DNA of 57,149 bases, the filler included, from Basidiobolus ranarum (Eukaryota), in the NCBI GenBank assembly GCA_040143965.1. It is 6 parts of 6 records of this genome, joined end to end, with 100 filler letters (N's around TTAATTAATTAA, not from the genome) between each part and the next. Parts side by side here need not be neighbours in the genome. Positions count along the whole stretch, not along the records: positions 9,566 to 19,025 come from JASJQH010000824.1; 5 more parts are not named here. One strand, written 5' to 3'. A program made the translations under genes and the position numbers. Positions 1 through 57,149 of this stretch are shown piece after piece (within the stretch, counting starts at the first letter, position 1; each line of letters begins with the position of its first letter). The notes beneath the pieces are model-generated. The model ran no database searches. It saw only the letters and a program-made list of their open reading frames with translations, and was not told the origin of the DNA.

Positions 1-1405
1 CATTAGCAAAATGAGTATTTAAAGGGGATCACACGGTCCGATAATACTTTATTCTCTAGAGGATATTGGAGGCTATCCTAAGCTTTTGTCTTCTGAATCT
101 ACATTGGAGTTATTTCTGTAGAAAATGGGACTTTGTATAGGAGTTTTTAGAAATGGGTTGTAGGTTTACTTAACCAGAAATAAAATATCTATGCTTTTGA
201 AGATAACAATAATGCGATTGTGTTTTGAACATTAAATACTCAATATAAGATAAAATACTAACTTTGATGGGGGAACTTGAATTTCCACAGAACTAAGCTA
301 CTGATAACAAACCATTTAGCAATGTCGGTTATAAGTATAACAGAGTATATTTTATCAATACTCTCTTATTTGCATATAATAATGGTAATAAGAGTTGCTT
401 ATGTGAATTTTCACATAGAAGTGAGTGCTAGCACTCCATGGATAGATTATATTGGTTGTAATGATGTAATAGGCCTCTATGAATAAAACCCAAGAGTTCC
501 TTGTATTCAGTAAAGATTGTAATTTGTCTCTTCTACATCCTCAACACTGTCTTTTAGTTTATCCTAAAATCAGTAAAACTTGTCCTAAATATTGTAGCTA
601 TTTTAGATTGTATTAGTGCAACAGTACATTCAACAAACTCAGCATTCTATCATCTCGGATTCTCTTCCATCAAAAACTGCATTTAATATTGCAAGTTGTT
701 AAGATAATGCCAGAAATTGAACTATCATAGTCACCATGTGATGTTAGCTATATATATACCTCTGGAGATAAACCCCTTTTAAACTGTCTTCTCTCCACTT
801 CTATTGGATGCTACATAACAGTGACTCTCATTAATTGATCTGGCTAGGCCTGTGCCGGGCTTCATATGATAAACCAATCCTCAACGATCAAACCTACCAA
901 CCATATAAGTAATGTTTCACCGGTGACGGTTTTGTTTATATATTGTATTGAAATTTATTATTTGTTATTAAGTCCATCTGATATCAACTAGTATCATTCC
1001 TCGACCTTTTTATGAAAGAGAACTCTTGGTTGCTCCATCGACCTCAAGTATACCATGAAAACTCTACATTAGCCGAGTACGGCTCTATACTCGTATACTA
1101 TTTCTGATATTACTAAGGACAGAGCAAAATGTGACCTGCACCATTGAATGCCAAAATATTCTCTGTAGAAAAATCGAACAAACATTGCCATTATGATCGT
1201 TTGACAAATTAGTCACATCGATATTTGCACCACATTAACCTCCATGGTTGAAAAATATAACATCAACAAAAAATGATAATAGTCAACTTGTATAAATTGG
1301 GAGCAAAGAAAAATAATAGAATTTATATGTTTTCAAAATAGATTAAGCAAGTACAAAAATACTTGACGTTTAAAAATGAATCTGTTATGGTGCTTGATAA
1401 TAAAT

Positions 1406-2869
1406 TTACAATTGCTTCATTAACCAGGACAACAAGTCCACCTTGGTCACCACATGAAGAACCTTAAGCTCAGCAGTAGAGATTTTCTCAAGATCAGCTG
1501 CACGCTCAGTAACAATGGCGGATGAATTGTTTTCGAAGAAACGAGACATTTCAGCAAGAGGAGTGTTGACGGAGATTTCGAAGAAATCTTTACCGACAGT
1601 ACTGAACTTGAACATCACTTGACTGACTGGGGCGTCACCGGTGATCTTGCCTGAGCTAACTTTGGAGAGAATATTACCCATAGTGACTATACCTACTACT
1701 CTTGAAGTTTCAGAAACAACGGGAAGTTGATCAAAGTGGTTGGTTTCCATAATGTTCAATGCTTCACGGCAAGTGGTGTTCTGAAGAGCTGTAATGGCAG
1801 CTGGGAGGTTCAAGTCCTTGATAGTAGCACCACCCCACTTCTCGGTTTGTTCGCGCTCTTCCTTTTGGCTGACGGAGTCAGTAAAGCCATTATTTTTCAT
1901 CCAATCGTCATTTAAGAACTTGGTCATGTAGTTACGAACTGAATCGGGTAAGATAACGACACAACGTTGTCCAGCCTTGAGTTTCTTGGCGGCTTTTACG
2001 GCGGCTGCCATAGCAGTTCCGGAAGAACCACCACAGAGTAGACCTTCTTCTTTAATTAAACGTCTGGACATGATAAAGGAATCCTTATCATTGCTCTTGA
2101 CCCAGGTATCAATGTACTCGCGCTGAAGAACATCTGGAATGAAATCATATCCAATACCCTCTACTTGATAACCAGTGACGTCACTCTCGTTCAAAGATTC
2201 GGGCAGGGCTAGAATAGATCCAAAAGGATCAACACCAACGATTTCAACATTGGGGCATCTTTCCTTGATTTTCTTGGCAATACCAGTGATGGTACCACCA
2301 GTACCAGCGCCAGCAACAATCATATCTACTTGACCATCACAAGCACGAAGGATTTCTTCGGCGGTACCTTCATAATGAGCCATTGGGTTGTTGGGGTTAA
2401 CATATTGATCCAAAATGACACTGTTTGGAATTTCCTTGTTCAAACGTCTAGCAACACCGATGTGAGACTCGGGGGCGTCCCAAGCAGCTTCAGTGGGGGT
2501 ACGAATAATTTCAGCACCCAAGGCCTTCAATACGTCGACCTTCTCTTGGGACATTTTTTCAGGAAGGGTAATAATAACCCTATATCCCTTGACAGCACCA
2601 GCGAGAGCAAGTCCGATTCCGGTATTACCAGAGGTTGGTTCAATAATGGTGTATCCAGGCTTAAGAACACCGGCCTTCTCAGCTTCTTCAACCATACGTC
2701 TTCCAATACGGTCCTTTACTGAACCACCGGCATTGAAATATTCACATTTGGCCAAAAGTTCGCATTCGAGTCCTTCGGACTTGGCGATTTTGTTGACACG
2801 TACAAGGGGAGTGTTGCCGATATTCTCGAGGATAGTATCCAAAATACGAAGTTCGTTTGAGACAGTCAT
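1406..2869 (-). CDS. CYS4: Cystathionine beta-synthase (PLP catalytic domain plus C-terminal CBS domain pair), intronless, 487 aa
   Basis: Motifs IGNTPLV, KCEYFNAGGSVKDRIG (PLP lysine), EPTSGNTG, GAGTGGT, YQVEGIGYDFIP and ILPDSVRNYMTKF, then a C-terminal FDQLPVV...VVTKVDLL CBS pair. No N-terminal heme-binding extension, as in yeast Cys4. Confidence 0.96.
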   Translation of the reverse strand: MTVSNELRILDTILENIGNTPLVRVNKIAKSEGLECELLAKCEYFNAGGSVKDRIGRRMVEEAEKAGVLKPGYTIIEPTSGNTGIGLALAGAVKGYRVIITLPEKMSQEKVDVLKALGAEIIRTPTEAAWDAPESHIGVARRLNKEIPNSVILDQYVNPNNPMAHYEGTAEEILRACDGQVDMIVAGAGTGGTITGIAKKIKERCPNVEIVGVDPFGSILALPESLNESDVTGYQVEGIGYDFIPDVLQREYIDTWVKSNDKDSFIMSRRLIKEEGLLCGGSSGTAMAAAVKAAKKLKAGQRCVVILPDSVRNYMTKFLNDDWMKNNGFTDSVSQKEEREQTEKWGGATIKDLNLPAAITALQNTTCREALNIMETNHFDQLPVVSETSRVVGIVTMGNILSKVSSGKITGDAPVSQVMFKFSTVGKDFFEISVNTPLAEMSRFFENNSSAIVTERAADLEKISTAELKVLHVVTKVDLLSWLMKQL

Positions 2870-3791
2870 TATGTGTTGCGATTTCTTACTTTAAAACACT
2901 GGGAATGAGCAATAAAGATGAAAAGGATGAAACGAATCCAGAGGCCGTCTGAGTATTTAAAGAATTAAGAATTAGCATTCTCACACTCTTTTCAGGCCAT
3001 CAGATTATTCTATGATGGGAGCCAATGAACACCCAGTCAGCTAATGGGGATATCCGAGTCCACCATAGGATGCATTTGTCAGTAATGCATGAACGCTTCA
3101 AATATATATCGCGATTGTATTGTAAACATATGTATACATCCATATTAATAATTCTCTTATGTCATGAATATTTACAATAGGACCAATATATATTTAAATG
3201 TAGAAAAAAAGAACAGGAGGTTTCTGCAGAATCGTGGAAATAACTACATGTTTGGATACACGCTCAACCACATCGATGTGTTAACTTTCTTAAGTAACAG
3301 GCCCAAATCTTGACAGTGTCTGCAGTTCCACAACAAATCAGTGCCATGTAAAAGGTATATTAGGAACACTGAATTTCGCATTTTCTCACGATTCATTTTT
3401 TTAGGGTTTGGTTGCAGCATTCTTCCACATCCCTTTTCGCATGTTCTTAGCATGCTATCAATTTTTTTCTCTACTGCTGCGCACTTTTCGGAATGCATAC
3501 CCAATAAGGTAGTTTCGAATGCGGTCTTTTTTGACAACGCCATTTCACAATACGATGGACAAATGGCGTCATTTAGGTTGTCCGATTTATTGGGAATTTT
3601 CAACCATTTACTGGTGATTTTGCACCACACACATACCCCTACACCCCCCACATCAACACTTCACATTCTTTTGTCAATATCGATAGCTAACAAGTGCATA
3701 TAAGCCATATGTAGATGGTTTATTTCATTACATAGATTGGTAACAAGGAAATGAAATTTTCAACGAGTAAAAAAGAATATTCCCCTAGCTT

Positions 3792-4527
3792 CTATTTTTG
3801 GGATAAATCTTTGAAGAGTACGAACGCGTTAGAATCCTGTATACGACGATAGTAATGCTCAACTAGATGTGATTTGATGAATCCGAATTTTTCATAGAAT
3901 TTCAATGCTTCCTCATTACCAGTTTGAACGTGTAGATAAATCTTCCGAATATTTTTTTCCTTTTCACATTCCTTGAGAATATGCTGTAGAAGTATGGCTC
4001 CTAAACCATGAATATATTTAATTTACAAACCATTCGTTTGGTTCGATTCTGGAGCTATTTCATAGTTTACCCAAGCCACAGCGTCTATAAGGTGAGAGTA
4101 CCCCAAGTGTCATGATGTACAATTGAATTTGTCCTTCAGTGTTGGGTATTTCTTCACGACGACAGCATACTGTGCCAACACAGGTATCTTTAAAATAGAC
4201 TTGGATTTTAGAGGATTTTAGTTTTTTACTTAAAGGATATACCACAGTTGAAGTAAAACGTTCAAAATATGACTATGATTCACAGATATCAGATAGCCAC
4301 CTCTCTTCAAAGTATTGTTTGTACTCACCCAACTTGGCCATTTCCCCAGTTTCCAATAATGCTCGATAAAAGTGTTCACTGTATTTCACTGGGAATAACA
4401 CACTGTTAAGTCTACGTAATTTGGTCAGATTTTCCTCAGTAACAGATTGTATAGTAAACTTTGAAGTGGCTTCATTCTTAGGTGGGTACAAATGGTTATC
4501 AGATTCTTCATTCAAGGTTCCAAGCAT
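3792..4527 (-). CDS. NAA50: Naa50/NatE-like N-terminal acetyltransferase (GNAT), 3 exons: 4527-4329, 4199-4071, 4000-3792
   Basis: The spliced product reads LRRLNSVLFPVKYSEHFY..MAKLVYFKDTCVGTVCCR..LYIMTLGVLSPYRRCGLG..IYLHVQTGNEEALKFYEKFGF..VEHYYRRI, the typical Naa50/San motifs. GT-AG introns restore the frame. Confidence 0.88.
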
Positions 4528-4754
4528 TGTTAGTATTTTCTATGATTAAGTCTGGGTGAAAAGGATTAAGAAAAAGTTTAGAAGAATCGTTATGTTACGT
4601 ATGTTCGGTTGAAGCAACAGGAATAACTAATCAAAGGAAACCAAAAGCGGACCAGTGGATTTTCAATCAATTGATGGTTTCATACCATTCAAGTTATCAT
4701 ATTTATTCATGTAGAATTTATATGGAATTTACCAAATGTAGTATAAATAAAGGC

Positions 4755-6961
4755 TTAGAATCGACTAATATCTCTTCCAAATATCCAAGTTAAAAACCAG
4801 TACATGGGAATCAACACCTTATTCTTGTTGGACACACTCATAGTGAAGTATGCTGATCTCCAAAACAACCATGAAAGCCATCCGGCGTGCTTGAGTTCGT
4901 TTTTCTTGTCCGGTCCAAGTTCAATAATGGCTTAGTAAAGATGACCGAGTGAATGTTAGTTAAGCTATCAATGGTTAAGTTTCTTGGGTCAAGAACTAAC
5001 CTTTCCATCCACCAACATAAGCCATACTGCCGATATGCTGGTAGTCAAATGGTTTGATCTTAGTTAATGCGTCAGGAGTTCCTTCGCGAGCGACTTTGTT
5101 CAGTGCTGTAATCCGAGTTTCGAACATTTAAAAGGCATTCTCGAGTAAGAGTCAATATTCCTTACCTTTCACTAAATACTCTCCTTTTTGTTTAGCTACC
5201 TGGGCGGTTGCCGGTAAATCGAAGTCTTCGATGGTGGCGCAATCGCCCAGAGCATAACTAAATTCTAGATGAGTGATCACCCTTAGATTAATGCTATAGT
5301 ATTTCCTTACACATTTTCAATGGGCTTCTTGTTGGAGGGGTCCAAGACTCGTAAATGACGATCAGTAATAAGTCGTTTCCTACTATCTTTTGCTGCTTGA
5401 CCTTCCATGGCGCTAATCAGAGGGTTTTCCGTTAAACCAGTAGCCCATACAACCAAGCCAGTGGGTTCTAGAGTATGGATTTAGTCATCTTGGTTTGATT
5501 AAATCATTGAAAAAGTTGATTGTGAATTTACCTTCACCTTCACCTTTAATCATGATTGAGTGTGACCGTACTTCTTCGATCACTGCACCTGTACGAATCT
5601 TAATCCCTCTTCTCATGAAGCGTTTGGTCACATATTCTTCTAAAGATGAATCGAAGTTGGAGAGAATTTTAGGTGCCACATCGTATATGGTCATTTGAAC
5701 TTTGTCTATTAAATCTGGGTACAGTTTGGAGATATCATCGGAGATAAAGTCATGCAACTCGCCAGAAAATTCAATTCCCTGGTATATGGAGAATCACGAT
5801 TAGTAAACAGAGCGATAGTCAAAAAACCTTCTCACTTACAGTAGGTCCACCTCCAACAACTTGGATAATGAGCAGATGCAATCGCCAAGAAGCATTGATT
5901 AGTGTCAGAGAGGTTATACAATATAAAGTGTTTATGTACCAGCAAAATGCAACAATGCAAGTTGATTTTTTTCTGAAGTTCCAGGTTGAGATGCTTGCTC
6001 AAAACCTAAAGATTTGTAACTGTTAAGAGAAAGTTTTTAACTTCAATCAATCTTTAAATATACTGACGTTCAATCACACGATGACGGATAGCTCTTGCAT
6101 CATTAATGTCTTTAAGGAATAGTGCATTCTCCTGAACCCCAGGAACATTGAAAGTATTGGAGTACGCACCCACTGCAACAATTAAAGTATCATAATCGAG
6201 TAGAAATTTCTCGTCTTTATCTCCCAAATTACTTGTACATAAGATTTGTTTCTTTTTTAAATCTATTATGAAGTTCATGAATCATAGGCTTTATGTCGAT
6301 TCTCTTGAGTGAACATACCAATATTATCACACCAAGCTTCGTAAAAGTGTGCCTCTTTTGCGTGTTGCTTTACTGGTTCTACGATACATCGAAATTCCAA
6401 CGTACCAACCGAAGTACTAGCAAGTAAGGGTGTAAAAACGAAGTAATTTCTTGGTGAAACCACGTGCACGTCATATTTTTTCTGGTTAATTTTCTTTAAC
6501 ACCTTGAAGCCTTTTGAATCAGGTAAAAGAAAAAGGAGTTGACTTCAAGGTTATATGTAAAAAGCTACAGGTTTCTTACCAGCCCAACCGGAACCTTAAG
6601 GTTGATAGTTTGTAACAGAAAAAAGAGAGATAGTATCAGTGGTAGGTTGTTGGAATAAAATAAACTTGGAACAAGGAACGGAGCTTATACCTAAAATGAC
6701 GAGTCTACCTAATCCATAATGTTTCATGAGTATATATATTGTTAAACTTTTGTATTGGTGAGCGGCTAACATAAGCTAAGAGTTACCTTGACTTTTTCCA
6801 ACTGAGGTCACAAATCTTTTAGGAACACCATATTCAACTTGCTGTAGTGCTCTGATATTGGAAGTTGTCCAAGAAGAAGAGATTGGGTGAGAAAGGGAAA
6901 CGCAGGTAGGCAACTTAGGGATACTCCTTTTCAATCCTGATCCAAATAAAATGTAAGTCAT
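4755..6961 (-). CDS. Type II (alternative) NADH:quinone oxidoreductase, mitochondrial, about 10 or more introns including micro-exons
   Basis: Spliced motifs [81 protein letters not shown] and C-terminal FGRDISRF*. The N-terminus resembles a mitochondrial presequence. Some internal exon boundaries were not fully traced. Confidence 0.92.
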
Positions 6962-7340
6962 TGATATTACTTTATGAAGAGCTGAGAACTCAAGCCTAGC
7001 GCAGAGGTCATCAAAGAAACTTATAGACGACGATCAAATTGAGTGGCTGAACTCACAGTCCCCGAGAAAATACACCATGAAGTATATCTCCATGAATAAC
7101 CTATGAAATTTACGCGGGAATAATTTCACAAGCGGTTCATTTTAAACATTGCTATGTGACGTATTCCAAAAATCATGTCTCAAGTAAATGAAGATAAGAT
7201 TCAGGATTTTATTCAGAATGAGTTCTAATATACAAAGAGATATATAGGTTCTTTTCTAATTTGTGTTCAATACTACTGACCAAAGATCACTGACTAAATG
7301 GTCAATATTTGTAGGAACAAGTTGACAATAAAATGGAGAA

Positions 7341-8594
7341 CTATGGTTCAGTTTGAGAAGGTGTGGGTGTTGGCTGCTCAGAGGCGTCAGTAGGCTTACC
7401 GAAAGGTGGAGTGACTACTCCGTTGAATAAGAATGTACCATAAATCAATACGACAAATCCAACAACTTGCAACCATCGGAATTGCTCCCATCCCAATGAT
7501 AAGCTGGCCATCCAGATGAATAGAGTACGGCACGTATCGATGGTGGATCTCGAAGTGGCACTGATGGTGCGTGTAACTGATAATCCAAACCAGTTAAAGA
7601 AAGCAATACTAAGTGCAATCAATACGCCAGAGATTAAAACTGGAGGATGGTTAACTATTTGATTCCACCCTACAGGAATATCAAAGTATCCCCTGGTTCC
7701 TTGACCAATAGAGAAATAAAGGATCGGAACCCCAATTAATAAGGAAGCGATACCAAAGACTCCCTCCAAGCCAACAGCCTTCACGGGAACTACGTGATAT
7801 CTGTGCAGAATTTTCTCCTCAATGACGAATTGAGATGCGGTAAAAATCTGAGCAAATAGAACCATAAACACACCAATGAATGATGCATTGACAGCAGGGT
7901 GCTGACCTGGGGTACTGTCTGGGAATAGAATACTACTAGCACCCACAATACAAACGCCAAGTACTACTAAGAACAACGAGAACCACTGGTATACGTGCAA
8001 TTTACGCTTCAAGAAAATAACTGAGAAAACACCGGCAAATAATACGACCGCACCGCGGAGCATTTGATAAATCGATGCTGAGATATAGATCAATCCAACA
8101 TTCATCAACTAGTTATCCGTGAATCCTTAGTAACCTTCATTATGCAAATCTATATTCATATTAAATTGGCTTACCGTTGTACCACAGATATCACACAATG
8201 TAGGTAACCACATTAAAAGAGTTTTCCAACCCTCCAAAGGCTCAGTGCTAGGTTGTTCTGAAGAAAGGCGTTTTTTAATAACAGGACTATCGTCACCGTC
8301 CACTTCTTCCTCAGCGACTCTAGGTGTACTGGATCCTGGAATCTCCTCATAGCCTAGGGCTGTGTTGTAGTGTCGTTGGGATAGCCGGATAAAGTAGAAA
8401 GCGAGAAGACACGAAGCTTCTCCAATGAACATGTTCAACGTTTGCCACACTGGTTGCTCAAATAAGTGATGTTTTGATGGGTCTGGGTCATCGCAGTTTT
8501 CTACACATTGCTTATCTTGAATTTTGTTTAGCAACGTATTTAGCGTACCTGTGAGTAGCATGCCCCCTACTAAAAAATAAGTATAATAACCCAT
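7341..8594 (-). CDS. SLC35F6-like DMT/nucleotide-sugar transporter family membrane protein, 2 exons: 8594-8175, 8108-7341
   Basis: GMLLTGTLNTLLNKIQD, FEQPVWQTLNMFIGE, LPTLCDICGTT|LMNVGLIYISASIYQMLRGAVVLF, QFVIEEK and SATSRSTIDTCRTLFIW. One GTAAGC...TAG intron joins the two ORFs in frame. Confidence 0.88.
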
Positions 8595-9465
8595 TTTGTA
8601 ATAAGGTGTTTGCTTTGTGAGGTAATAAGGGTCCCGTTGAGAAAAAAGTTGAATTAGTATATCAGGAGCTTTCGTCGTGTATTTTGATAGAAGTCGCAGC
8701 GAGAAGAGTGAGAAAAGTTTATTATAGCTTACAATGTGATGAATGCACATTTATAAGGAAAGCAGTATGTCAATGGATAAGGGGTCATTGACATGACAGG
8801 TGTTTAGATCAGGTGGGCAGTTGGACAGGTTCTTAATAACAAAGGAAACACAAGAAACATACATATTTGTGGCTCCATTCGTATATTAATTTCCTATCAT
8901 CAGATCACCTGAAGAGGTACACGACACGAGCAGGCACAATTCCATCAATGCATGACGAAAGATGAATCAAAGTGATTGCGGGCTGTATATTGTGCACGTG
9001 ATAGCTTTTGATTGATTAAGATCATAAATAGCAGCTGAAGAAGAGGAGGGATTTTAGAAACAAGATGCAAGGGGCCTAGGTAACTGGTTAAAAATCCATC
9101 ATTAAACCCCGCTTAACTCTGTTTGGTTATATTGTTACCTGCTTCTGTTTGATAGTAAAACACTGACGAATTTATTTGATACAAATCCATGTGCTCGAGG
9201 GGCAAAGGGATAAATAAGTGAATGTTGCTTCAGAATAAGTGAAATTCGACTCAAACATCTATCTTTGGCGAATTAGTGCCTTGTTTGTCGAGCTTAACAA
9301 CTTCAATAGATTTTGGGTACATACGTAATTAAATTAGTGATGCTAGATAATTACGGAGTGATACTAATTGAAAACTTGAAACAAGGACAAAACGTCAGAG
9401 TCAGTTGAGCAAAATTAAAAGGCGGAGTTTATCATCATCAAGTTATCTTCAATTGAGCTTTTAAC

Positions 9466-9565
9466 NNNNNNNNNNNNNNNNNNNNNNNNNNNNNNNNNNN
9501 NNNNNNNNNTTAATTAATTAANNNNNNNNNNNNNNNNNNNNNNNNNNNNNNNNNNNNNNNNNNNN
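9466..9565. other. Artificial contig linker N44-TTAATTAATTAA-N44
   Basis: Fixed 100-bp spacer whose core gives stop codons in all six frames. Confidence 0.99.
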
Positions 9566-12500
9566 AAGATTGTTATCTGTTTACAATCCCAATCCAGAGA
9601 TTCTCGGTACAGGACCCGTTTCTCTATTACACCAATTTTTCGAGAAGAGTGCACGGGAATTCCCCAACAAGCCCGCCTTGGAATTTGTTCATGCAATTTC
9701 TGAATCTCAATCGGATATAAGAGTATATTCGTACAGTGAGGTTAATCGCAAAGCAAATCAAGTTGCACATCTCCTCTTGAGTAAAAATCTTCAACCGGAA
9801 GCAATAATTCCTATTTGTTTTGAAAGGTCGCCAAGACTTTACATTGCTATTCTAGGAGTCCTAAAAGCTGGCTATGCCTATGTTCCTGTAGATCCCAAAG
9901 CACCTTTGGATAGAAAAACATATATGATGCTTGAAGTTGAAGCCAGTGTTATTCTCACATCAAAAGAACTAGCGGTTGATCTTGATGGAAACCTAGGAAC
10001 CAATGTGGAGATCATCACTTTAGAGGAAGTTGAAATGGCACAACAGCCAGATAACGACCCCCTAGTAGACATCTCACCCAATAATCTTGCCTACGTTTTG
10101 TATACCTCGGGAACTACCGGATTACCTAAAGGTGCAATGATCGAGCATCGCAATGTAGTTCAGTTCTTTGCGGCGGCACACCGTCTATTGACTTGGAATC
10201 CCAGCTCAAGATTCCTTCAAAATGCCAGCTTTATCTTTGACGTTTCTATATTCGAAATGTTCTTTTCGTGGAGTGTAGGCATCACGTTGATCGCAGCTAG
10301 TCAAGGAATCTTGTTAGGCAACCTCGAGTTACTCATCAACACTCTACAAATCACACACATAGCTATGACTCCAACGATGGCATCGATGATACGTCGAAGC
10401 AGAGTGCCAACAGTCGAAGCTTTTATTGCAGGTGGAGAAATGTTAACTCAGCAAGTCATTGAGGAGTGGGGAGGTGAAAATTCCTTATTCAACGCATATG
10501 GTCCCACTGAGGTTACAATCGGATGTAGTTTCCTTTGTAATGTATACAAGGGTGTAAAACCAAGTAATATTGGCAACATCATGGATTCTTGTTCTTGCTA
10601 CGTATTATCTCAAAAAATGGAAATTCTACCTCGTGGTAGTGTGGGAGAACTCTGTGTTGGTGGTTCCCAAGTTGCCAGAGGTTACCTCAAACGACCAGAA
10701 TTAACCGCAGAGAAGTTTATCAAGATTCCTGCTATCAGTGAGAGAATTTACCGAACTGGTGATCTGGTAAAGATTCATCATGATGGAGCCATTGAAATCC
10801 TAGGAAGAATAGACGATCAAGTCAAGTTGAACGGACTTCGAATTGAGTTGGGTGAAATCAACGCAGTTATGGCCAAATCGAATGATCTCATTAGTGGTGT
10901 AGTTACCTATGTTCTTAGAAACCAATGGCAAAGCAGGGATCAATTAGTGTCGTTTGTTGCCTGTGCTATAGATGATCAATCTGATTCACTTGTATTGTTC
11001 AGCGAAGGATCAGAGGCCGTAGCCGCAAAAAGCATCGTGAAGTCCGCTCTTGATGAAGCAACAAAGAAGCTACCACTCTATATGGTGCCTAGCTTGGTTC
11101 TGCCCATCAATAGACTTCCACGCGGTAGTACGAACAAAACCGATCGTAAAGTGCTTGAACAACTATACAATAGTTTGAGCTTAGAAATGATTCAACAAAT
11201 TTCATTAACTGAAGATGAAGAAGCAGATGAGGCAAGTATGTCTGAATTGGAAGTTTCCATTCGGGATATATTGGCAGAAGTTGGTGAACTTCCTCCAAGC
11301 AAAGTCAAGAGCACTACCTCCATTTTCCATCTTGGATTGGACTCTATTAGTGCTATCCGTGTGTCCTCCAGATTACGCTCAATTGGCCTGAATCTCAATG
11401 TAGCGGAAATTCTTCAACAACTCAACGTCAAGAATATGGCACGTTTGTTGAATGAAAGGGAAAACTCTTTACAAGAGTATGCTCCTACTGGTTCATTCGA
11501 AAAGGGTATTAAGCATCTTAGCAACCAATTCATTGAGTCCATACCCGAGTTGTTGAGTGTTTCCAATAACTCAATTGAAGCAATCCTGCCATGCTCTCCT
11601 TCCCAGATCTTCACGATTTCTTCTTGGCAGAATACCAATAAGACAAATTTCGTGTCATACTTTGCATTTGCAAGCTCCGAAAAGCTCAGCTCATCTCAAC
11701 TACAAGCCTCTTGGTTGGAATTACTTAAGAAAAACAGTATTCTCAGAACAGCATTTATTCCTACTTTGGACTTCAAAATGCCATTTGTTCAGGTAGTGTT
11801 GGAACAACCAGTTCCCCAGTGGACCTCTGAAGTTGTGGATCAAGAACAAAACTTAGCATGCATTCAGAATAGTGTGGTTAATTTAGCTTCAGCTCCAGTT
11901 TATCTCAGTCAGCCTCCTATTGCTGCTCATTGTATAGAATTTGTGAACAGTACTGTTCTTGTCGTCGGTATGCATCATGCTCTTTACGATGGCTGGAGTT
12001 TGCCTTTGATGATGTCAGAGTTAGAAAGGAATTATAATGGAATTGATCCATCATCCGATAGTCCCAATTTCACCAGGTTCCTCGACTATGTGTTTGCACA
12101 AGATAATGATACTCAACGTCAATACTGGCGCTCGTACTTAGAAGACAGTAAGCCATTAATGTTCCCACCAATGAATGTAGCTAATGCTGGCAAAGCACGA
12201 ACCTTTGTCATTGCCACAGACGCTTTAGATAATATTCCTCAATACGAAGATATTTGTCGGGAAAATCAAACAACTCTGCAAGCCGTTTTCTTAGCAGCCT
12301 GGGCGAAGCTACAATGCACGGAATTAAACTCGGAGGATTCACTCTTTGGTCTCTACCATTCTGGTCGCTCTATTCCGGTTGAGGACGTTGGCAGTCTTAT
12401 GGCACCTTGCATCAATATGCTTCCTTTGTATGTGAAGAATGCTAACACCATGGATGTCATCGATCTTTCTCGTAGAATCCAAGAGGATTTGGCCCGCCAG

Positions 12501-12878
12501 ATACCTTTCCAACAGGCATTCATCCACGATATACAAAACACCATTGGTCTTGGATGCGACCCTCTTTTCAATACCTATGTGAATTATCTCAAATTCCCAG
12601 CAGAAAGTAAGGTGCCTGCTCTCTTTGAGGTGCTTGATCTTCTATCATACAGTGATCGTATAAAATCCGTTCAGGAAGCTGCTTATTCAGACAACAACCA
12701 GAATCTCCCGAACCCAGCCGCCACTTCCATTAGAAGTGATCTTGATATTGAAATTGCTGTCAGGGGAGATCAAGCATGTGTAGGTATCTTCTGCCCACCT
12801 CATATCCTTTCTGAAGCACAAGCAATTGAAATGATTCAGAAGTTGTGTAATATTGTGCGTGATTCCCTCTCTGTTTAA
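9566..12878 (+). CDS. Nonribosomal peptide synthetase, 5'-truncated; terminal A-T-C module, ferrichrome/SidC-type siderophore synthetase-like
   Basis: A-domain cores LAYVLYTSGTTGLPKG, FDVS, NAYGPTE, YRTGDL and GRIDDQVKLNGLRIELGEI; T domain IFHLGLDSISAI; C domain HHALYDGWS; no thioesterase. The frame is open to the contig edge with no ATG before the A domain. Confidence 0.93.
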
Positions 12879-14217
12879 TCGTTTGCTTAATCCACTGGTT
12901 AACGAATAATGGATTTAGATATTCTGTGTATTCAATAAGTTTATATATTACTAAAATTTATAAATAAACATTTAATTCTACTCTTGCAAGTTTTATCCTT
13001 TCGTGTTTCCAATAACTTCTTATAGTAGCAAGTAAAAATCAACATTGAAAATGGTTGTTATTTAAACTTTGCACTATTTTGCTATTATTTGAGTTCAAAA
13101 CAACTCCAAATATCTAGATGAATATAAGGTTATCATTGGCGTAACTAGTATAAATGTGAGATGTAACGAATTACTTGCAGAAGTGTTCGCTAAAGAATTG
13201 AAAATGACTCTTTATTCTTACTGTGGCAATTTTGTACTTATACGATAATAATTAACTTGTATAGCCATCGGAAAATCGATTGTTACAAGGCATTGGAGTT
13301 GAATTGTTTTCGGATGTTGATCAAACATATGTAACAATTTTTGTTTCAATGATCGTTGCATATACTCAATAGACAACAACCTTTTAAAATTGATCCTTTA
13401 AAGATACGATTATACATATCGGGAACAGGCGCATTATATTTTGTCTGCTGTACCATTGATTTCTTGCATGAAAATTGACCAATTAGTATTCAGTACGATA
13501 TGAGAAGTATCCGTCTGAAAGTTCAACGAATGGTAGGTTTAGGATACTACCCAGAGCCCTCATAAAACCAGGATAGTAAGAATCTGTTATCTGGGTTGTT
13601 ATAATACTCAATTCGTGTAACAACGCAAAAAATTCGAACTCCTAGTTTGGATAACTGGGCAAGTAAATAAAATAGACATACTCTGAATGAAAATAGAATA
13701 TTACTGACTTTCCCTTACTTTTATATAGAATCGTGTAATCTAGTTAGGTTGTTGCATCTAATTATGGCACTTAGGCCCACCAAATTTCAGTTCTCATTAG
13801 AGAATTACTAGCAGCCTCGTTTAGGAAGAATGTTGTATGATATTTGCCACTATATTATTTTGGCCCACCGAATCAGTTTCAGTATACAGGTAAAGTAGGT
13901 CGCACTGATGATTATGGCACTTACAACCAAATGTAGGAATAGTCTCTCTTACAGATGTTGAAGAATTTATCTATTGACAAGTAAATGACCGAAATAGTGG
14001 CATTTATCAAATAAATGATATATAATTTAGAGGTACATGGTCACGTAATACATCGCTACGAGTGAGTTGAAGTAAAAGCCCCATGTTCATATTATTATAG
14101 GATGGAACAGTATTTGATCTCTTGTGCTTCTCAAAATTTCATCAGTTGTACTCTCTCCAATGGACTCATCTTTTTCTAACGTTATGAAGCCTCCAAACCT
14201 AGATATTCGAATGGCCT

Positions 14218-14660
14218 TAATCGAATATTCAATGATGTCGAAGTGGTCATCAAATACTCCAAAATAAACTGCAAGAATGAATCCTGAATTTTATCTTCCA
14301 GAATATCCAGAACTTGAACCAATCCAATCACGATAGCGATCACGACTGAAATGAATGAAGTAAATTTTTCGAACGAGTGTCATCTAAGGTGTGAATGAGA
14401 TACAGTATCAATCCTATATTGAATCGATTATTGACCTGAGTGGCCAAATCCGAAACCGAGTAATACTCCCAATCGATACTTTTTCCATCTGGCTTTGATA
14501 AAGTCAAAAACCCGTCTGAGACACTTACGAAATTCAGCATTTCTTCGACGTCAATCGATGCTAGCTTTCTCACGATGAATAATGCGTAATGGCCTCCAAA
14601 TTCCACCATACACAACGTGTGCATAATCCCAATTGATAGTAAGTCTGCCTCTGATACACG
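14218..14660 (-). pseudogene. Degraded relic of a NiCoT (HoxN/Nic1) nickel-cobalt transporter gene, C-terminal half
   Basis: Colinear fragments in shifting frames: SEADLLSIG, LIHTLDD, LVRKIYF, ISVVIAIVIGLVQVLDILEDK and GVFDDHFDIIEYSI. They resemble NiCoT segments (E.ALLGI, LIDTLDG, P.RK.YY, SV.VA..IG..Q.L, D.FD.IG). Confidence 0.5.
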
Positions 14661-16088
14661 TATGTTTGTAATCACAGAGGGTTGCAAAGCTTTCTGCGTC
14701 CAACACACTCACTCAGCTGGACCTGGTTTACGAGCAAATGTTTCTACTGTTTCCTATAAATACTCAATGAGAGTCGGTTGGAATATTACTTACCTGTATC
14801 GCACATTTAGTTCTTTGCTTAAACATATGTCAGGCAAACCTCTGCTTTAATGGCATAGTATGACCAGTGAAGCATACTTGGAACTTAGTGGAGTAACTGA
14901 GCCACTCTATTCATGAGTTCTCACATGACAAGCGTTTATAACAATAACCAGTTGAAAGTTCTTGCTCATGCGCAGATTGTAGACACTACGTGAAATAGGC
15001 GGCGGCAGTCCTTAATTAGAGTTCTTTTTAGCATATCTGTTGGTAGTTATGTCACTGTAACGAGCAAATGCCATCAATCATCATCCTATTCACTAAGCTA
15101 TGACAAGTCAAGTTCTGGTTAATGAAAGCAGCTTGATAGCAAAGGTGCGTAAAACAGTTCAGGATACTTCATTAGAATTGTCCAAGCAACTGATGGAGGT
15201 AATTTTCTCGATTCTGTTGCTGAGAAACAATTCTGGAGTGGCAAGTATGATTGAGTAATAGGCAAGTAGTGACTATGCTAGATTAATTAATAGCACACTG
15301 AATGTAAGTTTCCCAACATCGAAATGAATCAAGATGACTTTCTGGAACACATCATCTCCATTGGCTGCACTTCATATTAGATGAGATTGAACTCAATTAC
15401 TATGCAATCTGCGAGATGACTAGTCGGTAAAAAGTGCATAAACCATCAAAACGAATCACACCAAATTTGTATCTGGGGAAGGTCTAGCATACCGATCCAC
15501 TAGCAATCCAAACAAAGCTTATAACATTGTCATTTAAACATTCAGCTAGCTCACACGTCAAACTCGATTAGTATTACGTGGTAAGTAATTCTTCTTCCTT
15601 CATTATGCAAATGATGTGTGGTTCAGCTCAGCACAATGTTAACAACCAGAGCTAATAATTGGGTGCCTGAGTCATTTCTGGTGCGAAGCTAACTGAGAAT
15701 CTTGATTGGCCACGGCCAAGTAACGTCACTGATGACCAACCAAGATACCAAGAGGTTTTACAAATCCACTGTGAGGTGTCAGAGTGATTATGGGCTCACC
15801 ACTCTAATAGCGTCATTGCAAACCTCTATGTTGTGAGACTACTTCAGGATTTCGGCTTTTCTCAGGATGGAGAAGCCCGACCTCCTTTGTTTACTTTCAT
15901 CGATCGACATCATGTTGAATAGTATTTTATGAGACGAATCCAATGATTCAAATGACACGTAGGCTGTCTGCTTTACCTTTATGAGTTGAGGAATGTCATC
16001 AATATTGCGGTGTAAGCACAAGTCTTATTTAAGCCCATGATATAGTGGAGAAGGGATATCAATTAGTTTCTGTATCCTTCTACCCACC

Positions 16089-17228
16089 ATGAAATCATTC
16101 TTACATGTATCGATCGTCGTATCAACTATGGCTTCGTTAGCCCAAAGTGTTCCGTTCAGCCATGGGATGCTACAGCAGTCGCTGTACCAGCCCATTCAAT
16201 GGGCGTTCGATTCGATGTTTGACGAACCTCCAAAGAATCAAAAAACTTTATTGGACACCATTATTTGGGACCCTCAATTTAAAGAATTAGCGGATATCGT
16301 TAACAACGATGAAGGATTACGAAAAATATTAAACAATCCAGATGCACAACTTACTTTGTTTGCCCCAGTCAATGAAGCTTTTGAACATCATAAGAATCAT
16401 CCGCACCAGAAGGAGCCAAGTAAAGAAGATATATATAACTTGATTACATATCACACACTCTCCGATGCCCTCAGTTCAAAGAAAATCGCGAAATCTCACA
16501 TTCTGGGTACTCAACTTAATTCTCCAGAATTAAACGACAAACCAACCCCTGTACGTATCGGACATTGGAAGGGTGATACCTACATCAATTTCTCCAAAGT
16601 TATTAAAACTGACATTCACGCCACTAATGGAGTTATTCATGCCATTAACCACGTTCTCATCCCGCCTCCATCGGTATTTGATGGCCTGCATTTAATTCCA
16701 ACTGGCTTCAGTACTTTTACATCTGCTATTCATGTCAGTAATTATGGTGGAGACTTTGAGGGTTTTAAAGCAGTAACCGTATTTGCTCCAACCAACAGAG
16801 CTTTCCGCAAACTTGGATACAGAAATTTGGCAGAGATCTTCGCACCCGATGCACGTGAAACCTTGAAACAACTGGTCCAGTACCATGTATCACCCAATTT
16901 GGCCTACACAACAGAAATTTTCAAGAATGGACATAATGCCGGATTAAGATTGCCCACTAACCTAGGAGAAGGATATGATTTGGACATCAAAGGCACCTCC
17001 ACGAAGGACCAACACTATAAAATCACTGTCAACAAAGCCAACGTCATGGTATATGATGTTATTGCCAAAAATGGTGTAGTTCACGTTATTGATACCGTAC
17101 TCATTCCTCCTCATCATGACGAAAATGTTAGGCGTCTTTTCACACCCATGGAAGATGAAAGCGAATGGGCTGATGAGCAAACAGTGAAAGATCATTTCAA
17201 CTCCTTACCAGAGAACTGGTTCCTTTAA
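16089..17228 (+). CDS. Secreted fasciclin (two FAS1 domains) protein, intronless, 379 aa
   Basis: Signal-peptide-like N-terminus; two sets of H1/H2 motifs: TLFAPVNEAF..YH..NGVIHAINHVLIP and TVFAPTNRAF..YH..NGVVHVIDTVLIP. Confidence 0.93.
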   Translation: MKSFLHVSIVVSTMASLAQSVPFSHGMLQQSLYQPIQWAFDSMFDEPPKNQKTLLDTIIWDPQFKELADIVNNDEGLRKILNNPDAQLTLFAPVNEAFEHHKNHPHQKEPSKEDIYNLITYHTLSDALSSKKIAKSHILGTQLNSPELNDKPTPVRIGHWKGDTYINFSKVIKTDIHATNGVIHAINHVLIPPPSVFDGLHLIPTGFSTFTSAIHVSNYGGDFEGFKAVTVFAPTNRAFRKLGYRNLAEIFAPDARETLKQLVQYHVSPNLAYTTEIFKNGHNAGLRLPTNLGEGYDLDIKGTSTKDQHYKITVNKANVMVYDVIAKNGVVHVIDTVLIPPHHDENVRRLFTPMEDESEWADEQTVKDHFNSLPENWFL

Positions 17229-17784
17229 CTAAGCCACCGCGCATGCTATCTATATCTAACTTTAGCTTGATCAATCTATAACAACTCCAGTTGACCCATG
17301 TGTCAAATGTTCCAATAACGCCAGGGAGAAAAATTTAAATAAATTATCAATGATGTAAAATGATTATACATCGTTAAATATACCATTGTTTCTGATTTCG
17401 TCTTGACCCTGTCAAAGAGACTTTCTACCAAAGTCGATGTTGCAATTATTGTCCTATGCAATCGTAGGTGCTACTATTACATCTCGTTAATATCACACAT
17501 CTATACTACACCCGAATTAGAGTTGCTGAAATTAGTTTCCTGTTCGCTTGTGCATGTAACATGGATGATAAATGAAGATCATGTAGGACCGGGACAACAG
17601 TGCAGAGCTCAAAATAGAATTACCAAGTAGGTAGTCACAGAACAAAAAAGTATTCAATTAAAACAATCGAAAGAGGACAATCAATGGTGGATAAGAGTTT
17701 ATCCCAATTAGTATTAGGGTTAATATTAGATGAATATAATGCAATTAAATTTTACGGTGAATAAACTAAATCTAGTGTGAACTA

Positions 17785-19025
17785 TTATACTGGCAATTTG
17801 TGTTCCTTAATTGATGGAGCATCCGTTATTTGTTCTTCGATAAAATTAGGAATTGGTCCCTTGAACCATTTTCTGGCACTTAACAGCCACCAACCAATAC
17901 AAAATACTAGCACCACAAGAACGGCTACCACAGCATAGTTCATATTTTCCGAGGTAACAGGGCTACGACTTGGTAATACGAAGAGTACGTGATAAAGGTG
18001 ATCCATATGCAAGCAACCCACCCAATGACTAGACTAGCTCGACCAAGATTGAAGGGTCCTTGTTCAAAAGTATTTCGGCTTGTTGTTATTCTAAAGAAAA
18101 TTGGTATTCCATAAGAAATGGAGAGACCAATTGTAGCGATAGATGTGACTGCTGTGAAAGCAGTGGAGCTTCCTAGGGACGGAAGTCCAAGTATTCCAGA
18201 CAAAACAATACATAAATAAATCGCATTTCTAGGGATTCCAGACTCTCCCGAAGTTTGGTGCCAAAGATTGGAATAGGGCAGAGCGTTGTCTCTGGAAAAG
18301 GCATATACCATACGGGAATTGGCTGTGACACTGGCCATACCACAAAAGAATTGTGCACCGATGATGATGATCAGCAGTAAAATAGCACCTGTATTACCTG
18401 CAGAGTCTAAGAATATCTGTGCTAGAGCTACTCCAGTCTTACTTCCAATGACTCCATCGTAATCTTGAATACAGAATGTGATCCCGATGAGGAAAGCCCA
18501 ACCTACTACGAAGGAAACAACGATGGACATGACAATACCTACGGGACCACCAATCTCTGCTTTTTTCGTCTCCTCAGTCATATGTGCACTGGCATCGTAG
18601 CCCGTCATGGTGAACTGCGACATAAGCAATCCTAGCAAAAATGTATAACCAGCATTCTCCCAACCAGTATAGTTGGCATAGTGAGTGAACACAAAAGAAG
18701 CAGGCTGCCGTGTTTTGGTAGTACTCACTACTGTAATGATGATAATGATGGTACCAAAGATATGCCACCATACAGATACCGTATTGAAGATATTCACAAT
18801 TTTGATAGCGTACACATTTAATACTCCATGGATCAGTAATAAAGTAAAGTAAATAACCAGTATTATCCCTGAGGTAGGCTCCCATCCAGTTCCGATACTC
18901 ACACAAGAGGAGATCATCAAAGCAAGCCCATAGTCAATACCAGCAGTGATGGCAACCTATTTTTGTTTCAAGCTGAGTGAGTACAATGTAGACAAATGAT
19001 CAAACGGTTTGTATTCTTTACTTGT
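17785..19025 (-). CDS. APC-family amino acid/GABA/choline permease (UGA4/BAT1-like), 5'-truncated, with a 1-bp frameshift near 17988
   Basis: GYDASAHMTEET, ANSRMVYAFSRDNALP, SIATIGLSISYGIPI, GPFNLGR and, in the shifted frame, VLFVLP..PVTSENMNYA..WWLLSARKWFKGP. Intron at 19021-18957. Confidence 0.9.
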
Positions 19026-19125
19026 NNNNNNNNNNNNNNNNNNNNNNNNNNNNNNNNNNNNNNNNNNNNTTAATTAATTAANNNNNNNNNNNNNNNNNNN
19101 NNNNNNNNNNNNNNNNNNNNNNNNN
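19026..19125. other. Artificial contig linker
   Basis: N44-TTAATTAATTAA-N44. Confidence 0.99.
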
Positions 19126-19243
19126 CAAAATACCCTCAACCGTGTATCCAACTTTCTTAGCACCTTAAGAGTATAACCCTTTTGCCATTTTCTCTCATTT
19201 CGTTCATAAATATACATTCTATAGTCAATTCTGTTGAAATTAA

Positions 19244-19562
19244 CATAGCTTAGACATCAATATGGTCATATATAGCGTATTATTTAGTTATTTCACGTTT
19301 CACGAAGATATCACTCACTATTTTCAATCGGAATTTACTTAGAAGTTCTCAGATATATAGATTTTGAAAACTTTTCCTGGAAGCCCAAAACCTTACGCAC
19401 ATGTTCCTGAGACCTTCTTTAACACATTCTACACGTTGGTTTGTTTACCTCTTGACAAAACTATAAATGTCAACTTTCTACTCAATAAATCGATAAGTGA
19501 AAAACATCTATTCTTCTAGTTCTCCAAACCACTTCCAACAAGCTCTGAACATACTTCAACAG
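19244..19562 (+). repeat. Single copy of the ~320-bp repeat family also found in tandem at 28845-29880
   Basis: Shares colinear blocks GGAATTTACTTAGAAGTTCTCAGATA, CACATGTTCCTG, TCTTGACAAAA-TATAAATGTCAACT and TTCTCCAAACCACTTCCAACA with the contig 4 copies. Confidence 0.9.
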
Positions 19563-19935
19563 GGATAACAAACATAATAAAGATATTAAATTTTAACAAT
19601 CCACTACTATCAGTCACTTTATTATCAACCCCTATCTTTAATAACTATAGGTTGAAATCCAGTAATCTCTTGGAATTTTCTATTATTCTAACTTGGCTCA
19701 CCGAAACAGACTTTACCTTAGAAGAACTTTGTAAATTACTGAGTTACGTTTGCGCTACAATTTTCATTAGAAATTCACCAGAAGACGATAAGATTACAGT
19801 CCTAAACAAACCAGACCAAAAAAATTCCGATGTAAATTCAATCACCCCCAAATTTCATGGTTTATGAATTCACCAAATCATATCAATAAATAACCATAGA
19901 TAAAAGAATTTACTGATTTAGTTCAGTTTTATAAC

Positions 19936-21972
19936 ATGTTTCGATTATTTAGAAACTTCAGCCTTGTGAATATTCGACTTCATAAACGTATCACTTTAAA
20001 CAGTACATGTCATAAAATATTCGATAAAAATCCTCCATTCAAGAGAAGTATATGCAACGTTGGGAAATTACATATTCCTAAAGAAATCAATACTTCTCAT
20101 AGAAACTATTTTACCTGGGGAGCAAATGGTCATTTTGAAGATACCATCTATGCTTTATCCTCAGGTATGGGTAAAGCTGGGGTAGCTGTGATACGTGTTT
20201 CTGGTCCTGGTGCTTCGAAGTGTATCAATAAACTCACAAAGAGCTTTAACCCTCTAAAAGATATAACCACGGCTCTGCCTCCAAGTAGAAAAGCAGTATT
20301 CAGAAAGATTGTTCACCCTACAACTGGTGAAACTTTAGACCACGGTATCATTGTCTGGTTTCCAGGTAAGAAAGAGAATGTTTGTTTCAAACGCAATAAA
20401 AATATTCATAAAATAACTCCCCACTTTGAATACTTATAGGGCCAAACAGCTTTACTGGGGAAGATATTGTTGAATTTCAAGTACACGGCGGAAATGCAGT
20501 TGTAAAAGGGATTCTTAGTGCTCTCGGACAACTTGAGGACTATCGACCAGCCGAACGAGGAGAGTTTGCTAGGAGGTGATTAATAAACACCAGTTGAAGT
20601 GTCAATTTGGGCAAGCTATATAACTATTTTTTTTTATCAAAATGTAGGGCTTTTGAAAACGACAAACTGGATTTGACAGAAGTGGAAGGGTTGGCTGATT
20701 TACTCAATGCTGAAACAGAAGTACAAAGGAGGTTAGCGTTAAGACAAGCGGGGGTAAAGATATTTAGAATTCCAGCAACTTCAAATTCTCTTCATTTAAC
20801 CGATTTAACCATTAGGGTGCATTGAAAGGACTGTACGAAAATTGGCGCTCTGGAATGATTAAAAACCTGGCTTTAGTAGAGGCTATTATAGATTTTGGCG
20901 AGGATGAAAATATTGAAGATGGAATATATAACCAAGGTAGAAACCCTGACCTCTCATGCTTATCATATGAGACACATCTAATGCGTTTATTTTCATGAAG
21001 TACACGATGCTATATCCTCCATGTACCTTTCTATTACTGAGCATATGAATGATAATCGAAGAGGAGAAATTTTAAGAGAGGGTATTCACATAGCCATTCT
21101 AGGACTACCTAATGCTGGTAAAAGTAGCTTTCTAAATAGGATAGCTCAGCGCGATGTTGCTATTGTTTCTCACATTCCTGGGACAACTCGAGATGTGGTT
21201 GAGACAACCTTGAACATTGGAGGATATCCAGTAGTACTAGGGGATACGGCCGGATTACGAGATACTGATAACCTGATCGAAGCTGAAGGAGTCTCTCGGG
21301 CGAAGAAGAGAATACAGCAGGCTGATATCAAGATTTGTATTGTAGATGTCGCCGCATTAGTAAAGCACGAAGCCATATTTGATCTTGACAAGCTACTAGG
21401 TCCGATAGTCATTAATGAAGTCGATAAAAATACTATACTCCTGTTAAATAAATCGGATGAAGTGGAGAATTCGGCAGCCATTCAACAGCTAAGAGAAATA
21501 ATCACCAAAAGACTAGGTTCTTCGTTTATTTGGGATATTTCTTGTAAAACAGGAAAGGGAATCGACGGTTTTTTGAAGGGGTTTACTGAGATTTTGGAGA
21601 GCAGGTAGCTTCAGTTTAATTACTCTTAGATTATTTATTGTGTGGTTACATTCTTACATATTTGAATATTTTAATGTAGTTATGGTACTATGGTTGCTGA
21701 AAGTCCACTTATTACGCAAGCACGACATCGAGTACATTTAGAAGATTGTATTGACGCTTTGGAACGATTCCTTGGTAAGTAATACTCATTTGAAACAAAT
21801 TGGCCCCCTCTTGAATTAACAAATGATATTCTAAATTATAGGACAAGAGGATATAGTGCTTGGAGCGGAAGATCTTCGCCATGCTACCAACGCTATGGGG
21901 CGGATTACTGGTAGAATAGATGTAGAGGAGGTGCTTGATGTTATTTTTCAAGAATTTTGTATCGGGAAGTAA
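19936..21972 (+). CDS. MSS1: Mitochondrial tRNA modification GTPase MSS1/GTPBP3 (MnmE/TrmE), multi-exon
   Basis: [80 protein letters not shown] and C-terminal FCIGK*. Confidence 0.96.
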
Positions 21973-22314
21973 AAGAATTATAACCTGACAATAAAAAGAT
22001 ATTTCAATCCATAAAATCAATGTTTGTACCTTTGTTAGCATTTGGTGGGCTTATCTCTACTAACAGTTATCCATTCTGCTCTTTCAACACCATGAGCGAT
22101 GCATGATTAAGTACCCTTAAGGTTTCTGCTCCAAGTGTGGAACAGAGGATTCTTGAAATTGCCCTGTAGTAGATTGTTTCGTTTGAGAACACAGAATATT
22201 AACTTCACATGATATAAAATCAAATGAAATCTATTTCGGTTATGAAAAATGATAGAAACAATCTCTGTTTGGAATATCATTTCTTTAATTACAGGTTTAA
22301 GAAGGTCTGAGACA

Positions 22315-23873
22315 TCACAGAATATACCGGAAATTGGGTATAGGATTTGATTCTTGTGAAGGTTGTTCCTGAGCCATCTTGTTCATTTTTAGATTCTGTC
22401 GATTTAAATAACATCTTAAAAGTAATGAAACAACCGCCGTTAGAATTAACATGCACATGTTTATGGTTTGACTGGGTATGTAGTGAGGAGCTTCTTCCTT
22501 TCGATATAACTGTCCTGCGATAATACCACCAATATTACCCAATGAAATCACCATTGCTGTGGCAGTGGCTGCTTTGGTTGATCCATATATGTTGTTGCTA
22601 AGCCAGCCAAGAGAAAGAGGGATACATGAAAATACTCCCATAGTTGTAATGCAGGCAGCTGCATATAGGGCTATTGTATCTTTTAACACGAGAAGTAGGA
22701 TATAACCAACTATACCAAGTAGGCTTTGACCAATCAAATGATAACCCCGCTCGTGCTGATGATCTGAGTGAAAAGCCATTCCAATAGTAAATACAAATCC
22801 GAAAGCATATGGTGGTGCGGTTAACAATTGAGCCGTAACATCGGTAAATCCAAGGTCACGCACGATAGTGGGTAGAAGAAGAGCTATAGAGTAAAGGGGA
22901 AGAACAATTCCGATATATAATAAAGAGTACATCCAGACTTTTACATCAGTAACCGCTTCCAGAAACTGTTGCTTATCAAAATGAGAGGTGGATACTGCCA
23001 CTTGGTCATGAGAGAGACGCAGCTCAACTAGTTCGCGTTGTCGAGGTGTGAGCCATTTGGCTGTGGCTGCTGAATTTGGCAAGTAAAACCTATGATATTA
23101 TTGCACATCTTTAGTACTGTGTAAATTTCATCATTGTCGACCACTCTTACCAAGTAACAACGCCGAGAACAACAGTCGGTGCTCCCTCAATAATGAAAAT
23201 CCACTGCCAGCCAGAAACTCCATGCAAACCGTCCATATGCGTTATACCATAGGCTAATACTCCACCAAAAGCCCCAGCTAAAGTGGCGGCAGAGAAAAAA
23301 AGTGCTACTCTGGAGCATTGCTCTTTGCGAGTGTACCAAAATGTGAGATAGAAGACAATTCCAGGAAATAACCTTGATTACGTATATTTAATTGATATTA
23401 TTATAAATCAAAGGATTACTTTTGAATACTAACCCCGCCTCGGCTATACCTAGAAATAAGCGGCATACCATCATCCCAGGAAAGTTCGTTACTGCTGCCA
23501 TTGCCATAGTACAGGCCCCCCAGGTCACCATAATTCGGGCTATCCAGCGAGAGGGTGAATATTTCTTTAGCAATAGATTAGACGGAACTTCAAAGATAAT
23601 ATATCCAACAAAGAAAATCGACAGGCACCAAGAATATTGACTTGGAGTTAGACCAATATCAGCCTCAAGTTTGGCTAAACGAGCATTTCCTATATTTACA
23701 CGATCCAAAAATGAGAAGAGATACAGTAAGCCAGCGTATGGTAGTATTCTAAGATCCATCTTTCTTAGTAGCTCTTTAGCTTCCTCAGGTGACCATACTA
23801 TCTCTTGGGAGGAATTTACTTCCATGGTTACATTAACCTCACTTTTACTCTCTACTACTCGAATTTCAGCCAT
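22315..23873 (-). CDS. MFS transporter, anion:cation symporter (DAL5/TNA1-like) family, 3 exons
   Basis: RKMDLRILP..FSFLDRVNIGNA, FEVPSN, RLFLGIAEAG|LFPGIVFYLTFWY, GWQWIFIIEG and AQLLTAPPY. ATG at 23873. Confidence 0.93.
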
Positions 23874-24454
23874 AGAGCTCACAAGTCAAAAAGAGAATGG
23901 AATATAATACTGATTTTGATTTGCTGATAGTCTTTTTATATCTCTCATGGTTCCTCAAGTTCAGAGTGAGTAGCAGTAGCTGTGGCTAAGCTTTTTGCTC
24001 AAACCGTACTACGCACCATAGAAGAGTTTAATGCCATACCTTCAACATTGAATTGTATGTAACAAAACTCGGAACACCAATTTGAAACTAATTTTAGGAA
24101 ACCTGTCCTCTTATCAAACGGCAGGATTAGTTGCTTATGCTCTTTGATACCATGGGAAACCACATTAAAGAAATAGAGTTTAAAACCGGCGTCTCATTAC
24201 GACGTCACTATGGAGGGAAGATTTACGACTGTATATAGTTATAGTTAATAATTATATTGTATCTATAACTTTACACAAGCACTATCCGAATTGTTGAGTC
24301 TGTGTTGCGGAGATAGTCTTAATTAAGATCTCTCCAGACAAGCATAGGGTTTTGATCAAAGACCTAATCCAACTAGTTGGATAACTTTTCACTGAAAAAT
24401 ATCTGTACTTGAAGGTATAGCTGTGTCTCAGAAGCTAGAGACCAAAATAGCAGT

Positions 24455-24715
24455 TATTCTACGGATCAAGTTATAGAGCCGTGACATACCAGATTCCATA
24501 CCCGTATAGTGATACCACCTGGGTGTTTGAGAAGTAATAGTAGGATAACTGTTCAGCTCATGTGAACCAATCTGGTAGAATTTGCTCCAGATATCACTAA
24601 GTGAAAGTAGATGGCTGTTTTCATGTCTTACTTTGGAGCAGACTCTAGTTTGTGAATTTTTATGCTTATTACCTGAGGAAGACTTGGCATACTGTATGCG
24701 TAAAAAGAGTGGTTT
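24455..24715 (-). mobile_element. Highly degraded Tc1/mariner transposase relic (HTH and first catalytic-D region)
   Basis: Colinear frame-shifting fragments HTVCQV, KLESAPK, IWSKFYQIGSH, KHPGGITIRVW and GMSRLYNL resemble Tc1 TVRRVL, RLEFAK, IWSDESKF..GSDG, KHGGGSVMVW and GVG.L..I. By-eye match only. Confidence 0.45.
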
Positions 24716-25495
24716 GTGACTTTTGGGGATTTTCAAGCAGTTAGATGATGAAACATAGTCACTTTCTGCTTCTATTATCCAGTGGGTTGTTGATCTCATC
24801 CTTTGCACTTGGAATACTATTTCTACTAGACACTCCTGCTCTGATGATGGTTAGGTTTCCAATACTACGTTAAGAGTATCGCCTTACATATATACTTTAT
24901 TTTCTGACTGATTATTGAGTTAGAGACAATCTTAGTTCGGTACATTTAATTTGAGCCAAGTGTGTGGAAGTTACAATCATCTTATTGCTCTCCAGAGTGT
25001 TTGTGTACGCTTTAGAGACAGTCTGCGACTTGGTTCCCAATAAGGAAAGGATATTTCCAAACATTTTTTAAATTACCAGCTTAAGAGAAGAACATGAAAC
25101 AATGCTACTCCTAATTGGTAATACGTACCTGGGAATATTTGGAATATATACAAGCACCGGAGATGTAATAGTCACAGCGTTGTAACATTCCGTGGATACG
25201 ATGGCATACAAATATATCTTTTGATGACGAACCAATCAGCATTATGCCATGCAACCACCGTAATCCAGGTCTCCACCGCAAAATGAGATGAGATTTCATA
25301 CTTGGTACAAATCCTCAAGCTGGGAGGTGATTTAGTGGCAATTCATATCAGCTCATATCGTTCGCGTGCAAATACGTGCTATCCAAGATTCGGGCTTGCT
25401 ATCTGTGACATATATGCACACTAACTCTCCTTCCAGAGAATGAAACAGGTGGATTGTATATGTTTATTAATAATTAGAATAACTGAATTTCTACA

Positions 25496-26066
25496 TTACT
25501 GGGCAAAGAATGAACCATCTTCCCAAAAGAAGCAAACTTGAGGGTAATGATCGAAGGCAAATGGCTTCTAAATCCTACCAACCTCAACCCCAGCAAACTT
25601 TTTGCCATATACATGTTGGGCTCTCAAATTCTGACCGATCGTCCATACACAGAACTGTTTCGAGTTCATTAATTGGATCATATTCTTAACTGCTGTACAC
25701 CACAGATTCTGTGCCACCCCCTCCTGTATTGCTAGGATCGGCAACAAAATCAGAGAATGTAGGCCGCACGGGACCAACATCAATGACACCAACCACTTTA
25801 TTGTGAGCAGTGGCAATCCAAGTGGAGTCTTGGGGATTGATGCCATTGTAATGGCTCTCCAGCTGCTCTAGTCGCTTACTGCTCCACTCAGAAATGTCTA
25901 AACTTTCCAGCACTGTATCTGGAACGATACCCTTGAAAGTGTCTCTCCAAGCCTGAATGTGCATTTCAACAATAATCTCCGCATCTTCAGGCAAAGCTTG
26001 TCGTATAGTAACTTCAGCTGGCAATGGACGCAACACAATAATTGGCTTCAATGATTGAACACTCAT
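25496..26066 (-). pseudogene. Bacterial-type GNAT acetyltransferase pseudogene (intronless; frameshifting deletion plus in-frame TAG)
   Basis: IRQALPEDAEIIVEMHIQAWRDTFKGIVPDTVLESLD..VVGVIDVGPVR; after DPSNTG the frame changes to GVAQNLW..VWTIGQNLRAQHVY. A TAG at 25570-25568 is followed in frame by KPFAFDHYPQVCFFWED..*. Confidence 0.75.
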
Positions 26067-26493
26067 CGTAAATACTGGTATAAGCTAGTAACCACGAGTT
26101 TCTTATATATCTACACTATTCATTCTCACGATTCTTTTATCCGATAATGAGAAACTGCGGAGCTAATCCTATGACCAGCTAATTATGAACTGACCATTGG
26201 TTGGCAAATACATTTGAGGTACAAGCCAATAGTCACAAGATGCCAAAATTTACCATATTACTGAACTTACTGCATTCAATGAAGTGAAAAAGATATCGAG
26301 ATAAACGAGATATAGAAATTACTAGATAATGACTAAGATTTGCGTTTCACAAGTAAACGGGAAATCATCCATAAAAATAGGTGAACATCCAGCATTTATA
26401 ATAGCTGCAATTTACAGTGATTGGCTATAAAAGACGAGATATGATATTTCATAATCAAGAGGATCAATAACACGCATCAAATTGTGGCGTATT

Positions 26494-27749
<1,256 letters not shown>

Positions 27750-28572
27750 CGTCGTTGCAATGAATATCTAGGGAAATTGCAAAATAGCTCTTTAAATTGA
27801 AAATTGGCCTGGCATTTATTGATGTGTGTGACTTGCAAGCTGCCTAATGCTTGCGTATTTAGATTCAGGTTAGTCATTGTAAGCCAATAGAGGGGCACAA
27901 AATTCATATGCTTAAACCGATAAATCACTGTGTGAAAATCATCGTAACCTGGAGTATTTCTAAAAATAAACCAAACTGGCTAACTCAATTTCTTTTCCAT
28001 AGAATTTATCCAACTCAGTAACTAAACAGCAAAAAAGGCATTCCTCTGAATATTTCAACAGATAAGCAACAGTTACAAATCACACAAATATCATGAGTTG
28101 AGGATGTTTTGGGGAATGTACCTTTGAATTGCAGAGAAAGATATATACATCCATCCATCTCTATGTTTCTCCATTGTTTTTTTGCCAAGGGCTCAGAATC
28201 CTAGATGTGCAGGTATGTTTGGTTTGTTGTTATAATCTACAATTGGTATTAAAAAGCAACCAACAGTCTTGGTTGAGTAGTTTGGATAAAAAAGGAATGG
28301 CTTAAATTTCTTTAATAATCATAAATAACTCAAACAAATGAACAATAGCTGATACATTTATCAGCAAGGATAAATAATAAGAGAAGCACTTCATATTGCA
28401 GTATTTTTTGTTGAGCATATAAAGTCTAATGGCAATTCATGTAGACTCCTAGTACTCCGATCATTGTTGTAATAAAGCCCGAAAAATGTATGTGGTCAGT
28501 CTCATTCTTGGACCCTGGTTTGCCATTGGTACTATTATCCGATGGTAATGAAGCTGATGGTTGCTTTCCAGA

Positions 28573-28672
28573 NNNNNNNNNNNNNNNNNNNNNNNNNNNN
28601 NNNNNNNNNNNNNNNNTTAATTAATTAANNNNNNNNNNNNNNNNNNNNNNNNNNNNNNNNNNNNNNNNNNNN
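28573..28672. other. Artificial contig linker
   Basis: N44-TTAATTAATTAA-N44. Confidence 0.99.
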
Positions 28673-28844
28673 ACTGACACCAGATTGCCGAGAAGGGATG
28701 GCACAGTAGATATGATGTCATAATCTAATAATAGAAGAGTTCCATATGCAGTGGATCAGTATGCCAAGATCAGAATCATGACAATGATAACATTAACCCA
28801 ATCATATATCACTTTGTTTAGTTATGGTATATCTGTTGAAATCA

Positions 28845-29880
28845 GCATTGCCTAAACTATATAGTCTTATATAGCTTAGTACTTGGTTATCTTATAATTC
28901 ACTAAGATATTATCCATTTTTCTTAATTGGAATTTACTTGGAATATTGACACCAACTTAGAAGTTCTCAGATATATATATTTTTCAAACTTGTGCTAGAA
29001 GCCCCACACGTTGCACACATGTTCCTGGGACCTTCCTTAGCACACTCTACATGTTAGTTTGCTTACATCTTGACAAAATTATAAATGTCAACTGAATACT
29101 CAATAAATAAGTAAGTTAAAACAACCAATTTCTCTAATTCTCCAAACCACTTCCAACAGGATCCCAAAAACTTTAACAATATCTCACTAAGAGATTGCTG
29201 AAATCTGCATTGTCTAAACACACATTTTACAATGATATCACTCACTTTTCTCAATTGGAATTTACATAAAATATTCACACTTTCATAGAAGTTCTCAGAT
29301 AAATGCATTTTCAAACTAGTGCTAGAAGCCTCAAATTCTGCGCACATGTTTCTGGAATCTTCCTTAGCATATTGTCCACGTTTGTTTGCGTGCATCTTGA
29401 CAAATCTATAAACGTCAACTTTCAACTCAATAAATCATTAAGCAATAACCATCAATTCTTATAGTTCTCCAAGCCACTTCCAACTGGCTCCCAGAGTACT
29501 TTACCAAACAGAAGGCTAAGGAATATGCAAAGTATACATCAAACATGTATGTGTTGAAATAAGCATAGCATAAACATCTATATATTCACATACAGCTTAG
29601 TATTTAGTTATCTCATATTTCACTAAGATATCACCCAATATTCTCAATAGGAATTTGCTTAGAAGTTTGAAGATATCCAGATCTTGAGAACCTGGTCTAA
29701 ATACCCAAAGGCACACATGTTTCTGAGACCTTTCTTAGCTCATTTGACATGTTTGTTAGTTTACATCTTGGCAAAACTATAAATATTTGCTCCCTAATCA
29801 CTAATTCAATCGGTGAAAACGATCACTTAATCCTGTTCCCCACACCACTTTCAGCAGATACCCAAAATACTTCAACAGCA
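28845..29880 (+). repeat. Three diverged tandem copies of a ~270-330-bp unit
   Basis: Anchor AGAAGTT(CTC/TGA)AGATA at 28959, 29287 and 29661 (periods 328 and 374). Downstream blocks CACATGTT, CATCTTG(A/G)CAAA and CCACTT(C/T)CA are colinear in all three copies. Confidence 0.92.
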
Positions 29881-32162
29881 TGTTCCAATTTTGGATCACA
29901 AGTAGTTGGCTCAAAAGTTAAATATTGTTCAACACAGTATACAAGTATCTATAGAACTTGAGTTTTTTTAGTAATGACAGTCCATTCACTGTACTTGAAT
30001 AGTAAGTATTTATTGAAAAGAACACCTCAGATAAGCTATTGTGTTGATGAATAGACTTAGTTTCAAATCATACTATGAGAGCTGAATGATATCAAACAAG
30101 TGTATAAACTTTAGAACAGTTTTCATTAGAGATAAAGATTCAAGCATATTGATAAAATAAGTATTATCATCAGGTGATCAGCCATTAACGCAGAAGTCTA
30201 CTTTAGTACTCTCGAAGATGTAAGAATAGTAGAAAGATACCATAAGAAACCGAAGGGTTGGCAAAAGCAAAATAAAATCTAAGGCTTTGGAAAAGCTAAC
30301 ATGTGGTTATAAGGTGCATGAAAATAACAAACCAACACTGTATCACAACTATAGAAACAGTAACAAGAAAATGAATGGCCAGCCCAGAGTTCATTTGGAT
30401 AATTCGGATTCCCCATTCAATTTCGAAAATTATCTAAATGTTAGAAATACGTAAATGAATTATGTTGCAACATAAATTATTTAGCCTCACGGGTATGTTG
30501 GATAATTTATGTGGGATATAAGAGTTAAATGCATTGAGATACCATACCCAACACATTAGTATTGGTAAAAGAATGCGTTGGTGCATGCATTATCTTCAGC
30601 ATGAAATAACATGCCACTGGTAGACAGTTTCTAGACATCATTTTAAAATCCGACATCTAAGTACACTTAAATAGTTGGGTAATGCACAACAACTGCGAGT
30701 GTTGAATGTTGTGGAGCTTTTTGCTTGGATCAATCACCATATAATTCTGTGTTCTACTCGGAATTGGATATAAAATGATACTATGATCTTTTTGGAATTC
30801 ATTAGAGTTTCCTACGGATTTTCTCGTATGGATACGGGGTATGAATTGGTCAACTGATCAGTATGTTATGCTTGGTATGTGTAAGAAACGATGGTCGTGT
30901 TGTTATTTATTAAACTATAAATTCATCAACATAGCCTTTGATGCTATCTGCTTTCAACCGCCACATCTACTCTACTTCATTCAATTGATGTCGGCAACTG
31001 GCACAGAGTCATCACATAATAGCATTATGAATACTATAAGACCAAAAAGGACACATTGAAAGTGGCTATCGCGGAATTAGTAACAGCCATTGCTCCAAAT
31101 GTGGCAACTACCTGCCCTAGAAATAAGAGAAGTGAAATACGGGTTTCAATCTCGACTGAACCAGTCGAAGCCTCACCAAGCTAGATACCGGATGCATACT
31201 AGAACAATCAGGAACTTTTCTAAAAGAGTGGATGCACCGTAGATTGAAGAGAATCTTCATCATCACGATGCTAATTTGAACGTCGAGGGAAGTCAAGTCC
31301 AAAAGATCTGAAGTCATCAGTTTCATCTTTACATTTAATATATAATCTCATCAAAGCCTCCGATGTTACTTGAAGTGCTTCTAAAGCCATGTGACTGCGG
31401 TGATCTCACTTGCGGTATAATCAGAAACAAGATCCATTTTATTGTGATGATTAAAGATACTCTGCTGTGGATTTGAATTCAATCTTTTCTTACGCATATC
31501 TCCGCAATGGAGTATCTGATGTCCAACCTACTTGAAACTAGAACCAGGTTCAGCATCAGTGGTACTTGATAGATGAGCTTAGGAAGATGAGGCTACATAT
31601 GCAGAAGAGCGGATATTAGATTTTCCACTAGATAGATGTATTCTCTCTCTATCATCCATGATCGCCTTTCCATCTTGGATGGTTGCAGATTGCATCGAGA
31701 ATTTTGGAATAAGCAAATTTAAAAAGTCGTTTGGTTGAGCACATGTGCTGCCTTCCCTGATTTTCCAGCCCAACAATCACTTACATAGAACAGTCACCAC
31801 TCGCACATATATACTGGTAATTGGTCTATTCCATTCCTAGATGATGCATTAAACAGGTATCAATATTCACAAAGCGACTATTCTAGATAATTCATCAAAA
31901 TATCGCCACTTTATTCTGGGCATATTAGAATAGTAACCTTTCTCATGGTATCAATCTACAAGAGTTTTATGAGTAGAATATCATAAAAAATTCAAACATT
32001 TACATAAGAGAAGGGCTAGTAGGGTTGGGTTGAGGAGAAGCGGTAGTTGTTTGTTGTTAAAAAGTTACAGCTAAGTTAATGAGTGAAGTGGTGGTGATAG
32101 TGCGAGTTTTTTTATACAATGGGTGAAGTGATGCCAGTATGAGTTTAAGTGGAGGATTTTAG

Positions 32163-33314
32163 CTATTCGTACGAATCAAAGGTTAATACATTAAAACTTG
32201 AAGGTATGGGGGCCGGTGAAGATTGGACGGTTGTTAGCTCTTCATAATATGATTCCCACACCAGATCTTCAAGCGTGCTGCAGTTACGCAAGTCACTAGA
32301 AATATTGGCAGTAAACGTACCACTACGTTTTGGAAGAGAAAACCGAGATCGCAAAGGTGTGTTAATTTTTTGAGCTAAAAAGAAAAGAATTAATACCTAG
32401 AATTCAAATGATAAAAATGAAGCATTGTGTTTACCTTTCATCATGCTCTTTTCCAACGCCATCATACGCAAGTGGTCATTATTTGATCTAATTTCACGAG
32501 CACCAGACAATCTAGGTGGAAGAAAATTCTCGAATTGATATTTCCGATTTCTTCGCTCGCCCTTCAAAGGCCAACAAATGCCGTGTGGGTCCTTGATAAG
32601 TCGTTTCGCATTGACGGACACTCGGGATGGTTTTCCACTAGAGTTGGGGCGACTGTTCATTAACTCACTGGTGTATTTTGTGAACAACACCTGAGTAGGG
32701 TGAAATTTGGTACACATTTGCTTCCTTGCCTCAATCAGTACCAACCAGCCTTCCTTCGCGGGAGTTCTGGTACTGGGTGAATGCTTCGTGAAAGGATACT
32801 CGCTACTTGGATATGGAGGAGGAGGAGAGCTAGGGAGATCGCGAGTATAGTTGGGAAGCAAGTCCTCATCCTCGAATGGGATTTCGTGATATGAGAATGT
32901 ATCCAGAGGAATATTATTTAATCCGTCAAATGAAGGGCATCGAGAATCTTCCTCTACAGGGCTAATATCATATGGAGAATTAAGAGTAGGAAAGTCAAAG
33001 TTAACAATCTCGAAAGGAGTCTCGTGACATTTAGCTTTACGTGCATTAGATCCATGTGTAATCTTTAAAAAAGAAGCAGAAACAAATCTATCGACTAATT
33101 GATTCACTGCCAACTTTTCAGAGATTTGTTTATTGGGCAAGGGTATGCTCGTACTTCTTTTCCTAGCTCCACTGCCGTTATGCTTCAAACTCAAAGTCAA
33201 CGAGTCCAGATTGGCCATAATATTGGAGTATTCCGATAATAATAACGCTTCTTTAGAGTTAATTCGATTCTTGGCAGCTGTACTCGACTCGATATATTGA
33301 CGACGACAAGACAT
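32163..33314 (-). CDS. Hypothetical protein, 363 aa, 2 exons (33314-32435, 32374-32163), with PPPPY and LPNY motifs
   Basis: A long ORF plus a GTAAAC...TTAG intron gives REIRSNNDHLRMMALEKSMMKAQKINTPLRSRFSLPKR. TATA-like TATATAA on the minus strand near 33555-33561. Confidence 0.75.
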
Positions 33315-36300
33315 ATTGCAATTGATTTGATTGTGAGGGTAAACGGGGAAAGCGATAGAATAGTATAGAGCTCTGTTGGCAAAAGTAACTAGATAAACGA
33401 TCCGATCCGTGGGGATATTGCTAGGCTTGCTGATGCAGGAATTAAGCGTGGTCAGTGAGTATAATTAGCAGGCACGGCTTAGAGGACCGAAATGGTAGAT
33501 GGAAAATTCCTAGAATGAACAAAATTAGATTTCAATGCGGGGTTTTTTGGTGCTTATATACTTTTTGACCGTTTGGTATCCACCATCGATTGACCAGCTC
33601 GATCCATGGATCTTGCAGACCATTTTCATCTAACAAATTGCCAATACCAACTGGATAAGAATCAAGAAAATCGGGATCAGGATCACACGAATAGGCTGAT
33701 CGCATATGGGATCCGAATCATGTGCCCATGGATAGCGAAGTACCCTTTTCAGAAACCGAAAGGGGCAGGGATCTGAATTTCAAAGCATTTATTCAATTAA
33801 GTTTTCCAATTGATTGTGTATCTCAAGTGATGCGAGCCTTCACTAGATATTTGATTGATTACCTATCACTTATCTCGATGATAATGCAAACACTCTCATA
33901 ATGAAACACACTCGAAGATAGGTAATGCGAAGATGGGTGAATGCGCTCTCTACCTATGTTCCTTAAATTTGCAGCATATAAGCCCCTCACTGTACATGCG
34001 GTTTTAAGATAAGGCGGTGTCAGCGTATTAAATCCCTCCAGATTTGCTCAGAAATAAAGTTTAGTGTAGCTGGGTCATTATTTACTCTGCTCCAACTTAT
34101 CATACATAAATGCGTTTGATTGATCTTGGCATAGAGTAATTATAACACTAGCAACATCCAACTGAGGAGCTGGACCATGCCTCAGGCGCAACAGGGTACA
34201 TTGTTGGTGAAGATGGGAAATGACGGTACCATATCTGATTTGTTGTAAATCAGCTGATTAGCACTGCTCTATCACCCTTCGGACTAGCCATATCCGTTTC
34301 TGGCGTGAGTGCACAGAACTAGGGTTCTTCCATTCCAGATCACTTCCTGTTTGACTTGGTAGCTACTGGGAAGTCAATCAATTAAGAATATGGTTACTTG
34401 CTTTGTGTCCTTTCTATATCTAACAATCACTGGCAACTATCCTGAATCATTGACCTACTTAGACATTGTTCAGATAATTTGAGAAGGCCAGAACCATACC
34501 CAAACTTGTTTGATTCCACAATAATGTATTGCTAGCTCGTATATACTGCATTCAGCTCCATGAATACTTGCTTATTATGCAAATGCAACATTGTGCTAAC
34601 ATGAAGAATTTTCAATATACTGCATCCACAATGTATAACACACACGGGTCAAGAGTAGTAAGGCTTAGTGCCGAATCACTAAGAGTACACAAGCAAAATC
34701 TTCCGATTGCAAGTTAGCTTCATGGAAATTGACGGTAACAATGGGGAGCCGAAGAGAACACCTGCATAACGCTGAGTTCTAAGCTCAATCCCCGATATAG
34801 AAGCTAGGTCAGTAAAGTGGCTCACCCTGCCACTTTATTAGTGAATCTGATACTATTTATGGATCCCCCAGGATATTTGGTCAAGACACCATTAAACAAA
34901 ACTCAATTGCTGACTAGGGCTAGTCTTTGGTCAGTTGATTCCTCAGGTGTAGGGCCAATAGTTGCCCTTCATAAATCGAGGTAACCTCTCGGTGCTTGTA
35001 TTGATCATGCCATGGGATTGAGTTGCGCATAAATTCATGTGGTATCACAGTTTATTCTCTTACATTGAAAACCAACATCTACTGCATAAATACTCTATTG
35101 CCGCCATCCAAAAAAGTATTGTGGACGACCAGTTCAGTCATGCGCTCATTCTTGTTTCGGCTTTTTGCATCCACTTTCTCCCTGAAAGATGTCGTCATCA
35201 GCAACAGAAAATAGCTTAAATGAAATATCAGAATATCGAATCGGATTGAAGAATCCATGGACTCAATTCGTTGACTCCCTTAGAGTTGTATACTAGATTA
35301 GATTCTGGTAGAGGTACTACGTTGCTCCTTGTTAGAGCAGATAAAGCAAATAGATTTTCAGATATGATATTGTTCACAAGACTGAGTATATCTGTAGGAA
35401 TAATTCGCTATTTTTTACCCGTTGCTGTTAACTTTAATACATTCAGGAGGCCGGCGCAGAGGAGAGAGTGTTAAATCAAGGGATTAGGAGAGGTAGACGT
35501 GATGGACGCACTGAGTAAGTCTCTTATTTCCTTCCGCATGATCAATGGTCACTCGGCCATTCTGTAATCATATATCACGATATCAATTAATCAGCCAGGT
35601 TACATAATCCGAATTAGCCCAGGGCTGTGAATAAATCGCAGTTAATCATCGGGCCGTTGCAGTCGGGAAACCAATATATTTTTGTGATCAAGAGGAACTC
35701 AGCAGCGTACATCATTATACCAACGATGATGTTTCTAGCGAAGGTGTGTCGTTTTAAATGCATACCTTAGACAATATTTTTCACCTACAAAATCGGCATT
35801 ACCTAGAATTCACTTGATTTTATTTTATAGTCAGCCTTATCCACACTGTTTACAGTACATGTTTGAGATGAGGAGCATAAATTAACTCCGTAGTTCTTGC
35901 ACTGAAATATATAGCTCATGCTAAATATGGTTGGAGGAGCTCATTGGAACAGACTGATTCCAGTCTTGCACATGCGTATGAGCATGGTAATAGATGTGTC
36001 GAGTGCACCAGGAACCTCAGCATACAAAACCGAACTTTGGAACATTCGAGACCTACCCAGTTGGCTGTAAATTGAGGAGTACAGGAAACCGGAATGGGAT
36101 GAATGCATTTTCTTTCGTTCTCAGAATAATAGCCATCGGAGTAGAGTATCACGGTTGTTTGTTGGGATCACTTGTGTGACATGGATCCTACGCTATTGAC
36201 TGCTCAGAAGCCATAATCGCTCCCATATCATCTTGGCTGTACCAAACCAGGGACATAAATTACTTGGCCCTTATATCCGTAGCATTGCCATACTGGGCAG

Positions 36301-38115
36301 CTGAGACATGGTGAGATGACGGGTATAAATGAGTTCTGTGGATTTAGCCATGACATTAAATAGCGGAGAGGTTTTAAAATATACCTTCCCTCGTCTAACA
36401 ACAGGAGCCCACAGTGTCTCTGTGTTGGATTAGTACTTTTATTAGTCTATTGCTTAATAACATGTCTATAACTCTTGGTGATTCGGGATGTTTCGGCACA
36501 ATGAGTGTTGGGTGCTAGCCAGTCGGAATCTACCAAAAGAAGAAAATTCAGAGATCTATTTAGAAACAGAACCCGCTCACAGCTGACCTTCATTAAGCTC
36601 GAATTTTAGTGGTTCCTGCAAGATTTGTGGTCACGAGTATATGGTAAATTTGTGTCTCATTTGAACATATGTTCGATTGATATAAACTGGTAAATGAGCA
36701 CCGCTAGTGGGATTTTCCCTTTGTGATGTATCAGGAGGCCCTATGTGGCTTCCCGGATGCTGTATCAGGAGGAGTATGGCTCTAAAATACATCCAAGACT
36801 GTTCAACTATACGCAGGGTAGAGCAACAAGGATCGTCACATCATTGGCGATTGATGGCAAGCAGTTCAGTTCTACTTATCTTAATAATTGAAGTTTGGTG
36901 TGAATATGCAATAAAAGCGTAAAGGCTCCGTTAGTCATATTTGGCAAGAGTCGACTGCCGAAATAGCAAAATTTCCATTAGCTACTCACTCATTTCCTTC
37001 TAAAGGCAGATTAGATATATCAAAATAGTACCTACCGAGTTTCTGGACTCGAGTTCTTTTGAAATGATCACTAAATAATCTATGCCTGTTCCTCTTCGAC
37101 TTCGCTGGGTCGAACTTTCATCTTTGAGGGTAAGTAGAGGAGGCATTCCAGGATAGTGTAGAAGAAAAGCTAGAAGTGGTTATAAATCCAACAGATATGT
37201 TAGGAAGCACAAGATCATTAACAAAACTACAAGCCATAGATGTGGCGCCCCAACAACGTATCGATCTATTTCATCTCAGGTGACCAATAATTACAGGTTG
37301 GTGCGATGAAGAGGGACTTCACCATTGCTTGTAATAATGGCAAACCCGCTTTTTGTATCTCGGTTTTTTCCTTGATCATGAATTTTTTGTAGTGTTAACC
37401 CTGCCAACTGTTCTAAAGTAAGATCTACTCAACTATCCCTATTATTTAAGAAGGCTTTGAAGCTAAAGCTTGACAATATATTCCACATCAAGCTTGACAA
37501 TAGCTGACTACACTTGGCTTTTTAAGATTCTGCATGATAGTTCTGACACATTTTACGCTTTGGAAAACATGTTTATAGTCCCGAGGTCACAATCTAAGGG
37601 ATCCTGCTGGTAACCTGCAGATTATGACGCAGTACACAATATTTGCACCACAAATCATATGACAACTCTGCCTCTTCTTCCACTTATAACTATATTCAAT
37701 CATTTGACATCATATCTACCATTGTACATAAATATAAGCAGGGAGATATGTATCTAAACATTCAATAGTTCAACAGGTTATTCAAATATTCTCTTACTAT
37801 CATTCCCTTGCAACAAATTTCGTGGTATACCTATATTTAAAAACATTTCAGTCATGATTTATAATATGATATCTATTTGGAAATAGGGTTCACTTAGGCC
37901 TCAAAATTTACTTGTCAAAGTCTTGATAAAATTTCTGTAGCAGTCAAAATAATGATGGATTACAGTCTTATATGCTGTAAATATTTAAATTCTTCTTGGA
38001 TGTGTTAGGGTATAGATGTTCTGGTAAGGGTAAGGGAGGGTAAGGATGAAAAGAGGGGGTCTGGGGGACACAGTCCTCCCAGTATAAAAAGAAAGCAGGG
38101 GGTATGGGGGATGCA

Positions 38116-38215
38116 NNNNNNNNNNNNNNNNNNNNNNNNNNNNNNNNNNNNNNNNNNNNTTAATTAATTAANNNNNNNNNNNNNNNNNNNNNNNNNNNNN
38201 NNNNNNNNNNNNNNN
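38116..38215. other. Artificial contig linker
   Basis: N44-TTAATTAATTAA-N44. Confidence 0.99.
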
Positions 38216-38535
38216 AAACTACCACAACCTCCAGGGCAGCCGCATTTATATTTTCTTCTAGAATTAATCGACATGTTGTCTATGCCAGCAAAATTGGATC
38301 TTTGAGGCGAAGAAAGTGAAGTGGAATCACTGCCTTCGTTCTCTAGGCTTGGTGAGGGAGATGATATGGAGCATACAGGGGCTGGATCGCGAGATAATTG
38401 TTCATCATTTAGAAGACTAACAACTTGTCCGTCAGATGTAGTGATTGACAGGCTGGATTTTCTTTCGGACTGGAGAGTGTATAATAGCTGACTTTCGGAG
38501 GTTGACTGGTCTTCGCCGGTGCGTGGGTATAACAT
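38216..38535 (-). CDS. 5' part of a probable C2H2 zinc-finger transcription factor, cut by the contig end
   Basis: Ser-rich N-terminus followed by RRKYKCGCPGGCGSF, the start of a Y-x-C..C-x-x-F finger. TATATAAAA on the minus strand near 38682-38690. The His ligands lie beyond the contig. Confidence 0.6.
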
Positions 38536-41500
38536 TTTTTGTTGAATTTGTGCTGCTCTTTTACTATAGATAGTGGGTGTGTCAAGAGGCAGGGTTAGGA
38601 TACTATATTAACTGCAAATGAGATGATGAAAGGTATTCAAGCACCAGGACGAGTTTGAATGAACCAGAGGAACGAGTGGCCTTTTATATATTTCATTTGA
38701 GATTCCTGTAAACTGGTCGACTCCGGCGAATTTGTTAAGAAACCAAATTTGGCGAATCTAAAATGAAATCCCAATATGGAATATCCTCCTTCCTGCCCTT
38801 GAAAACCCTATGTTTTGGTGTCAACCGGCTCCAGTGGCAATATATATATATGTGTATGTTTATGTAATATCGGCAACTGCGAGCTAGAAATCAGTGGCCT
38901 ATAAAATCGTATTTACACTGTACCACATTTATCTTATTTACCTCATTCCATAACACGCTATCACTCGATATTTTATTAGTGTACGTACAAGAATTTGATA
39001 ATTTACTTGAATTGACCAGGAATTCGCCAACATCACACATGTTTTACAGTTTAACTTTCCAACAGGTACTTTTCCAGCGGCCATTCATTGCTGTTGCTGA
39101 CGAAGTGAGATCGACAAATTAAATTATCTTGCAACATCGTTGAACTCCGTAATGGTGAACCAACACTCCCTCTCGGTGATTACGGATGGAAAACCCGCCA
39201 TTACTTCCATCTTCCTCTCATTCGCACTCGAAAGACCGACCGATACAAAGTGTCTAGAAGCAAATAAGGAATGAGATTTTCAGTTCATCATCTCTTGAAT
39301 GGCCACTGACTAAGTTTTACAATGATGGATCTCAGCCTTAGAAGAGTTTGGCCCGGTATCATAATGATCATGATAAGAACCAAAACAAGATTTCGATCAT
39401 ATCTGACCATTAGCCATCAATTCCCATACCGATGGCATAGTATTTGGATGTAGGTGGAGATACTCATGGTTATCGATGGGATCCTTGACTAATAGCTCAT
39501 CATGAAATCAAGAAACCCTTCCCATTCTTTTCTGTTACTAAGACGGAGTTTGCTTAAATCCCTCGCATTCAGGGGTTAATGTGTTCCCAGAACTAGAAGG
39601 CTCTAGGATCTTTTGGATGGAGTTTTTTAAATGTTGGGGAAGACGCACCACTCATGAACTGATCGATCCGTAATTGGACCCACCAATGAAATTGGAGACG
39701 CTTGGATACTAAGAGAAGCGGGAAAGACAAGCCCCAAGTGACTTGATAGGAAAACAGAGTAAACCATCCGCTACTTGAAGGTTCATCTCCATTCGTAAGC
39801 GATTTGGCTTAACTCTCAAATTGAAGCAACTCCTCATGCACATATGAGCCTTGATTCCAAATTGATAGAATCATGATCAGTTGCCCCTCGCTTGAATAAG
39901 AAAACATCTTTTTAAGGAGGTAGCACAGGATCACTGCAGCCCTCCAAATACATCACACCAATTAAATGATTTCAGTTGTTTTCCAAGCTTGATTAAGCAT
40001 TGAGTATTCTCTATCAATGATGTTGAACAAAAGTGCTTTCAAGATACTATCAGGTAGAGCATGCAATTTATACAGTCCGATATAGTAAGGCATACTTAGA
40101 TTCCAGAAAGATTTTCACACATTTATCCACCCTGCAATACGGTAAACCTGAAAAGGATATATATTCTGCAAGGAAGACGCAAGCTCCTTGATATAAAGGG
40201 CATTATCTCTCCAGAAAGGGGAGGTTAGGACATGCGATGAAACATCGATGAAACACAACATACACATAGTATCGCACTCATTGACAGGGACCATACTTCT
40301 TATTTCAAAGGTACCAATGTCATGACCCTATCCAGAAGCCTTCGATGTGGCGTCCACCGAAATTCGCTATGGGTTCATTCAGAAATATATGATGGATTCC
40401 ATAGAGCCATTCACTGTGAATTGATCGCTTTTAGTGACAATGTGCAGTACTGTACGACCATCTCTCGGGAATTGCACCACGGCGTATCGCTACTGAGATG
40501 GCTTTCCTCTGCCATGAGGTAAGAGGCACCTAGGTCCTTCTAGGAAGTCTTAAAGCTAGGAAAAGCTCCTCTGGTTCTGATTGAACCACCTCATCACTGC
40601 TGGTTACAAGGATTTCCCTATAAAGGGATTTACGAAGATTCTCAGAATAGGATTAAATGGAATAGTTTGGATCGATCTTGTTATCCCTTGGAGTTATGGA
40701 AAGCCAAGATGGTACAATTTGCACAAGCTACAAATACTATCAAATGCCTAGATGGTAGACTTCGCACAAGAGATCATATTTACCGGCCATGTCCACGTAG
40801 CGAATCTATTATTCTGATCCACAAGTGATCCAATTGAATCTATCATTTGACCCAGCTGAGAGTGAAGACCGGATTCACGTCGAAACACATATTGGAAGTA
40901 TGGTTATTATAGAGATCTGGTTCTGGCTGATGCTCAAAGGTGACTGGCTTTTCCCAGTACAAGATTATGGCTGAATTGGGAGCAATATTTCATAGTTTCT
41001 TTCATGCAGAATTTCTTTTACACGGTCGCCATAGAAGCGTGAACCAACAGAGTTGTCGCAAAATACCAATTTATAATAGTCGACCTACAGTTTACTAAAA
41101 GTTGGAATGATTTGAGACCAGTAGCAAGAGTGTTTGGCCATTTCATGTCTGCCTCTCACCATAGCACTGTTCGATATATCTAATTTCGATACAATCCTGG
41201 GGATTAGTTCCCCAATATAAAAAAATGAGGGGCAAGTGATTTACACAAGATGGATTTGTGCACCTTCGTCCTCAGAATTTTCGCCGACATACATCTCATT
41301 AGTCCACGCAGGGGAAACCGAATCGAATCGAATCAAATCATCAGAGATAATCAACCTTAACATTGTTGAATATATCCAGTCCTTCCCATTACGTGTATTA
41401 AGAATCACATTACTCTCCATCCTTCCACAAAACTGGACAAGCTTCAGAGATTAGGTTTGTATGTCCATAAATAGAATCGTCACCTTTTGAAACCATATGC

Positions 41501-44324
41501 ATACTCAATGGGTAATACTGCATACCACTATACTGGTTCACAATCGCTAGCGTTCGTGATCTACCACGAGTAGGGTGTATACTGGTGAAAATATTCTCAT
41601 GAGCATACCGTGGAGGGTCACAGAATTGGTGTGCATGTTGCTCATCAGAAGCTGAAGAGAAGAAAAAGTGCGATGATACAGCATCACTTCCGAGCTATCT
41701 TCCCATCTAACGATTAGTTCCCAACCCTAGAATATTACCCCAAGCCTTAGCATACACTGGATATCAAACCAGATTTAGTCCGGATCCAGAAATATCTATC
41801 TAGATAGCACTATTATGCCTCTAATAAAGATCTAACACGAATACGTTACCAGATTTCGAATCGAGATCTAGCTCTCTACACATTCACAATAACACGAAAC
41901 AATATTAATCTGCTATTGCGTATTCATGATCGGAGATGATTTATTAGTTAATCCGCTATGCAGTGGATATCAAATTAGTAGACCATGCGGTAGACTAGTG
42001 AAAAAGTGATCGAGCATGGTGCATTTATCCGCTGATTTTTAGGGTACTTGAGCATTTTTCCATAAACAGAGTTTCATCAAGCTCCATTTCAAGTGCTTAT
42101 TCTAAACCACATAAAATCGATCACCCATAAATTCCATATCTAGCCGAATTTACGCATAAATGGAAGAGCAGAATTCGTCAATGAGTCTCTGGCATAGCTT
42201 AGGTAACAAGTTTGAAGTATGTTCGTCAAAGTAACCAAAAACACACCCACAATCAGTAGTAAGGGCTTCTCGTCGTCACAAGATATCTATACCAGTCTTC
42301 GGTAGATAGGAAGACAAGGAAGGAATTGATTTCTCGAAGCTTCATCCAATACCATCAGCTCTACGGCATTCCTGATAATCTAGTTTTACATATTCCAAAT
42401 ACTGATAATGTTAGCTGTGTCATTGATTTAAGTTACTGCATGTGCTCTTGAGTCGTTGACCGATCATCCAGAGAAGGCCGAAAAAGACTATAGAGTCTTC
42501 CCAAGTGGGATGTTTACTTGATCATTTAGTCACTTTGACTCGGTTCCGACATCAAAGTTCCAAGTTTATTCTAGAAAATAATGGTTAACAAACGAAATCT
42601 GTCATACGTGGACGCTTTGTTTCGACTTGTTTAAATTGGTAGCAATGCTTCGGTTACTCCAAACCTGGCCTCTAAATAATCTTAAAGATAATGACTTGGT
42701 AGTCAAGGTATCTCAATTCTACAGTTTGACAGTTGTAATCTTATTGAATAATCCGGTTGCAACGTACAGTTATCTTCCCAGCAATCTCTACCGAATCAGT
42801 CGGGTTGATTCTATTTGTAATCTTTAAAACTTATACCTCCTTTTCTCACTTGCACAGGGCTGAATTGTAACCCAAGATAATTACAATGATCTCGGGATCC
42901 TTCAAGTCGTCATATCGAGGGATCTGAGATCATCCTCTGGGTCCACGTGCAATAAAACTACGTATTCTCGTGGACCGAATTTGTCTACATGACCATTGCT
43001 AAAGATCAACTACAAGCACAAGCGGCTGCGTCTAAATCAAGATGTTCGCCTATGCTCAAACCAACCAAGGATTTTCATTTGCCAACGCCATCAGAGCAAA
43101 AATAATTACTCCCGTTTTGTATCTAGTATCAAGCTACAGACAAAGTAACACTATTAAAGAGAGCATTCGCCAATGATATATTGCGCTAGTGATGACATGA
43201 AGCAATAAGCACTCTAGCTAAACGAAGGTTACCCAATTGAGATCGTAGGGGGGATACACAAGACCGCTGGCCATTGGTGATAAAGGCCTCAAACAACATA
43301 ACGCAATCGCCACTAAACCGCTAAGAGGCGTGTGCACCCGAATGATCACCCTACCGCTATCCATGCATAAGCTGAGCTCTTTAGTCGGCACCAAAAGTGT
43401 ATCTAGAATATCCTCAAAAGGTGATTATCTTCTGTAAGAAGAAATTCCAATTTCACTACTAGATATATGTAGTATTTACTCTTACGTGGATGAAACTACA
43501 TGATTACTTTGATTTGGATATATATGTGACCATCTCTTGGTTTTATTTGCTAGACTCTAGAAACCAACAAATTTTTAATATGGGTCAGGAGTGACGCAAA
43601 ATTTCAGCGCCTTAGATCGCATGGTCTATAGCCATTGCAATTCAGGATGTAATGAAGAATCCATCACGAACATCAAATGTGCACAGGTTTGATATATCCC
43701 CAAATCATAAAACACCTCGGTTACTCAATATATCTGCCCAGAAGCAGGGATGTTAGTTATAATGTGTGACTTGGGTTAGTGTTCCCCCTTATTGTCTTCT
43801 TCTTGGAGCGAATAACAATTATCTTACTCACCATATTGCCAAAAAAGTGGTTGTTTCATATGAGTATCAGGGCAGAATATCACCACTATTATGCTTGTAA
43901 ATGATGGGCTATGCACTTGAAATCTTGGGCACACTTCAATCCAATAGTGCATCGTTAAGGGAAGACGCTCCGCATCACTTTTTACAAAGAAAGTAATGGA
44001 GCTTGGTTTACTAATTCATGGATTACATCATGTCTTGCATTGCGCTAAATCAATCGTAAGTTGCTTGAAGAAAATCCCCATGAGTTTAGTTAAATGTTCT
44101 TAATGCGCATGTGGATCCAAGCTTCAATTTGGAACAATGTATGAGTAATGTTATCAGCATATCAAACATGTTCACCATCACCATGTCGATTTTAATGTAT
44201 ACTATTTACGCTGAAGGAGTGATTGTAACCGCACAGTTTCAAATAAACGTAACACCCGGTAGAGTGGCAGAAGACCAATGCTAATTAAAGAACACATAGC
44301 CGTGAAGTATACCGGAGTTACATG

Positions 44325-44545
44325 GAGTCTATTCCATGATAATCTTCATTGGTTGCGCCTTACGATAGTGACAACCATGCCAAAATACGTTGTCTTGATT
44401 GATAGATACATGACTTCACATTATTACTCGCCTCATTAACTCTTGCACCATTGTGTTGGGTATACCAAATATATAACAGATTCAACCATAGAATTCTTGT
44501 ATAACAGATGATGCAGTTTGTATGACATCCAGATAGTTGATGCAA
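44325..44545 (-). mobile_element. Degraded Tc1/mariner transposase relic (C-terminal catalytic region)
   Basis: Fragments NYLDVIQTA..VIQEFYG..IF and RILAWLSLS*..(N)PMKII..NRL resemble Tc1 YIDIL....EFY...IFQQDNA and VL.WPSQSPDLNPIENLW. By-eye match only. Confidence 0.35.
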
Positions 44546-45065
44546 CTATCTTAGCACGATGAGGAGTGAAAATCCTGCTCTTGGCCTTAAACTTAGCTCT
44601 AGGATTAAGGGCAGCGTATATAGCGTTATAGTGAGTAGCAATAGCTCGAGTGGAATAAATCTAGTTTCCAATAAGCACAAAGTTATTATGTGTCTAGTAC
44701 GTATCATGCAAATTCTCGGGTCTTCTACATCTTGCAAGTTAGTAGTTGTATACTCGACTTGTTTAATCTTGTGATTACAAGTGTTATTTAATTATATAGC
44801 TTCTTCTTTTGCCCTTCAAGGAGGGTCCATTCGAGTCAACTTCGATTCAACAAACAATTTTATATCAGTGCTATTTCATTTTATTCAATTGTGTTAAAAA
44901 TAAACTTGAATTGAGGTACCTTCCCTGCATGTACCTATCCCAGGAATCTTTGGGGTATTTCTCCCTGTCTTACTCATAGCCAAACCTTTGGGGGGAGTAG
45001 TAGGGCTCCAAATGTTAATATATCAGGTCGCCTAGAGGGAGTCCTGCAACCTCAAATGGATGGAT

Positions 45066-45380
45066 AGTATTTCCCTACTCAGTTCATCCATTGAGAATGT
45101 AAAAGATCTTCAATTGGAACAAAACTTTCATGCGGTACAATACGTACTCAATCATGATCCTTTAACCCTTGTGATGGCACAACATCAGTTTGTGCGCTAT
45201 ATTTCTGATCTCAAAACCCATATGGTGAGTACATTTGTCAAAGGCATTCGCTATCATATGAATGGAGTAAAATTGGATTCCATCATTTGAAGCCTCAAAG
45301 ATCATTACCATATATGAAAAGGGTTCTTCAGTAGAATTCCTGTATTAGTCGACTTGGCTTCAAGCATTCTAAAGCTGATT
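45066..45380 (+). mobile_element. Possible Ty1/Copia reverse transcriptase relic
   Basis: LLSSSIENVKDL..NF....LTLVMAQHQFVRYISDL..HMNGVKL..DLASSILKL loosely parallels Copia RVT_2 LS.KFEMKDLG..FLG..L.LSQ..YI.DLL..PM..G.KL..PDIA.AV..L. Confidence 0.3.
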
Positions 45381-46310
45381 ACATGAGACACAATATAGAT
45401 TGAATTGTATTGGAGCTATTCAGATAATTCCCATACGATTCTGTGTGGTCCCAAATAGCGAACAAGTGCAACATATTTAACTTGAGCTATAAATAAAATC
45501 AAAGATCAATATGTGCACCTTTCGCCTACAATTCTGTAGAAGGAACTGATTTTTAATCGAATGGCACATGATTCTCCTCTAGCAAATGATCTGAGAGTAA
45601 AAAGCGATCTCTTTTCCATGCTTGACCTGTCTTTCATACATCGAGAGACTGAGCGAGAGTTTATCGCTTCCGATCGGTGATTGATGTCTCTAGCGCCTTC
45701 GCAAATGGAGTATGCCTGTGTTGTTCCTAACCTCGCAACATTACTACTGTAGACTTGTACTTATAGTAGGCACTTGCTTGTGCATCCTTGTAGCTATGTG
45801 TTTATTGCAATCCTTGTGATCTTTTTAAGGCCATCAGCATAGGCCTGTTACCTACATACTTAGACCTACGTTGTATTATCAACGATATCGATTGATCGCT
45901 TTGGTTCATCTGTGAATCGTAGTATGCAAGATGACATATTCAAGTCGTTGATGATCTAATCAAAAATCTATTCCCTCAAACTTCCACTTACATTAAATAC
46001 CAGAGGTGATCTGGTTCCTATACTTGACCAACCATTAACCACATTGATAATGTGAGCTAAGTTTAACACTATTGGCTAACTAAATCATCAATATTCGCAA
46101 TCAAATGGCTCGCGATTAACTCCATGGCAGAGATACTCCAATCTGTGCCATACTAATTGGTTGATTGATTGGACAGAGGAGTATTGTATGCTGTACATGG
46201 AGAATAATCGCTAAATCGATAGAATTCTTTGAATTTTGAATACACGCTTGAATTTACGTGTTGTAACCGGAGTAGACCGTTTCGTTAAGTATACTCCTGA
46301 GATACAGGAA

Positions 46311-47205
46311 ATGGTTACAAGTAGTCGCTCATATAATGGTACTGGCAGATCCAAAAGAAGGGCCACTTGGGCTATACAAGATCTTCCAACTCAGGAAAGT
46401 ACTCTTACTTTGACTAAAAAGCCGAAGAGACGCACTAGAAACAGAAGTAAGAAAAAAAAGACCACAAAAGAAGGACCAGAGGTTTCAACTGGCTTCAAAC
46501 AAACAGTTTATCGTCAAAATGAAGAAGTTCCAGCAGCAGCAGTGTCTGTTTGTAGTACCTTTGAACATAGCTATCCAGTTCTACCTAAAAACTTGATGAT
46601 TCTCGATCTGAATGGCACTCTGTTGTAAGTACAAATCTATAGCTTACTATAGTTCTCCTTTTTCTAACTGTTTACCTATACTTGATTGTAGAGTTCGAAA
46701 CAAGAAGAGTAAAGCTATTTATATGAGACCACACGTACCAGAATTTGTCGAATTCATTCTGAAGAATTTCGCAGTGATAGTTTGGAGTTCTGCAATGCCT
46801 GACAACGTCTATCGAATGATACTTAAGGTTTTCAAACAACGCCAGTCTTTGCTCTTAGATGTATGGGATAGATCACATCTTCGTCTGAATCAGAAGGATT
46901 ATTTCCGCAAGGTTGATGTGATCAAAGATCTATCTTGGATATGGGAAAAGCATACATATTGGGATAGCACTAATACAGTGCTAATTGATGATACCGAACA
47001 TAAAGGTCAACTTCAACCGAATAATCATATCTGTTTAAGAGAGTTTATGAAAGGAGACATAAACGACAAAGAACTACTTCATGTCCAAGATTATTTACAA
47101 GGCTTTTTGAAAGGGGAGACGAAGGATATACGTAGCTATATCCAAGACAATAGATATGTGCCCTCAAAACTAGATTTCTCCGGCTCTGATCATTCGGATG
47201 AGTAA
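46311..47205 (+). CDS. FCP1/NIF-homology HAD-superfamily protein, 2 exons (46311-46624, 46692-47205)
   Basis: Spliced LMILDLNGTLL|VRNK..RPHVPEFVEF, VIVWSSAMPDNV, VWDRSH, KDLSWIW and NTVLIDDTEHKGQLQPNNHI. Basic N-terminus KKPKRRTRNRSKKKK. Confidence 0.88.
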
Positions 47206-47633
47206 TGGTATTTTGTTCTACTTCTTCTGTTCATGTTCTTACATTATTATTGATTTTGGGGATTTTTTAGTCTTGTTTCGAAGATAAGCTCGTAAATTAT
47301 TTGAATGTATATTGAAGTTTACAGGAGATACAAGCTGAAATTAAAATTAGACAATCATAGAAAAGCATTCAGACGAATGCCAACAGTAAAACTAGACGTT
47401 TTAGTTTTTTTTTGTGGACATGACGGGGATGATTTCTAAACGATCAACGTATTTTTTAAAATCTTACCTGTACTATGGGTATCCTACAGCGATAACTGAG
47501 GAGGAAGAGAGTTTGATTCTTTTTGATTCTTGCTTTTTCTTTTACCTGGGGCGTCTTGCTTTTGGGGCATAAATCGGGATGGGTACCTTTTTCTCTAAGC
47601 GAAGTTAAGATATGACGGATATTAAGTGCTGCA

Positions 47634-47733
47634 NNNNNNNNNNNNNNNNNNNNNNNNNNNNNNNNNNNNNNNNNNNNTTAATTAATTAANNNNNNNNNNN
47701 NNNNNNNNNNNNNNNNNNNNNNNNNNNNNNNNN
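47634..47733. other. Artificial contig linker
   Basis: N44-TTAATTAATTAA-N44. Confidence 0.99.
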
Positions 47734-49452
47734 ATTTCGCCCCATTAGGAGCTTGTTTACCCAGGTAGGCAGTATCCGTACTCCTGAAGACGTGGCCAAG
47801 ACACTTGGTAAGCTTCACGGCCTCTCTGTCTCGATTCATGGCGGAAGCCCTCTGTTCGGCATTACATTCCAGCCCGACAGCAAGAATTCCACTTGGATGT
47901 TGTCCTATATTGGACAAAACGGCCTTTCTCTTCCAAGTAAGGAGTACTACACTGAAGAGGGGCAATCCGATATCCGCCAAAAGTATCTTACACATATTGA
48001 GAAGATCTTCACTCTTTCTCAGGTCAAAAATGCCAGTGTTAAAGCGAAGATGGGGTTAGACTTTGAGACAGCTCTTGCTCAAAACTCATTATCCTCTGTT
48101 GAACAGCGTGATGTCTACCGAACTTACAACAAGCTCAATTTCAATCAATTTAAAAGCATCACTACTGCGTTTCCATGGTTGAGCTATTGCCAATCATTGG
48201 GATGGCCCACAGGACATTGCTTGGGAGATGGTGATGTTATTGTTGATAATCCGGATTTCCTGAAATTCTTCAACACTCTATTGAAGCAATTCCGTGCTGA
48301 AGACTGGCGAGCCTACTTCGAATGGCAAGTATTAGGTTCCAGTGCGATTTACCTTGACCAAGAGTTTCAATCTCAAGACTTTGAGTTCTTTGGGCGGACT
48401 CTCAGTGGTCAGAGCGAGCCATCCCCCGTAGCCAGTTTCTTTTGGACCAAATTGATTCTCAAATCCCTGGCACTCTGAGTCAGTTATTTGTCCAAGAAAA
48501 GTTCAAGTCCGAGGTCAAAGCACAAGCATTAGAGATGGTAGGGTTCATCCAGAATGCGCTGACTACTCGCCTTCAGACAATTGAGTGGATGAGCCCCCAA
48601 ACCCGTAAACGTGCTCTTGAGAAACTGAAGGGTCTCAATGTCAAGATTGGATATCCAGACCAGTGGAGTGACTACTCTGATATCAAAATTTCTCTCAAAC
48701 GCCCATTTCTCTCTAATGTGTTGGATGTTAACGCGGTTCACTTCAAAGAGTCATTAACCGCAGCCAATAGTCCAACTGATAAATCCCAGTGGTTCATGAC
48801 TGCTTATGAGGTGAATGCTTACTATAGCCCTAACTACAACGATATCATATTCCCTGCTGGCATTCTCCAGCCTCCTTTCTTCTATGCTTCGGATGAGAAT
48901 GATCCCAGAGGTAATGCCGCTGCCAACTTTGGTGGCATTGGTGCAGTTATTGGCCACGAAATCACTCATGGATTCGATGATCAGGGTCGTAATTACAACA
49001 CTCAAGGTGACCTCGAGGACTGGTGGACTCCTAATGATGTAACAGAGTTTAATAAGCGTGCCAAGACTGTGGTAGACCTTTATAGCACTTATGAAATGTA
49101 CGGATCCAAGGTTAACGGAAACCTAACTTTAGGTGAGAATATCGCCGATATTGGTGGAGTAAAGTTATCTTATCTCACCTTCCAAGAGGGGCAAAAGAAT
49201 AATCCAGGAGTTGTCAAGACTATTGATGGCCTGACTCCTGATCAACAATTCTTCACTGCGTATGCTTCAGTATGGAAGAATGTAGTTCGTAAAGAGGAGA
49301 CATTGTCAAGTCTTCGTTCCGATCCTCATTCACCAGGCATTTGGAGAGTTAACGGACCCTTATCTAACTTTCAGGAGGTTTATGATGCTTTTGGGGTTAA
49401 GGAAGGTGATAAGGTGTACCGTAGTGAAGCAGAACGAATCAATATCTGGTAA
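47734..49452 (+). CDS. M13 (neprilysin/PepO-like) zinc metallopeptidase, 5'-truncated, 1-bp frameshift in the C-run at 48423-48427
   Basis: QNGLSLPSKEYY, KIGYPD, VNAYY, IIFPAGILQPPFF, NFGGIGAVIGHEITHGFDDQG (HExxH), TLGENIADIGG, DPHSP..RVNG and terminal IW*. Confidence 0.95.
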
Positions 49453-50770
49453 ATCCTGTGAATACTAGAAAAGTTGATGGAACCATTTTTGTGAGGTACA
49501 ATGGAGAGATACCCGAAATGATTTATATCTTTAAGAGAAGTATTAAATGTGCTGATAATAAAGTGTAACTATATTTGTACCTGATATCTTAAAAAGTTCC
49601 TACAGAATTAAACTGAGATTAGTAAGATCCTTGTGTTGCTTTATAGGATCCATCGGCATGATTGAAACGAGTTGTTGGCATATTGAAGTATGATTTTTGA
49701 GAACCGGTAACTGGGATTTTAATAGGTTACTGACTTACAGTCTAATTATGAAAATCATACCTTATTCCTTACCAACTTATTGCCACCAGAAACGTACTTC
49801 TTCTCAGAGCTACTTTGTAGGATATTTGAACGTTGCTGCCAGGAGTGATAGGTTTGCTGCACGGAATCAAAGTCCAGTATTCTCAAGTTGAATGAAGTAA
49901 CCCTGATATATCTATAACTCAATCAGATGCCTATACCTATAAGTTAGACACTTAGTCCTGTGAGAAGCAGTTTTGTATTTGAATAAAATTTTGGACTAAT
50001 CTCTAGTAGAAATCAGGAGCATTACCAGAATCGTATTTGGAAATCTGAGCTTTCATACTGGTAAGTACAAATTGATCTAGCAGATGATAAATATATTCAA
50101 AGTATTGGGGAAAGCATGGAATTTACCATTAGATATTTGATAAAATGTTTATGAGTGACTATATTGAAATATTTTCACCACAAAAAGATCCGATTGTGGC
50201 TATTGAAAATGGGTAGGAAATCAACATTCTACATGTCAGTTTATGCATACTATCTGGGCATTGCAAAGTAATACTACATATTGAGTATCAAAGAGCATTT
50301 CATCAGGCACTGACTCTGTATGCAGTAAACCTATTAAAGTAGTTAATACGTATTAGATATAAGATAAGATGACTTAATTTGGGATTAAATGACACGCGAT
50401 CATCATATATGTTTTGGGACCAATCCGAGTGAATGTGCTCGGGATAATTACTGATACCAACTGGGTAGTTTTATCTCCGCAAAGCTAGAACCAGATTAAC
50501 CAATCAATTGCATCCAATGCCGATCAAACTTACCGCTAAATCTTTAATAAAAAATGAAATCGATGCTAATTGAAACCATCCACTCATCAACTAGATCGGC
50601 AACCAAAGAGTGGTTAGCTTGTAGCAAAAAGAAAATCAATGACGTCGGTAGAAGTGAATAATCTACCCGTCCAGGATGCGTGTGTGCTCAAAAGTTTCTT
50701 ATATAGCTCATGGAGTCATCGTATAACCTCAACATTTTCTCTTTAAAGCATTTCCCACTTGTCTACAAAC

Positions 50771-52762
50771 ATGAACGAGAAAAAGGTGAAAACCAAAGTA
50801 TTCCAAGAGGAAACTATGAGAATGGTGCATCACTCCTATGGAGAGGAAGGCCAGAACCCAATATTCGAAGGAGATACACTCAACACTATTTGGTCCCCTT
50901 TTACTTCGTTATTTACAAGTGACCAGGTCAATATCGTATTAATGGCATGGCTTCCATCCATGCTAGCCACTTCAGGACATATAGCAGTGGATATGTTTTT
51001 AATTTCCGCACTAGTGGCAGGTCTTGTGGCACTTTTGAAATTTATTGGTCACATTTCAGCGAGCATATTCCACTTCAGAAGCAAAAAGCAAGCTGACTCT
51101 ATCAGCATTCACATAGAACCGGATTTTATAGGGCCTTACGAGGAATACGAAGTCAACACTCATCACAAGTCATTATCTTGGTTGGTCTCTGAACAAAGTA
51201 AATTCTTACTGAAAGGAAACTTTCTAATGGTTCCCGAAGTTAATAACTATCGTGGCGGCAATGACGAAGAAGTGTACGTTCCCAGGTTTAATGTTCTCCC
51301 ACAAGATAACGAGAACCTTTTCATTGCTTTTAATAACGACGTATTTAAAGTGTATTTCAAAAAATCCACCGATCAAGAGAATCAAGCAAAAGAAGAGAAT
51401 AATAATAATGCTTTTGATGACGGCAAGGGTAAAAAGAAAGCCAAGGTCCTTCCATCAATTGTAGTCGAGTACTGTCCCAATTTTGTATATCCAGACGGAA
51501 CCAAGCCAAAGAGCCGCAATCTAGATGCCAAAAATGAGATGCAAGAGTTGAGCAAAAAATCCTTAAGTAACCCGGATTTTGCCATGAATAAGGTGATTGC
51601 TTTCGTACAAGCCATAACAAGGGCACATTTGATGGAAAAGAGGGACGATCACGTTCGTTCTAGATATGAAAGATCGACCTATGGATGGAAAGCTGTTCAA
51701 ACACTCAATCTGACCCGAGGTCTACGCACGGTTTGTCTGGATAAAAGCAACGAAGAGCTATTAAAGCATGATTTGGATACCTTTGTGTCTGATAAAGATT
51801 TCTACCAACGAATTGGACTTCCATACCGTCGAGGAATCTTGCTATATGGCAAGCCCGGTACTGGAAAGACATCACTCATCAATGCTATTTCTAGTGAGCT
51901 GAATCGCAACTTGTATTTTATCAATCTAAAGGAGATAGACAGTGATTCCGCTTTGAATAGCGCGTTCAATTCAGTTCCTGCCAATCAAATCGTTGTGCTT
52001 GAAGACTGCGATACTCAAAGTAAGATTCTGCATGCTCGTAAACACATATCATCCAAGGATGAGTTTATGCAGATACTAGGGCCTGGAGTCGGGTTTGGAA
52101 AGGGGGACTTGGGGAATAAAGTTGGAGGAGCTGAAGGATTCTTCAAGCCATTCTCACTGTCCACCTTCCTAGCAAACTTGGATGGGCATTCCCTTTCTGA
52201 TGGTAATATCATTATTATGACCACCAATCACCCAGAGCTACTCGATCCTGCCGTGATTAGACCTGGTCGTATGGATTTAAAGATTGAGTTGGGCTACTGT
52301 ACACACTATCAAATTCAAAATATGTACTCTTCCGTATTGGAAGACCCTGAAGCAAAACTAGACGAAGAAATACTCAAAGAAAACGTCCCTGAACGACTAC
52401 TTCCCCCTTGTGAAGTAATGACATGTATGGTTTTATATCGTCGTACACCAGAGAAAATACTGGATAAACTATTGGAATTAGTAGAGAAATTCCAGAAAGG
52501 TGCCAAGTCCATTAGTGAACAAGAATTGGAAGGTAGAGCCCAAGAGGAATTGGAAAATAAGATCTTAATGGAAATCAAAGCCAAGCAAGAAAATCCAAAT
52601 TCTGACCATACCACAGAAGAGGAGAAGCGAGTGAAAGTACAAGAATTAACAGATGACAGCATTGATGAATTCTCAATGGATCAACCTTTCCAGATAGAGG
52701 TGAATGACAAAACTCCCACTGATTCAGACTATGGGTCAGATACCGAGCGAGTTGTTGGTTAA
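50771..52762 (+). CDS. BCS1-like AAA+ ATPase with an N-terminal transmembrane segment, intronless
   Basis: FYQRIGLPYRRGILLYGKPGTGKTS (Walker A), IVVLEDCD (Walker B), LSTFLANLDG and MTTNHPELLDPAVIRPGRMD. First ATG at 50771; the ORF track starts at a TTG. Confidence 0.9.
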   Translation: MNEKKVKTKVFQEETMRMVHHSYGEEGQNPIFEGDTLNTIWSPFTSLFTSDQVNIVLMAWLPSMLATSGHIAVDMFLISALVAGLVALLKFIGHISASIFHFRSKKQADSISIHIEPDFIGPYEEYEVNTHHKSLSWLVSEQSKFLLKGNFLMVPEVNNYRGGNDEEVYVPRFNVLPQDNENLFIAFNNDVFKVYFKKSTDQENQAKEENNNNAFDDGKGKKKAKVLPSIVVEYCPNFVYPDGTKPKSRNLDAKNEMQELSKKSLSNPDFAMNKVIAFVQAITRAHLMEKRDDHVRSRYERSTYGWKAVQTLNLTRGLRTVCLDKSNEELLKHDLDTFVSDKDFYQRIGLPYRRGILLYGKPGTGKTSLINAISSELNRNLYFINLKEIDSDSALNSAFNSVPANQIVVLEDCDTQSKILHARKHISSKDEFMQILGPGVGFGKGDLGNKVGGAEGFFKPFSLSTFLANLDGHSLSDGNIIIMTTNHPELLDPAVIRPGRMDLKIELGYCTHYQIQNMYSSVLEDPEAKLDEEILKENVPERLLPPCEVMTCMVLYRRTPEKILDKLLELVEKFQKGAKSISEQELEGRAQEELENKILMEIKAKQENPNSDHTTEEEKRVKVQELTDDSIDEFSMDQPFQIEVNDKTPTDSDYGSDTERVVG

Positions 52763-53518
52763 ACTTAGAAATACCACGACTGGCATAACTACCGTCACCT
52801 AATTGTATAAAGCAGTAGAGCATTTATGTTAATTAAATAAATATTATCGATTTTATGGACTGCGCTAATTCCTGCCGAAGTATATCATCCCAAATTATGA
52901 ATACTAGCCTTTAAGCATTGACACGTCGAACAATGGCTAATGTAAGCGTTAGAATTCTTGGCACTTTTTACAATGTTAAACCAAGTGATGAAGAGCAAGT
53001 ATCATTGATCGATATACATATATTTACTCGTCAATCACACTTTCAACTATAACATTCCTCATAATAGTAAAAGCTGTCATACAAGGCCGTTTGTGAAATA
53101 CTCAAATCAAATGCTTGGTACCTGAAAGAACATTAAGACTTCTTATTCAATTTAACCCTAACCCTAAATTCACACTGATCATTTCGCTCTGTTAATCAAT
53201 GAATCATCTCAATGCGGATCTCAAAGTTGAATATAGCAAGAGTATTGTAACTATATATAATATTGAAGTTTAGTATGTTTTTATATATTTCACCCAAATA
53301 TTGGTCTTTGCCTTATCTAAGTTAAACATTTTTAGTAAAAGTTACAATCAGTAGTTAAAACTACAATCAGCATTACTATTTGTTGAACTAGAGGCAACAA
53401 GGACATCTGAATTGTCCCTAGTTGATGAATGTGCTTATGAGAATGATACATGTTGACCTTTTTAATCATTGACTACAACTACTCCAATATTCATTGGTTT
53501 GATATGGTAAAGGAAAGG

Positions 53519-53681
53519 AAGGAGGCGGCGCATAGCGCTCACCTCCCACAAACAAAAATTTAACAGTCGAGACACCCCTAAGGATGTTCGCGTCAAGGAC
53601 CCTGAGACGCTGTGCAATGCTCAATTTCCAAGACGAAGAGCTCACCTACTTGATCGTAAGCTCCCCCTGCCAGGTAAGTAT
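53519..53681 (-). ncRNA. U1: U1 spliceosomal snRNA
   Basis: The minus strand begins ATACTTACCTGGCAGGGG. It has the stem-loop I loop GATCAAGTAG (U1-70K site), CATTGCAC (U1A site), the Sm site AAATTTTTG and the terminal hairpin GGAGGTGAGCGCTATGCGCCGCCTCC. Length is about 163 nt. Confidence 0.96.
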
Positions 53682-56600
53682 GACTTGTAAAATAAGGAAT
53701 CACCAAACTTTATACAAATCGATTGATTTGCCATATTGTGGGATAAGGTATTAATCAATGCCATTTTAATTGATATCCAGTCACTTCAATATCTACTAAG
53801 AAATTCCTCGTTATTTTTATATATTGCTGTGTTCCCGGTAGCTTCCAGTATTCCAGCCAACTGTTATCCATACAACGATAATGCTTGCCACTTCAGTTTT
53901 CCGCGTGTGCAACACGAGTATCTGTATCAAGCGTGAAACAAGTCTGTCACCATCCACATTCCAACCATCAGTCACTAGCATGATAGTCTAACTGCTCATG
54001 TTAGCACAAGAAACATATTCAACGTAACGTAGCATTGGTAGTCTCCAAGTAATCTGGTAGCGAGTACTCTTTTGATTCGATATTCAGTCGATAATAGTTA
54101 CTAAATAATGGTGAACTTAGCTTCAAATTCTTTAAGCGATTGCGATACTCAGACTAATAAAATCACTAGTCAATACAACAATTAAAGCAGTATTAATAGT
54201 AACCATTCCACTATATTCTTATTCATTCATGGAACTGATAGATACTCGGATAAGCATTACTGCTTTTAACTGGAGTGAAATTTTCTGGTTTATCAATTTA
54301 AGATTTCAGTGCAAAAAATATGTTGAGCTCAGAACTGATTGACCCATTACAATGGATATCAAGGCAGTATAATCATTTTTGTAATGTTGAAGACTGTTCT
54401 TGAGTCTCTGATTAAGTTATGTGACAGACCTCAATCTGTAGCACAGAGTGAATGCTAAGATACTATCAATAAAGTAATGTGTGCTCAAAAAATGGCTCAT
54501 TTATGAGTGCCAGTGTATGCATGAGTGTATAGTTAGAGTTGATTTAGGTATACAGAAGGGCCCATTATTGATTTTCTTACTAACTAGGTAGAAGTATGAA
54601 AAACTTCTTAGGGTTTAGCTGGTTTTGCCATTATTTGTATGGTAAAAAACTTAACTCTGGTATTAATCTTGCTTGTATTAATATTGGATCAAGTATACCA
54701 TGGAATAAGATACACAAACATATAGTATATCACCAAAGTCATACCTCAGGGTTGCAGTAAATCCACAATTTCAGAGTTATATGCCCTGTTATGCATCATG
54801 AATATCTGGACAACACTTGTTTGTTTAAGCTCTCAGCATCAACAAAGTATAAATGACTCTCAGAATGTAGTTCTTTTCAATATGCCAACCAATATTGAAA
54901 GGAATCTAAGGTGCCTCCAGAGAATGGCGAAGCCTATGGAAACCAAAAAAGCCTGATTTCATTGATTATGGTGGCAAAAGAATAGGGAAAACCCACCAAT
55001 ATCAGACAGCAACATAGTGCAGGAGGTTGAAGTATTTTGGGATTTGTTGCAAGTAATACGGAGAGCGCAAAGAGCTGGTGGTTTTCACTTAGTGATTCAT
55101 TTCAGTGTAAGCTGATATTCATACTTTTGTCAAGATGAGGACAAACTGATGTGTGGAATATGTTTAGAAAGGCTTCAGGAACATATTTACAAAGCTTGGG
55201 GTCTTTTTGATGTGCTTTATAAATCATATAATGCTTGACCTTCCAAGTTGGCAAAAGCGTTCCAAGCAGATTCCTCAAGAAGATATTGGATATCAACATG
55301 GTGAAACCTAGGTAGCTAACTACACAACTATATGTATGCTTAAGCTAGGTCATTTTCAGCACAGGCAGCTCAGAAGCATATCAAACATTAAGCTTGAAAT
55401 AGGCAAATGATAAACCAAAAAAATCTTTGATTTCCCATGTTGCCAAAACTGAACTCAAATGGAATGCTATCACAGAATATACAATGGTGGGTTATACCAG
55501 TATGGAGCTGTATGGTGAGATGAATTCTGCTACACATTGACAAAAGAGTCTGAATCCAAAGATTACTTTCTCCTTTGGTTCTGAACATGTTGGTAATGAG
55601 AAATATTAGACTTGGGTACTTGATACCAAAATCTGAGACAAAGCTCACTTATCAAGGTATATTGGATAAGGGTAAGCTTTCCATATTGGACTTGTTCCAT
55701 TGTTCCAGGATTTATTGGACCTTGGATCAATATATAAATGTGATTGAAATTGATCATGCCAGAGGGTGCTGGAGAGTGCCAAATTGTGCCACATAAATTT
55801 TAGACTACTTTATCCAATATGATATATACCACACAATCTGGCACTATCACAGAGAACAAGTCCATTTAATTAGGATTAAATGAGGTTGAACTAATTATTG
55901 TTGCTACTACTTCCATTTTTACCTCCACTTGTGCTTCAATAATAAATATTTACATTAAATAAGCTGCTACACACAGACCCACAGCTAGCTAGATTCAGGC
56001 AGTAGATACAACATTTATCATTATTACACTTCACACAGCAAACCTCTCATGAGTGCAGTTCCACATTCCTTCTGCATAGATACAGCCACAACATTAGTGC
56101 TGGGGTACCACAACATTCTCATCATCATTGCTGATTCTAAATCCAACAGCTTTTCAGCCACTACCAAGGCTAATATAAATATCACTAGCAGTTGGACTAA
56201 CAATTACATCTTTGCACACCAATCTGCTATCCTAATTATCACTTATATTTAGATCTACTTTGTTATATACTTTTTCGCACACTATTGCTTCATTGTATAA
56301 CTTCCCAAAAGTTGGTTCACGTTCAGTAACATTCTCCGGTATCTTTTATGCTGCACTCTATCCATCTTTGACAAGGGTATACATGGGAAAATGGCTACAG
56401 CTACTATATACTTCGTAGCATTCAAAATAAGTGTTAAGAGGATAATACAGAATACTATTGGAAAGTATGAGTTGGCAAGTGTGCTAATACTAACAAGTGA
56501 TATATTTTTAAAGTTGAAGTACAAGTACAACTTTGGCATTCATTTATTTCTACCTACGATTTGGCATTAGAAGCTGGAATAATGGTATACTCAGCAAAGA

Positions 56601-57149
56601 AGTATAGAGTTGTCACTGGAGATGCTAGAAGTATAAAATACACTAAATGTAATACATAAATATTTAACTGCTTAATTGTAATATTGCTGGGAATATATAC
56701 ACAGTAAAGATGCTACTTGTATATATATTAAATTTGGAATAATCTGTTACACCTGTTCTGTACAGTGAGTAAAAAATAATGGAAAACTACTCTGTAAGAA
56801 AACAAAACTTATTGCAACTACAATATAGCATGATGGATATTGCTGAATTGAGTACTATTGAAAAGATGTAGCCTAGAAATGGGGAAGATATCACGAATAT
56901 GCAAGAATAAACAAGAAACTAGACAATATTGCCTCATATGCAAACTCATCGATCAAAAATAGGATATCGATTCTTTTAGAATAGCACAACAAACATGCCG
57001 TTTTAATGCCCTAACTTGACTAGCCAATGTTGAAATGGGTTTGCTGAAGGAAAAAGCTAGAATAACTGGAACCCCAGTGAGAATTGTCTATACATGATAG
57101 GTTTACAGAAAAATTCTGACAGCTCCTCTACACCTCACAAATATTCCAG

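Follow-up and report, generated by a model that had tools for sequence, protein, structure and literature searches.

A nonribosomal peptide synthetase (NRPS) frame of Basidiobolus ranarum runs through one adenylation (A), one carrier (T) and one condensation (C) domain to a stop codon. A sequence-only reading had proposed two possibilities: the closing module of a ferrichrome-type synthetase that is modular throughout and ancestral-like, or a shorter, perhaps monomodular, enzyme for another hydroxamate. We analysed a window, i.e. the whole stretch of 57,149 nt (filler included) from assembly GCA_040143965.1, which is a chain of separate contigs of ~9.4 kb each with 100-nt spacers between them; the NRPS frame lies on contig C824 (JASJQH010000824.1). 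Our results point to the final module of a colinear synthetase with six modules and one A domain per residue instead of iterative loading, and to a product that is likely of ferrichrome type; we give this reading a probability of roughly 0.75.

Domain content of the terminal module

Translation of the window yields a stop-free frame of 1,103 aa, closed by TAA at 12876–12878 (Table 1). The frame opens directly at the contig start, after a 44N-TTAATTAATTAA-44N spacer, so the 5' part of the NRPS gene is cut off by the assembly. By Pfam, the frame contains single AMP-binding (E 4e-72), PP-binding (1e-9) and Condensation (7e-31) domains, with no further domain before the TAA, which bears out the initial description of the protein end as A, one T, one C and stop. 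Intact core motifs are present throughout (i.e. YTSGTTG, FDVS, NAYGPTE, YRTGD, GRIDDQVK, the A10 Lys, LGLDS and MHHALYDG). The C core is followed by a 91-aa tail without a thioesterase; the tails of 11 relatives are 74–171 aa long.

Table 1. Features of the window at and around the terminal module
Feature	Position	Strand	Evidence or remark
Artificial spacer between unrelated contigs	9466..9565	.	left-hand DNA (C823) is not the gene's upstream region
Truncated NRPS frame, A6-T6-C6-stop, module 6	9567..12878	+	frame, Pfam, 65% identity to ORY07062.1 module 6
A6 adenylation domain, code DVFAIGAIGK, without Asp278; predicted N5-acyl-N5-hydroxyornithine activation	9627..11171	+	alignment, tree, motifs; substrate inferred
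T6 carrier domain, LGLDS at 11331	11250..11459	+	Pfam, motif
C6 terminal condensation domain, HHALYDG at 11970; predicted ring closure and peptide release	11571..12602	+	Pfam, C trees, motif
AATAAA, possible polyadenylation signal, 85 nt past the stop	12963..12968	+	motif; weak hint

Number of modules and continuity of the gene

Over 1,101 aa the frame is 65% identical to residues 5732–6832 of ORY07062.1, a 6,834-aa protein of Basidiobolus meristosporus CBS 931.73 that is labelled 'amino acid adenylation' and for which the source gives no function; identity to its other five modules is 36–39%. ORY07062.1 consists of six consecutive A-T-C modules, i.e. (A-T-C)×6, and has the same C-terminus (A6 code DVFAVGAIGK); it is complete, whereas only part of module 5 and module 6 are present here. 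The proposal of a last module in a fully modular ferrichrome-type synthetase is upheld by this layout and by the presence of module 5 in the genome. The intact form of the gene very probably has six modules, a claim that rests on the orthologue and, in the sequenced strain, on modules 5 and 6 only.

Module 5 is represented by contig C3489 (2,311 nt, all coding), which is 70% identical to residues 4983–5729 of ORY07062.1 and covers the end of A5, T5 and C5. In ORY07062.1 numbering it stops two residues before the start of the frame on C824, and the leftover bases are frame-compatible. The ends of the two contigs share no exact overlap, so their adjacency is taken from homology and from the contig of a relative. 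For the latter, four sequencing runs (X1–X4) were aligned to positions 9566–13500; X2–X4 come from a single study, and the assembly may derive from X1. Run X2 gives a 7,579-nt contig that is ~96% identical over 9566–12975 (135 differences, 0 gaps) and reaches 4,168 nt further upstream. A second A core, that of A5, lies 3,297 nt upstream, a distance equal to the 1,099-codon A5–A6 spacing of ORY07062.1. The X3 and X4 contigs also cross the stop without gaps. Third codon positions account for 31 of 40 differences from relatives (200 more lie beyond these 40). Collapse or deletion of T-C repeats was looked for and none was found: the contig of the relative runs gap-free through the stop with A5 upstream, which argues that no T-C repeats have been lost from the assembly.

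A stand-alone short A-T-C enzyme, or an A-(T-C)n enzyme with collapsed repeats, might be read from the single module in the window and from the single-A Type VI described in PMC2644324. However, the frame has no start codon, module 5 adjoins it, the orthologue has six modules, three other runs are gap-free through the stop, and the C domain is a C6 and not a C4 (see below). The orthologue layout, the gap-free contigs and the C6 placement refute such an enzyme, whose chance we put at close to nil, and the short or monomodular alternative of the sequence-only reading is discarded with it.

As separate observations, the X2–X4 contigs end ~60–100 nt past the stop (about 12939–12975) while X1 continues, and the A5–A6 spacing of X2 equals that of the spliced protein, so that it lacks the 63-nt GT-AG intron predicted in C3489. 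Both are weak hints, which could reflect transcripts or intron loss.

Modules 1–4 were not found in this assembly (65 Mb, 13,754 contigs) among 126 of 126 A-core and 91 of 91 C candidates scored; an earlier long query for these modules had scored 16 of 170 candidates. When 154 candidate loci were compared with ORY07062.1, only C824, C3489 and a 37-aa piece on contig C3678 exceeded 54% identity. The last is a C3 fragment (81% identical to ORY07062.1) fused to the interior of a high-copy repeat, whose family has at least 44 matches (40 of 2,070 candidates scored); the junction may be either a chimeric contig end or a broken gene copy. Absence of modules 1–4 from the assembly is not absence from the strain. 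These two findings would fit a gene broken upstream in the sequenced strain, with module 6 a recent relic and the orthologue intact, a situation compatible with the other readings that we nevertheless consider improbable. Against it stand the number of contigs, the depth (~5) and short pieces with which the window is covered by its 99%+ matching run, the position of the junction inside a repeat, as for a chimeric contig end, and the lack of stops or frameshifts in modules 5–6.

We then compared the layouts of 230 proteins, whose domains were mapped with profiles built from their own sequences. The homologue search at 1,932–5,000 aa had chytrid, Saitoella and ascomycete proteins of ferrichrome-synthetase type as its top matches, and a search to 8,255 aa gave much longer proteins. 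Five ferrichrome-type proteins are (A-T-C)×6 (ORY07062.1, two of Spizellomyces and two of Rhizophlyctis) and three chytrid proteins are (A-T-C)×5, while the commonest layouts are ATC-ATC-TC-ATC-TC-TC (n = 122) and (ATC)4-TC-TC (n = 57). The best 120 of 1,445 proteins shorter than ORY07062.1 include no Basidiobolus fragments. Two other (ATC)6 proteins, from ascomycetes (P0161 and P0195), were set aside for codes unlike those of the ferrichrome family.

Pocket codes and predicted substrates

Motif anchoring and an alignment of 157 domains give the A6 code as DVFAIGAIGK, identical to the one first read by eye. The numbering was validated, as the same alignment columns reproduce the pockets of NPS2-type domains in Table 2 of PMC2644324. 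The likeness to a DVLxIGxIGK-type code that had been drawn from the by-eye reading holds for Sib1, NPS2 and Sid2-A2 but fails for SidC (A. nidulans SidC A3 is DPLSTGAIGK in that table).

The codes of A1–A6 in ORY07062.1 are DVFEIIAIHK, DVFNIAANVK, DVYDYISIAK, DVFDVGAIGK, DVCAVGAIGK and DVFAVGAIGK. Compared with PMC2644324 Table 2, the A1 code equals that of Sib1 A1 (predicted Gly) at 10/10 positions, and the A2, A3 and A4 codes share 6/10, 7/10 and 7/10 positions with those of ChNPS2. The A2 and A3 codes are similar to those of NPS2 A2 (Ser) and NPS2 A3 (Gly), and the codes of A4–A6 resemble pockets for N5-acyl-N5-hydroxyornithine (AHO), although the 10-residue code is a poor substrate predictor for fungal A domains (PMC2644324). 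The predicted pocket order is three small residues followed by three AHO, as in ferrichromes, with one A domain per residue. Consecutive A-T-C modules with hydroxyornithine-type codes, which had been put forward as support for an ancestral layout, are found in slots 4–6 of the orthologue.

The residue at position 278 is Ala in A5 and A6 of Basidiobolus, whereas NPS2 A4 and 10 of the 15 other slot-6 domains have Asp there. This bears on a second possibility, namely a six-module enzyme in which the substrate of A5 or A6 has changed, yielding a ferrichrome of mixed acyl groups or a hexapeptide that carries at most two hydroxamates. It would be consistent with the A5 code DVCAVGAIGK and the A6 codes DVFAVGAIGK and DVFAIGAIGK (A4 keeps DVFDVGAIGK), with an Asn at position 229 of A6, with several chytrid slot-5 and slot-6 pockets that also diverge, and with two different monooxygenase–acyltransferase fusions in the genome (see below). 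By contrast, A6 retains Gly301, Ala322, Ile330, Gly331 and Lys517 and shares 8/10 code positions with FgNPS2 A3, differing at Phe239 and Ala278; moreover, known AHO domains of the SidC/Sid2 lineage likewise lack Asp278, with G, S, S and C there in PMC2644324 Table 2. A changed substrate is, in our judgement, rather unlikely.

Precursor genes and siderophore background

An ornithine monooxygenase, suggested as a check in the sequence-only reading, is encoded in the genome: three matches were obtained from 12 of 12 candidates, two of them full-length. Both full-length enzymes are fused with an Acetyltransf_8 domain; the two parts share one frame on contig C1845, and on contig C1362 a predicted in-frame intron of 61 nt lies between them. 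Identity between the two fusions is 56% in one half and 42% in the other, and neither is linked to the NRPS contig. The same fusion occurs in six of the eight top homologues scanned (B. meristosporus and chytrids), and no title or abstract start in the literature searched concerns a monooxygenase–acyltransferase fusion.

The scarcity of NRPS genes expected for most early-diverging fungi does not apply to this genome, which has at least 79 A-domain matches (79 of 79 scored, of 158 candidates). NRPS expansion has been published for Basidiobolus (PMC7466969), together with 16 non-Dikarya A domains in a SID clade and CAS-assay siderophore activity in Basidiobolus; the words 'ferrichrome' and 'ornithine' do not occur in the text of that paper. 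A database preprint lists rhizoferrin as the siderophore of a Basidiobolus species (10.1101/2025.04.30.651379), which speaks against a ferrichrome-type product.

Phylogeny and slot correspondence

Trees were built under LG+G4 without mixture from 18 proteins and the C3489 piece, with two outgroup rows (P0161 modules) and without basidiomycetes and Sib1; the SidC lineage is represented by two fragments assigned by code. For the chytrid proteins with five modules, numbering started at the C-terminus, which leaves their first module mislabelled.

Module 6 and ORY07062.1 are sisters in both the A and the C trees (100/100). All slot-6 C domains, including the C6 analysed here, form one clade (17 of 17 rows, SH-aLRT 99, in a 94-row C tree; 8 of 8 rows, 100/99, in a careful 45-row C tree). 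The A domain, whose grouping had been named as a possible point of refutation, lies inside the ferrichrome clade (two-row outgroup, SidE left out), within 32 rows (100/94) that include the AHO-type A4 of both Dikarya lineages. Starred support places the A1, A2, C1, C2 and C6 domains of Basidiobolus with the corresponding slots of ascomycetes. No supported slot placement was obtained for C3–C5 in either C tree (C3 is one side of a branch with support 22) or for A3 and A4 in the A tree, where A4 nests with chytrid slot-2 domains. The qualification 'ancestral-like' is thereby sustained for the layout and for slots 1, 2 and 6, but finds no slot support for C3–C5.

Best matches of 182 six-T proteins (ascomycete where named, and far from independent) to the Basidiobolus domains fall in the same slot for 182/182 A1, 145/182 A2, 60/60 A3, 108/182 A4 and 1/1 A6 domains, and for 169/182 C1, 152/182 C2, 3/182 C3, 84/182 C4, 131/182 C5 and 182/182 C6 domains. 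The Basidiobolus enzyme has a same-slot plurality in 10 of 11 slots; C3 fails, with 123/182 preferring C4, and 74/182 A4s prefer the Basidiobolus A6. In a chytrid enzyme of five modules, the best matches of the Basidiobolus A5 and A6 occupy the corresponding slots; for A6 this is also the case in Saitoella. The six-module proteins of Spizellomyces and Rhizophlyctis have only 4/11 and 3/11 same-slot matches, which indicates that module shuffling occurs in the ferrichrome family.

Topology tests rejected a Basidiobolus-only A4+A5+A6 clade (AU p = 6e-5), so these domains are not lineage-specific duplicates. Also rejected was a clade that unites the A4s of Basidiobolus, two chytrids and all Dikarya and excludes every other row (AU p 0.002); a narrower grouping, with the chytrid and SidC rows free, is not rejected, and in it the Basidiobolus A4 sides with NPS2-type A4 (66/96). 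Monophyly of the eight slot-6 A domains is not rejected (AU p 0.40). In the best tree A5 groups with A4/A6 (99/91). A split of modules 1/3/5 against 2/4/6, predicted by the odd/even duplication scheme of 2008, is not rejected (p 0.235), and a revision of that scheme was dropped as unsupported.

These results bear on whether the six-A layout is ancestral or arose by re-expansion or as a mosaic (old duplication, gene conversion or transfer between lineages). The poor slot matches of the Spizellomyces and Rhizophlyctis enzymes, the nesting of A4 with chytrid slot-2 domains, the rejection of the broad A4 clade and the lack of slot support for C3–C5 speak for re-expansion or a mosaic. Rejection of a Basidiobolus-specific triplication, the same-slot matches of A5 and A6 outside Basidiobolus, the starred grouping of A1, A2, C1, C2 and C6 with ascomycete slots and, more weakly, A-domain relics before T6 in other fungi argue against it. 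We consider a mosaic origin unlikely, if somewhat less so than a changed substrate, and the six-module layout was probably retained rather than rebuilt. Such relics were seen in Tuber aestivum, Nowakowskiella and three Lipomyces; in four of these five cases a slot-6 A domain scored highest, though weakly (42–54 bits), and Neolecta gave no significant match.

Proposed assembly line

We propose that (i) the fused monooxygenase–acyltransferases would provide AHO; (ii) A1–A3 would load Gly, Ser or Ala, and Gly; (iii) A4, A5 and A6 would each load one AHO on their own T domain; (iv) C5 would join the pentapeptide to the residue on T6; and (v) C6 would close the ring head to tail. Terminal C domains of fungal NRPSs are known to cyclise the product. 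The likely product is a cyclic hexapeptide with three acyl-hydroxyornithines, possibly ferricrocin- or ferrichrome C-like. The layout would have been kept from the ancestor of the family, with A5 and A6 lost in Dikarya.

A bolder reading, which we offer tentatively and hold to be less than even in probability, is that the six-module ancestor of all ferrichrome synthetases of fungi survives slot for slot in Basidiobolus. In that case the family would predate the chytrid–Dikarya split; Saitoella, Tuber and Lipomyces would be successive stages of A5/A6 loss; and A4–A6, fed by the two fusions, might fix different acyl-hydroxyornithines at set ring positions, beyond the reach of an iterative enzyme.

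Comparison with known systems

An extant six-module enzyme of the ferrichrome family is not described in the literature searched (titles and abstract starts, few subscription papers covered), and the same searches returned no papers on ferrichrome in Basidiobolus, a ferrichrome NRPS of Spizellomyces or a ferrichrome synthetase of Saitoella. Figure 4 and the supplements of PMC7466969 may already depict the six A domains of this gene. A hexamodular ancestor of ferrichrome synthetases has been proposed (PMC2644324, which credits Schwecke et al.); that ancestor is a reconstruction, with which the Basidiobolus enzyme shares six A-T-C modules and three small-residue-type followed by three AHO-type pockets. 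The chytrid and zygomycete genomes surveyed in PMC2644324 gave no ferrichrome synthetase.

Compared with the Type V ferricrocin synthetases of the NPS2 lineage, the enzyme has equally six T and six C domains, an orthologous C6 and the same pocket order in slots 1–4. Cochliobolus NPS2, laid out as (ATC)4-TC-TC, is without A5 and A6, and iterative loading of T5 and T6 by its A4 has been proposed (PMC2644324). The iterative last A domain of NPS2 and SidC, whose code A6 was initially said to resemble, is not the counterpart of A6: it occupies slot 4, whereas the domain analysed here is a slot-6 A, which nearly all Dikarya enzymes have lost. Ustilago maydis Sid2, a Type I enzyme with the layout (ATC)3-TC and compared here via PMC2644324 alone, likewise has more than one complete AHO-type module; it differs in its four C domains and A-less T-C end, and the authors of that paper call it a possible intermediate.

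The proteins of Spizellomyces (KNC98875.1 and TPX70384.1) and Rhizophlyctis (KAJ3053452.1 and KAJ3033198.1) are also (A-T-C)×6 with an orthologous C6, and the pockets in their slots 4–6 are of DVFD[VI]GAIGK type. Their slots 1–5 have another history (two proteins tested), and slots 1–3 have other pockets. Saitoella coloradoensis BFZ64108.1 (Taphrinomycotina), laid out as (ATC)4-TC-ATC, ends with a complete module 6 and has lost A5; the best match of its A6 among the Basidiobolus domains is the A6 analysed here (48%).

In brief, PMC2644324 distinguishes six extant architectural Types I–VI, with one to four A domains and all ending in an A-less T-C unit or repeat. The Basidiobolus enzyme is a member of the ferrichrome clade but none of these types, with its complete A-T-C end and six A domains in the orthologue; it is a new architecture in a known family, a six-A ferrichrome-type synthetase outside Dikarya. 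Since this extant (A-T-C)×6 enzyme corresponds largely in order to ascomycete NPS2, the family reaches beyond Dikarya. Its gene is a candidate source of the siderophore activity, so far unexplained, that CAS assays show in Basidiobolus (PMC7466969), and its three separate AHO-type domains would be useful for learning acyl-group selectivity. Together with the Saitoella enzyme, from which one A domain has been lost, it offers a natural series from a colinear assembly line to an iterative one, a transition whose mechanism PMC2644324 calls unknown.

Probable upstream pieces of the synthetase gene, and other genes

Two probable upstream pieces of the synthetase gene lie on separate contigs of the B. 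ranarum genome (G000; C plus a number denotes a contig). On C3678, the middle of a high-copy repeat is joined to a short condensation-domain (C3) fragment, and this junction is either a chimera or a broken copy. On C3489, which carries the end of A5, T5 and C5, the reading frame stays open with the predicted intron in C5. Fusions of an ornithine N5-monooxygenase with an Acetyltransf_8 domain also occur in Basidiobolus meristosporus (ORX77994.1) and several chytrids. Many other NRPS modules of the genome have a carrier domain (T), then a weakly scoring C-like domain and then a normal C domain; these C-like domains may be epimerase domains. Sequences on either side of the artificial spacers in the window are not neighbours in the genome.

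Coordinates of features in the B. ranarum genome and in the window
Feature	Location	Strand
C3 fragment, 37 aa, 81% to B. meristosporus orthologue ORY07062.1	G000:C3678:1-111	-
Predicted GT-AG intron, 63 nt, phase-0, within C5	G000:C3489:177-239	-
Ornithine N5-monooxygenase + Acetyltransf_8 fusion gene	G000:C1845:1-1989	-
Ornithine N5-monooxygenase + Acetyltransf_8 fusion gene	G000:C1362:1016-3350	+
Loci with C-like domain between T and normal C	L002-L024 (C7091, C6910, C7068, C645 and other G000 contigs)	
Fasciclin-domain gene, downstream of NRPS on same contig	window 16041-17228	+
Amino-acid permease, downstream of NRPS on same contig	window 17940-18956	-
PALP + CBS protein, cystathionine beta-synthase-like, contig unrelated to NRPS one	window 1406-2890	-
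Five identical artificial spacers	window 9466-9565, 19026-19125, 28573-28672, 38116-38215, 47634-47733	

Comparison with relatives in other fungi

Domain layouts vary among database proteins (P plus a number) related to the synthetase. The ascomycete enzyme of Saitoella coloradoensis (BFZ64108.1, P0232) has five adenylation (A) domains and keeps A6. Proteins of Tuber aestivum, Lipomyces and Nowakowskiella (P0135, P0200, P0206, P0209 and P0132) carry relic A fragments ahead of T6. Another 29 proteins of ∼3,660 aa (P0234–P0260, P0270 and P0272) have the layout ATC-ATC-TC-ATC and end after C4; they may be gene models truncated at an intron or may represent a real shortened type. Some chytrid relatives (P0127–P0131, P0003, P0004 and P0013) contain at most five complete modules, and the pockets of their final two slots are divergent; there seem to be two chytrid lineages.
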